Notes under the pieces: model-generated
What the model was told of the DNA's origin: nothing
Seen by the model: only the letters and a program-made list of their open reading frames with translations
Database searches by the model: none
Source: a virus
Lineage: Duplodnaviria; Heunggongvirae; Uroviricota; Caudoviricetes
Reading direction: 5' to 3' (one strand)
Length of the DNA stretch: 64,000 bases
IMG/VR virus record: IMGVR_UViG_2526164662_000021
Location: 32,001 to 96,000 of that record
Made by a program: the position numbers and the translations under genes
Shown: piece by piece, positions 1-64,000 of the stretch
Numbering within the stretch: the stretch's first letter is position 1
How the letters are laid out: each line of letters starts with the position of its first letter

Positions 1-11290: not shown

Positions 11291-11422
11291 TTAATAGTCA
11301 TTGATCGCAAAGGCGTAAACTTGCCAAAGGTATTTCGTATAATCGGTACAAATCTCCTTTACGCTTGATGCTGCATTAACAGTCCCAGCCATAAATAATA
11401 ACGATAGTAATAGTTTTCTCAT
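11291..11422 (-). CDS. Small secreted peptide (sim locus, 43 aa)
   Basis: ATG at 11420-11422 (reverse complement) with GGTGAGG RBS; translation MRKLLLSLLFMAGTVNAASS...; stop overlaps next start (TAATCCATG). Confidence 0.35.
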   Translation of the reverse strand: MRKLLLSLLFMAGTVNAASSVKEICTDYTKYLWQVYAFAINDY

Positions 11423-11518
11423 TATAACCTCACCTGCCTTATAACCCATTTAGGGTACATATTTTCGCCTTTAAAAAAAAGAGGTTATTAGATCCAATTG
11501 TGTATTTATTAAGCAGAT

Positions 11519-11535
11519 AATGCTCTAATAAATTT
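11519..11535 (+). promoter_or_regulatory. C1-repressor operator-like 17-mer (immI)
   Basis: AATGCTCTAATAAATTT, 16/17 to the P1 C1 operator consensus ATTGCTCTAATAAATTT. Confidence 0.65.
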
Positions 11536-11734
11536 GTATTTTTAAGTCACGAATGCTATCTTTTCGCATCATATTGACCTTTTAATCGTTCAGGCTTATA
11601 GTTCCGCCGTCGTAGCAAATTCTGCGACCGGGTTTAGCAGCCTGAATGATTGTGCGGACAGCCGCAGATATCCGATATTGCGGTATTTTTGTGTCCGTAA
11701 AACCGCGTTACGCCCAAATTATGGTGGGGCGTGA

Positions 11735-11795
11735 TGGGGAGGCTTCGGCCTGCTGGTTTCACAATCGCCAGTCTGCTAACCCCGTCACGTCCTGC
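11735..11795 (+). ncRNA. c4-like antisense RNA element (candidate)
   Basis: TTCACAATC (11758-11766) and CTGCTAACC (11773-11781) are reverse-complementary to GTTTAGCAG (11801-11809) and GATTGTGA (11832-11839, overlapping the icd RBS GAGG), in antiparallel order. Confidence 0.4.
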
Positions 11796-11849
11796 CACCT
11801 GTTTAGCAGCGGGTAGCAGGTTGTTAAACCTGATTGTGAGGCCGTAACT

Positions 11850-12071
11850 ATGGTTAATGCCAATCCTTGCGCACGCCCAGAATTCATCTGGCGTTTCTAT
11901 TCCTGTAAAAAACACCACTATCACTTCGTTATCGCAGCAACTGAAGACGAAGCACGCTCTCAATTGCCTGATGGCCCCTGCATTTTTACTGCCCGTTTTT
12001 CAACTAACTCGCGCAATTCACTTAGTTACTGGAGCCTCCCCTTCTCTGCCGACGTTCAGGGGGGTTTATGA
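11850..12071 (+). CDS. icd: Icd-like cell division inhibitor
   Basis: 73-aa ORF (PEFIWRFYSC...HYHFVIAATEDEARSQL); stop overlaps ant start (ATGA); paralogue at 61645-61866. Confidence 0.65.
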   Translation: MVNANPCARPEFIWRFYSCKKHHYHFVIAATEDEARSQLPDGPCIFTARFSTNSRNSLSYWSLPFSADVQGGL

Positions 12072-13111
12072 AAAAACCTCTCGTCACCCGTAATGACATA
12101 GCCGAAGCGATCGCCCTGCATACTGCCTGTATACCGACACGGGAGATCCCCGGCGCAATTGCCAACTATTTCATGATAACCAGGCGTTTTTATACCCGAA
12201 CAGATAAGGCTGTGATCAACAGGCTACTGATAGCCGAGATCAGGGATTATTTGATTGAACAAGGACGTCTACGTTACGCAACGGTGGCAGCAGAAATGAG
12301 AAAGGAGGCACATAGAATGACCAGTAATAATTTGAATGTTAAAAAACCAGCACCTGTTGCTTCAGCAACGCCAGCACCAGCCGTGAATGTCATCCCCACC
12401 ACCGGAGACACAATCGACAGCCTGACACTGTTAAAGATGGTCAATGAAGCGCGTAAGTTATGTGGGGAACCAGAGGTTCGGAACAACAAATTCATCGAAA
12501 AAATACTCGACGAATTAGAAGGTGAGGACGGTTACACAAAAAGTGCAACCGTGCCGCCAGGTGGCGGTACGCCTATGGTTGTCATAACCATGACCTACAA
12601 ACAAGCCCTGCGAGTCGCCGCGCGCGAATCGAAAGCGGTCCGCCGTTCGCTGATCGACAAACTGGAAGAATTGCAGCAGGCAAACTCCCCTACCCCATCG
12701 ATCCCCCAAACATTACCAGAAGCCCTACGCCTGGCTGCCGAGTTGGCAGAACAGAAATTGCAGCTGGAACAACAGCTGGTGGCCGCAGCCCCTAAAGTCG
12801 ATTTTGCCGACCGGGTATCAGTGGCTAATGGAATCCTGATCGGGAACTTTGCAAAGGTCGTTGGACTTAAGCAAAACGCCCTTTTCTCATGGTTGCGCCA
12901 GAACGGCATTCTCATGGCTTTTGGTGCGCGCAAAAACGTACCGCGCCAGCAGTACATTAACGCCGGGTATTTCACGGTGAAAGAAGTGGTGCTGGATGAT
13001 GAAAATGGCTACCAGATACGGCTGACGCCCCAATTAACGGGTAAAGGCCAGCAGTGGTTAACTCGCAAGCTACTTGATGCTGGTTTGTTAAAACCAGTAG
13101 CAATAGGTTAA
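12068..13111 (+). CDS. ant: Antirepressor Ant with C-terminal KilAC domain
   Basis: 347-aa ORF translationally coupled to icd; C-terminus AAAPKVDFADRVSVANGILIGNFAKVVGLKQNALF...GYFTVKEV... matches KilAC antirepressor domain. Confidence 0.7.
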   Translation: MKKPLVTRNDIAEAIALHTACIPTREIPGAIANYFMITRRFYTRTDKAVINRLLIAEIRDYLIEQGRLRYATVAAEMRKEAHRMTSNNLNVKKPAPVASATPAPAVNVIPTTGDTIDSLTLLKMVNEARKLCGEPEVRNNKFIEKILDELEGEDGYTKSATVPPGGGTPMVVITMTYKQALRVAARESKAVRRSLIDKLEELQQANSPTPSIPQTLPEALRLAAELAEQKLQLEQQLVAAAPKVDFADRVSVANGILIGNFAKVVGLKQNALFSWLRQNGILMAFGARKNVPRQQYINAGYFTVKEVVLDDENGYQIRLTPQLTGKGQQWLTRKLLDAGLLKPVAIG

Positions 13112-13118
13112 CAAAAGA

Positions 13119-13148
13119 AAAAACCTGCCAGCAAACTGGCAGGTTTCT
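13119..13148 (+). terminator. Rho-independent terminator after ant
   Basis: CCTGCCAG-caaa-CTGGCAGG hairpin followed by TTTCT. Confidence 0.55.
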
Positions 13149-13188
13149 GAGCAGATCGACCAACCCGATCTGGATCGAGTCAGAAAAA

Positions 13189-13205
13189 TTTGCTCTAATA
13201 AATTT
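13189..13205 (+). promoter_or_regulatory. C1 operator-like 17-mer upstream of kilA
   Basis: TTTGCTCTAATAAATTT (16/17). Confidence 0.65.
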
Positions 13206-13274
13206 CGTTTTCTAAGTGCAAAGAATCACCATTCCGAGCTGGTGATTGAAGGTTGATGCAAATTTGGAGAAAAA

Positions 13275-14075
13275 ATGCAACAAACATTCAATGCGGATAT
13301 GAATATATCAAACCTTCATCAAAATGTCGATCCTTCAACCACTCTGCCTGTTATTTGTGGTGTTGAAATTACGACCGACCGCGCTGGCCGTTACAACCTT
13401 AATGCTCTACACAGAGCGAGCGGACTCGGTGCCCATAAAGCGCCAGCTCAATGGCTAAGAACGCTGTCAGCCAAACAGCTCATCGAAGAGCTTGAAAAAG
13501 AAACTATGCAGAATTGCATAGTTTCGTTCGAAGGCCGTGGCGGCGGCACTTTTGCCCATGAATTGCTCGCTGTGGAGTACGCAGGCTGGATTTCTCCCGC
13601 GTTTCGGCTGAAGGTAAACCAGACATTTATCGACTATCGAGCCGGAAGATTACAACCTGCTATTCCGCAGAGTCTCCCTGAAGCTCTCCGTTTGGCTGCC
13701 GACCTGGCAGAGCAAAAGCAACGGCTGGAGCAAAAAATGCTTATGGATGCACCTAAAGTCGAATTCGCCGAACGCGTTGCTACCGCCAGCGGGGTTCTAA
13801 TCGGCAACTATGCCAAAGTGCTCGGCCTGGGCCAAAACTATCTCTTCACCTGGTTGCGTGATAACGGAATTCTGATCGCAACCGGTGAACGCAGGAACGT
13901 CCCCAAACAAGAATACATATCCCGTGGGTATTTCACCCTTAAAGAAACCGTGATCGATACAAGCAATGGAAGCAGGATTTCTTTCACGACTCGTATAACC
14001 GGCAAAGGTCAGCAGTGGCTTATGAAGCGATTGCTTGATGCTGGTGTGCTGGTGCCTGTCGCGGCGACGCGCTAA
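13275..14075 (+). CDS. kilA: KilA (KilA-N domain plus KilAC domain)
   Basis: 266 aa, same length as P1 KilA; N-terminal KilA-N-like segment (ICGVEITTDRAGRYNLNALHRASGL...LLAVEYAGWISPAFRL); C-terminal KilAC-like segment. Confidence 0.75.
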   Translation: MQQTFNADMNISNLHQNVDPSTTLPVICGVEITTDRAGRYNLNALHRASGLGAHKAPAQWLRTLSAKQLIEELEKETMQNCIVSFEGRGGGTFAHELLAVEYAGWISPAFRLKVNQTFIDYRAGRLQPAIPQSLPEALRLAADLAEQKQRLEQKMLMDAPKVEFAERVATASGVLIGNYAKVLGLGQNYLFTWLRDNGILIATGERRNVPKQEYISRGYFTLKETVIDTSNGSRISFTTRITGKGQQWLMKRLLDAGVLVPVAATR

Positions 14076-14104
14076 CAGACGTAGTAAGAACCACCAGCAT
14101 TGTA

Positions 14105-14950
14105 ATGCTGGCTAAAGTCACTTTCCTGAGCTGTATAACGATGAGCGATTTTACTTTTTCTGGCTATGAATTGGCCTGCTTTGTAACACACTCCGGTCTA
14201 TCCCGTAGCGCCGGGCATATCCTGTCGCAATGTGCAAATCTCGCGGCAACAACCAGTGAATACTTCATTCACAAGCCTCACCGCCTGCTCGCGGCAGAAA
14301 CTGGTTATAGCCAATCAACCGTCGTTCGTGCATTCCGTGAAGCTGTAAACAAAGGAATCCTGTCTGTAGAGATTGTTATCGGCGATCACCGTGAACGTCG
14401 CGCTAACCTGTACCGGTTTACACCATCCTTTTTGGCCTTCGCACAACAAGCCAAAAATGCGCTGATTGAAAGCAAATTAAAGATCTCTTCAGCGGCAACC
14501 AAGGTTAAAGCTGTTCTCGCTAAGACATTGGCTTTATTTAATTTTTTATCCACACCCCCATGTCAAAATGATACCCCCTCCCCCTGTCAGGATGACGTGG
14601 CAATAAAGAATAAGAAGTCACAAGTTAAAAAAACAAAAAGATCAGTTTCCGGCGGTGCCGGAACGACCAGACTCAAAAAATTGACTTCATGGATCGCTGA
14701 GGCAAAAGCAAAGGCTGACAATCTGCGGTTATCCAAAAAACGCGCTCAAAAACATGAGTTCAAGCAGAAAGTAGAGGCGGCAGCGCGGAAATATGCTTAC
14801 CTGAAGGACAAGCGTTCTCCTGATATTGGCGGGATATCAAACTTCGATAATCTGCCGCATTGCATGACGGTAAACGAAGCTCTTAATGCGGTTTTAGCCA
14901 AAAATAAAGATAACGAACAATGGGGTATACCGGCAGGATTCAGAGGGTGA
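14105..14950 (+). CDS. repL: Lytic replication protein RepL-like
   Basis: 281 aa, same length as P1 RepL; directly downstream of kilA; HTH-like region (YSQSTVVRAFREAVNKGIL). Confidence 0.65.
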   Translation: MLAKVTFLSCITMSDFTFSGYELACFVTHSGLSRSAGHILSQCANLAATTSEYFIHKPHRLLAAETGYSQSTVVRAFREAVNKGILSVEIVIGDHRERRANLYRFTPSFLAFAQQAKNALIESKLKISSAATKVKAVLAKTLALFNFLSTPPCQNDTPSPCQDDVAIKNKKSQVKKTKRSVSGGAGTTRLKKLTSWIAEAKAKADNLRLSKKRAQKHEFKQKVEAAARKYAYLKDKRSPDIGGISNFDNLPHCMTVNEALNAVLAKNKDNEQWGIPAGFRG

Positions 14951-15212
14951 TAGATTGCTCTAATCTGGAGTCACCTGGCGTTTTCAGTTTGAGGTCGGAG
15001 ATGCAATCTGATTTTTTACAGTTAGCGATCGCTTTTGCAGGGCATCTTTGAGACATATCCATATATAAAAACCCAAAGCCAGATCAAAACTTGTACTGAT
15101 AAAAACACAGCTAACCATCACAACTTGTAACGTTTATAATGAGTAAAAGAGTGATACATTGCTACTTTTACATATTTTTGACTCAATTCATGGATAGTAA
15201 TGGAGATGCATA

Positions 15213-16268
15213 ATGACTTATGCTGGCACACAAACAGCAGATAACGCCGGGGATACCATGAAATCGTATGCTATTTGGAATAATAAAGGTGGCGTAGGAA
15301 AGACCTACTTATCTTTCGCTATGGCCTGTGAATACGCAAGGCAAAATCCAGAAAAGCGTATTATTTTTGCAGATATGTGTCCGCAGGCTAACTTATCTGA
15401 AATATTGCTCGGCGGTAACGGTACTGGTGCTGCTAACCTCGCGAGCTTAATTCAACAACGAAAAACTGTCGGTGGGTACTTTGACAGAAGAACTCGCAGC
15501 CCCCACATGCTTACCGGTTCAGAAACAAGTTTCTTAATTCATGTCTCTGAAATTAACGGGCATGTCCCTGACAATGTATTTTTGATTGCAGGCGACCCAA
15601 GCCTGGAAGTTCAGGCGCAAGTAATCAATCAGTTAAGCAGCGTAAACTTACCAGTTGACTCATGGAAAAGCATCCACCTGTGGCTACGAGATTTGCTTGT
15701 TGCATGTGCACAACAACAAGGTATCGAAGAAACCATTTGCTTTATTGATTGCAACCCCAGTTTCTCTGCCTATACCGAACTATCACTGATAGCAGCAAAT
15801 GCAATTATAATACCTTGCTCAAGTGATGGTTCTTCGGCTCGAGCAGTGGATAACCTAAGCCAGTTGGTTTATGGCGTTGGAGTACAAAACGATTATCGTT
15901 CTGTTAACTTTTACGATCGGTGTCAACAGTTTGGTCTAGCGGTTCCTGTCATTCATTCTCTAGTTTTTAATCGTTCGACAGAGTATGACAAACGAGCAAG
16001 TAAAGCGTTTTCGGCAATGTTCGACGAAATCAGGGATAGAGCTGAAAATCTGCGGACGAATAAACCAACAGCGTTCCAAGGCGGAAATTTAAAAACGTTT
16101 ACTGTGCCAGATAACCATTCCGTAGCTATAGTATCTTCCCATCTAGGAAGACCTCTATTTGATATAAAACCCGGCAGATATCAGATCCATGACACTGAGC
16201 CACAAATCAATAATGAACCATTAGAAAGATATGGTGCAGCAATTGAACGTCTTGTTCAGAGTTTATAG
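15213..16268 (+). CDS. Orphan ParA/MinD-family P-loop ATPase
   Basis: Deviant Walker A AIWNNKGGVGKT; ParA-like FADMCPQAN and Walker B-like FIDCNPSFS; alternative start at 15258 (MKSYAIW...); no adjacent ParB. Confidence 0.6.
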   Translation: MTYAGTQTADNAGDTMKSYAIWNNKGGVGKTYLSFAMACEYARQNPEKRIIFADMCPQANLSEILLGGNGTGAANLASLIQQRKTVGGYFDRRTRSPHMLTGSETSFLIHVSEINGHVPDNVFLIAGDPSLEVQAQVINQLSSVNLPVDSWKSIHLWLRDLLVACAQQQGIEETICFIDCNPSFSAYTELSLIAANAIIIPCSSDGSSARAVDNLSQLVYGVGVQNDYRSVNFYDRCQQFGLAVPVIHSLVFNRSTEYDKRASKAFSAMFDEIRDRAENLRTNKPTAFQGGNLKTFTVPDNHSVAIVSSHLGRPLFDIKPGRYQIHDTEPQINNEPLERYGAAIERLVQSL

Positions 16269-16293
16269 TGGCTTATCTCAGTCATAATGGCTG

Positions 16294-16329
16294 AAAAAAG
16301 GCTGCAACAGAGGTTGCAGCCTTTTTTAT
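16294..16329. terminator. Bidirectional terminator between convergent genes
   Basis: AAAAAGGCTGCAAC-agag-GTTGCAGCCTTTTTT. Confidence 0.6.
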
Positions 16330-16338
16330 AAAATTACA

Positions 16339-16626
16339 TTAACAGATTGGTAGCGATAGTAAATTATTATTCCATCGATTGTCTGCATACGTTCTAATAA
16401 ACTGCCTTCCACCATTACCAGGATTAACGACCCCAACTTCTACACGATTACCTGCATTATCTGTTACATAGAATGTATGGAGATTATTATCAATAGCATT
16501 AATCACCTGCTCAACAGTCCATTTCCCATTGCCAGTATTAAATTGAGGACTTCCCACATGAGTAATATGCTCATGGATTGATTGCGAGCCGGAGAGGGTA
16601 ATGCAAGTAATGCGTACATCAGCCAT
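16339..16626 (-). CDS. DUF3892-like small protein
   Basis: Start MADVRITCI... with AAGGAAG RBS; motifs HITHVG, GKWTVEQVINAI, FYV, NNLLSLP recalled as DUF3892-like; the upstream extension in the ORF track is Cys-rich and probably spurious. Confidence 0.5.
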   Translation of the reverse strand: MADVRITCITLSGSQSIHEHITHVGSPQFNTGNGKWTVEQVINAIDNNLHTFYVTDNAGNRVEVGVVNPGNGGRQFIRTYADNRWNNNLLSLPIC

Positions 16627-16916
16627 ATATACTTCCTTTATTCTATAGATTATAGGAATTGTGCCGCCTAAAAAACAAACAGCACAATAACAATAAAGAA
16701 ACATACACACAACAAAAACTAACGCTATTTATTGATAGATTTGCCTGATGAATACTAGCTCTCTTTGCTACCTAGCACTCAAACAAATAACAGAAGAAAG
16801 CCCCAGATAACATTACGCGTCCGGCAAGACGCTTAACATTAATCTGAGGCCACATCTATGCTTAGCATACGTAGATTAACCCTCTCCCCTTTTAAGGGGT
16901 AAGGAATTTTTTACTG

Positions 16917-17549
16917 CTATGCCGCCTTTCCAGTTATGGATTCAGCGACCAGAACAACCCCATGCTTACTTCGATCTGGGTGTTCACTCCATATCTCGGA
17001 TTCAGGAATACTTACCCCGTCATAGCAAACACGTTCGCCGTCAAACGGGTAATACTGAGCGGCATCGGTGTCGAGGATAAACACTTTTAGCTCGGAAGAG
17101 CGACGGGCGATGTGTTGCCAAAGAGCTTTTCCACCTTCGTATTGCTCATTATCACTGAGCAAAACAACACCAGCTTTTGAGGCTACGGTTTCGTAAACAA
17201 AAGTAGCTAAACCTACATCCCGGACAGTTCCATCAACCACAATACCTTCAATCTGGGCAACATCGCTATCCTCCCAAAACTTCCTTACCAGTACGCCTTC
17301 AAGCTGCGGACGACGTTGAAGTTCAAGAGTAGCGACAACCTTATGGCGCATATCACCATCGATAACAGAAGGCGCAGCCTCTATTACAGCTGCAAATGGG
17401 GTTTTGGAATCCCATATAACCTGGTAAAGCACACCCTGGATGGTAACTCCGTCCAGGATCGAAAATCGACGAGCGACAGTACCCGGGGAGTACGACATTG
17501 GAATCACAGCCATTTTAGAGTCCCCCTTTAACAGTACAGGCACAAACAT
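16917..17549 (-). CDS. Hypothetical protein (possible baseplate/morphogenesis)
   Basis: 210-aa ORF; probable start at internal Met (MAVIPMSY...). Confidence 0.4.
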   Translation of the reverse strand: MFVPVLLKGDSKMAVIPMSYSPGTVARRFSILDGVTIQGVLYQVIWDSKTPFAAVIEAAPSVIDGDMRHKVVATLELQRRPQLEGVLVRKFWEDSDVAQIEGIVVDGTVRDVGLATFVYETVASKAGVVLLSDNEQYEGGKALWQHIARRSSELKVFILDTDAAQYYPFDGERVCYDGVSIPESEIWSEHPDRSKHGVVLVAESITGKAA

Positions 17550-17640
17550 CTACCTCAATAATTGTAGTTTATTAGAACATTAATAATCTAACATAAAACT
17601 CCAGACAATGTTATCGATGCATTTTTATATAAAATAGTTA

Positions 17641-17665
17641 TAAAAAAAGCTCCCGTAGGAGCTTT
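17641..17665 (-). terminator. Rho-independent terminator
   Basis: On the minus strand AGCTCC-tacg-GGAGCT followed by TTTTTTT, downstream of the gene ending at 17685. Confidence 0.55.
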
Positions 17666-17684
17666 AAAATACAAGGGATGACTC

Positions 17685-18194
17685 TTAATCCCAATCAATC
17701 CAGTTGTAGACGATACGAAGTGACGGGCGCACAGCGGCAGTCACATCTTCGGTACTAAAGTCGATTGCATCACTGTAGATTTTGCAGTCCAACATTTCAA
17801 TTGTTGTAGCAGCTTTTGTCACAGCGTTAACCCCGGAAGATTTGGATTCAGGGGTCGCAGCCATCGTGATATCAACATAGTCCTTCGCCGCAATGCGATC
17901 CTTAATGAACTGAAGAATATCACCTTCGATAGTCTCCACGCACTGGACCTGGATTTCCCCAGAGTTTCGAATTGGACCGTGCTGGTTGAACTTCACACCA
18001 TTCGGACCATAGTCCTCCACATCCTCGCGGGTCATTTCAGGGATTTGCGACGTGCGAACCAGTACGCTGATATCTTCATGGCCAGCAAAAGTGAGCTGGA
18101 ATTCAGAAGATACCAGTCGTTCACCTTTGGCCGCGTTGGCAGTATAGCGGCCCTTAATAAATTTACGGTTTCCCTTAGTGTTATTGTGCCCCAT
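17685..18194 (-). CDS. Virion structural protein (possible tail tube)
   Basis: 169-aa ORF, last gene of the head/sheath operon before a terminator. Confidence 0.35.
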   Translation of the reverse strand: MGHNNTKGNRKFIKGRYTANAAKGERLVSSEFQLTFAGHEDISVLVRTSQIPEMTREDVEDYGPNGVKFNQHGPIRNSGEIQVQCVETIEGDILQFIKDRIAAKDYVDITMAATPESKSSGVNAVTKAATTIEMLDCKIYSDAIDFSTEDVTAAVRPSLRIVYNWIDWD

Positions 18195-18205
18195 ATAAAA
18201 TCCTT

Positions 18206-18787
18206 TTACTGGAACGCCCGAACAATATCGGAGCTGTTATATATCGAAGAACCGGTCAACTGGAGGTTGACGGTGTTTTTCAGGAAATATCCATTACTGT
18301 CCCTTGGCGCATCGAGATCAAAACTTAAGTCCTGGATGGCGACATCGGTGATGTTGATCCGGCGACCAATGTTTAGCGTCACGCGCTCCGGGATTCGACC
18401 ACCAACATTGGCCGCTTTTAGTTCCGGGCTAATCATGGCTGTCAACGCGGCGATAGCGCCTGAAACTTCAATGAATGGATTGTTCAAAGCAATGAAAGTT
18501 ACAGGCAGCGTGAACGTCGGCGGAGTCCCCCCTTCCCAAACCATTAAGCTATTCCAACGGGCAACCGATGTTGTTTCAGTACCTACTTGCACAAAACCAC
18601 CCAGAGCACCAGAAACAGATCCCATGGACATACCGGTAAACGGCGCTTCCCAATTCTGGGCCATGTTCATTGCCGCTCCCTGGCTGATATATCCGGTAAC
18701 CTGGTACTGAGAGTTCGTTAAAGTAACTTTCAGATATGGCGATACACCGTCAGCCTGGCTGTAAACCCCATAAGGTATAGGTGCCAT
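18206..18787 (-). CDS. Virion structural protein (hypothetical)
   Basis: 193-aa ORF in the same operon. Confidence 0.4.
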   Translation of the reverse strand: MAPIPYGVYSQADGVSPYLKVTLTNSQYQVTGYISQGAAMNMAQNWEAPFTGMSMGSVSGALGGFVQVGTETTSVARWNSLMVWEGGTPPTFTLPVTFIALNNPFIEVSGAIAALTAMISPELKAANVGGRIPERVTLNIGRRINITDVAIQDLSFDLDAPRDSNGYFLKNTVNLQLTGSSIYNSSDIVRAFQ

Positions 18788-18822
18788 TCAAGTTAAAGGC
18801 CGGAGTTCTCCGGCCTCCTCCT

Positions 18823-19638
18823 TTAGCCAAGGCGCTTACGGCGCAGTTTCATTGACTTTTTGCGGGCAAGTTTTGCCGCGCCGGTCTGGGCTTTTCGACG
18901 CGCTTTTTTCAGCGCCGATTTTTGAGCCGCAGTCAGACGTTTTTTACGCAGGCGTTTACGGATGAGTTTGATCTCACCGTTACGAACAACCTTCTTAAAT
19001 GCTTCAGTCAGCATTTCATCAGAAGTGCCAGCAACAACAAACGCCGCTTCCAGTTCGTCACGGTCGTCGCTATCTAAACCAGCGATAGAGGCACCAACAT
19101 CAGCGGCTGCGTCGTCGTCTTCATCGTCAGCCAGTGCTTCGATCAGGTCATCATCTACACCGCATGCTGCGAGGAAGTCAGCAACATTTGCCCATGCTTC
19201 GTTATAGGCATCGTCCTGTTCTTCTGTAACTTCGGAGTCGTCGTCATCAGAGATACCAGCGATAGCCTGAACGAAACCATCAAGGGAGTCGAAAGTCAGA
19301 TCACCGCTATCAGCCCAGGCGAAAACGGCGTCGGCCGCATCACTCAACGCATTCTGCATAGCACTTCGATTTGCAGCTTCCAGAATCATCTGGTGCGCCT
19401 GTTCGACGGTCCATTCTTTACCGTCTTTCCCTTCCAGGATTTGCTCAGGAGCCGGGGCAGATGGAACGTTATCGTTAGTCTGTGCCGCCGGTTCCGGATT
19501 ATTATTAATAACCGGATCTGTTGGCGGTTCGGCGCTTGCTCGGGCAGACTCCATCAGCTGCACAGGATCAGAGTTCAAAGCGAAACGGGACAGTCCATTC
19601 CCCAAAAATGCCCCGGATTGAAAAAAGTTTTTGCTCAT
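18823..19638 (-). CDS. Acidic protein with highly basic C-terminal tail (hypothetical)
   Basis: 271-aa ORF; Asp/Glu-rich middle and Lys/Arg-rich C-terminus (KLIRKRLRKKRL...KLRRKRLG). Confidence 0.4.
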   Translation of the reverse strand: MSKNFFQSGAFLGNGLSRFALNSDPVQLMESARASAEPPTDPVINNNPEPAAQTNDNVPSAPAPEQILEGKDGKEWTVEQAHQMILEAANRSAMQNALSDAADAVFAWADSGDLTFDSLDGFVQAIAGISDDDDSEVTEEQDDAYNEAWANVADFLAACGVDDDLIEALADDEDDDAAADVGASIAGLDSDDRDELEAAFVVAGTSDEMLTEAFKKVVRNGEIKLIRKRLRKKRLTAAQKSALKKARRKAQTGAAKLARKKSMKLRRKRLG

Positions 19639-19647
19639 TGTATTCCC

Positions 19648-21237
19648 TTACTTAATAAGCAGCGGTACGCCCTGGATACGACGGGCTACGCCAGTCGGGC
19701 AGCAGGCCCAGACTACTTCCCATTTATCGAATTCCGCCTGCGTAACTTTCAGCACATACGGTTCTGTACCGTCAGCATCAGGATCACGAGGAGCCACCAG
19801 AGCGCCGGAGGCGACAAAGCGATCCAAAAGTTTGGTCATCCCTTTAGTCAGACCAGCGGCAGTAATACCGTCAGGGCTATGCTTCATCTGGCGGGCTAAC
19901 TGGACAAAGAAACGGCTGATTGCATTCATCAGGGATGGGACGTGCTGGAAGTGCAGATAGTTATCCTGCGTGCAGCAAGTTAAAGCATCGTCGATGATCA
20001 TCTGGCCAGAGGTGCCAACAGATACTTTATTGAGGCGGCCCTTAACCATTGCTTCTTCGTCCGGGGTATCTTCCGGATACAGCGGTTGAATTGACGCACG
20101 AGCAATGACGGCACGTTCTTCACCAGCCGGTGAGTAATGCCAACCGCCGACATCAGAGTTTTTCTTGACGCCACGAGCTTTCGCCGCATACGCCGCGCCA
20201 GACAGACCGAAGACCACACGGGATTGGGTCCATTTGTCTTTGCAGGAGAACGGGAAGTGATAGACAGCACAGCTTACATAATCGGTACCAAGTAAACCGG
20301 TATCTTCAACAGCAGAGAGCGCTTCCGTATACGTCAATGTCGGTTTGACATCAAAGAAGCCATCAATCAGGCGATCTGCACAGATTTTACCTAATGCGGT
20401 GATAGCCGCATTGTCATAGCAGCCCAGGCCGAGAACAGCGGTGTACATGTACGGCGCATTGTTCAGCACTTTCACCGCACGCAGGTAAGCAGCAGTGGAA
20501 ATGTTCGACTGATCGCCGTTGGTACCGCCAGTGAACGCCAGCGATTTTTTATTTGTTACTTTCGCCGTCGAAATCAGCTCTTCATTAACAACCGCGCGCA
20601 GATATTTAGAACGGGCTTCCAGAGCCGTAGGCAGATAACACAAGCGGCCCATGTCATCTTTCGCTTCTTCCGCCAAAGACACAGTGTGTGTCTCCAGGGT
20701 CGTTACCACGCCGAGCGAAGTCGTCTGGGTCAGTTTTAAGAGGAAGCGTTCATTACCCGCGCTGTCCGCTGTTGCCGTTTCGATGGTTAACTCACGGGTA
20801 GGTGAAATACACGGATCACCATCATCAACGTAGATAGCAAAGGCTTCGCCACTATCAAGTTCAATTTCAGAACCGTATGGCAACGCACTGTAAGCCGGTT
20901 CGCCTGATTCATCGAACATAATAATCGGGAACTTCGCATCATCCGGAACAGCACGAACAACATAACCTGACGTTTGCTGAATAGCTTCGTATACGTGGCG
21001 AATTGGTTCGAACTGTGAGCCGGAAGACGGCTTCAGCGGTTCGCCGAGAACATCTTCGTAATTGGACTCAGTAACCGCAAGAACAGTAAACGGCTTGCCA
21101 CGCGCAAATACGCCAATACCAGCCCACAAGCTGCTATTTAATGCAACACCGGTAGATAACGTCGCATCGGCATTGATCGGGCTAACAGCGACGCCGGATG
21201 CATTACCTAATGACTGTTGAATTGAATATTGAGACAT
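19648..21237 (-). CDS. Large virion structural protein (putative tail sheath)
   Basis: 529-aa ORF downstream of the putative capsid gene; assignment by size and operon position, not by motif. Confidence 0.45.
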   Translation of the reverse strand: MSQYSIQQSLGNASGVAVSPINADATLSTGVALNSSLWAGIGVFARGKPFTVLAVTESNYEDVLGEPLKPSSGSQFEPIRHVYEAIQQTSGYVVRAVPDDAKFPIIMFDESGEPAYSALPYGSEIELDSGEAFAIYVDDGDPCISPTRELTIETATADSAGNERFLLKLTQTTSLGVVTTLETHTVSLAEEAKDDMGRLCYLPTALEARSKYLRAVVNEELISTAKVTNKKSLAFTGGTNGDQSNISTAAYLRAVKVLNNAPYMYTAVLGLGCYDNAAITALGKICADRLIDGFFDVKPTLTYTEALSAVEDTGLLGTDYVSCAVYHFPFSCKDKWTQSRVVFGLSGAAYAAKARGVKKNSDVGGWHYSPAGEERAVIARASIQPLYPEDTPDEEAMVKGRLNKVSVGTSGQMIIDDALTCCTQDNYLHFQHVPSLMNAISRFFVQLARQMKHSPDGITAAGLTKGMTKLLDRFVASGALVAPRDPDADGTEPYVLKVTQAEFDKWEVVWACCPTGVARRIQGVPLLIK

Positions 21238-21297
21238 AACTTTCCCTGTTATGCGCCCCGCACGGGGGCGCTATGTTAAACGGAGAACTTCCCCTGA

Positions 21298-23007
21298 TTA
21301 CTCAGAGTCACCGGCATCAATCGTGTCGCCGCTTATAAAGTTAAGCCCGCCTTTTTTGGCCATTGTCAGCGTTACACGAGTGAAGTAATCAGCGCCGTTG
21401 CGTGGGTGCATATCGTTGATAGCCGAACCCCACAGCGTGGTACGGTTGACCAGCGCCGGAGTGGTCGGATGCTGGAACGGGATGGCCGGGACAGCATCAC
21501 CAGTCACGAAGCCTGCTTTACCCGGATTTTCATCACGGACGTAGCACAGCACATCCATCGAGCTGAACTGAATGTTCTCTGTCGTTAAGTTCTTACAAAT
21601 ACCAGCAGGTACTTCGTACACTTTCACGTTACCGAACAGGGTACCGATGTAGTGAACATACGGAGTCTGGATATAGTCTTCGGCTGGCTGGAAGAAATCC
21701 TTCGGCAACTGTTTGAAGAAAGATGCTGCATCAGCGCCAGCAAACATCCCCATCGCACCAGAAGATTTAACGCGCTCAATAATGTCGCGATATACAGTCT
21801 GGAATTTGCCACGAATGATGGTTGCCCATACATCAAAGGACTGGTTAACCGGCAGAGCGATGTCAAAGGTGTCGGTCGCAAGAGTACGCCAGATCATGAT
21901 GCGGAGACGCAACATATCCTGTTCATGGGACAGGTATTCTTTCAGGGTGCGGAACTGTAGGGAACCCAGGTCCAGACCAAATTCACGCTGTGCTTCATAC
22001 GCCGCCTGTACCGTGTGCTCAGCCGCGATAACGAACTGGCTTGGGAACAGGGTGTATTTCTTCATTTCGTGGTTGATCAGCGGGATCAGCTCAGGAGCGG
22101 CTTCAATATTGATTTCCGTCTCAATTGCGATCTCAGTGCCTTTATCCGGCGCTTTGGAGAACGACAGGGCAATCTGACCAATGTTGTAGTTCAGAGAGCA
22201 AGTAACAGTGATTTGCTCACCAGCAGCATTAGTAAACGAGTGAAGTAGGCTGCCGGAACCGTTATCAACAACAGACTTAATACGGTTAACGTAGATGTTA
22301 GTGCGACCTTTTCGGATTGGTACATTCTGGCCTTCGAAGTCTTCCATCTTGAAGGTTGCGGTTTTGCTGGTGCCATCGGAGCTTGCCACCAGCACATAGC
22401 GGCGGCGTAACTGGCTGTACACACCGACGGATTGCATGTCCAGAACATCACCAGCAGCATAAGAACCAAAAGAGGAACCTGCCACGTTAAAGACTTCATA
22501 GATGTCGGACTGGTCACGCGTAACCGGAATGAAGGTACACGCATCAGCGGTAGCTGCCCCCAACTGAACAGGCAGGATCATCGCGAGGAATAAAGGCAGA
22601 CGCATAACACCGTCAGAAACGCTCATCATCTCTGCTGCGACGGATTCCAGCATCGCTTTATTAGTGGCATCCATGCTATTGCGGGTGGACTCAATCAGGC
22701 AGTTTTCCAGCGTCTGGTGGCAGGAGGCCAGAATTTCCGGACGCGGCATAGATTTATGTGCTGCGGCGTAGTCAGCCAGTGAACTTGCCCACGCTGTAGC
22801 GATTTGAGCGGTGGCATTATCAGAGATACCCGCAAAAACCGGGTCTTTACGTGCAGCTTCAAGGATAGATGCGGCACGCGCGGCATCATCTTTAATGAAT
22901 TGGTTATCAGTACCGAACTGCGCAGTGCTTGCCCAGCCAAGCACAGCTTTAGAGCGTTTTGCGATATCTGCAATACGATTCTGGTATTCGCGTAAGTTAC
23001 TCAATTT
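21298..23007 (-). CDS. Large virion structural protein (putative major head protein)
   Basis: ORF open to 23025 with TTG codons at 23025 and 23007; AAGGAAG RBS favours the TTG at 23007; first gene downstream of a late-promoter-like motif. Confidence 0.45.
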   Translation of the reverse strand, partial: KLSNLREYQNRIADIAKRSKAVLGWASTAQFGTDNQFIKDDAARAASILEAARKDPVFAGISDNATAQIATAWASSLADYAAAHKSMPRPEILASCHQTLENCLIESTRNSMDATNKAMLESVAAEMMSVSDGVMRLPLFLAMILPVQLGAATADACTFIPVTRDQSDIYEVFNVAGSSFGSYAAGDVLDMQSVGVYSQLRRRYVLVASSDGTSKTATFKMEDFEGQNVPIRKGRTNIYVNRIKSVVDNGSGSLLHSFTNAAGEQITVTCSLNYNIGQIALSFSKAPDKGTEIAIETEINIEAAPELIPLINHEMKKYTLFPSQFVIAAEHTVQAAYEAQREFGLDLGSLQFRTLKEYLSHEQDMLRLRIMIWRTLATDTFDIALPVNQSFDVWATIIRGKFQTVYRDIIERVKSSGAMGMFAGADAASFFKQLPKDFFQPAEDYIQTPYVHYIGTLFGNVKVYEVPAGICKNLTTENIQFSSMDVLCYVRDENPGKAGFVTGDAVPAIPFQHPTTPALVNRTTLWGSAINDMHPRNGADYFTRVTLTMAKKGGLNFISGDTIDAGDSE

Positions 23008-23055
23008 ACTCTTCCTTAAACACAAGGCACTTGTGTGAATCCCTTTTCGGAAGAG

Positions 23056-23071
23056 ATTTTATTGAAAGTCA
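23056..23071 (-). promoter_or_regulatory. Late-promoter-like motif TGACT-N5-TAAAAT
   Basis: Minus-strand TGACTTTCAATAAAAT about 30 bp upstream of the ORF start; embedded in an inverted repeat GAAAGTCA-cttg-TTGACTTTC. Confidence 0.45.
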
Positions 23072-23139
23072 CTTGTTGACTTTCTCGTGACAAGCAATTT
23101 TTTTATTTTTTTCGGGAGTAGGGGAGGAAGGTAAAATCC

Positions 23140-23228
23140 AAGGTGAAATCGTGGCGATTTCACCTTGAAATTTTAGAGGGATTTACTTTAAAAACAGTAG
23201 TTTAATAGTGAAATTTGAATGGCGAAAG
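23140..23228. promoter_or_regulatory. parS partition site (P1-type box A/box B with A-T-rich IHF-like centre)
   Basis: Heptamers ATTTCAC and hexamers TCGCCA on both sides of an AT-rich spacer (GTGAAATCGTGGCGATTTCAC ... TAGTGAAATTTGAATGGCGA), directly downstream of parB. Confidence 0.75.
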
Positions 23229-23229
23229 T

Positions 23230-24231
23230 TTAAGGCTTCGGCTTTTTATCGAGGCTCTTTCTAAGGATATGCCCAATCATCCTGTCGAGTTCTTCCTGTA
23301 GCTCTTTTGAAAGTCGATTAAACTCATAAGAAAATGCACGGCCTTTCACGCGCTTCCTTGCAAAGCGATCCTTGTCCTCAAATTTCCATAATTCAGTAAC
23401 TACGGACTTATCTTTAGAACCTTTATCCGTGAGTAGTGAGGCTTCCTTTGTTATCAAGCGCAGGATTTTATTTTTAACTTCATCTTCGGCCATTTCTTCA
23501 ATGGATAAGATGTCGTTTATTTCCGGGGATATATTTTGAATAAGCTGATCAAACTCTAAATTCTTGTTCCCCATTTCGTCGCCAACAGCACAAAGCGTTT
23601 TGTAGTCCGAAAAGGTTAATTCCGACTGCACAGGGAAAAGGGCGACTAATTCTTCCGGAGCACTCGCTGCCTGGAGAGCACGCGTGACCTTCGCCTGAGA
23701 CAGCCCTTCTTTGGCTGCAATATCCTTCTGACTCATCCCATCATTTTTCATTCGCATCAAACGCAGACCTATTTCTCGAATGCTGTGCTGCAATGCTGTC
23801 TGAACGTCTTTCGCTAAATTTTGCGCTTCCTGAACGCTGATCTCCTGGTCCGTGACTAAAACCCGCAACCCTACGTTCTCTAAGATGGCAGAAGCTCGAC
23901 GCCGGGAACCATCCAAAATTTCAATTTTCCCTGTTGCCCGTCTAACACCTATTGCAGGGTAAAATTGCTGATGCTTAATAGTGCTTCGGATACTTTTTAA
24001 TGATTTTGGCGTAAGAGATGCCTGGTCACGCCCGTTGTTATGCTGATCAACAAAGGTATCGCTTTCTACCTGGTTCGGAGGTATTACCTCTTCAATAAAT
24101 GTGGCCTGGCGACCAGTTGATAACTTGAATACCTGCTCGACTCGATCGCCAGAGGCTGAAGAACTATCAAATCCGCTTAATATTGAAGGATTAAGGGTTC
24201 GCCCAATTGTTGGTCTGTTTTTCTTTGACAT
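23230..24231 (-). CDS. parB: Partition protein ParB
   Basis: 333-aa ORF (MSKKNRPTIGRTLNPS...), downstream of parA and upstream of parS; HTH region GLSQAKVTRALQ; length as recalled for P1 ParB. Confidence 0.9.
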   Translation of the reverse strand: MSKKNRPTIGRTLNPSILSGFDSSSASGDRVEQVFKLSTGRQATFIEEVIPPNQVESDTFVDQHNNGRDQASLTPKSLKSIRSTIKHQQFYPAIGVRRATGKIEILDGSRRRASAILENVGLRVLVTDQEISVQEAQNLAKDVQTALQHSIREIGLRLMRMKNDGMSQKDIAAKEGLSQAKVTRALQAASAPEELVALFPVQSELTFSDYKTLCAVGDEMGNKNLEFDQLIQNISPEINDILSIEEMAEDEVKNKILRLITKEASLLTDKGSKDKSVVTELWKFEDKDRFARKRVKGRAFSYEFNRLSKELQEELDRMIGHILRKSLDKKPKP

Positions 24232-24247
24232 GGGGGTTTCTTACTCC

Positions 24248-25444
24248 TCAGTTAGATCTGATAAATTCAATACGGTCAAAAACTGCTTTAGCAAAATCTT
24301 CCGCGGCAATTCGCGCGTTCTTCAATGCATCAGCACTACCAACATACGTTGCCGGGTTAGCTGAAATAACAGTGTCAAAAGACTCGCCGCAACGTTCAAA
24401 ACCGTCAAGGCGAGGGAGGACGACATCGAGCATATCCCCACCGAACACTTCTTTAGCCAGGCTATGGCAATACTTATGATCTGCCTTGTTACTCAACTTG
24501 GACATAAAACCAATGTTAGTCGCAAGCTGGCACTCGCAGCCTTCATCCGAAATGAGTTTCACCAACTCAGGAAGGCGGGCAACGTATTTAAGCGATGAGT
24601 GGAAATCGACAGTTGCTGGCGGCAGAGGTGTAAACAGTATATTGGCCGAGGCCAAAGCATTTTTCAGGAAGGCGTCAAGGTGAGGACCACTATCAACGAG
24701 GATAAAATCATAATCGCTCTTCAGCTTATCAATCACATTTTCTTTCAGGACAGCATGGATGTTCTGACCCGGTAGATGCTCATTGCACAGCTCTCTCCAA
24801 TCGGATGCAATAAAGGCATCGTCAATCGACGCAGGCATAACGTCAACCCCAGGTACAACAGAAGGAACAATAAACTCCTCTAACAGCTCTTCACGGCTTA
24901 CATTCTGCAACATAGCCTGTGCAGATGTTGCGTTTACGATACCAATAGAGTGTTTATGGCTTAAAAACATCGTTGCTGAAGATTGCGGATCAAGGTCAAT
25001 AACCAGAATCCTTAAATCTTCCATCAGAAGATGAGGGTGAGCACGCATTGCATGCGCCAGAGAAACCGTCGATACAGTTTTTGACACACCGCCTTTAAGA
25101 TTGGAGATGAAAATCACATACGCTTCGCTGTAGCGATCCCGGTATTTTGGCACTCCGCGATGTTCATATATGTCAATGATGTTCTGAATTGACATCGCAT
25201 ATTTCATTGAAGAGCCAGCAGGGCGCTTATCGAAAACATAACCCTTTTCTTCCATTTCACTTACAGCATAGTCAACGTTCGCTCGAGTCAGTAGAGGCAA
25301 TTTTGCCAGTGCCGCTTTCGCATAGACCTGGTAAAACTCGTTCGCGTGTAGCTCATCCTTTTGCAACTGTACTTGTTCAGTCAGAACATTGAGCATTCTG
25401 TTTGCTCTTTGAGCAACCTTGTGAAGCTGGCTGGAATCACTCAT
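24248..25444 (-). CDS. parA: Partition ATPase ParA
   Basis: 398-aa ORF (MSDSSQLHKVAQRANRMLNV...); Walker A NLKGGVSKT; N-terminal extension typical of type Ia ParA. Confidence 0.9.
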   Translation of the reverse strand: MSDSSQLHKVAQRANRMLNVLTEQVQLQKDELHANEFYQVYAKAALAKLPLLTRANVDYAVSEMEEKGYVFDKRPAGSSMKYAMSIQNIIDIYEHRGVPKYRDRYSEAYVIFISNLKGGVSKTVSTVSLAHAMRAHPHLLMEDLRILVIDLDPQSSATMFLSHKHSIGIVNATSAQAMLQNVSREELLEEFIVPSVVPGVDVMPASIDDAFIASDWRELCNEHLPGQNIHAVLKENVIDKLKSDYDFILVDSGPHLDAFLKNALASANILFTPLPPATVDFHSSLKYVARLPELVKLISDEGCECQLATNIGFMSKLSNKADHKYCHSLAKEVFGGDMLDVVLPRLDGFERCGESFDTVISANPATYVGSADALKNARIAAEDFAKAVFDRIEFIRSN

Positions 25445-25582
25445 CGAAAGTCATCCTTTATGCTGTATTTTTGAATTTAATTAAAAATGCTGCATAAAAT
25501 AATAATGTATGCGCAGATGCTTGTACATAGCATTCTCTGCATGTTTGATTCATTTTTCACGATTGAGAGTTGCAAGGCGGGC

Positions 25583-25606
25583 ACAAAAAAGCCCCGTTCA
25601 GGGGCA
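25583..25606 (-). terminator. Rho-independent terminator after the T5orf172-like gene
   Basis: Minus strand GCCCC-tgaac-GGGGC followed by TTTTTT. Confidence 0.6.
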
Positions 25607-25612
25607 TCAGTG

Positions 25613-26422
25613 TTATTTGTTAAGAGCTGCGAATAATCGTTCGAAATCGATAGTATATATAGCACGCGTAAGCGCCGGAAGTTCAGCCTCAAAGTACCCG
25701 TGTCGATCGTAAAAGAAGGGACCAAAGAGCGAGGAATGTTGGATTCTACTTCGCCCCAGCCCGGACACACAGTTAAGTCCATTACCGGATAAAAGGCTAA
25801 AAAACTTCTCTGGATTATCGTGGTAAAGCTGGGAATCAATGGTGGCAGTTAACTCTTCCATAGGGAAGCACACCCGCCCAGTCTCCCAGGAATATTTAGT
25901 CCGAAGCGTAAACATCGCTTTCAGCAATTCACATTGAGCGCGGATCGCGTCAGGTTCATAGCCAGATATGGAGACATAAGCCACATCCCTCATTCCTGCG
26001 TCATCTTTGAAAGTCACGATAGAAGTAACATCCAGTTCTTTTTCGAAAGAGCGAGCAGCATCTACTGGACGCTGAAGTAAATCATTCGACTTAATCCGCT
26101 CAAGAATCCCTCCCCACATATCATTTAGGTATTCGATATGAGCCAAAACCTTATCAAGACACTCTCGTGTAAACCATTCAGTATGCCCGCCACCGGCGCT
26201 TTTCTCCCACGGCGCATTCCAGGGGAAAAAGGTTGCGTGTAAAGCCCGCTCAAGATTAACCATTGCCAAACGCGTACCACGATAGACCCGTGAAAGCGCA
26301 AAATCGGGACTCACTTGTAGCCCTTTAAACCGTGCCAATGGACCACATGAAATGCCGATTTTAAAAGTATCTCCGTTCTCCGGCACCAGAACGTAGAGGT
26401 AGTGTTGTTTCTCTTCTTGCAT
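25613..26422 (-). CDS. T5orf172/GIY-YIG-like domain protein (hypothetical)
   Basis: N-terminus YLYVLVPENGDTFKIGIS...LERALHATF...GGHTEWF resembles the T5orf172 (GIY-YIG-like) fold; about 170-aa C-terminal region of unknown function; own terminator. Confidence 0.55.
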   Translation of the reverse strand: MQEEKQHYLYVLVPENGDTFKIGISCGPLARFKGLQVSPDFALSRVYRGTRLAMVNLERALHATFFPWNAPWEKSAGGGHTEWFTRECLDKVLAHIEYLNDMWGGILERIKSNDLLQRPVDAARSFEKELDVTSIVTFKDDAGMRDVAYVSISGYEPDAIRAQCELLKAMFTLRTKYSWETGRVCFPMEELTATIDSQLYHDNPEKFFSLLSGNGLNCVSGLGRSRIQHSSLFGPFFYDRHGYFEAELPALTRAIYTIDFERLFAALNK

Positions 26423-26439
26423 ATCAATACCACTGCTTG

Positions 26440-26720
26440 ATGAGAACCGCGCAAATGTTGACTATGCGCGAAAGTTAATGTGAATAGTTGACTATGCGCG
26501 ATGTGACTACAGTCAAAAGTTGACTGTAGTCGATTTAACTCCACCAAAAATCGACTATGTAAGATATTGTCGGGAGAAACGTTGACTATACGCGATGAAA
26601 TGACCCTAAAAGCCATCTCAATAGCGACTTGCAGAATATTGACGCCAGCAAAAATCCACCAGCGTCAACGAATGTCGCCTATAGTCAACTTCTCGCTATC
26701 GCATATAGTCAATATTATGG
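26440..26720. repeat. Iteron array downstream of repA (incA-like copy-control repeats)
   Basis: About nine copies in both orientations of a core near GTTGACTATGCGCGA / TCGCGTATAGTCAAC (e.g. 26450, 26480, 26512, 26582, 26670, 26695). Confidence 0.7.
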
Positions 26721-27656
26721 ATTGCGCTTATGGATCTGGAAGCCGATTTTCCTGCCGTTTTTTATCTCTGAAAATTTAAGATATTCAATAGCTTCCAAAT
26801 CTTTCATAGCTTTTCTGATAACGCTATTTTGCACGCTAACGGATGATTTGAGATTAAGCCTTGCTCTAAGGCGCTCAATGCTGACAGGTGCCGGGTTGGC
26901 GGGTAGAGCCTCAAAGAATGTATACAGCACCTTGGCCGTCTCTTTGCGCCCGAGCTTATCCAGCATCTTCAGCTTCAGGATTCGCTTATAGTCAACATAG
27001 TAAAGTTCAGATAGCTGTTTCTGCGGCTGGATCTCGATAACATCAAGCTCGGTATTCAGGCTGCTATATGCCAACAAGTTGACGTTAATGTTATTGAGAT
27101 GACCTTTTGCCGCCGGGAAGCGGAATTTGACAACTGTCTGCTGAATGCGTGTCAGAGAGTCATCAATACTTTTACGGAACGCCTTTGAAAGGCGCTTACG
27201 TGGATAGCCGCATCGATCGGCAAACTCGGAGAATGGCAGGGTGATTATGCCGTCATCATCAGGTGCGTAGTCAAACAACGCGGAGGTTATGCCCACCCAC
27301 ACCTTAAAATCAGTATCCATATCCAGGCGTGGACCATGTATTTCAATTCCCTCATAGCCTTCCTGCTCAACAATTTTGAGGCTTGATAGTTCTTCGGTTG
27401 CGTTCGTTGTGTTTGTAGTAACTGACGATCCGCGACGTAGTGCCACATTGGTAGATTTTAAGGTTGGCACAAACACACCTAAGCGCAACAAAGCGATTGG
27501 TTGTATAGTGCTATTGTTATTGGGTTTCAGGCTGTGGATTTCTCCTGTATTTCCTGCAACTTCTTCAACGCTAAGGAAGCCTTTATTTTCTTCCGGCATC
27601 GTGGTTTCTCCATATGTGGCGCGGCCTGGCGTCATCTGGATTGCAGTTATCAACAA
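26715..27656 (-). CDS. repA: Plasmid replication initiator RepA (iteron-binding)
   Basis: ORF flanked by iteron arrays on both sides; motifs PIALLRLGVFVP, GPRLDMDTDFK, YTF; probable start at an internal Met (MPEENKG...). Confidence 0.8.
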   Translation of the reverse strand: MLITAIQMTPGRATYGETTMPEENKGFLSVEEVAGNTGEIHSLKPNNNSTIQPIALLRLGVFVPTLKSTNVALRRGSSVTTNTTNATEELSSLKIVEQEGYEGIEIHGPRLDMDTDFKVWVGITSALFDYAPDDDGIITLPFSEFADRCGYPRKRLSKAFRKSIDDSLTRIQQTVVKFRFPAAKGHLNNINVNLLAYSSLNTELDVIEIQPQKQLSELYYVDYKRILKLKMLDKLGRKETAKVLYTFFEALPANPAPVSIERLRARLNLKSSVSVQNSVIRKAMKDLEAIEYLKFSEIKNGRKIGFQIHKRNP

Positions 27657-27659
27657 CTG

Positions 27660-27890
27660 TGAATAGTCAGGCTCTAAAATCGCGTACAGTCAATGTTTCT
27701 GTCGCGTATAGTCAACAATAAATCGCGTGCAGTCAACAATAAATCGTGCACAGTCAACATAAAATCGCGTATAGTCAATGTTGATCCCATTTCAGGCCAG
27801 AAATGGCGCGGCTTACAGCGATCCGGGATCTTCTTTGGATCTTCCTAGGTTCTCTTTAGGATCTGTTTATTGGATCTATGCTGTGGATAA
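27660..27890. promoter_or_regulatory. Plasmid origin oriR-like: five direct iterons, GATC cluster and DnaA box
   Basis: Five direct repeats ATCGCGTATAGTCAAC-like with ~21-bp period (27675-27780); six GATC sites in heptamer-like repeats (27783-27876); DnaA box TGTGGATAA at 27882-27890. Confidence 0.65.
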
Positions 27891-27933
27891 GTTGAATAAA
27901 CCGGCCAATAAAGCCGGTTGGAAGGAAGCCGTA

Positions 27934-28326
27934 TTATTCTACGCTCTCGATAAGAAGACCATGTTCATAACATTTAAGCTCATCGCCTTCGTACAGGAAT
28001 TGGTATCCAACACCACCATCTTCATGGACATTAGGGAATAACTCATAACTCACTGAAGAGCAAATCACACCAATGCAGCGATCAACTCCTTCTCGTTCTT
28101 CAGTGCAGAAAAAATCCTCTTCGGTAAGAACATGAGTACATTGCTCATCAGCATAGGTCGGAAATACATGCTCAATGCAATCCGGGTGTTTTAAACCAAG
28201 CTGATCGGCAAGCTCGAAAGCACGACGGTATTGTTCAGATCCTGGCTTGCCAACAGTGATTTGCTCAATTTTGTAGATTGAAGTCGCTTTGTTGATAGTT
28301 TGCTTTACTGTTACTTTATCAGACAT
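27934..28326 (-). CDS. Hypothetical protein
   Basis: 130-aa ORF, Cys/His-rich; last gene of a minus-strand cluster. Confidence 0.4.
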   Translation of the reverse strand: MSDKVTVKQTINKATSIYKIEQITVGKPGSEQYRRAFELADQLGLKHPDCIEHVFPTYADEQCTHVLTEEDFFCTEEREGVDRCIGVICSSVSYELFPNVHEDGGVGYQFLYEGDELKCYEHGLLIESVE

Positions 28327-28337
28327 AAAAATCCCTT

Positions 28338-28670
28338 TTAGTTACCGCTGATAGCGCGGTTGTAATCATTAACGTTGCGATTCTTCCTGTTAATCCCCAT
28401 CAGCATCGTTTCTGTATCAAGGATATAGGCTGGCAGATCATCAAAATATTCACTGCTAAACTCTGGCATCCTGCACATAAATGCACTTTTGGGGGCAGGG
28501 TGATTAACCTTTGTCGGCGTCGGCGTTAAATTCGCTGATCGACTCCCGGAGCAACCGCTGAGTGTCAACAGGAATGCGCTGGCGAACACTACCCGACGCA
28601 ACCAGTTGTTTCTGAACTTCAGCTTTTCGTTCCATTTGTCTGTCTGCATACTTCGCTTGTTCTGATTCAT
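28338..28670 (-). CDS. Outer-membrane lipoprotein, o-spanin (Rz1)-like, overlapping the upstream gene in another frame
   Basis: Lipobox LLTLSGC followed by Pro-rich segment (TPTPTKVNHPAP); starts inside the Rz-like gene (28504-28926) in a different frame; start codon uncertain. Confidence 0.4.
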   Translation of the reverse strand: MNQNKRSMQTDKWNEKLKFRNNWLRRVVFASAFLLTLSGCSGSRSANLTPTPTKVNHPAPKSAFMCRMPEFSSEYFDDLPAYILDTETMLMGINRKNRNVNDYNRAISGN

Positions 28671-28926
28671 TTTTCACTTCCTGGCTGTGAAAATGTTGAT
28701 CCGCTTTATTCATCGTCTCAATGGTCTGGTTAAGATCAATGATTGACTTATCGCGCTCCTTAACAGCCTGATCAAGGCTGCCAATTTTTTCCAAGGCTTG
28801 CTTTAACTGATAACGTTCCCATGCAAACCCAGCACCAACAAGTGCGCAAATCAGGACAAGAACACCAGTAACAGCAAGTTTCTCCTTCAAAGACAAAGCT
28901 GTTTTTAACGTTGAAAAAAACGACAT
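28504..28926 (-). CDS. Inner-membrane spanin (Rz)-like protein
   Basis: 140 aa; N-terminal TM segment (LAVTGVLVLICALVGAGFAW) then charged coiled-coil-like periplasmic domain. Confidence 0.45.
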   Translation of the reverse strand: MSFFSTLKTALSLKEKLAVTGVLVLICALVGAGFAWERYQLKQALEKIGSLDQAVKERDKSIIDLNQTIETMNKADQHFHSQEVKNESEQAKYADRQMERKAEVQKQLVASGSVRQRIPVDTQRLLRESISEFNADADKG

Positions 28927-28965
28927 TTCTTCCTCCTGAAGAAAAATTATCTGTGAAGTCCTTTG

Positions 28966-29811
28966 TTAAAGTGTCGCCTTGTTTAATTCATCAAGAACAG
29001 AATCAGGAACCAAAGCTGCGACTGCGCTGGCGGTGCTGGCCTTATTTGCTGATGCTTCCGCCAGCGCGGTTCCGATAGCATGGTTATAAGCAGTTATGGC
29101 TACGCTGGCGCTTTCCTTCGCTCGTTCATACTGCTGTTGCAATGCTGCTACCGGTACTGTTGTCTGGTCGAAAAAAGCACCAAATTGTTCAGTAGCTTCC
29201 TTCAGTGCTTCAACTTGTTGTTCTGTCAGTGCTGGTGGGGGAGTGACTGCGCCGCCACCTGAATCAGAGCCTGACGAGCTTCCTGAGCCTGTGTTAAGGG
29301 TCTGGTTAACGTCCCCCATAGCAGCGACTAAACTCGACGCATTAAGCGCATTTACAGCGTCCTCAAGCGATTTCGTTGTAGTCGCGTCACCAATGGCAAT
29401 AGAGATCGGCAGTTCTGAAACTTCTCGCTCATTAGCACGACAGTAAACATCCCAACCAATATCGAGTTGAAGGAGCATTGACAGATCAGCATAACCAGCC
29501 AACAGGTCCGCGTGCTGAGTTGCCAGCCCTCCAATATTCGTTAAACCGGTTGCGGTTGTTCTGATCGTTGAAACATAGCTGGTAATAGTGTCGGGATAGA
29601 CAATTGTATCCAGAATTAATCCGGTCAATTCTTCTGCAAGCAGTTTTGCTGTGTTAGCACTGTTTCGTGCCGATGTTATGGCACCAGGTGTTTTCATCCC
29701 ACCGGCGGCGGCCAATTTTTTATATGCGGATAACTGGTAGACTTTTTCCAGCATGATATCTCCTAACTTACCTGAACCAGGCCGTCTCCGGACGCTACGG
29801 TAGATCCGCAT
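28966..29811 (-). CDS. Hypothetical protein
   Basis: ORF, probable start at internal Met near 29754 (MLEKVYQL...); Ser/Gly-rich linker. Confidence 0.4.
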   Translation of the reverse strand: MRIYRSVRRRPGSGKLGDIMLEKVYQLSAYKKLAAAGGMKTPGAITSARNSANTAKLLAEELTGLILDTIVYPDTITSYVSTIRTTATGLTNIGGLATQHADLLAGYADLSMLLQLDIGWDVYCRANEREVSELPISIAIGDATTTKSLEDAVNALNASSLVAAMGDVNQTLNTGSGSSSGSDSGGGAVTPPPALTEQQVEALKEATEQFGAFFDQTTVPVAALQQQYERAKESASVAITAYNHAIGTALAEASANKASTASAVAALVPDSVLDELNKATL

Positions 29812-30047
29812 GAAACAGGGTCACCAACGCATACGATCCCTTTACCATTGACGGTAAACCATGCCCTGGTTGATATAGCTTGCCCACCGTGCGTACTGTT
29901 TCCATCGGTATGCTGTGCATATTGCTTACCATCAACTAACACTTCGACTCCGTTGACTTTAAGTAGTGGTTCACTCTCTACAGGAGGCCTGGATGGGAAT
30001 CCTCCGTGCCCCGAACAAATGCTGTCTTTTGTTGCAATACTTGCCAC
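29763..30047 (-). CDS. PAAR-like spike-tip protein
   Basis: 94 aa; SGHGGFP ... VNG ... H..DG..HGG ... VNGKGIVCVGDPVSCGSTVASGDGLVQV resembles PAAR repeat proteins. Confidence 0.5.
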   Translation of the reverse strand: MASIATKDSICSGHGGFPSRPPVESEPLLKVNGVEVLVDGKQYAQHTDGNSTHGGQAISTRAWFTVNGKGIVCVGDPVSCGSTVASGDGLVQVS

Positions 30048-30128
30048 GTCATCACCAATTATTTGCTCTGATTTTCGTTATTTTAACTCAGGTTGTTTGT
30101 GGTCTACATGGAGTTCAACTATTGCAAA

Positions 30129-30145
30129 ATTGCTCTAATAAATAT
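30129..30145 (+). promoter_or_regulatory. C1 operator-like 17-mer upstream of uhr-hrdC-dmt
   Basis: ATTGCTCTAATAAATAT (16/17). Confidence 0.6.
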
Positions 30146-30216
30146 TGTTTTTTATGTCGTATTTTCGGTACCATTCAGCCATCGCCCTTCAATGGGCATT
30201 TGTTTGGAGTCGTCAG

Positions 30217-30501
30217 ATGCAGATGGAGCTAATAAGCCGCAAAGAGTTCGATAGCCGTGTAACCAGCGGTGAACTCGACAACTTGCAGGCTATCAAGGTG
30301 AAAGAAGGCTTTTGCCTCATTGGGAATCAGAGCGGAACAAATCGCGTTTTTATGCTTCGCCGTACGGATTTGAAGCCATTTGTCTGGAAGAACGAAATTG
30401 GTCCCAGCTCATACGCTCAAACGAGGGGGTGCCACAACCTGGCCTTTTTCTACAAAGACGAGCTTTCTGTGGTTGATATTCAAGGGTTACAACATGTTTA
30501 A
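30217..30501 (+). CDS. Small hypothetical protein upstream of hrdC
   Basis: ORF from internal Met ([11 protein letters not shown]...); stop overlaps the hrdC start region. Confidence 0.35.
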
Positions 30502-31399
30502 GCACTGGAAAAACATTACTATTTATAAACTTTCTCGTGAGGCGGATCTGACCGACTTAGAAGATAAAAAGAAAATGATCCTTTTCACGCCATGCGGTAG
30601 TCAGGATATGGCCAAGTTCGGTTTTGTATCTCCATTTGGTGATAATTCCGAAGTTATCGCTATGCATGGAAATGGTTTTATCCTTGTTGAAGCAAAGCGC
30701 GAAACAAAAATTCTTCCCCCGCCGGTTATCCAGCGAGCTATTCAAGAAAAAATTGAAAAACTTGAGCAAGAACAAGCGCGTAAACTGAAGAAAACAGAGA
30801 AGGACTCCCTGAAAGACGAAGTTCTGCATTCTCTTCTGCCACGGGCTTTTTCAAAGTTTTCTGTTATCCAGGCGATCTACGACGGTTCAACTAAACGTAT
30901 CTATATCAATGCCAGCGCGCGGCAGGCAGAGGATATGCTCGCGCTTATGCGTAAGTCTCTGGGTTCTCTTCCTGTTGTTCCCCTGAGTGTTGAAAATCCC
31001 ATTGAATTAACGCTGACCGACTGGGTACGTGATGGTAGTGCTCCACAGGGATTTCAAATGGGGGATGCGGCAGAACTTAAGGCAGTGCTTGAGGATGGCG
31101 GTATTGCCCGAGTGAAAAAGCAGGATTTGGGAAGCGATGAAATTTCCACACACCTGGAAGCTGGCAAGCTCGTCACTAAGTTGGCACTCGACTGGCAGAA
31201 CCGCATTAAATTTACACTGGACCATAACTTCAGCCTTACCAGCGTCAAATTTGCGGATGAATTGCTTGATCAGAACTCTGATATTGATAGTGAAGATGTA
31301 GCGCAGCGACTGGACGCAGATTTCTTCCTGTTGACCAGTGAAATTTCGTGCCTGGTTGATGCTCTGGTAAATGCCCTTGGTGGAGAGGCTAAGCAGTGA
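30494..31399 (+). CDS. hrdC: RdgC-like recombination-associated protein
   Basis: Start [13 protein letters not shown]...; strong similarity by eye to E. coli RdgC ([67 protein letters not shown]). Confidence 0.75.
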
Positions 31400-33660
31400 A
31401 AGAGCTGTGCTATGGATCTGTTTGCAGTGGAATTGAAGCCGCGAGTATTGCCTGGGAACCGTTGGGTATGCGTCCGGCGTGGTTTGCTGAAATCGAGCCT
31501 TTTCCATCTGCCGTTCTTGCGCACCGCTGGCCCCATGTCGCCAACCTTGGCGACATGACAAAACTTGCCAAAAAAGTCCTGGCTGGGGAAATCGAATCCC
31601 CTGATGTGCTCGTCGGGGGAACACCTTGTCAGGCATTCAGTATCGCTGGATTACGTGGTGGGCTTGATGATGAGCGTGGCGCGCTAACTTTAAAGTATGT
31701 GGAGCTTGCAAATGCAATTGACGACAAACGGGCTGAGTCATTTCTCAAACCGACAGTTATCGTCTGGGAAAATGTCCCAGGAGTCCTGTCATCGGCAGAT
31801 AACGCCTTCGGATGTTTCCTTGCCGGATTGGCTGGAGAAGATGCGCCATTTGAACCAGGTGATCGACCTGAATCAGGAAAAAGTAACGCGTTCTGGCGGT
31901 GGGATGGCAAAACCGGTTGCCATGCTCCAAAGTGGCCGCAGTGTGGTTGTATTTATGGACCGCAGCGAAAGGTGGCCTGGAGAATCCTTGATGCCCAATA
32001 CTTCGGAGTGGCACAACGACGCCGACGCGTGTTTGTTGTCGCAAGTGCTCGAACAGACCTCGATCCCGCAACGGTACTTTTTGAGTTCGAAGGCGTGCGC
32101 CGGAATATTGCGCCGAGCCGAAAAAAGAAGGAAATCGCTTCCGCCATTATTGCAAATGGCGCTGCAATCAGTGGCGAAAGCCTAAATCCATGCCTACACG
32201 CTGACATGCCACCCGGTATGAAATCGACGAAAGCCGTAAACGCTTTCAGGATGGCAGCATTTGGGGAATATATTGACGATGAAACCGCATCGACAGTAAA
32301 GGCAAGAGATTTTAAAGATGCCACTGACCTTGCCGTTTTTAGCAGCACAGGAGCAGGTTTTTGGTCAGAAGGGCATGGTACATTGCGGGCACGTGAGCAA
32401 GAAAGCCATGAGCATCTTGTTACATTGGCTTTTCCTGAGCGTATGAGCGGTACACAACATGCTGCAACTAAGAATACTTCACCATCTCTGATGGCTAAAA
32501 ATCCAACAGCTGTTTGCTATGAAGTAAGAAACGCAGAAGTAGCTGTCCGCCGTCTTACCCCTGTCGAATGTGAAAGGCTGCAAGGTTTTCCTGATGGGCA
32601 TACGTTGATCCCGACGGAAAAGCGTAAAAAAGTTAATTCAGATGAACTGGCATATCTTCGCAATCACTATCCAGATTTAAGCGAAGAAGAGGCCGCGATG
32701 CTTGCAGCTGACGGACCGCGTTACAAAGCGATCGGCAATAGTATGGCAATACCAGTAATGCGCTGGATTGGCGATCGGATTACTAAGGCCGTATGTCGGC
32801 AGAAAGAAGGAAGTGAAACAAAAGAGCGAAAAGTTAAACCAGCGGCAGAATTCGAACGGTCCATATTCAAATGGGCTGGTGGAAAATTTGGTGTTCTGGA
32901 ACAAATCTTTCGCTATTTGCCAGAAGGGAAGCGCCTGATCGAACCTTTTGTCGGTGGCGGAGCTGTCTTCACGAATGCCGGATACCAGGAAAATCTGCTA
33001 AATGATGTGAATGCTGACCTGATTAACTTTTACAAGACTCTGCAACGCGAGGCGCATTCACTTATCACACTGGCGCATCGGTTTTTCCAGGACTACAACA
33101 CACAGGAAGGATACCTGGCAGTACGGAATGCGTTTAACAAACAAGTCTATGATGATTTACATCGCGCAGCGGCGTTTTTGTTCCTGAACCGACATTGTTT
33201 TAACGGATTGACGCGTTACAACCAGGCCGGTGAGTTCAATGTCGGTTATGGGAAGTATAAAACTCCGTATTTCCCATTACAGGAGATGGAAGCCTTCCTC
33301 GGTGCGGAAGGGCGTTCTGAGTTTGTATGTGGTGATTTTGCTGCGGTGATTGAAGCTGCCGGAGAAGGAGATGTCATCTTCTGTGATCCGCCGTATGAAC
33401 CGCTTCCAAATACAGAGGGATTCACGAACTATTCCGGTCATGACTTTAAGTTTGAAGAGCAAAAACGCCTGGTGTCTCTGTTGACGGATGCTCATCGCCG
33501 AGGTGCAAAGGTTCTCATTACTAACAGTGGCGCGCCAAACATCAGAGAGCTTTATCATGACAATGGCTTCAGAGTGGAACCTCTTTTTGCCAGACGTTCT
33601 GTGTCTTGTAAGGGGGACACTCGAGGTGTTGCTCATGACGTCTTAGGCATATTGCTCTAA
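31396..33660 (+). CDS. dmt: Bifunctional DNA methyltransferase (C5-cytosine N-terminal half, Dam-like N6-adenine C-terminal half)
   Basis: 754 aa; PCQ motif [12 protein letters not shown] (C5-MTase); [18 protein letters not shown] and DPPY (CDPPYEP) in the C-terminal half (Dam family); same length as P1 Dmt as recalled. Confidence 0.85.
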
Positions 33661-33679
33661 TAAATTTATTAGTGTAATA
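33651..33679. promoter_or_regulatory. Two overlapping inverted C1 operator-like 17-mers
   Basis: ATTGCTCTAATAAATTT (33651-33667, 17/17) overlapping the reverse-orientation ATTACACTAATAAATTT (33663-33679). Confidence 0.6.
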
Positions 33680-34049
33680 TCGTCTCAATGAATCGTGATT
33701 TATAGAGCGATTTAGCTGTTAGCCGCGACAGGCGCGGCGGTAAGCATGGCTGGGCCTAGTCCTCCCAGACAAACCACCGAGTTGCCAGGTTGACCATGCG
33801 CCTAAGTGGCAACGCCGAAGTGCGTTACGAGCTTCCAGTTTGCCCATCTTCGGGTGGGCGTTTTTTTCAGGGTTTTCGTCATGGTTAGCGACTTTGCGGC
33901 GGTTTAGAAACTGACCATTAAAGTAAATGCAAACGATGATCTGATGATGGTAGCGGCCTAAGAAGCCAGACGCCACGGGGTATGAGTCGTCCCCCGTCAA
34001 AAAATCGACCGCAGAGTGTCCCCGTCTGTGTATTAGGGAACGGGGAGGC

Positions 34050-34129
34050 ACAACAGGTAAGGGCGCTGGTGTGATTAACCAGATGAACGAGAAGGGGCCA
34101 TCTGTTGGTCAGCGTCCTTTCCTGTTGCG
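34050..34129 (+). ncRNA. Structured element A (long imperfect inverted repeat, tRNA-associated family)
   Basis: 5-prime arm CAACAGGTAAGGG (34051-34063) pairs with CCTTTCCTGTTGCG (34116-34129), enclosing internal hairpins; arm motif shared with elements at 34487 and 35391. Confidence 0.3.
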
Positions 34130-34332
34130 TCTTCTTTTCAGCGTAACAGCGGTGCTTAACAGCACTTTGGGTACAGTTCCACGAATTTACGGGTATATCC
34201 CGTCATGCTGAAAGCGCTAATCACGCTGGAAGCCAGGGTTATGCATCCCCTGTTACCGAATTGCAGCCAGGGCGCGGTGCGCCGAAAAGCATACGGAGGT
34301 GGAAGCCCTCGCCGGAGACGTACCCGGCAAGT

Positions 34333-34408
34333 GATGGTGTAGCTCAGCGGTTAGAGCGGTTGACTGTTAATCAACGGGTCGATGGTTCAAATCCATCCAC
34401 CATCGCCA
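34333..34408 (+). tRNA. tRNA-Asn (anticodon GTT)
   Basis: Manual cloverleaf: acceptor GATGGTG/CACCATC, D-stem GCTC/GAGC, anticodon stem GTTGA/TCAAC, loop CTGTTAA, T-arm GATGG-TTCAAAT-CCATC, encoded CCA. Confidence 0.85.
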
Positions 34409-34410
34409 AT

Positions 34411-34486
34411 GCCGGTTTAGCTCAGTTGGTAGAGCGCCTGCCTTGTAAGCAGGATGTCAGCGGTTCGAGTCCGTTAACCGGCACCA
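34411..34486 (+). tRNA. tRNA-Thr (anticodon TGT)
   Basis: Manual cloverleaf: acceptor GCCGGTT/AACCGGC, anticodon stem CCTGC/GCAGG, loop CTTGTAA, T-loop TTCGAGT, encoded CCA. Confidence 0.85.
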
Positions 34487-34574
34487 ACACAACAGGTAAG
34501 GGTATTTTGCGACGTCGGAGATCGCCGTGCTTGGCAGAGGGTTCGAATCCCTACGAAGTACCCTTACCGTTGTG
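34487..34574 (+). ncRNA. tRNA-like structured element B abutting tRNA-Thr
   Basis: 16-bp stem CACAACAGGTAAGGGTA / TACCCTTACCGTTGTG encloses a canonical T-arm (AGGG-TTCGAAT-CCCT) but no standard acceptor/CCA or anticodon arm. Confidence 0.3.
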
Positions 34575-34710
34575 ATGAAGTGCAGCTCTTAGAAGCAACC
34601 AGAAGATAAGCATCTGGCTTCACAACATAAACCGCAGGAACGACCAATAAACGGTAGTCCGTATGGAGAACACCCCGTTGAGGAAGAGGCCTGGCCGGAA
34701 CCGTAACCGG

Positions 34711-34816
34711 CACTACAACGTTGAGAACACTGGCGTAACGGGGTCATATCCCAATCTACGAATAAATGTTGCGTTGCAGCGTGACAACCAGTGTTCTCAA
34801 CGTTGTGGTGAATGCA
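34711..34816 (+). ncRNA. Structured element C (23-bp inverted repeat with T-arm-like core)
   Basis: CACTACAACGTTGAGAACACTGG (34711-34733) pairs 22/23 with CCAGTGTTCTCAACGTTGTGGTG (34788-34810); core GTAACGGGGTCATATCCCAATCTAC and trailing TGAATGC shared with element D. Confidence 0.3.
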
Positions 34817-34923
34817 CAGGCTGATGTGCCGCAACTACAGTAGTGCGCGCTTTGCGGGGCTTGCTACAACCCTGTGTCGGAGTTCAGCACCGACCATCAC
34901 AATTTATTTAGAAACTGTCACCC

Positions 34924-35337
34924 ATGAGTGCGAGAACGGTAATTATGCAGAAAGAGCAGTTTGTTATTTCTTTAGTGGTTAGCACCAGTTATCAGGTCGA
35001 TAAAGTTTCGAAAGAAGATGCATCTGAAATTGATGTTGTAGATGTGTTCGGTAACGAACTCAAAATACCACTTCGTGAATTTAATGAAATAGCAGCTCCG
35101 TTGGGCAAAATTGACGGCTTGGAGGAATACCACAAGCGAATGATTATCGAACGTGCTCAGCTATGCCAGCGCATAAATAAGCTTGTTCGATTCATTGGAA
35201 CAGATAAATTCCTCACTATAGACCAGTGCAAGCAGTTGGATTTGGAAATTCAGCTCGGAAGCATGATTGATTATCGAAAAGCTCTTGATGCTCGCTTGGT
35301 CCAATTAACCAAAAACTATCCGTCAGCAAGCAGCTAA
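34924..35337 (+). CDS. Hypothetical protein
   Basis: 137-aa ORF between the structured elements; no recognisable motif. Confidence 0.4.
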   Translation: MSARTVIMQKEQFVISLVVSTSYQVDKVSKEDASEIDVVDVFGNELKIPLREFNEIAAPLGKIDGLEEYHKRMIIERAQLCQRINKLVRFIGTDKFLTIDQCKQLDLEIQLGSMIDYRKALDARLVQLTKNYPSASS

Positions 35338-35390
35338 TTATAAATTTGGGGCGGATGGTTAGTCCGCCGTTAACTCCATGAAACGGAGTA

Positions 35391-35477
35391 CGCAACAGGT
35401 AAGAGCATTCTCCTGTAACGGGTTCATATCCCAATCTACAGGTCCACCAAGAATGCTCTTTCCGTTGCGGTGAATGC
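35391..35477 (+). ncRNA. Structured element D (combines the arm motif of A/B with the core motif of C)
   Basis: CGCAACAGGTAAGAGCATTCTC pairs with GAATGCTCTTTCCGTTGCGG; core GTAACGGGTTCATATCCCAATCTAC; trailing TGAATGC. Confidence 0.3.
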
Positions 35478-35619
35478 GGCTAAGCGCACGCGGGGAAATG
35501 GTTATATCAGTCCATTCATTTCTCCTTGTTTCCCCGTCCACGGTGGATAACCAGCCAAAGGACACCGGGAGGCACCCAGCACCGCAGCTTTTTTATTCGT
35601 TAAATAATGGAGTGAGAGG

Positions 35620-35856
35620 ATGCAGAACAATCCGAACAAATGTCGAACGCTATGGGTGCGGTTATATATTTATGCCGTCCTCTGTTTGATTGTGTCACTG
35701 GTTCTGTATGTTTGGCTTTTGCCAAATATGATCTCATCTAACAGCACAATACTTGTATTGTTGGGAGTCCTTCTTGCGCTCATTTACCCGGCTTTCGCAG
35801 TAGTCTTTTTTCGTGAAAAAACCAGGAAATTAATTAATGAAAAAAACGTTGATTAG
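35620..35856 (+). CDS. Small two-TM membrane protein
   Basis: 78 aa with two hydrophobic segments; 3-prime end overlaps the start of the SPFH lipoprotein gene. Confidence 0.45.
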   Translation: MQNNPNKCRTLWVRLYIYAVLCLIVSLVLYVWLLPNMISSNSTILVLLGVLLALIYPAFAVVFFREKTRKLINEKNVD

Positions 35857-36664
35857 TGCAGCGATTATTTTGGGTTCTTTATGCCTGACCGGATGCGATC
35901 GGGTAGAGCCAGGTAACGTAGGGATCAAAGTAAATAAGCTGGGGGATGATAAAGGTATCGGTGAAGTAGTTGGCGTTGGTCGCTACTGGACAGGCTTGAA
36001 TACTGAAGTTTATATCTTCCCGACCTTTAAGCAAATGAAGACATACGATGAGCCGTTCAGCTTCCAGATGAGCGACGGAACAACCATTGGTTACCACATC
36101 GGCGTAGCCTACAAGGTTGATCCAGCAAAAGTCACAACGGTATTTCAGACCTATCGCAAAGGTGTAGATGATATTACTGATACCGATCTACGCCAGAAGG
36201 TTGCAGATGCTCTGAACCGGTTAGCCAGCAAAATGACCACCGACAAATTTATCGACGGTGGCAAATCTGAATTGCTTGATGCAGCCCTTAAAGACATTCA
36301 GGAAGAAATGACGCCAATCGGCATTCAGGTGATGAGCCTCTCTTATGTAGGTAAGCCAGAATACCCGCCAACAGTTATTGACAGTATTAACGCCAAAGTC
36401 ACGGCAAACCAAAAAACCCTGCAACGCGAGCAAGAGGTCAAACAACGTGAAGCAGAGGCCAACATGCTGCGCGCGGAAGCTGCCGGACAGGCTGATGCTA
36501 TTCGCACAAAAGCCCAGGCCGAAGCTGATGCCATTCGTTTACGTGGTGAAGCTCTGCGCCAGAACCCCGGTGTTATGGAGTTGGAAGCGATCAACAAATG
36601 GAACGGTACATTACCGCAGTATATGACCAGTAATGCCGCTGTTCCGTTTGTTCCGGTGAAATAA
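35837..36664 (+). CDS. SPFH/band-7 (prohibitin-like) domain lipoprotein
   Basis: Lipobox LCLTGC after signal peptide; SPFH-like core and C-terminal Ala/Glu-rich coiled region (QREQEVKQREAEANMLRAEAAGQADAIR). Confidence 0.6.
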   Translation: MKKTLISAAIILGSLCLTGCDRVEPGNVGIKVNKLGDDKGIGEVVGVGRYWTGLNTEVYIFPTFKQMKTYDEPFSFQMSDGTTIGYHIGVAYKVDPAKVTTVFQTYRKGVDDITDTDLRQKVADALNRLASKMTTDKFIDGGKSELLDAALKDIQEEMTPIGIQVMSLSYVGKPEYPPTVIDSINAKVTANQKTLQREQEVKQREAEANMLRAEAAGQADAIRTKAQAEADAIRLRGEALRQNPGVMELEAINKWNGTLPQYMTSNAAVPFVPVK

Positions 36665-36691
36665 AAGCGTAAGCAAAATTGGCAGTAATCC

Positions 36692-36767
36692 GGCCCTTTA
36701 GCTCAGTGGTTAGAGCTGGCGACTCATAATCGCACGGTCACCGGTTCAAGTCCGGTAGGGGCCACCA
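36692..36767 (+). tRNA. tRNA with CAT anticodon (Ile2-lysidine type or Met)
   Basis: Manual cloverleaf: acceptor GGCCCTT/AGGGGCC, D-arm GCTC-AGTGGTTA-GAGC, anticodon loop CTCATAA, T-arm ACCGG-TTCAAGT-CCGGT, encoded CCA. Confidence 0.8.
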
Positions 36768-37047
36768 TATTTGGTTGTAACACGGCGTCTGGCACATGCG
36801 TCGTTAGCGGTCTGGTGACGTTAAAAGGGGGGAACCTTGCCCCTAGCTCAGGCAACGAACCAGGTAGCCGGAATGTGCAAGCCACCGTTTGTTGTTTCTC
36901 GGGTAAAGGGATTCACCATCCTGGCGATTCGGTGTGACAGCCGGGAAGAGTCCGGCGCATTAATCCTGATTTTCTGGTGATGACTCATATCGTTAGGAGT
37001 GATTTGAGTATGCCGATTATATCTGACATTCAGCACGCCTGGGTGGA

Positions 37048-38418
37048 GTGCTAATGTCTGCATCCCCTCTTGAATCCATGCCAAATTCCCTTAGTGCAGA
37101 ACAAGCTGTACTTGGTGGCTTAATGCTTGATAACTGCCGCTGGGATGAAGTTGCAGATCGTATAGTTGCTGATGATTTTTATACCAGTGCTCATCGTGAA
37201 ATTTTCAGTGAGATGGAGAGGTTATTAAGTCATGGCAAACCGATTGATTTGATAACACTTGCTGAAGCACTTGAACAGAACGGTAAATTAGAACGCGCCG
37301 GTGGTTTTGCGTACCTTGCGGAGATGTCAAAGAACACGCCCAGCGCGGCAAATATTTGTGCTTATGCGGATATCGTTCGTGAACGCGCGGTTGTTCGTGA
37401 AATGATTTCCGTCGCAAATGAAATAGCCGAAGCTGGATATGCGCAGGATGGCAGGGGCAGCAATGAATTGCTGGATATGGCCGAGCGCCGCGTTTTTGAA
37501 ATAGCTGAAAAACGACAAAAGAGCGGTAGTGGTCCAAAAGATATCGCCAGCATTCTCGATGCAACGGTATCTCGCATAGAAGAGTTGTTTCAGCGACCAC
37601 ATGATGGTGTAACGGGGCTTGATACGGGATTTACCGATCTCAATAAGAAGACGGCAGGGCTTCAGCCGTCCGATCTCATCATTGTCGCCGCCCGCCCATC
37701 TATGGGGAAGACCACGTTTGCGATGAATCTCGTCGAAAATGCCGCAGTCCGTAACTATAAGCCCGTATTGGTTTTTAGCCTTGAGATGCCGAGCCACCAG
37801 CTGATGATGCGCTCACTGGCTTCTCTTGCACGCGTTGATCAGACTCGTATTCGAACAGGGCAACTTAACGACGAGGATTGGGCGCGGGTTTCTGGCGCAA
37901 TGGGTATTCTGTTGGACAAGCAGAATATTTTTATTGATGACTCAAGCGCCCTGACGCCGACAGAGCTACGTTCCCGCGCTCGTCGTGTTTATAAAGAAAA
38001 TGGTGGTTTGAGCATGATTATGATCGACTACCTGCAACTTATGAGCGTCCCCGAGCTGCAAGATAACCGAACGCTGGAAATTGCCGAGATTTCTCGCTCA
38101 CTGAAGGCGTTGGCGAAGGAATTACAAGTACCGGTGGTGGCATTGTCACAACTTAATCGATCGCTTGAACAGCGTGCGGACAAACGACCGGTAAATTCAG
38201 ATTTACGTGAATCAGGAGCAATTGAGCAGGACGCAGACCTGATCATGTTTCTGTATCGCGACGAAGTTTATCACCCGGATAGCGAAATGAAGGGCATTGC
38301 CGAGGTAATTATCGGAAAGCAACGAAATGGCCCAATTGGCACGGTGAGATTGGCTTTTAACGGCCAATACTCACGGTTTGATAACTATGCTGGTGCTGAC
38401 TGGCAAGAGGATTATTAA
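37048..38418 (+). CDS. ban: DnaB-family replicative DNA helicase (P1 Ban-like)
   Basis: 456-aa ORF; Walker A ARPSMGKTTFA, Walker B-like MIMIDYLQLM, DnaB motifs (SLEMP, ALSQLNRSLEQR). Confidence 0.85.
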   Translation: MLMSASPLESMPNSLSAEQAVLGGLMLDNCRWDEVADRIVADDFYTSAHREIFSEMERLLSHGKPIDLITLAEALEQNGKLERAGGFAYLAEMSKNTPSAANICAYADIVRERAVVREMISVANEIAEAGYAQDGRGSNELLDMAERRVFEIAEKRQKSGSGPKDIASILDATVSRIEELFQRPHDGVTGLDTGFTDLNKKTAGLQPSDLIIVAARPSMGKTTFAMNLVENAAVRNYKPVLVFSLEMPSHQLMMRSLASLARVDQTRIRTGQLNDEDWARVSGAMGILLDKQNIFIDDSSALTPTELRSRARRVYKENGGLSMIMIDYLQLMSVPELQDNRTLEIAEISRSLKALAKELQVPVVALSQLNRSLEQRADKRPVNSDLRESGAIEQDADLIMFLYRDEVYHPDSEMKGIAEVIIGKQRNGPIGTVRLAFNGQYSRFDNYAGADWQEDY

Positions 38419-51087: not shown

Positions 51088-51793
51088 CTATCAGGCACTG
51101 CGTGGGGCGGCAGAGCAGGCAATGCATGACGACTGGGGATTTGACGCGGACCTTTTCCATGAGCTGGTAACACCATCGATTGTGCTGGAACTGCTGGATG
51201 AACGGGAAAGAAACCAGCAATACATCAAACGCCGCGACCAGGAGAACGAGGAAATTGCGCTAACGGTGGGGAAACTGCGTGTTGAGCTTGAGGAGACAAA
51301 ATCAAAACTCAACGAGCAGCGTGAGTATTACGAGGGAGTAATCGCGGGCATAGCAGAGTTGAAGACAAAATCTGCACCAGATTCATTTGGCATCATCGGT
51401 GAAAATATTCGAACACAGGATAATCGAATAACGTCAGAACCTATGTTTTGTGTGTATCAAAAGCGCGAAATCGTTGTTGATTCTGATTATGACTATGACC
51501 GGATTGTCTGGGTTGATGAAGATGGCAATGAAGCCAATAAACGCCAAAGTCGTCGTCTCAAACTACTTCACGAAAACTTTCGAGAGCCACCAGAAAAATG
51601 GCGGCGCGTTGCTGTGAAAGATATTGATGAATTCGTTACCTGCTGTTTCACCGAACAGGGTTGTAAAGACTACCTGGCAGCCAATGGTCACAATCTTCGC
51701 TTGCCATTTATATATGTAAAAAGCGGTTTCAGGAACGCTGAATATATCGGCATAAGAAACTGGCTTGCTGGCATTCGCATCAAAGGAGAGTGA
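51074..51793 (+). CDS. Ea22-like phage protein (hypothetical)
   Basis: N-terminus DYQALRGAAEQA resembles ead/Ea22-like prophage proteins; central charged coiled region. Confidence 0.4.
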   Translation: MGKIDYQALRGAAEQAMHDDWGFDADLFHELVTPSIVLELLDERERNQQYIKRRDQENEEIALTVGKLRVELEETKSKLNEQREYYEGVIAGIAELKTKSAPDSFGIIGENIRTQDNRITSEPMFCVYQKREIVVDSDYDYDRIVWVDEDGNEANKRQSRRLKLLHENFREPPEKWRRVAVKDIDEFVTCCFTEQGCKDYLAANGHNLRLPFIYVKSGFRNAEYIGIRNWLAGIRIKGE

Positions 51794-51794
51794 T

Positions 51795-52340
51795 ATGACC
51801 ACTATTACCAATAAAAAACAGTATCCCAGCGAGCAATATCTTAATGAGCTGATCACCAACATAGAGTTTGCTGCAAGGGCACCAGTTGAAGTCGTGAGAG
51901 CAATAGCAGTAGAGCTACAGAAGCGGCGCGAAGCTGATAGTGCAGAACCTGTAAGCCAAACTTACAAGTTGCCAGTTAATACACCTTGCCAAGATGCGCC
52001 AGCCCATATCTGGCTGCAAACGGCTGGAGTATGGCCAGAAGATGGCGAGTTAAGCGAATTAACGTGGTGCAGCCACAATCAGCACCATGATGACACGCTA
52101 TATGTTCGAGCTGACCTTGTGAATGGCAACTATCCGGTAACTCCGGATGGTTGGATAAGCTGTAGTGAGCGGATTCCCGCTCAAGACGATTGGGTTTTAA
52201 TTTATTCAAAGCACGGCGAGTATATGGCAGGACAGGTACAAGGGGAATACGTGGAGTTGAACGACGGCACTTTATCGTGGTTAGGGAACGCCTTGTTCTG
52301 GATGCTGCTACCAGAACCTCCCCAGGAGGCAGGTCAATGA
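51795..52340 (+). CDS. DUF551-like protein
   Basis: ATG at 51795 with AAAGGAGAG RBS; C-terminus WISCSERIPAQDDWVLIY...WMLLPEPP resembles DUF551. Confidence 0.45.
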   Translation: MTTITNKKQYPSEQYLNELITNIEFAARAPVEVVRAIAVELQKRREADSAEPVSQTYKLPVNTPCQDAPAHIWLQTAGVWPEDGELSELTWCSHNQHHDDTLYVRADLVNGNYPVTPDGWISCSERIPAQDDWVLIYSKHGEYMAGQVQGEYVELNDGTLSWLGNALFWMLLPEPPQEAGQ

Positions 52341-52420
52341 ACTGGCCTGAAGCATTCGCAACGGTAGGAATTGTGATGGCGGCAGCACTGGGTTTGTATT
52401 CAATTTGTCGCTGGTGGTAA
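52337..52420 (+). CDS. Small hydrophobic peptide (27 aa)
   Basis: MNWPEAFATVGIVMAAALGLYSICRWW; start overlaps upstream stop (ATGA). Confidence 0.25.
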   Translation: MNWPEAFATVGIVMAAALGLYSICRWW

Positions 52421-52656
52421 CGATGGGAAAATTAACTTTTGTTGTTGAATTTGAGGATGGTAAAGAGCCACCTGTTAGCGCCAATCTTGATGTTGCTGGT
52501 GGCAGGCTTGTTTCGGTTCTATTTGGTGACTACCGAGATGATTTCTTCCAACCAGAAGAAGTTGATGTAGTGCGAGAAGCATTAAATGAGCTAAGTGTTG
52601 ACAACGATGATGCTCATGCGGAAATCATCCAAAAAATGGAACTGCTAACTCACTAA
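52405..52656 (+). CDS. Small acidic protein (hypothetical)
   Basis: 83-aa ORF. Confidence 0.3.
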   Translation: MSLVVTMGKLTFVVEFEDGKEPPVSANLDVAGGRLVSVLFGDYRDDFFQPEEVDVVREALNELSVDNDDAHAEIIQKMELLTH

Positions 52657-52704
52657 ATTATCAATTATGGTGCTATCACCTACGACAACGAGAGAAATTT
52701 TATA

Positions 52705-52827
52705 ATGTCAAAAGTAAATGTTTTGATTTTTTCAGTAATTGTAGGTTTTGGTTTTTCTGCTGGAGTGCATATTTATATTACGTGGGGAAAAATCATCAAC
52801 TACGTATGGAGTTGTTTTATTAAGTGA
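52705..52827 (+). CDS. Small hydrophobic peptide (40 aa), AT-rich
   Basis: MSKVNVLIFSVIVGFGFSAGVHIYITWGKIINYVWSCFIK; single predicted TM helix; not in the supplied ORF track (below size cut-off). Confidence 0.3.
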   Translation: MSKVNVLIFSVIVGFGFSAGVHIYITWGKIINYVWSCFIK

Positions 52828-52835
52828 GGTAAGTA

Positions 52836-53128
52836 TGTGGAGAGGTAATAGTCATGGCAGAAGCCAGATGATACTTACCGAATATCATTTCGACCACAAA
52901 ACCAATAAATCACGCTCAGTATATTTGCTCCGACACAATAGCCGCGTAAGGAATACCGTGCTGGAGCAAAATCTGACCGTTGAAATGGATAATTACGGTG
53001 GCTTCAAGCCAACAATTTCGCTTGATGATTTTCCTCGTGGTTTAAGCGAAAGAGAAGCAATGCTGAAATTAGCAGAATGGCTACAAAGATTAAGCATTGC
53101 TATTGAAGATAACTGGTCTGAACCTTAA
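52836..53128 (+). CDS. Hypothetical protein
   Basis: ATG at 52836 preceded by GAGGTAAGT RBS; the ORF-track start at 52748 is probably an over-extension. Confidence 0.4.
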
Positions 53129-53134
53129 ATTCAT

Positions 53135-53494
53135 ATGATGACATTCAAACATTTTCTTGACCGCCCATTATGGGCGGCAGCCGCAGGCTATAACTTTAAT
53201 TATATGGATTGCATGTCTTATACCGCCAATGCATACGACCATTCGTTCAGCCTGCTGTTTAATTCTTTAAGAATATTGCCGCAAACAGAAGTTGGAGAGC
53301 TTCATTTATGGCTATTGGGCTTTATCGCGGCTGTCGTTGGTGTTGCTGTATGGCCTTTTATTTTTTGGCTGGTGGCTGTTGTAGTGTGGTTTAAGTGCAA
53401 GGCATACCGGAAAAAGTATTTCTTAGGTGATGGAATGACTGATATTGCCAAAATAAACATTGAAAAATGGACTAAGGAATGTGAAAAGAAATGA
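53135..53494 (+). CDS. Membrane protein (hypothetical)
   Basis: 119 aa with hydrophobic segment LWLLGFIAAVVGVAVWPFIFWLVAVVVWF. Confidence 0.4.
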   Translation: MMTFKHFLDRPLWAAAAGYNFNYMDCMSYTANAYDHSFSLLFNSLRILPQTEVGELHLWLLGFIAAVVGVAVWPFIFWLVAVVVWFKCKAYRKKYFLGDGMTDIAKINIEKWTKECEKK

Positions 53495-53973
53495 CCAGAA
53501 TCACTGAAGAACGCATATCGGAGATTATCGCCCGTATTGAAATGTATGGTCACGGTGCTGGATATACGGCAGATAAAGTATTGGAAATAGCCCAGCAGAT
53601 GCTGGCCTTGAGACAAAAAGAGCAACATGAAAGTAATACATGTAGATTGAATTTTGAGCAGTGGCTGGAACAGCAACGCGGAAAAATCGATGTGGACTGT
53701 GGTTGTGTGTCCACTGAAACATTCATGCACTGGTTGCGGGTAGCTTACGAGGCTGGCAACTATCCGGATAGTTCGGAGCAAGCGCCAGGAAATGGCGTCC
53801 CCGGCGAACGTATACGAATTAAGCCGCATGTTTACCGCGAACTGGTTAACCGTCTCCACGATACAGCTATCAAGTGTGCTGGCACCCAGCAATTACGAGA
53901 AAGAATTAGCCGTGTTTTGGGCGACGTTATTACGCCAGATCATCATAAACAAGCCGAGAAAAGTGGCCTGTAA
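53491..53973 (+). CDS. Hypothetical protein
   Basis: 160-aa ORF coupled to the upstream gene. Confidence 0.4.
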   Translation: MTRITEERISEIIARIEMYGHGAGYTADKVLEIAQQMLALRQKEQHESNTCRLNFEQWLEQQRGKIDVDCGCVSTETFMHWLRVAYEAGNYPDSSEQAPGNGVPGERIRIKPHVYRELVNRLHDTAIKCAGTQQLRERISRVLGDVITPDHHKQAEKSGL

Positions 53974-54180
53974 AGGTGTCACCTTGAGGCGGCATTAAAC
54001 ATTAACCCGGGGCATACGCTTGGCATTATTGATGCACTATTGGTTCATAAGATGGCCAGGGCTTTATTGCCGCTGGTAGGGGGCAATGACAACTAGGAAA
54101 AAATCGCATTACTGGTGGCAAAGCCATAACTACTGATACAATATTTCTAGGTTAAAGATCTGGCATTAGGTAGAGATAGC

Positions 54181-54645
54181 ATGTTTCTTCATATCAATCC
54201 CGATTGGGCATCAGCTATTGCGGCATTTGGGTCAGCAATAGCTGCTTTTATTAGTTTGCGCACAAGTAAAAAGCTTGGATTATTCGATAAGGAAAAATTT
54301 TATAGTGAAGCATTGATAAACTTTGCTGATAGGGCAAATAAAATAGCAACAGGAAAAGCTGGATCAGACTGGGATGTTAATGACGCAAGTAATATAATTC
54401 TTTCACTAAATGCCGCAAAAGAAACTATTGAAAGTGCGCCAAAACCTATTCGAGAGCAACTAAAACAATATTACAAACATAATCTTTGCCATGAGATCAT
54501 AACCGAATTAGAGGCTCACTCTCCCCCAGATTCAGTAATTGTAAGAGAACCATCAGAGTATGAAGGCAAGATCATGGGATTGTGGGATGAGATTAAAATA
54601 TTTCTGGGTTATACAGTGGTATCAGAAGCAGACCTTGAAGATTAA
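54181..54645 (+). CDS. AT-rich membrane-anchored protein (hypothetical)
   Basis: 154 aa; N-terminal TM helix (WASAIAAFGSAIAAFISL); markedly lower GC than flanks; directly upstream of phd-doc. Confidence 0.45.
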   Translation: MFLHINPDWASAIAAFGSAIAAFISLRTSKKLGLFDKEKFYSEALINFADRANKIATGKAGSDWDVNDASNIILSLNAAKETIESAPKPIREQLKQYYKHNLCHEIITELEAHSPPDSVIVREPSEYEGKIMGLWDEIKIFLGYTVVSEADLED

Positions 54646-54789
54646 AGTTTGGTGTGACCACATCATTTCATCAATGATGCCCGAAGTGGGGAGTTTGACG
54701 ATTGTCCGGTGATTTAAGCTGCAAAGTGCTGGTGCTTTATGCTTGTGAAGTTTATAATTGTGTACACATAACGAGTACACGAGGTGTTT

Positions 54790-55011
54790 ATGCAATCCAT
54801 TAACTTCCGTACCGCACGCGGCAACCTTAGCGAAGTGCTCAATAATGTCGAAGCAGGGGAAGAGGTTGAAATCACCCGCAGAGGCCGTGAATCAGCCGTA
54901 ATTGTCAGCAAGGCCACTTTCGAAGCCTATAAAAAAGCGGCGCTGGATGCCGAATTTGCATCCCTGTTTGACACTCTGGACTCCACTAACAAGGAACTGG
55001 TTAACCGATAA
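54790..55011 (+). CDS. phd: Antitoxin Phd (Phd/YefM family)
   Basis: [34 protein letters not shown]...STNKELVNR; 73 aa; stop overlaps doc start. Confidence 0.9.
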
Positions 55012-55391
55012 TGAGGCATATATCACCGGAAGAACTTATTGCGCTTCATGATGCGAATATAAGCCGCTACGGCGGCCTGCCGGGCATGTCAGATCCGGGC
55101 AGGGCAGAAGCCATTATCGGGAGAGTTCAGGCCAGAGTTGCCTACGAAGAGATCACCGACCTTTTCGAAGTCTCCGCCACCTACCTAGTGGCTACAGCGA
55201 GAGGGCATATATTCAATGATGCCAATAAGCGTACCGCGCTAAACAGCGCGCTGCTATTTCTACGCCGTAACGGGGTGCAGGTATTTGATTCACCTGAACT
55301 GGCAGACCTTACTGTAGGGGCTGCGACTGGCGAGATATCTGTATCTTCTGTCGCCGACACGTTACGTAGATTGTATGGTTCTGCGGAGTAG
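55011..55391 (+). CDS. doc: Toxin Doc (Fic-fold kinase)
   Basis: 126 aa; Fic-like motif [11 protein letters not shown]. Confidence 0.9.
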
Positions 55392-55395
55392 ATTA

Positions 55396-55575
55396 ATGGC
55401 ACGCAAATACAACAAATTGTCCCGTGAAGCGTTAAAGATGCTTCTTGATGGCGTGAGTCGCCGCGAGGTAAAGCAATACCTGGTTGGTAAGCAAATTGGA
55501 GCCAGGACTGCTATTGCTGTGTTATGCCGTCAGGAAATGGTTGTGCTTAAACAGAGAATGCCGGGCAGCAGATAA
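55396..55575 (+). CDS. Small basic protein (possible HTH regulator)
   Basis: ATG at 55396 (MARKYNKLSREALKMLLDGVSRREVKQ...). Confidence 0.35.
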   Translation: MARKYNKLSREALKMLLDGVSRREVKQYLVGKQIGARTAIAVLCRQEMVVLKQRMPGSR

Positions 55576-55602
55576 AGCCCAATCAGTGATGAAAGGTGTG
55601 AT

Positions 55603-56646
55603 GTGAAAGCCGTAATTACTCCCTTTGTACAAAAAGAGCTTGGCGTCGCCACATTCAAAGTGGATCAGGAAGTCAGAAAGCTGGTGGAGGCTGGCCGTAA
55701 ATTTATTATGGAGCCGGTGCCGCGTGAGTTAATCGAGCACATGGACGACGGCCTCGTTGTTTCCGAGCAAACTATGGCAACAAATGAGGCGTTGCAGCCG
55801 TTTTTTAACAGCGATGAACTGTTTCGCCGTATTGGTGGAATTGACGCGCTGGTGGCGTGGTTGCGCAGGAAAGAGGGGAAATGCCAGGCCGCAGATCGTA
55901 GCTGGTGTGACAACCATATTGTCCACGCAGAACGAGACAATAGCGCGGTGTTGTTGTGCTGGCATCACGATAACCATTACCGGATGCGTAGTTTTAATGA
56001 GCTGAAAGAAACGCTGCATAATAATCGCGTTAACTGGATACTGGATGTCGCCCGTCAGGAAATGGGGCTTTCAGATGGCCATGATTTAAGTATTCAGGAA
56101 CTGTGCTGGTGGGCTTTCATGCGCGACATGATGCACCTGATGCCGGAAGAAGTCTGCCGTATATCAATAAATAAGATTAAGGCTGCAACGCAGGATAGCG
56201 GACCTATGAAAGAGGCGGATATTCGCCCGTATGACGATCGCGCTACAGCATATGTTCAGATGATGGAAGAACGCGCCGCGCCGATGCGTGCAAAAGTATG
56301 CCCTGTGGATGTTGACTCCGACCCTGGCATGGCGCATTTCAAAATACCAAAACTGCAATCGCTAAAATTACCTGAGTACATGGACTTTGTTGCTTCCCGT
56401 CCATGCTGTGGGTGTGGAGCTGCGGGAGCTGGCGCTCACATTACGCCTTATATCGTTCGTCATAGTCGATTATGCGCGCATGACATTTACGCAATTCCTC
56501 TGTGCCAGTCATGCCAGCGTGATATTGAGCGTGACCGCGATAATTGGGAGAAGACGCACGGTAGGCTGGCGATGCATCAACGATTGTTCTTTGATTACGC
56601 GCTTGGAGTCGGCGCTATCACAAGTCACTCGTCGAGTGTTAGATAA
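55603..56646 (+). CDS. Cys/His-rich protein (hypothetical)
   Basis: 347-aa ORF with several Cys/His clusters (CWHHDNH, CCGCG, CQSCQ); non-ATG start likely. Confidence 0.45.
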
Positions 56647-56647
56647 A

Positions 56648-56664
56648 ATTGCTCTAATGTATTG
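56648..56664 (+). promoter_or_regulatory. Weak C1 operator-like 17-mer upstream of lpa-like gene
   Basis: ATTGCTCTAATGTATTG (13/17). Confidence 0.35.
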
Positions 56665-56734
56665 CTATTTCTTTAATCGAGGGTATTATATTCCACGTTG
56701 ATTAGTTGACATGGGCTAATCAGTAGGTGACAGG

Positions 56735-57187
56735 ATGTTACTTAACTGGCAGGGACGCCACTTCATGGAAATAAATCACTCACGAATAACATCGTACGAG
56801 ATTGCGGATTACATGATCCGCACTAAATCTCTTCTATCAGCGAAAGAACTCGCAGCAATTCTTGAAAAGGAATACCCGCATCTGGATGTCGATAAGCGCG
56901 ATGTTTATCTGCGCTTAAAGGCTATTGCTGTGTCTAAGTATTCGTCTGTTTTGATTGATGACAGTACACGCCCACGTAGATTTCAGATCCACTCTCTGAA
57001 TCCTGAATTCTTTCGCCGTAGCCGCGCTCCGCGCCGGTTTGATGAAAAACTCCAGAACGAACTCTATATGACGCAGGACGAAAAGGAACGCCGGGAGCAC
57101 CAGCCTTGGGTAATGGCGCGTCAACTTTTCAATAAGGTGGCCCGTCAGCACCGTCATTACGGTAATGCCACATCCGCACGTATGTGA
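56735..57187 (+). CDS. lpa: Late promoter activator Lpa-like protein
   Basis: 150-aa ORF between phd-doc region and pacA, preceded by a C1 operator-like site; assignment by position and size as recalled for P1, not by motif. Confidence 0.4.
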   Translation: MLLNWQGRHFMEINHSRITSYEIADYMIRTKSLLSAKELAAILEKEYPHLDVDKRDVYLRLKAIAVSKYSSVLIDDSTRPRRFQIHSLNPEFFRRSRAPRRFDEKLQNELYMTQDEKERREHQPWVMARQLFNKVARQHRHYGNATSARM

Positions 57188-57189
57188 CT

Positions 57190-58510
57190 GCTCCCCGCCC
57201 GGTTGGGCGAGGCTTCCCACATCTCAGGCCGCAACCGTCTGTACGACGGATTTACGCTGGCCTCCATGGGCAGAGACGACGAGTCCCGCCGCCTTTAGTT
57301 CCAGTATCCCTTTTTGCCGGATGTTGAGTGCCGCATTGATATCGCGGTCATGCTCTGCTTCACATTCAGGGCATCGCCAGATGCGTTTATGAAGCGGCAT
57401 TTCCGGCATTTTGTAACCACAACAATGGCACGTTTTCGAACTGGCAAACCACTGGTCGAGTTTTACCAGGTGAACGCCTTTTTCCGCTGCCTTGTACTCC
57501 AGCTTTGTGATGAAGCTATGCCAGCCTGCATCACCTATTGCTCTTGCCAGATTGTGGTTTTTCATCATGTTGGCTGTTTTCAGCGTCTCGACAATTACCG
57601 CTTGGTTTTCGTCAACAATTGTACGAGAAAGTTTATGTTGAAAATCAGCACGGGCATTCGCTACCCGTTCGTGTATGGCCGCAAGACGGATTCTGGCCTT
57701 TTTACGATTCGCGCTTCCCTTTTGCTTGCGGGATAGCGCTTTTTGTTTGCGTCGCAGATTACGGCTGGCATTGATGAGATGGCGGGGATTCGCAATTTTT
57801 GCCCGGTCAGACCTGATGGCATAGTGCTCAAGTCCCATATCCACACCAGTAATCTTTTCTTCCTCCAGATACGCAGGTTTCGCTGGTGTGGGAATACCGT
57901 CTTCACAAAGGATGGATGCGTAGTATTTCCCGGTGGCACTGCGAGTGATTGTTATGCTCGTCACTTTTCCCGTCATTACACGGTGTATACGCGCTTCTAT
58001 CGGTGCCAGCTTAGGAATTTTGATGGCATTCTCCAGTACTTTAATCCCGACACAATGGTAGCTCGATTGTTTCCCATGTTTACGTTTAAACGTCGGGAAC
58101 CGGGCTTTCAGCTTCGGATTAAAAAAGTTGGAAAACGCCACATCAAGATTAATCACCGCCTGTTGCAATGCCATTGAATCAAATTCTTTAAGCCAGGCAT
58201 ACTTACGGGACTTCTTCGCCACAGACAACAACGGTTTTAAATCTTTACGCGGACTTAAATTCACTCCGTGTCGCTGGTAAGCGTGTTTTTTGATGTGAAG
58301 AGCTTTGTTGTACGCAAAACGCACGGCGCCGAACTGGGCGTTGAGATACTCAGCCTGTTTAGTGGTTGGATAGATGCGTACTTTTGTCGCTCTTAACATA
58401 GTCACCGCTCATTGATACAGGTTTTTATGCTAACACCGTAATGATTTTTTTTTAAAGCCCTGTGGGCTTTCCCGCCTTTCCTCCCCGCCCGCATTGGGCG
58501 AGGGTTCTCG
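57190..58510 (-). mobile_element. IS200/IS605-family tnpB-only element
   Basis: tnpB flanked by direct copies of a hairpin-containing ~23-bp sequence: CTCCCCGCCCGGTTGGGCGAGG (57191-57212) and CTCCCCGCCCGCATTGGGCGAGG (58481-58503); no tnpA. Confidence 0.6.
57224..58405 (-). CDS. tnpB: TnpB (IS605 OrfB family, RuvC-like nuclease with C-terminal zinc finger)
   Basis: 393 aa; N-terminal MLRATKVRIYPTTKQ; C-terminal CHCCG...CPEC zinc finger and DRDINAALNI RuvC-III-like motif. Confidence 0.8.
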   Translation of the reverse strand: MTMLRATKVRIYPTTKQAEYLNAQFGAVRFAYNKALHIKKHAYQRHGVNLSPRKDLKPLLSVAKKSRKYAWLKEFDSMALQQAVINLDVAFSNFFNPKLKARFPTFKRKHGKQSSYHCVGIKVLENAIKIPKLAPIEARIHRVMTGKVTSITITRSATGKYYASILCEDGIPTPAKPAYLEEEKITGVDMGLEHYAIRSDRAKIANPRHLINASRNLRRKQKALSRKQKGSANRKKARIRLAAIHERVANARADFQHKLSRTIVDENQAVIVETLKTANMMKNHNLARAIGDAGWHSFITKLEYKAAEKGVHLVKLDQWFASSKTCHCCGYKMPEMPLHKRIWRCPECEAEHDRDINAALNIRQKGILELKAAGLVVSAHGGQRKSVVQTVAA

Positions 58511-58606
58511 GCGGTTGTTTGCTGATTGCTTGCCCGTTCCGGGCCTTTTGACATGTGACTTTCGTTACCCTCGCGTCAAAAAGAGTTTTTACGAAAGGAA
58601 GCATAA

Positions 58607-59800
58607 GTGACCTGGGACGATCACAAGAAGAATTTTGCTCGCCTGGCGCGAGATGGTGGTTACACCATCGCACAGTATGCCGCCGAGTTTAATCTTAACC
58701 CTAATACCGCACGTCGTTATCTCCGTGCCTTCAAAGAAGACACCAGGACTGCGGACAGCCGCAAGCCAAATAAGCCAGTCAGGAAGCCACTAAAAAGCAT
58801 GATCATTGATCACTCTAATGATCAACATGCAGGTGATCATATTGCGGCTGAAATAGCGGAAAAACAAAGAGTTAATGCCGTTGTCAGTGCCGCAGTCGAG
58901 AATGCGAAGCGCCAAAATAAGCGCATAAATGATCGTTCAGATGATCATGACGTGATCACCCGCGCCCACCGGACCTTACGTGATCGCCTGGAACGCGACA
59001 CCCTGGATGATGATGGTGAACGCTTTGAATTCGAAGCTGGCGATTACCTGATAGATAACGTTGAAGCGCGGAAGGCCGCGCGCGCTATGTTGCGTCGGTC
59101 CGGGGCCGATGTTCTGGAAACCACTCTTCTTGAAAAGTCTCTTTCTCATCTCCTTATGCTGGAGAACGCCAGGGATACGTGTATTCGCCTGGTGCAGGAA
59201 ATGCGCGATCAGCAAAAAGACGATGATGAAGGTACTCCGCCTGAATACCGTATCGCGAGCATGCTAAACAGCTGTTCCGCGCAGATAAGCAGCCTGATCA
59301 ACACCATTTACAGCATCCGGAATAACTATCGAAAAGAAAGCCGGGAGGCGGAAAAGCACGCTTTGTCTATGGGGCAAGCTGGCATTGTTAAGCTGGCATA
59401 CGAACGAAAGCGTGAAAATAACTGGTCAGTGCTGGAAGCGGCTGAATTCATCGAGGCGCATGGAGGAAAAGTGCCGCCCCTGATGCTGGAGCAAATCAAA
59501 GCCGATCTGCGTGCTCCTAAGACCAATACCGATGACGAGGAAAACCAAACAGCATCTGGCGCTCCATCACTTGAAGATCTGGATAAAATCGCGCGAGAAC
59601 GGGCCGCCAGCCGCCGCGCTGATGCCGCATTGTGGATTGAGCATCGTAGAGAAGAAATTGCCGATATCGTCGATACAGGCGGTTATGGTGATGTCGATGC
59701 GGAAGGCATATCAAACGAAGCATGGCTTGAACAGGATCTGGACGAAGACGAGGAGGAAGACGAAGAAGTTACCCGCAAACTGTACGGGGATGATGATTAA
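58607..59800 (+). CDS. pacA: Terminase/pacase small subunit PacA
   Basis: GTG start with AAAGGAAG RBS; 397 aa ([10 protein letters not shown]...); contains the pac site; acidic C-terminus. Confidence 0.85.
58800..58986. promoter_or_regulatory. pac packaging site (clustered TGATCA/G hexamers with GATC Dam sites)
   Basis: Four TGATCA at 58800, 58808, 58819, 58834 and TGATCG/TGATCA at 58930, 58942, 58953, 58981, inside pacA. Confidence 0.75.
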
Positions 59801-61284
59801 TGGCCAGAAGTTGCGTAACGGACCCACGTTGGCGCGAGCTGGTGGCGCTATATCGTTATGACTGGATTGCGGCCGCTGATGTGTTGTTTGGGAAGACACC
59901 AACCTGGCAGCAGGATGAGATCATTGAGTCCACGCAGCAGGACGGCAGTTGGACAAGTGTGACCTCCGGCCATGGTACTGGTAAGTCGGATATGACGAGT
60001 ATTATTGCAATACTCTTCATCATGTTTTTCCCCGGCGCTCGCGTCATTCTGGTCGCTAACAAAAGACAGCAAGTCCTTGATGGTATTTTCAAATACATAA
60101 AGAGCAATTGGGCTACTGCTGTTAGCAGATTCCCGTGGTTGTCGAAGTATTTCATTCTTACAGAAACGTCTTTTTTTGAGGTGACTGGCAAGGGTGTTTG
60201 GACAATATTGATAAAGTCCTGTCGCCCCGGAAATGAGGAGGCGTTGGCTGGTGAACACGCCGATCATCTCTTGTATATCATCGACGAAGCGTCGGGTGTG
60301 AGTGATAAAGCATTCAGTGTGATAACAGGTGCGCTGACCGGTAAGGATAACCGTATTCTGCTTCTTTCCCAGCCTACGCGACCTTCAGGCTATTTCTACG
60401 ATTCACACCACAGACTAGCTATTCGCCCGGGAAATCCTGATGGATTGTTTACTGCGATAATACTGAATAGTGAAGAATCTCCGCTTGTAGATGCAAAATT
60501 TATACGAGCAAAACTTGCGGAGTATGGCGGTCGTGATAACCCCATGTACATGATCAAAGTACGTGGTGAATTTCCCAAATCGCAAGATGGCTTTCTTCTT
60601 GGTCGTGATGAGGTTGAGCGGGCGACGCGGCGAAAGGTCAAGATTGCCAAAGGATGGGGCTGGGTTGCATGTGTTGACGTTGCTGGTGGCACAGGACGAG
60701 ATAAGTCCGTTATTAATATCATGATGGTGTCCGGCCAGCGAAATAAACGCCGTGTAATCAACTATCGTATGCTGGAATACACAGACGTTACAGAAACGCA
60801 GTTAGCCGCCAAGATTTTCGCAGAATGTAACCCAGAACGGTTCCCGAACATAACCATAGCTATTGATGGCGATGGCTTGGGGAAATCGACGGCTGATCTG
60901 ATGTACGAACGCTATGGTATTACCGTCCAGCGTATCCGCTGGGGTAAAAAGATGCACAGCCGTGAAGATAAAAGCCTTTATTTCGATATGCGCGCTTTCG
61001 CGAATATTCAGGCGGCAGAAGCTGTAAAATCAGGGCGTATGCGGCTTGATAAGGGGGCTGCGACTATAGAGGAAGCATCAAAGATACCGGTCGGGATAAA
61101 TTCCGCAGGTCAATGGAAGGTGATGTCAAAGGAAGATATGAAGAAAAAACTCAACCTGCACTCACCGGACCATTGGGATACATATTGTTTCGCTATGTTG
61201 GCGAACTATGTTCCCCAAGATGAAGTGCTTAGCGTCGAAGACGAAGCGCAGGTTGATGAAGCTCTGGCATGGCTTAATGAGTAA
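59800..61284 (+). CDS. pacB: Terminase/pacase large subunit PacB
   Basis: 494 aa; start overlaps pacA stop (TAATG); Walker A-like GHGTGKS and Walker B-like [11 protein letters not shown]. Confidence 0.85.
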
Positions 61285-61288
61285 AAAA

Positions 61289-61305
61289 CTTGCTCTAATA
61301 AATTG
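61289..61305 (+). promoter_or_regulatory. C1 operator-like 17-mer upstream of second icd-ant module
   Basis: CTTGCTCTAATAAATTG (15/17). Confidence 0.55.
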
Positions 61306-61436
61306 TGTTTTTTGACTGCCGATGTTACATTGAACCTGACCTCTTGCGCCTTGAGGCATTTTCGGTTTATGCTTATCAGGCACCTCATTAAAACGGGTGC
61401 CGGGATTGGAACCCCGGATAATGTCAAAGGCGACAC

Positions 61437-61460
61437 AGACGCCAAAAGCGTCTTTTTTTG
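61437..61460 (+). terminator. Terminator/attenuator-like hairpin in leader
   Basis: AGACGC-caaaa-GCGTCT followed by TTTTTTT; an analogous hairpin plus T-run sits in the first module leader at 11662-11690. Confidence 0.45.
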
Positions 61461-61534
61461 TGTCATGCCATCGCACGGCCATACGTAGCGTTTAGCTCAG
61501 AGATCAATGGTAGTGCTGGCTGGGCTGCCGAAAG

Positions 61535-61592
61535 GCAGGCCGGTTCCCTTTGACGCCGGTAGTTCCAACCCAGTCAGTGCTACCGCCATTGA
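61535..61592 (+). ncRNA. c4-like antisense RNA element of second module (candidate)
   Basis: CCTTTGAC (61548-61555) is reverse-complementary to GTCAAAGG (61626-61633, overlapping the icd2 RBS AAGGAGG); GCTACCGC (61578-61585) pairs with GCGGTAGC (61608-61615). Confidence 0.35.
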
Positions 61593-61644
61593 GATTGGAA
61601 CCTCACGCGGTAGCTCCTTAACTTAGTCAAAGGAGGCTGCCATT

Positions 61645-61866
61645 ATGGCTACTATCCCTACCCCAACTCATCCTGAATTTATCTGGCGCTTTTACTCCTG
61701 CCAGAAACGTCACTATCACTTCGTTATTGCACCGACAGAAGATGAGGCTCGCTCTCAGCTTCCTGATGCACCCTGTATTTTCTCCGCCCGTTTTTCTACT
61801 GATTCGCGCAATTCTCTCAGTTACTGGTGCCTCCCTGTTAACGCTTCTGCTCAGGAGGGACTATGA
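61645..61866 (+). CDS. icd: Icd-like protein, second copy
   Basis: 73 aa (PEFIWRFYSCQKRHYHFVIAPTEDEARSQL), about 75 percent identical by eye to the copy at 11850; coupled to downstream ant-like gene. Confidence 0.6.
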   Translation: MATIPTPTHPEFIWRFYSCQKRHYHFVIAPTEDEARSQLPDAPCIFSARFSTDSRNSLSYWCLPVNASAQEGL

Positions 61867-62975
61867 GAACGTCATTAGTCACCCGTGAAGAGATGATTGA
61901 GGCAATTGAACAGCACACTGCCTGTATCAGTACCAGGGATATACCAGGCGTTATGGCCAACTACTTCATGATCACCAAACAACTTTACCGGAGAAAGGAC
62001 AAGAACGCTGTTCACCGCATTCTGTTGTCTGATATCCGCGAATACCTGCTCGAACAGGGTCATCTGAATTACGCAACCGTCGCAGCCGAAGCACGCAAGG
62101 AGGCACACAGAATGAAAGCAACTAACGTTAAATCAGAAAAAATTCATGCACCTTCAGTTCAGGAATCGGAGCTGGTGGTTGTTCAGAATCAGTCTGATGA
62201 AATTCCCGTTCTGGAATGGCTGGGAGTGCGTGTAGTGACAACTGAGACTCTTGCTAAAGGGTATGGGACCGATGAAGCGAATATTCGTAAAAATTTGTCT
62301 CGCAACCCCGATCGCTTTGAAGAAGGTAAGCATTACTATCTCTTAACTGGTTCAAAATTAAAGGAATTTAAAATGCTAGTGACTATTAGTCACTTGGTTA
62401 GCAAATATACAAGTCAGGTAATTCTCTGGGCCGAGCGCGGAGCGGCACGCATGTCTAAGATCGTGGACACAAATGAAGCGTGGGCATTCTTTGAAAAACT
62501 GGAAGACAGCTACTTCCGACAAAAAGAACAGCAACCGATCGCAATCCCCCAGACGCTTCCAGAAGCTCTGCGCCTGGCTGCCGAACTGGCTGAACAAAAG
62601 CAGCTTCTGGAACAGAAAGCCCACCAGCTAAATCAGCAGCTGGTGGCCGCCGCTCCTAAAGTCGATTTTGCCGACCGGGTATCAGTAGCTAAAGGGATCC
62701 TGATTGGGAATTTTGCAAAGGTTGTTGGACTTAAGCAAAACGCGCTGTTTGCCTGGTTACGGGAGAACGGCATCCTGATAGCGTCCGGTGGACGTAAAAA
62801 TGTGCCGTTCCAGCAGTACATCAATGCGGGGTATTTCACGGTGAAAGAAGTGGTGCTGGATGATGAAGATGGCTACCAGATACGGTTGACGCCTCAATTA
62901 ACGGGTAAAGGCCAGCAGTGGTTGACGCGTAAACTGCTCGATGCTGGCTTGTTAAAACCGGTGGCGGCTGAATAA
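61863..62975 (+). CDS. ant: Antirepressor Ant-like protein with KilAC domain, second copy
   Basis: 370 aa; N-terminus parallels Ant at 12068 (HTACI.TR.IPG..ANYFMIT); C-terminal KilAC domain nearly identical to Ant1; extra central insert. Confidence 0.65.
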   Translation: MRTSLVTREEMIEAIEQHTACISTRDIPGVMANYFMITKQLYRRKDKNAVHRILLSDIREYLLEQGHLNYATVAAEARKEAHRMKATNVKSEKIHAPSVQESELVVVQNQSDEIPVLEWLGVRVVTTETLAKGYGTDEANIRKNLSRNPDRFEEGKHYYLLTGSKLKEFKMLVTISHLVSKYTSQVILWAERGAARMSKIVDTNEAWAFFEKLEDSYFRQKEQQPIAIPQTLPEALRLAAELAEQKQLLEQKAHQLNQQLVAAAPKVDFADRVSVAKGILIGNFAKVVGLKQNALFAWLRENGILIASGGRKNVPFQQYINAGYFTVKEVVLDDEDGYQIRLTPQLTGKGQQWLTRKLLDAGLLKPVAAE

Positions 62976-62980
62976 TGGAA

Positions 62981-63010
62981 GAATGCCCGGTTGATGCCGG
63001 GCATAATTTA
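62981..63010. terminator. Bidirectional terminator between ant2 and c1
   Basis: ATGCCCGG-ttgat-GCCGGGCAT hairpin with flanking A/T runs. Confidence 0.5.
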
Positions 63011-63859
63011 TTGCGCGCTTTCGGGGTTGTCGTTTACTGGCTGCCCCTTCTTGGTTTTACGGCTGCGTGTAACTGATGCGGCTGACTTAACCTTTTTCTC
63101 TTCGCGAGTGATGGCAATTTGTTTTTTTACATTTTCAATATCTGCCAGGCGATATATTTTTGCTTGCGGCCAGCGGTCGCAGATGATCGGTTCTATAGAG
63201 TCATAAAGGCTAAATTTTGCTTTCTCGAATTCACCGTTGATGATAATTCCATCACGGAGAGTTTCATCGCAGATAAACACACCACATAGCGGCACATGGT
63301 AACTAACTGATTTACCATCATTGTAGTTAGGGCTACTAGAAATGTAATGGACGCGCAGCATTGTTTCGCTAAAGCCGTGTACGCGCATACGGAATTTTTC
63401 ATCCTCCGGGTACTGCTTCATTAGCTCTTTTGTTGCTTCCAGGTTCTCTATGTATTTCGCACTGTGCTCATTGATCCCCGCGCTTTTCTGGATGCGAATG
63501 TCCTTATCAATCAGATGAATAATGCGGCCAGCGGTCATGTTGACGCTGTTCACAGCTTCTGTCTGATAAGTCGTAACCTTACGCACACCGCGAAGGATGT
63601 TAGGCACTGGATATAAAATAGTCTTTGGGATATTGAGGTCTGGGTACTGTTCCAGTTCCCGCGCCATTAAAGTCCATTTATCAATTTCAGCCTGAATGCT
63701 GTCCGTTTCTTTGAACGGCAGAACGACAACCGGGCGAACAGGACGACCGTCGCTGGCGGCATCAACGTGTTGGGCGCGTGCAACAGCTTTTTTTAGAAAG
63801 AGATCCCTGAAGCTGACGAACTCCTGGTACAGTTGTTCGCCGTAGACATAATTTATCAT
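63008..63859 (-). CDS. c1: C1 repressor of lysis (P1 C1-like)
   Basis: 283 aa (MINYVYGEQLYQEFVSFRDLFLKK...); GGAGGAGG RBS; operator-like 17-mer upstream; matching operator-like sites across the window. Confidence 0.85.
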   Translation of the reverse strand: MINYVYGEQLYQEFVSFRDLFLKKAVARAQHVDAASDGRPVRPVVVLPFKETDSIQAEIDKWTLMARELEQYPDLNIPKTILYPVPNILRGVRKVTTYQTEAVNSVNMTAGRIIHLIDKDIRIQKSAGINEHSAKYIENLEATKELMKQYPEDEKFRMRVHGFSETMLRVHYISSSPNYNDGKSVSYHVPLCGVFICDETLRDGIIINGEFEKAKFSLYDSIEPIICDRWPQAKIYRLADIENVKKQIAITREEKKVKSAASVTRSRKTKKGQPVNDNPESAQ

Positions 63860-63953
63860 TGATCCTCCTCCAGAATTGACATGGCCAACAACTCACAGCG
63901 GATTACACTGGGAGTTGTTGGCAACCATTATAGAAGGATCCAACGAAAATAAT

Positions 63954-63970
63954 AGATTTATTAGTGCATT
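63954..63970 (-). promoter_or_regulatory. C1 operator-like 17-mer upstream of c1 (autoregulatory region)
   Basis: Reverse complement AATGCACTAATAAATCT (14/17). Confidence 0.5.
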
Positions 63971-64000
63971 TATTGTGAGTCTGGCTGGTTAGTGGCCATG

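Follow-up and report, generated by a model that had tools for sequence, protein, structure and literature searches.

The 64,000-nucleotide stretch of viral DNA that was analyzed here, referred to as the window, contains a block of 1,724 bp between pacB and c1 (61285-63008, no strand assigned) that is probably an intact, selected second immI circuit of the P1/P7 type, with a specificity orthogonal to that of the immI circuit found elsewhere in the window. The sequence-only reading had described two icd-ant modules, and every element that it listed was located where it had been placed, the second module at 61285-63008 and the first at 11519-13111. All elements are on the plus strand unless stated otherwise. 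Module 1 fills the canonical immI position and consists of an operator (11519-11535), an Rfam c4-a1b1 element (11596-11648), a C4 RNA (11717-11802), icd (11850-12071) and ant (12068-13111). The description of the block, module 2, as a complete second immI-type module was borne out by Rfam matches, by covariation and by its elements being colinear, one to one, with those annotated in P1 immI.

The location of the block was established by alignment to P1. A BLAST comparison of P1 91000-94800 with the window matched P1 1-2207 to 59078-61284 and P1 2233-3224 to 63009-64000, and these flanks were 99.4% and 97.8% identical to P1, respectively. In the P1 reference, the stop codons of pacB and c1 are just 25 bp apart, so the earlier claim that P1 has no genes at this site was correct. 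The block was absent from the P1 and P7 references, where the match was confined to the C-terminal part of ant (86%), which aligned to the P1/P7 immI ant. Inspection of the block ends by eye revealed no transposase, integrase or flanking direct repeats. In P1, immI lies between the sim genes and kilA-repL. Since the block lies between pacB and c1 rather than at sim/kilA-repL, it is an immI-type module and not the immI locus itself. The adjacent c1 repressor gene is an open reading frame on the minus strand (63008-63859) in a region with 97.8% DNA identity to P1, and its product is presumed to be both the target of the antirepressor and the repressor that binds at the head of the block. A terminator-like scan located a GC-rich hairpin (62983-63004, no strand assigned) between the convergent ant and c1 genes, possibly a two-way terminator. 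Two minus-strand reading frames, 61162-61482 and 61206-61466, were rejected as mechanical ORFs across the leader that had no annotation support in relatives.

The block begins with a C1-operator-like 17-mer, CTTGCTCTAATAAATTG, at 61289-61305, in the same orientation as P1 Oc4/Op51. The site agrees with the P1 C1-operator consensus at 15 of 17 positions, the two mismatches falling one at each end position, and the window as a whole contains 13 such sites with three or fewer mismatches, where 0.39 would be expected by chance. The operator aligned with that of module 1 and was found in all 34 inserts examined; an internal A-to-G change was present in 3 of 30 leader variants. The distance from the operator to the first recognition element, a1, is 117 nt in the block and 115 nt in P1. 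A putative C1-controlled promoter, the equivalent of P1 P2c4/P51a, is located at 61303-61331 (-35 TTGTGT, 17 bp spacer, -10 TACATT). Its -35 element overlaps the operator, as at the head of the P1 immI operon, and C1 is predicted to bind there. A putative second promoter at 61344-61373 (-35 TTGCGC, 18 bp spacer, -10 TATGCT) is the likely equivalent of P1 P1c4/P51b, and transcription from it is predicted to begin near 61380, at the 5' end of the Rfam isrK match. Neither promoter was called by a generic consensus promoter scan of the leader, so both were placed by positional homology, through alignment to module 1 and to the annotated P1 promoters, and are predictions.

The leader contains two structured RNAs. 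The first is an IsrK/SeqA-type RNA (61380-61459, Rfam RF01394) that carries the upstream copy of the target, a1/b1; the match at 61380-61458 covered model positions 1-77 with a score of 62.6 bits, compared to a gathering score of 50. Element a1, TTGGAAC (61406-61412), is in a hairpin loop of this RNA, and b1, GTCAAAGG (61423-61430), lies within it. The RNA ends at an intrinsic terminator, identified by a terminator scan and by folding, with a stem at 61437-61453 followed by six T residues. The second is a C4-type antisense RNA (61503-61590), a full-length match to Rfam RF01695 at 77.1 bits (gathering score 45), for which the predicted fold had a minimum free energy of -46.5 kcal/mol (z = -5.0) and left the antisense elements unpaired: b', CCTTTGAC (61547-61554), in a hairpin loop, and a', GTTCCAA (61562-61568), in a single-stranded stretch. 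The downstream target consists of a2, TTGGAAC (61595-61601), which is complementary to a', and b2, GTCAAAGG (61626-61633), which is complementary to the C4 loop and overlaps the icd Shine-Dalgarno sequence AAGGAGG (61630-61636). The a' and b' elements of C4 form 15 of 15 base pairs both with a2/b2 and with a1/b1 (a, 7/7; b, 8/8). Spacing is also close to that of P1, with 31 and 29 nt from a2 to b2 in the block and P1, respectively, and 19 and 18 nt from b2 to the icd ATG.

The same arrangement recurred in related loci. An isrK match lay 24-107 nt upstream of a C4 match in 11 related loci that have isrK, a2 and b2 followed C4 at fixed offsets of +5 and +36 (11 loci), and a1/b1 was fully paired with a'/b' in 10 of 11. 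P1, the twelfth locus, has c4-a1b1 instead of isrK, and 673R5 gave no match at the gathering score. A 39-residue open reading frame at 61507-61626 matches Phage_ASH (PF10554), the "ash family protein". It was rejected as a conserved protein because it lies entirely over C4 and its length is not conserved; the matching frame in relatives ranges from 14 residues to a fusion with the downstream gene and is open for more than 166 residues in some loci. The PF10554 match is best explained by annotation pipelines having translated an RNA gene.

The icd-like gene (61645-61866) encodes 73 residues, belongs to the NCBIfam family phage_ICD_like and is 81% identical at the protein level to the Icd of module 1. 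The ant gene (61863-62975) encodes an antirepressor of 370 residues (PHROG 63, anti-repressor Ant; Pfam ORF6N and KilAC). The two genes overlap by the tetranucleotide ATGA (61863-61866), which suggests that their translation is coupled. Residues 1-83 of Ant form an Ant1-type extension and are followed by the Pfam domains ORF6N (residues 117-200) and KilAC (residues 258-359; PF03374, E = 1e-31). An internal ATG at 62112 (M84), with the Shine-Dalgarno sequence AAGGAGG (62097-62103) 8 nt upstream, is at codon 84, the start codon of P1 ant2, and this match to the P1 annotation suggests that ant gives rise to both a long and a short product. Ant is 56% identical to the Ant of module 1, the conserved parts being the N-terminal and C-terminal thirds. 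Pfam detected no ORF6N domain in the P1-type Ant of module 1, so the presence of this domain in the middle of the block Ant means that the target could differ. Both genes were found to be under purifying selection: among 34 inserts, Icd was 73 residues long in every one (dN/dS 0.08), while ant was intact in 33 and cut short in one (dN/dS 0.27).

The sequence-only reading had regarded the two leaders as unrelated in sequence. That view did not survive, as they are colinear homologues that both match the C4 model and have the positions of the promoters, operator and targets in common, and the difference between them lies in the recognition sequences. Those of the module 1 C4, TTAGCAG and GATTGTGA, are identical to P7, while those of module 2 are TTGGAAC and GTCAAAGG. 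As a consequence of this difference, only 8 of 15 base pairs can form between the modules, compared to 12 of 15 between P1 and P7, a classically heteroimmune pair. The related suggestion that the modules answer to different antisense RNAs was upheld at the level of sequence, each C4 pairing with its own targets at 15 of 15 positions.

Covariation was assessed in the 11 related loci. All 462 of the 462 cells in the alignment paired, and both sides had changed in 13 of the 15 intermolecular pairs, while control alignments that had been slid out of register paired at 28-46%. Within the C4 stem, 100% of the cells were paired, compensatory changes included. Five specificity types were found at the pacB-c1 site; a1, a' and a2 always switch together, as do b1, b' and b2. 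Two a-alleles and two b-alleles occur there in every one of their four combinations, in addition to the fifth type, and the combination in the window, TTGGAAC with GTCAAAGG, is the rarer one (2 of 34 sampled inserts). The 673R5-type allele pairs through G-U wobbles and was missed by an exact-match target search, but recovered when wobbles were counted. Some allele pairs are separated by just one mismatch and one wobble, and the window and RCS47 elements pair at 14 of 15 positions, so not every type is necessarily a separate immunity group.

The block is neither rare nor unseen. It was present in 33 of 76 P1-like loci in IMG/VR, in about 300 PLSDB plasmids and in 251 of 5,426 complete E. coli genomes (about 4.6%), and only in P1-like genomes did it adjoin c1. 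Its frequency among P1-like elements is about 40-45%, in at least five key variants, and about half of these elements, P1 and P7 among them, lack it. The pacB-c1 inserts of RCS47, JL22, vB_EcoM-673R5, pTZ20_1P and the roughly 300 PLSDB plasmids have the same site and gene content as the window, with 93-99% identity; the RCS47 insert differs from the window in the a element and that of 673R5 in both elements. The genes are annotated in RCS47 and in RefSeq, and in the literature searched the insert was mentioned in passing only, for RCS47 and pTZ20_1P, with a single sentence in Venturini et al. 2019 (PMC6906374). Given this distribution, the block is real yet essentially a familiar kind of system.

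[quoted passage not shown] The block has the same order of elements at near-identical spacing, together with two promoters, downstream targets over the icd ribosome-binding site, the icd/ant overlap and the internal Ant2 start. It differs in several respects, 1) it lies at pacB-c1 rather than at sim-kilA, 2) its C4 belongs to an 88-nt lineage with other recognition sequences, whereas the P1/P7 C4 belongs to an 86-nt lineage, 3) its upstream target copy is Rfam isrK rather than c4-a1b1, 4) ORF6N is present in the middle of Ant and 5) it shares its genome with a canonical P7-type immI.

The leader has other relatives. In the isrK-orf45-anrP region of the Salmonella prophage Gifsy-1 (Hershko-Shalev et al. 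2016, PMC4825925), as in the block, an IsrK-type RNA with its own terminator is followed by read-through to a stable processed RNA, STnc1160, and then by an antirepressor gene. The published partners of IsrK G28/G31 correspond to the site of a1-a' pairing in 118970_sal3, a related Salmonella phage, the mapping being based on numbering in this relative rather than on the Gifsy-1 sequence, and the reading frame from the AUG in the C4 5' stem starts 46 codons from the next gene, in agreement with orf45. Gifsy-1 differs from the block in that no icd has been described, there is no P1 C1 operator and the antirepressor feeds the antiterminator AntQ. The authors read the region as a translated orf45, the translation of which they demonstrated, and not as a C4 RNA (PMC4825925). 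They found that short IsrK supplied in trans induces the prophage and activates translation of the antirepressor encoded downstream, and they considered IsrK to be homologous to P4 SeqA and suggested that STnc1160 acts like P4 CI. Hfq binding and trans-activation of downstream translation by IsrK are known for Gifsy-1 only (PMC4825925). A constitutively produced C4-like species did not counteract IsrK (PMC4825925), so the decoy model is not established even in Gifsy-1.

Phage P4 immunity (seqA - CI/seqB - seqC) likewise has Rfam isrK and C4 in the same order, CI elements that pair 15/15 with a copy on either side, upstream and downstream, at offsets equal to those of the block, and sequence around the downstream gene start in common with the block. 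It differs in having a replication operon downstream instead of icd-ant and no C1 operator, and P4 control is described, in the summary given in PMC4825925, as premature transcription termination. The plasmid prophage D6 and D6-like plasmids carry an icd-ant module whose leader, between isrK and the icd start, is 91.5% identical to 61379-61707. The a/b type of D6, TTGAGAC/GCAAAAGG, is also represented at the pacB-c1 site. The D6 icd-ant module differs in its location, near ref and simB, and in its ant, which is different and shorter.

These affinities bear on whether the block acts on the P1-family repressor at all. The circuit could operate as described while Ant acts on the repressor of another element, such as a lambdoid or Stx prophage or a satellite, which would make it a cross-induction device. 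The isrK and C4 leader does belong to the lineage of Stx/lambdoid phages, P4 and D6 rather than to that of P1/P7, the ORF6N domain that occupies the middle of Ant, a feature typical of lambdoid antirepressors, went undetected by Pfam in the module 1 Ant, and the a-element TTGGAAC is common to phiP27 and a Klebsiella phage, the module 2 C4 pairing with the phiP27 targets at 13 of 15 positions. However, the parts of Ant that are most conserved, the N-terminal 83 residues and the C-terminal KilAC third, are close to the module 1 Ant, and the module includes a P1 C1 operator and adjoins c1 in P1-like genomes only, so a foreign target is considered unlikely. A toxin-antitoxin arrangement for plasmid maintenance or abortive infection, with Icd as the toxin, C4 as the RNA antitoxin and ant as a passenger, would account for the finding that icd is the most constrained gene of the block, for the annotation of its family as a host cell division inhibitor and for the direct occlusion of its ribosome-binding site by the RNA. 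That ant is intact in all but one insert, is under purifying selection and has a conserved internal start, and that the C1 operator links the block to the lysis-lysogeny switch, makes this reading quite improbable. A decaying or silent duplicate, gained by recombination and now functionless, would fit the absence of the block from about half of P1-like elements and the one shortened ant, but is strongly disfavored by the perfect covariation of all three copies of the recognition elements in five alleles, the strong purifying selection on frames intact in 33 of 34 inserts and the wide distribution.

If the block is a second immI circuit, as is probable, it may operate as follows. Transcription would start at two promoters, one over the C1 operator and presumably off in the lysogen, the other initiating at about 61380. 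Many transcripts would end at the terminator, at about 61459, to give a short IsrK/SeqA-type RNA that displays a1/b1, and those that read through would yield, on processing, a stable C4-type RNA about 80 nt long. By pairing with a2/b2 on transcripts of this same family, the exposed a'/b' of the C4-type RNA would occlude the icd ribosome-binding site, and blocking icd would also silence ant through the ATGA coupling. In P1, the silencing of ant is reinforced by transcriptional polarity. Where the matching C4 is lacking or has been titrated away, both Ant forms, long and short, would be made together with Icd, and C1 would be inactivated by Ant. Such a shortfall might arise on infection of a cell that carries a P1-like prophage without this allele, or when a1/b1 RNA, a possible decoy, is made in a burst. 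The two modules would then constitute orthogonal locks; a resident prophage would need both C4 species to restrain this phage, and this prophage, as a resident, would silence incoming phages that use either lock. The earlier proposal of an anti-immunity device against related prophages follows the classical logic of P1/P7 heteroimmunity and would fit the allelic diversification at the site, and module 2 may have a role in superinfection contests.

The block leaves the basic picture of such circuits unchanged. The pacB-c1 site nevertheless offers a natural allelic series in three coordinated copies that can be used to probe the role of the upstream copy (a1/b1, IsrK, SeqA). In E. coli and Salmonella, P1-like phage-plasmids are frequent vehicles of resistance and virulence genes. 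Within the P1 family it is the antisense RNA lock, not the repressor, that sets immunity between relatives, and for this reason extra immunity groups would be defined by a second lock that exists in at least five allelic forms. It is conceivable, and is proposed here only tentatively, that these elements carry a combinatorial, RNA-encoded immunity code, with a second orthogonal C4 lock beside c1, reassorting recognition elements, an asymmetric superinfection hierarchy and an IsrK-type RNA that acts as a decoy in trans. If so, phages with two locks would overrun lysogens with one, but not vice versa, and the IsrK-type decoy could cross-talk with IsrK/C4 modules of Stx/lambdoid prophages that have recognition elements in common. 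The second lock could explain which elements coexist, displace or induce each other, and the allele at the pacB-c1 site would then predict which resistance-bearing P1-like plasmids displace or induce one another.

The window is that of a P1-like phage-plasmid in which c1 (63008-63859, opposite strand) comes after pacA (58607-59800) and pacB (59800-61284). In a BLAST comparison, the P1 region matched the window in two blocks, at 99.4% and 97.8% identity, with a break after 61284 and resumption at 63009; there are therefore 1,724 bp in the window, compared with 25 bp from the pacB stop to the c1 stop in the annotated P1 reference. The sequence-only reading had proposed that a second immI-type module, absent from P1 at this position, lay here, and the comparison bore this out. 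The limits it had assigned also held, 61289 being the first base of the operator-like 17-mer and 62975 the final base of the ant stop codon. The ant and c1 genes converge on a 9-bp GC-rich hairpin (62983-63004); were this a poor terminator, transcription of the derepressed module would enter c1 antisense. On the other side of pacA, next to lpa (56735-57187), is a solo IS200/IS605-family TnpB gene (57224-58405, minus strand, 393 aa; Pfam OrfB_IS605, Cas12f1-like TNB and HTH_OrfB_IS605), with no TnpA ORF seen beside it. At this position there are only about 85 bp in RCS47, as in a close relative of the window.

An Rfam scan of the entire window at gathering thresholds placed a C4 antisense RNA in each module, at 61503-61590 (77.1 bits) in the insert and at 11717-11802 (69.6 bits) in the canonical immI module (11519-13111). 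An isrK RNA was found at 61380-61458 (62.6 bits) and a c4-a1b1 element at 11596-11648. The C4 RNA of the insert folded at -46.5 kcal/mol, compared with -28.7 for shuffles (z = -5.0), with an 8-nt stretch in a hairpin loop and a 7-nt stretch in a single-stranded bulge. In a complementarity search, the C4 stretches CCTTTGAC and GTTCCAA were exactly complementary to just two pairs of sites. The downstream pair comprised a2 (TTGGAAC, 61595-61601), the complement of GTTCCAA, and b2 (GTCAAAGG, 61626-61633), which overlaps the AAGGAGG preceding the icd ATG at 61645. The upstream pair, a1 (TTGGAAC, 61406-61412) and b1 (GTCAAAGG, 61423-61430), lay within the isrK match, which terminates in a hairpin and T-run (61437-61459, terminator scan). 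Rfam also identified three tRNA genes in the window (34333-34405, 34411-34483 and 36692-36764).

When the insert was compared with the GenBank annotation of P1 immI and aligned with the first module, the layouts corresponded element for element. The distances were 117 nt in the insert and 115 nt in P1 from operator to a1, 31 and 29 nt from a2 to b2, and 19 and 18 nt from b2 to the icd ATG. Two putative promoters were positional counterparts of P1 promoters, TTGTGT-17-TACATT, with its -35 overlapping the operator, and TTGCGC-18-TATGCT, with a predicted start where the isrK match begins. Neither was called by a generic promoter scan, so both are predictions assigned by homology only. The operator-like 17-mer departed from the consensus at two positions, one at each end, and the window contained 13 such sites with three or fewer mismatches, compared with 0.39 expected. 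In the alignment of leaders from IMG/VR loci of P1-like elements (L015-L094), an A of the operator core was replaced by G in 3 of 30 variants (TAATGAATT), and the length of the terminator T-run varied among several.

The leader, used as query in a sensitive search at the DNA level, returned 134 phage records, among them RCS47, JL22, 673R5, D6, many Stx-converting phages, phiP27, a Salmonella phage and P4. In 11 of 11 fetched loci with an isrK match, it lay 24-107 nt upstream of the C4 match. The Rfam isrK match spanned 1320-1397 in the phage P4 locus (L011), where the isrK and C4 matches correspond to seqA and CI, and 1372-1460 in a further leader locus (L014). P1 has c4-a1b1 where other loci have isrK, and 673R5 had a C4 match and no isrK match at the gathering score. 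At fixed offsets of +5 and +36 from the C4 match, every locus had downstream sequences complementary to its own C4 elements, despite wide differences in these targets among loci. In an ungapped alignment of 11 sequences, 462 of 462 cells were paired, with changes on both sides at 6 of 7 pairs between a2 and the C4 recognition element a', and at 7 of 8 between b2 and b'. With the partners slid by 1-3 columns as a control, 28-46% of the cells paired, and 0 of 500 shuffles reached the observed values. The upstream copy (isrK positions 26-27 and 41-44) paired fully in 10 of the 11 loci. Rfam does not group isrK with the C4 clan. It is consistently found on the upstream target copy (a1/b1; seqA in P4) of C4/CI-type RNAs, and in a Klebsiella phage its match overlaps that of c4-a1b1. 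Its systematic pairing with C4 suggests a single functional element that is described by both models, isrK and c4-a1b1.

The icd gene (73 aa) stops at 61866, past the start of ant (370 aa) at 61863, and we infer from this ATGA overlap that their translation would be coupled. The insert Icd matched NCBIfam phage_ICD_like and was 81% identical to that of the first module. The two Ant proteins were 56% identical, with conservation in the N-terminal ~85 residues and the C-terminal KilAC domain, and the internal Ant2 start of P1 (codon 84) was conserved in the insert (ATG 62112, preceded by AAGGAGG). The middle of the insert protein, Ant-2, is an ORF6N domain, of which Pfam detected none in the P1-type Ant of the first module. 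This domain and the lambdoid-type leader raise the possibility that Ant-2 might target some repressor other than C1; however, the P1-type termini of the protein are conserved, the module has a C1 operator and the block adjoins c1. A 39-aa ORF, a RefSeq 'ash family protein' with a Pfam Phage_ASH match, lies entirely over the C4 RNA. An AUG in the C4 5' stem (window ORF 61507-61626; equivalents in leader loci L001-L014) begins a reading frame exactly 46 codons from the downstream gene and, in every case, in phase with it. The frame is open into that gene in P4, phiP27, 673R5-type and sal3, and stops early (14-39 aa) in other phages; its position and length correspond to those of the translated Gifsy-1 'orf45' and of Pfam Phage_ASH.

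Among 80 IMG/VR loci encoding a C1 99-100% identical to that of the window, 76 had both flanks; the junction was empty, as in P1, in 43 of these (24-25 bp) and contained a block of 1,684-1,728 bp in the other 33. PLSDB had 314 plasmids with the empty junction and 299 that carried 80% or more of the block in the window, and the junction was occupied in 251 of 5,426 complete E. coli genomes. The aligned leaders were near-identical in two stretches, one that starts at the operator and stops just short of a1 and one that runs on from the icd ribosome-binding site; the segment between them is of five types. Four of these combine TTGGAAC or TTGAGAC as a with GTCAAAGG or GCAAAAGG as b, all four combinations being present, and the fifth (TTGGCCT / GTCTAAGG) pairs in part by wobbles. 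The three copies of each recognition element changed together in every case, and the window allele, TTGGAAC with GTCAAAGG, occurred in 2 of 34 sampled. In each of the 34 inserts icd encoded 73 aa, and 33 had an intact ant; median dN/dS was 0.08 for icd and 0.27 for ant (ant by thirds: N-terminal 0.07, middle 0.34, C-terminal 0.03). These patterns point to selection that both preserves a working lock, the C4 RNA with its targets, and alters its code. The strong constraint on icd might instead mean that the block is chiefly an RNA/toxin pair based on this gene, but ant is also intact and constrained. A decaying or silent remnant was ruled out by the covariation, the intact ORFs and the low dN/dS.

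The C4 recognition elements of the first module (CTGCTAA / TCACAATC) were identical to those of P7 and differed from those of P1. Both flanks, pacB and c1, are 98-99% P1-like, yet the canonical immI carries P7-type elements, which is a further sign of mosaicism between the P1 and P7 lineages. Cross-pairing was scored as Watson-Crick and G-U pairs across 15 recognition positions. Each C4 formed 15/15 pairs with its own targets and 8/15, in both directions, with those of the other module, while P1 and P7 scored 12/15. Since P1 and P7 are heteroimmune via c4 according to the classical literature, the score of 8/15 argues that the two locks would not cross-react. The counts agree with the earlier proposal that each module answers to a different antisense RNA, although calling the leaders unrelated was too strong: they are homologous and colinear, and it is the recognition code that differs.

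An ant gene is annotated at the pacB-c1 site in the RCS47 record, as are 'ash', Icd-like and KilAC proteins in RefSeq. Venturini et al. mention the insert, naming RCS47 (PMC6906374), and a second c4-icd region has been noted in D6-like plasmids (PMC6799933). No functional or comparative study of the block was found in the literature searched. All of its parts, and its mechanism, are of known kinds. In P1, synthesis of Ant is repressed by C4 RNA, and Ant1 and Ant2 form a complex that is an antirepressor of C1 (PMC8546580). In Gifsy-1, compared here by way of a related phage, one promoter gives rise both to a short IsrK RNA and to a read-through transcript, and short IsrK in trans turns on translation of the downstream antirepressor, leading to prophage induction; the authors of that study consider IsrK structurally homologous to P4 SeqA, and the downstream stable processed RNA STnc1160 a possible counterpart of CI (PMC4825925).

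A second immI-type circuit is the best-supported reading of the block, the layout and C4-target pairing of which were established here. In such a circuit, one promoter would be shut by C1, and a stable C4 would be processed from the read-through transcript and occlude the icd ribosome-binding site, so that ant would be silenced too. The terminated a1/b1 RNA would act as a short-lived decoy, allowing ant to escape during a burst of transcription. By the precedent of P1 and P7, an incoming ant would be silenced only if the resident prophage supplied the matching C4; therefore, a phage with two orthogonal locks should overcome any lysogen in which one or the other is missing. As a resident, the same phage should silence incomers using either lock, and a superinfection contest would produce diversification of the kind seen at the pacB-c1 site.

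What the first reader, a model, noticed from the sequence alone, without database searches (positions are those of the whole stretch)
61535..61635. Second module has its own RBS-complementary upstream element with a different sequence
CCTTTGAC (61548-61555) is the exact reverse complement of GTCAAAGG (61626-61633), which overlaps the icd2 RBS AAGGAGG. GCTACCGC (61578-61585) pairs with GCGGTAGC (61608-61615). GTTCCAA (61563-61569) pairs with TTGGAAC (61594-61600), so a pseudoknot-like fold is possible. The paired sequences differ from module 1, implying an independent antisense specificity.
Basis: seen in the sequence. Interest (0 to 1): 0.5.

Follow-up and report, generated by a model that had tools for sequence, protein, structure and literature searches.

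The report
Second C4 antisense-RNA immunity module
The flagged stretch is a second copy of phage P1's well-known C4 antisense RNA, sitting in front of a second icd/antirepressor operon and carrying its own recognition sequences, so it is an ordinary though well-documented member of a known phage immunity system.

Summary
The three complementarities are real, though five of the six coordinates are off by 1 nt. They are not chance: 12 of 20,000 shuffles give three helices of 7 nt or more.

The region is a C4 antisense RNA (Rfam RF01695, 77.1 bits, 61503-61590). It lies in a 1.7-kb insert between pacB and c1 of a P1-like plasmid prophage. CCUUUGAC sits in the loop of the second hairpin (b'). GUUCCAA is the single-stranded a'. 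They pair with a2 (61595-601) and b2 (61626-33, overlapping the icd2 Shine-Dalgarno).

It sits upstream in an IsrK-type terminated small RNA (RF01394, 62.6 bits).

Across 125 distinct homologous leaders, a', a1 and a2 change together, as do b', b1 and b2. At least 25 allele combinations exist. Predicted cross-pairing with module 1 is about 12-14 kcal/mol weaker than cognate pairing. Independent specificity is therefore supported.

The third pair (GCUACCGC/GCGGUAGC) is the 3' strand of the C4 closing stem pairing with an "anti-arm" between a2 and b2. This alternative helix is conserved and covaries. It is not annotated in P1, and its role is unexplained.

Verdict: a new member of a known kind, of modest interest.

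The parts
61289..61305 (+). C1-repressor operator-like site (CTTGCTCTAATAAATTG). It sits in the same position relative to the promoters as Oc4/Op51 in P1.
   Evidence: It has 2 mismatches to the P1 operator consensus. The window holds 13 such sites against 0.39 expected. The geometry matches the P1 RefSeq annotation.
61303..61331 (+). Candidate C1-controlled promoter (TTGTGT-N17-TACATT), positional equivalent of P1 P2c4/P51a. This is an inference.
   Evidence: The offsets from the operator equal those annotated in P1. The generic promoter scan did not call it.
61344..61373 (+). Candidate constitutive promoter (TTGCGC-N18-TATGCT), positional equivalent of P1 P1c4/P51b. Its predicted start is about 61378-61380.
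   Evidence: Positions 2 (A) and 6 (T) of the -10 hexamer are invariant, and T1 is nearly invariant, in 125 homologues (positions A36, T40 and T35 of the first row). Hexamer positions are and the P1 geometry.
61380..61458 (+). IsrK-type small RNA carrying the upstream target copies. a1 (61406-61412) lies in a hairpin loop and b1 (61423-61430) is single-stranded. It ends in an intrinsic terminator (61437-61453 plus a U run).
   Evidence: Rfam isrK RF01394 scores 62.6 bits against a gathering score of 50. c4-a1b1 RF03163 scores 23.1 bits, below threshold. The a1/b1 strings are and their covariation with a'/b'.
61503..61590 (+). C4 antisense RNA, second copy. The predicted mature RNA is about 61509-61587. 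The closing stem is 61509-61524 with 61569-61584, hairpin 1 is 61525-61538 and hairpin 2 is 61539-61560. A GCCA tail lies at 61585-61588.
   Evidence: Rfam C4 RF01695 scores 77.1 bits against a gathering score of 45. The fold is -46.5 kcal/mol with z = -5.0. In the closing stem 100% of cells are paired and 11 of 16 pairs change on both sides. The mature ends are inferred by analogy with the 77-nt P1 C4 feature.
61547..61554 (+). b' recognition segment (CCUUUGAC) in the loop of hairpin 2.
61562..61568 (+). a' recognition segment (GUUCCAA) in the single-stranded joint before the 3' strand of the closing stem.
61595..61601 (+). a2 target (UUGGAAC), flanked by a short stem (61590-61593 with 61602-61605).
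   Evidence: In the a' x a2 helix 99.6% of cells are paired and 5 of 7 pairs change on both sides.
61607..61614 (+). Anti-arm (GCGGUAGC), complementary to 61579-61586, the 3' strand of the C4 closing stem plus 2 tail nt. It forms a helix mutually exclusive with the lower closing stem.
   Evidence: 93.3% of cells are paired and 6 of 8 pairs change on both sides, against 35-50% in slid controls. There are 17 distinct arm/anti-arm sequence pairs after excluding one spurious TGTCA/TGACA match in P1-type rows. No such feature appears in the P1 annotation.
61626..61633 (+). b2 target (GUCAAAGG), overlapping the icd2 Shine-Dalgarno AAGGAGG (61630-61636).
   Evidence: In the b' x b2 helix 87.3% of cells are paired and 7 of 8 pairs change on both sides. 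The unpaired cells are the P1-type rows, which are misaligned by one column.
61645..61866 (+). icd2, a 73-aa Icd-like cell-division inhibitor. Its stop overlaps the ant start (ATGA).
   Evidence: The ORF is. It is 73% identical to the module 1 Icd. It is annotated as Icd-like in plasmids.
61863..62975 (+). Antirepressor gene (370 aa) with ORF6N and KilAC/ANT domains.
   Evidence: Pfam ANT scores 109.5 bits and ORF6N 62.1 bits. The 3' third is 86% identical at nucleotide level to P1 ant.
62983..63004 (+). Terminator-like hairpin between the ant stop and the convergent c1 gene.

Best explanation
The window is a P1-like plasmid prophage. Relative to P1 it carries a 1.7-kb insert between pacB and c1, and that insert is a complete second immI-type anti-immunity operon.

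A promoter region built like P1's (C1 operator, then two promoters) drives one transcript. The transcript reads through, in order:
- an IsrK-type small RNA with target copies a1 and b1 and its own terminator;
- a tRNA-like C4 RNA;
- target copies a2 and b2;
- icd2;
- a translationally coupled antirepressor gene.

By analogy with P1, C4 is cut out of the transcript: RNase P makes the 5' end, and the 3' end lies next to a GCCA tail. C4 then accumulates. It pairs through its hairpin loop (b', CCUUUGAC) and its single-stranded joint (a', GUUCCAA) with b2 and a2 on the mRNA. This covers the icd2 Shine-Dalgarno, blocks icd2 translation, and with it blocks antirepressor synthesis.

The recognition sequences differ from those of module 1 at 3 of 7 positions in a and most positions in b. 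The two C4 RNAs should therefore each control only their own operon, as in P1/P7 heteroimmunity.

The short IsrK-type RNA presents the same a and b sequences. It is predicted to bind C4 slightly better than the mRNA does. It most likely acts as a competitor (anti-antisense) that can relieve repression, as was shown for IsrK in Gifsy-1.

Shown here: family membership, architecture, the pairings and their covariation, and predicted orthogonality. Inferred: processing, direction of regulation, C1 control, and the decoy role.
For: Family membership. Rfam C4 scores 77.1 bits and isrK 62.6 bits, both above their gathering scores.

Architecture. The order and spacing of operator, two promoters, a1, b1, C4, a2, b2, icd and ant match the curated P1 annotation (window positions).

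Covariation in 125 distinct homologous leaders (alignment A3).
- C4 internal helices plus a'xa2 and b'xb2: 96.3% of cells paired, against 30-49% when partners are slid. 28 of 41 pairs change on both sides, and 0 of 500 shuffles reach the observed values.
- a1xa' and b1xb': 90.9% paired, against 28-51% slid. 13 of 15 pairs change on both sides.

Allele diversity. At least 25 combinations of loop and joint sequence exist. Each has its exact complement downstream, and usually upstream as well. All four combinations of two a alleles with two b alleles occur.

Orthogonality. Cognate duplexes are -24.0 and -25.6 kcal/mol, against -10.4 and -12.5 for the cross combinations. Decoy duplexes are -27.3.

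Co-resident modules. In 10 multi-module contigs the modules differ in a' and/or b' in all but one.

Downstream genes. They are intact: Icd is 73% identical to module 1 Icd, and the antirepressor has ORF6N and KilAC domains.

Distribution. The same insert is in phages RCS47, JL22 and 673R5. It is also in 301 plasmid records at 80% coverage or more. P1 has only 24 nt at this site.

Literature.
- C4 blocks ant expression by pairing around the RBS and underlies P1/P7 heteroimmunity (PMC12197685, PMC8198154).
- The C4 precursor is an RNase P substrate (cited in PMC11143913).
- IsrK supplied in trans activates translation of the downstream orf45-anrP (PMC4825925).
- IsrK and C4 have been recognised as a paired system shared by P4, P1, P7 and N15 (PMC3632133).
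Against: - There are no expression, processing or reporter data for this locus. Everything functional is by homology.
- A strong terminator (61437-61453) lies between the promoter and C4, so C4, icd2 and ant depend on read-through.
- The transcript makes C4, its target and a competitor in fixed proportion. The net sign of regulation therefore depends on RNA stabilities, which were not measured.
- The IsrK-type RNA is predicted to bind C4 more tightly than the target does. This is compatible with a circuit whose main output is activation, as in Gifsy-1, rather than repression.
- An ORF (61507-61626) overlaps C4 and is translated in the Gifsy-1 relative. Part of the conservation could therefore be coding.
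- The generic promoter scan found no promoter in the leader.
Confidence: 0.85

Rival explanations
1. The leader is a purely cis-acting switch. The complementarities fold within the one unprocessed transcript, as a self-repressing leader or pseudoknot. The only trans-acting RNA is the short IsrK-type RNA, which opens the fold and activates translation, as described for Gifsy-1. No diffusible C4 repressor matters.
For: - In the minimum-free-energy fold of 61375-61660, a1/b1 pairs with a'/b' in cis, the 3' arm pairs with the anti-arm, and the SD sits in a local hairpin. The energy is -116.3 kcal/mol with z = -5.2.
- The anti-arm helix, which can only form in cis before processing, is conserved and covaries.
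- In Gifsy-1 the full-length RNA is translationally inactive and IsrK in trans activates it. In that study, constitutive expression of the C4-like region did not prevent the IsrK effect (PMC4825925).
Against: - The RNA keeps every feature of the processed P1 C4: a 16-bp acceptor-like stem with 100% pairing, and a GCCA tail.
- In P1 and P7, C4 acts in trans and determines immunity specificity (PMC12197685).
- A stable processed RNA of about 80 nt (STnc1160) is also seen in Gifsy-1 (PMC4825925).
- The diversity of a/b alleles and the differing alleles of co-resident modules are what selection on trans specificity predicts. A purely cis switch would not need them.
Confidence: 0.12
2. The conserved feature is a small protein gene, the 39-aa ORF 61507-61626 ("Ash family" or orf45-like). 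The inverted repeats are incidental to its coding sequence.
For: - Pfam Phage_ASH scores 32.2 bits against a cutoff of 26.
- PGAP annotates an "ash family protein" here in many plasmids.
- An ORF starting at the conserved AUGG is open in all 125 homologues.
- The equivalent orf45 is translated in Gifsy-1 (PMC4825925).
Against: - The stop position is not conserved: it falls after 14 to 46 codons, or the ORF fuses to icd in 67 of 125 homologues.
- Substitutions are compensatory on the two sides of RNA helices, with 926 cells changed on both sides against 319 expected. Coding constraint does not produce this.
- The Gifsy-1 authors found the nucleotide sequence conserved but the amino-acid sequence variable (PMC4825925).
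- The most variable segments are exactly those complementary to the targets.
Confidence: 0.04
3. The module is a decaying duplicate or chance complementarity with no function.
For: No direct functional data exist. The insert is absent from P1 itself.
Against: - Only 12 of 20,000 shuffles reach three helices.
- All parts are intact.
- The identical allele pair occurs in 15 of the 161 pattern instances, 144 of which had full flanks and were scored.
- The insert is found in 301 plasmid records.
- The covariation is three-way.
Confidence: 0.02

Closest known systems
P1/P7 immI operon: C4 antisense RNA with a1 b1 / a2 b2 targets, icd, ant1/2 (Rfam RF01695 and RF03163)
   Same: The order and spacing of operator, two promoters, a1, b1, C4, a2, b2, icd and ant are the same. 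The RNA fold is the same. b' lies in the hairpin-2 loop and a' in the joint. b2 overlaps the icd SD. The icd stop overlaps the ant start. Icd is 73% identical.
   Different: - The recognition sequences differ: a is UUGGAAC against UUAGCAG, and b is GUCAAAGG against GAUUGUGA.
- The location differs: between pacB and c1 instead of next to sim.
- The upstream a1/b1 element scores as isrK rather than c4-a1b1.
- There is an extra spacer of about 20 nt before C4.
- The antirepressor has an ORF6N central domain that P1 Ant1 lacks.
Gifsy-1 IsrK / STnc1160 (orf45) / anrP locus of Salmonella (PMC4825925; Rfam RF01394)
   Same: The upstream RNA matches the isrK model over its full length, at 62.6 bits. 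It ends in a terminator that must be read through. It is complementary over 20 nt or more to the downstream C4-like RNA, and an antirepressor gene follows. An ORF starts in the 5' arm of the C4-like RNA.
   Different: - Here a separate icd gene with its own SD (b2) lies between the C4 RNA and the antirepressor. In Gifsy-1, orf45 itself is coupled to anrP.
- The host element is a P1-like plasmid prophage, not a lambdoid prophage.
- Activation by IsrK has not been tested here.
P4 CI RNA with seqA/seqC, and N15 CB RNA controlling antC (same Rfam clan CL00128; PMC3632133)
   Same: Each is a processed, tRNA-like small RNA cut from the leader of the operon it controls. Target repeats lie both upstream and downstream.
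   Different: P4 CI acts by premature transcription termination of replication genes, and its targets are not an RBS plus an antirepressor operon. Among the clan models, the C4 model is the one that matches here.

Membership tests
C4 antisense RNA (Rfam RF01695; P1/P7 c4) | Sequence-plus-structure match to the family covariance model above its curated threshold | tested here: met
   77.1 bits against a gathering score of 45, covering the full model 1-87 at 61503-61590.
C4 antisense RNA (Rfam RF01695; P1/P7 c4) | tRNA-like long closing stem enclosing two hairpins, supported by compensatory changes | tested here: met
   In the closing stem 100% of cells are paired and 11 of 16 pairs change on both sides. 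In hairpin 1, 4 of 5 pairs covary. The single-sequence fold has z = -5.0.
C4 antisense RNA (Rfam RF01695; P1/P7 c4) | Two exposed segments (a', b') complementary to a2 and b2 in the downstream leader, with b2 covering the ribosome-binding site | tested here: met
   There are exact 7-nt and 8-nt complements. b2 overlaps AAGGAGG by 4 nt. For covariation, 5 of 7 and 7 of 8 pairs change on both sides.
C4 antisense RNA (Rfam RF01695; P1/P7 c4) | Second copy of the targets (a1, b1) upstream of the RNA on the same transcript | tested here: met
   TTGGAAC lies at 61406-12 and GTCAAAGG at 61423-30. 13 of 15 pairs change on both sides.
C4 antisense RNA (Rfam RF01695; P1/P7 c4) | Context: leader of an icd-antirepressor operon under a C1 operator | tested here: met
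   The icd homologue is and the KilAC antirepressor. The operator-like site has 2 mismatches. The geometry equals the P1 annotation. C1 binding itself was not tested.
C4 antisense RNA (Rfam RF01695; P1/P7 c4) | Excision from the precursor by RNase P to a stable RNA of about 77 nt that represses icd/ant in trans | not testable with these tools
   Only sequence features consistent with this are present: an acceptor-like stem and a GCCA tail at 61585-88.
IsrK (Rfam RF01394) | Match to the covariance model above threshold, ending in an intrinsic terminator | tested here: met
   62.6 bits against a gathering score of 50, covering the full model at 61380-61458. The terminator hairpin is at 61437-61453 with a U run.
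IsrK (Rfam RF01394) | Hfq binding, and trans-activation of downstream antirepressor translation | not testable with these tools
   This is known only for Gifsy-1 (PMC4825925). Here the only support is predicted pairing of -27.3 kcal/mol with C4.
c4-a1b1 motif (Rfam RF03163) | Match above the gathering score | tested here: not met
   23.1 bits against 46.7 at 61367-61420. Module 1 scores 55.5 bits. Conversely, isrK scores 43.7 bits on module 1. The two models describe related elements, and module 2 belongs to the isrK-like branch.

The most novel reading that the evidence does not exclude
The anti-arm helix makes the C4 precursor a two-state RNA. The helix pairs 61579-86 with 61607-14 and has an inner stem that places a2 in a loop.

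In state one, the full closing stem forms. The RNA is an RNase P substrate, the AUG at 61507 is buried and then destroyed by cleavage, and a repressor is released.

In state two, the anti-arm captures the 3' strand. The 5' arm and its AUG are free, and the upstream ORF is translated through a2 and the anti-arm up to the icd2 SD. The same transcript is then an active mRNA instead of a source of repressor.

This partition would be a conserved and so far unannotated layer of control in all C4/IsrK systems, including P1 itself. A variant of this reading is that the 3' strand plus GCCA acts as a natural external guide that directs RNase P to cut the mRNA next to the anti-arm.
Probability: 0.2. Interest if true: 0.55.

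Novelty: new member of a known kind. Interest (0 to 1): 0.3.

Why it matters
For annotation: hundreds of P1-like plasmids carry this insert, and only its ORFs are described. The RNA genes that control it are unannotated, and the C4 gene is often mis-called as an "ash family protein".

For biology: a prophage with two antirepressor operators of different RNA specificity should be immune to more relatives. When it superinfects, it should escape lysogens that hold only one matching C4. That would make recognition-sequence alleles, which mix freely (at least 25 combinations), the currency of an immunity arms race among phage-plasmids that also spread resistance genes.

The conserved anti-arm helix is a concrete, cheap-to-test addition to a textbook antisense system.

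Tried and rejected
- The first collection scan used the wrong loop length (N10 instead of N9) and found nothing. It was repeated correctly.
- The classical P1 papers could not be read: the Lobocka 2004 genome paper and the Hartmann 1995 RNase P paper are not held. Statements on processing therefore rest on reviews that cite them and on the P1 RefSeq annotation.
- The generic sigma-70 scan found no promoter in the leader. The promoters proposed rest on position relative to P1 and on invariant -10 positions in the alignment.
- MAFFT placed the P1-type rows one column out of register in the b' loop and left gaps at a2. They count as "not paired" or as gaps. I checked them by eye and with a register-free helix search rather than realigning.
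- A local anti-SD hairpin (CUCCUU 61614-19 with AAGGAG) looked attractive in the window. It is absent from the other subfamilies, so I dropped it as a general feature.
- Complementarity between the spacer upstream of C4 and the 5' arm was seen in the window and in P1 but not in the largest other subfamily. I did not pursue it.
- Pfam gives no family for Icd2.
- Chance repeats and protein-only explanations were considered and rejected, as set out under the rivals.

Full report
**Setting.** The window is a P1-like plasmid prophage. pacA (58607-59800) and pacB (59800-61284) are followed by two ORFs of 73 and 370 aa on the + strand. The convergent c1 repressor gene lies at 63008-63859. In phage P1, pacB and c1 are only 24 nt apart. 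The 1,723 nt at 61285-63007 are therefore an insert relative to P1.

The same insert is found in several places:
- phages JL22, RCS47 and vB_EcoM-673R5, at 93-96% identity;
- 301 plasmid records at 80% coverage or more, almost all Escherichia;
- phage D6, whose own anti-immunity region is 91.5% identical over the RNA part.

[quoted passage not shown] RCS47" (PMC6906374). It does not mention any RNA.

**The observation.** All six strings exist and pair as stated, but five of the six coordinates are 1 nt off (true positions are in the parts list). GTCAAAGG (61626-33) overlaps AAGGAGG (61630-36), and the icd2 ATG is at 61645. Three exact inverted repeats of 7 nt or more within 101 nt occurred in 12 of 20,000 dinucleotide-preserving shuffles.

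**What it is.** Rfam places a C4 antisense RNA at 61503-61590 (77.1 bits, gathering score 45). It places an isrK RNA at 61380-61458 (62.6 bits, gathering score 50). Module 1 of the same window has C4 at 11717-11802 and the c4-a1b1 motif at 11596-11648.

The RNA folds as follows (-46.5 kcal/mol, z = -5.0):
- a 16-bp closing stem, 61509-24 with 61569-84;
- hairpin 1, 61525-38;
- hairpin 2, 61539-60.

GUUCCAA is the single-stranded joint before the 3' strand of the closing stem; this is a'. GCUACCGC is the end of that 3' strand plus the first two bases of a GCCA tail (61585-88).

The first sits in a hairpin loop of the isrK-type RNA and the second in its single-stranded part. That RNA ends in a strong intrinsic terminator (61437-53 plus a U run).

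The curated P1 record lists exactly this series: operator Oc4, promoters P2c4 and P1c4, a1, b1, the 77-nt C4, a2 (starting 4 nt after C4), b2, icd, ant1. Module 2 reproduces the series at nearly the same offsets:
- operator-like site at 61289-305, with 2 mismatches; the window holds 13 such sites against 0.39 expected;
- TTGTGT/TACATT at 61303/61326;
- TTGCGC/TATGCT at 61344/61368.

In the TATGCT hexamer, positions 2 and 6 are invariant across 125 homologues.

Icd2 is 73% identical to module 1 Icd. The 370-aa protein has ORF6N and KilAC antirepressor domains.

**Comparative test.** I collected loci in two ways: through the Icd protein, and through a pattern of the conserved hairpin-2 stem that left the loop and joint free. 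This gave 161 instances and 125 distinct leader sequences.

The loop and the joint are the most variable parts, with at least 25 allele combinations. The reverse complement of each is found downstream next to the SD, and usually upstream too. Within the closest subfamily, two a alleles (GGAAC, GAGAC) and two b alleles (GUCAAAGG, GCAAAAGG) occur in all four combinations. In each case all three copies are changed together.

Formal counts on alignment A3 are as follows.

| Structure | Cells paired | Slid controls | Pairs changed on both sides |
|---|---|---|---|
| C4 internal helices + a'xa2 + b'xb2 | 96.3% | 30-49% | 28 of 41 |
| a'xa2 alone | 99.6% | - | 5 of 7 |
| b'xb2 alone | 87.3% | - | 7 of 8 |
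| a1xa' + b1xb' | 90.9% | 28-51% | 13 of 15 |

For the first row, none of 500 shuffles reached the observed values. The shortfall in b'xb2 is due to the P1-type rows, which MAFFT put one column out of register.

**Independent specificity.** The predicted duplex energies between the exposed part of each C4 and each leader are given below.

| | Target 1 (a2b2) | Target 2 (a2b2) |
|---|---|---|
| C4-1 | -25.6 kcal/mol | -12.5 kcal/mol |
| C4-2 | -10.4 kcal/mol | -24.0 kcal/mol |

P1 and P7 are heteroimmune through small differences in these segments (PMC12197685, PMC6906374). Both the P1 allele (UUAGCAG) and the other allele (UUGACAG) are in my set. In ten contigs that carry two or three modules, the modules differ in a' and/or b' in all cases but one.

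**The upstream RNA.** The isrK-type RNA and the P1 a1b1 region are the same kind of element. isrK scores 43.7 bits on module 1, and c4-a1b1 scores 23.1 bits on module 2. The two align hairpin for hairpin.

Its complementarity to C4 extends beyond a and b to give -27.3 kcal/mol, slightly better than the mRNA target. In Gifsy-1, IsrK supplied in trans pairs with the C4-like region (there called orf45/STnc1160) and switches on translation of the antirepressor (PMC4825925). Barquist et al. already treat IsrK and C4 as one immunity system shared with P4 (seqA/CI), P1, P7 and N15 (PMC3632133). I therefore read the short RNA as a competitor for C4. This is inference.

**The third complementarity.** GCUACCGC with GCGGUAGC is not a target interaction. 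It is an alternative partner for the 3' strand of the closing stem. Together with a short inner stem (61590-93 with 61602-05), it puts a2 in a hairpin loop. It excludes the lower half of the C4 stem.

The helix is conserved:
- 93.3% of cells are paired and 6 of 8 pairs change on both sides, against 35-50% in slid controls;
- there are 17 different arm/anti-arm sequence pairs, for example CCAUCACC/GGUGAUGG, CUCACCAC/GUGGUGAG and CGUCACC/GGUGACG;
- P1 itself has CCUGCCACC/GGUAGCAGG with one mismatch.

It is not among the features of the very detailed P1 record, and I found no mention of it in the papers I could read.

Its role is open. It may divide precursors between a processable form and a translatable form. 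The AUG of an ORF that overlaps C4 (61507-61626) lies in the 5' arm and would be freed. The equivalent orf45 is translated in Gifsy-1, where its RBS is said to be sequestered by pairing with its own 3' end (PMC4825925). Alternatively, the helix may extend the trans complex from the 3' overhang. It requires an unprocessed, half-open C4, and it is unproven.

**Rivals.**
- A purely cis-acting leader is compatible with the long-range fold and with the anti-arm. It does not explain the allele diversity, or the retention of every feature of the processed P1 RNA.
- A protein-only reading rests on Pfam Phage_ASH at 32.2 bits. It fails on the variable stop position and on the compensatory pattern.
- Chance or decay is excluded.

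**Verdict.** The element is a new, unannotated member of the C4/IsrK antisense immunity family, in a position not used by P1. It is not surprising to a specialist. The conserved anti-arm helix and the free assortment of recognition alleles are the parts worth a follow-up.

Noticed in passing
window 61579-61586 with 61607-61614 (inner stem 61590-61593 with 61602-61605); module 1: about 11790-11798 with 11813-11821: A conserved, covarying helix joins the 3' strand of the C4 closing stem to an "anti-arm" between a2 and b2. It is mutually exclusive with the lower closing stem. It is present in every subfamily, including P1, and is absent from the P1 RefSeq feature table.
   Followed up: partly
window 61507-61626 (+): A 39-aa ORF overlaps the C4 RNA. 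It hits Pfam Phage_ASH (32.2 bits) and is annotated "ash family protein" in plasmids. The same-frame ORF is open in all 125 homologues, but its stop falls after 14 to 46 codons. In 67 of 125 homologues it runs in frame into icd. The Pfam family may largely be translated C4 genes, although the Gifsy-1 equivalent (orf45) is translated.
   Followed up: partly
window 61367-61458 and 11596-11690: Rfam isrK (RF01394, no clan) and c4-a1b1 (RF03163, clan CL00128) hit each other's loci below threshold (43.7 and 23.1 bits). They appear to describe one homologous element under two names.
   Followed up: yes
loci L010/L075/L081, L097, L127, L203 and others: Contigs carrying two or three C4-icd modules are common. 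The modules differ in a' and/or b', and L127 differs in a' only. The exception is L010, which has two copies with the same allele 1.5 kb apart.
   Followed up: partly
window 57224-58405 (-): A 393-aa ORF has HTH_OrfB_IS605, OrfB_IS605 and Cas12f1-like TNB domains (a TnpB of an IS200/IS605-type element). It is inserted between lpa and pacA, where P1-like relatives have only about 85 nt. This is probably the IS609 reported in related plasmids (PMC6906374).
   Followed up: partly
window 61484-61502: A spacer of about 20 nt lies between the IsrK terminator and C4 and is present only in the window's subfamily. It contains TAGCTCAG (61493-61500), the D-arm motif of the three tRNA genes elsewhere in the window.
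   Followed up: no
window, 13 sites (for example 11519, 13189, 30129, 33651, 61289, 63954): Matches to the 17-bp C1 operator consensus are strongly enriched, at 13 against 0.39 expected. This gives a map of likely C1-controlled promoters in this P1 relative.
   Followed up: no
window 34333-34486 and 36692-36767: There are three tRNA genes: Asn-GTT, Thr-TGT, and a CAT anticodon called Met. They correspond to the P1 tRNA set.
   Followed up: no
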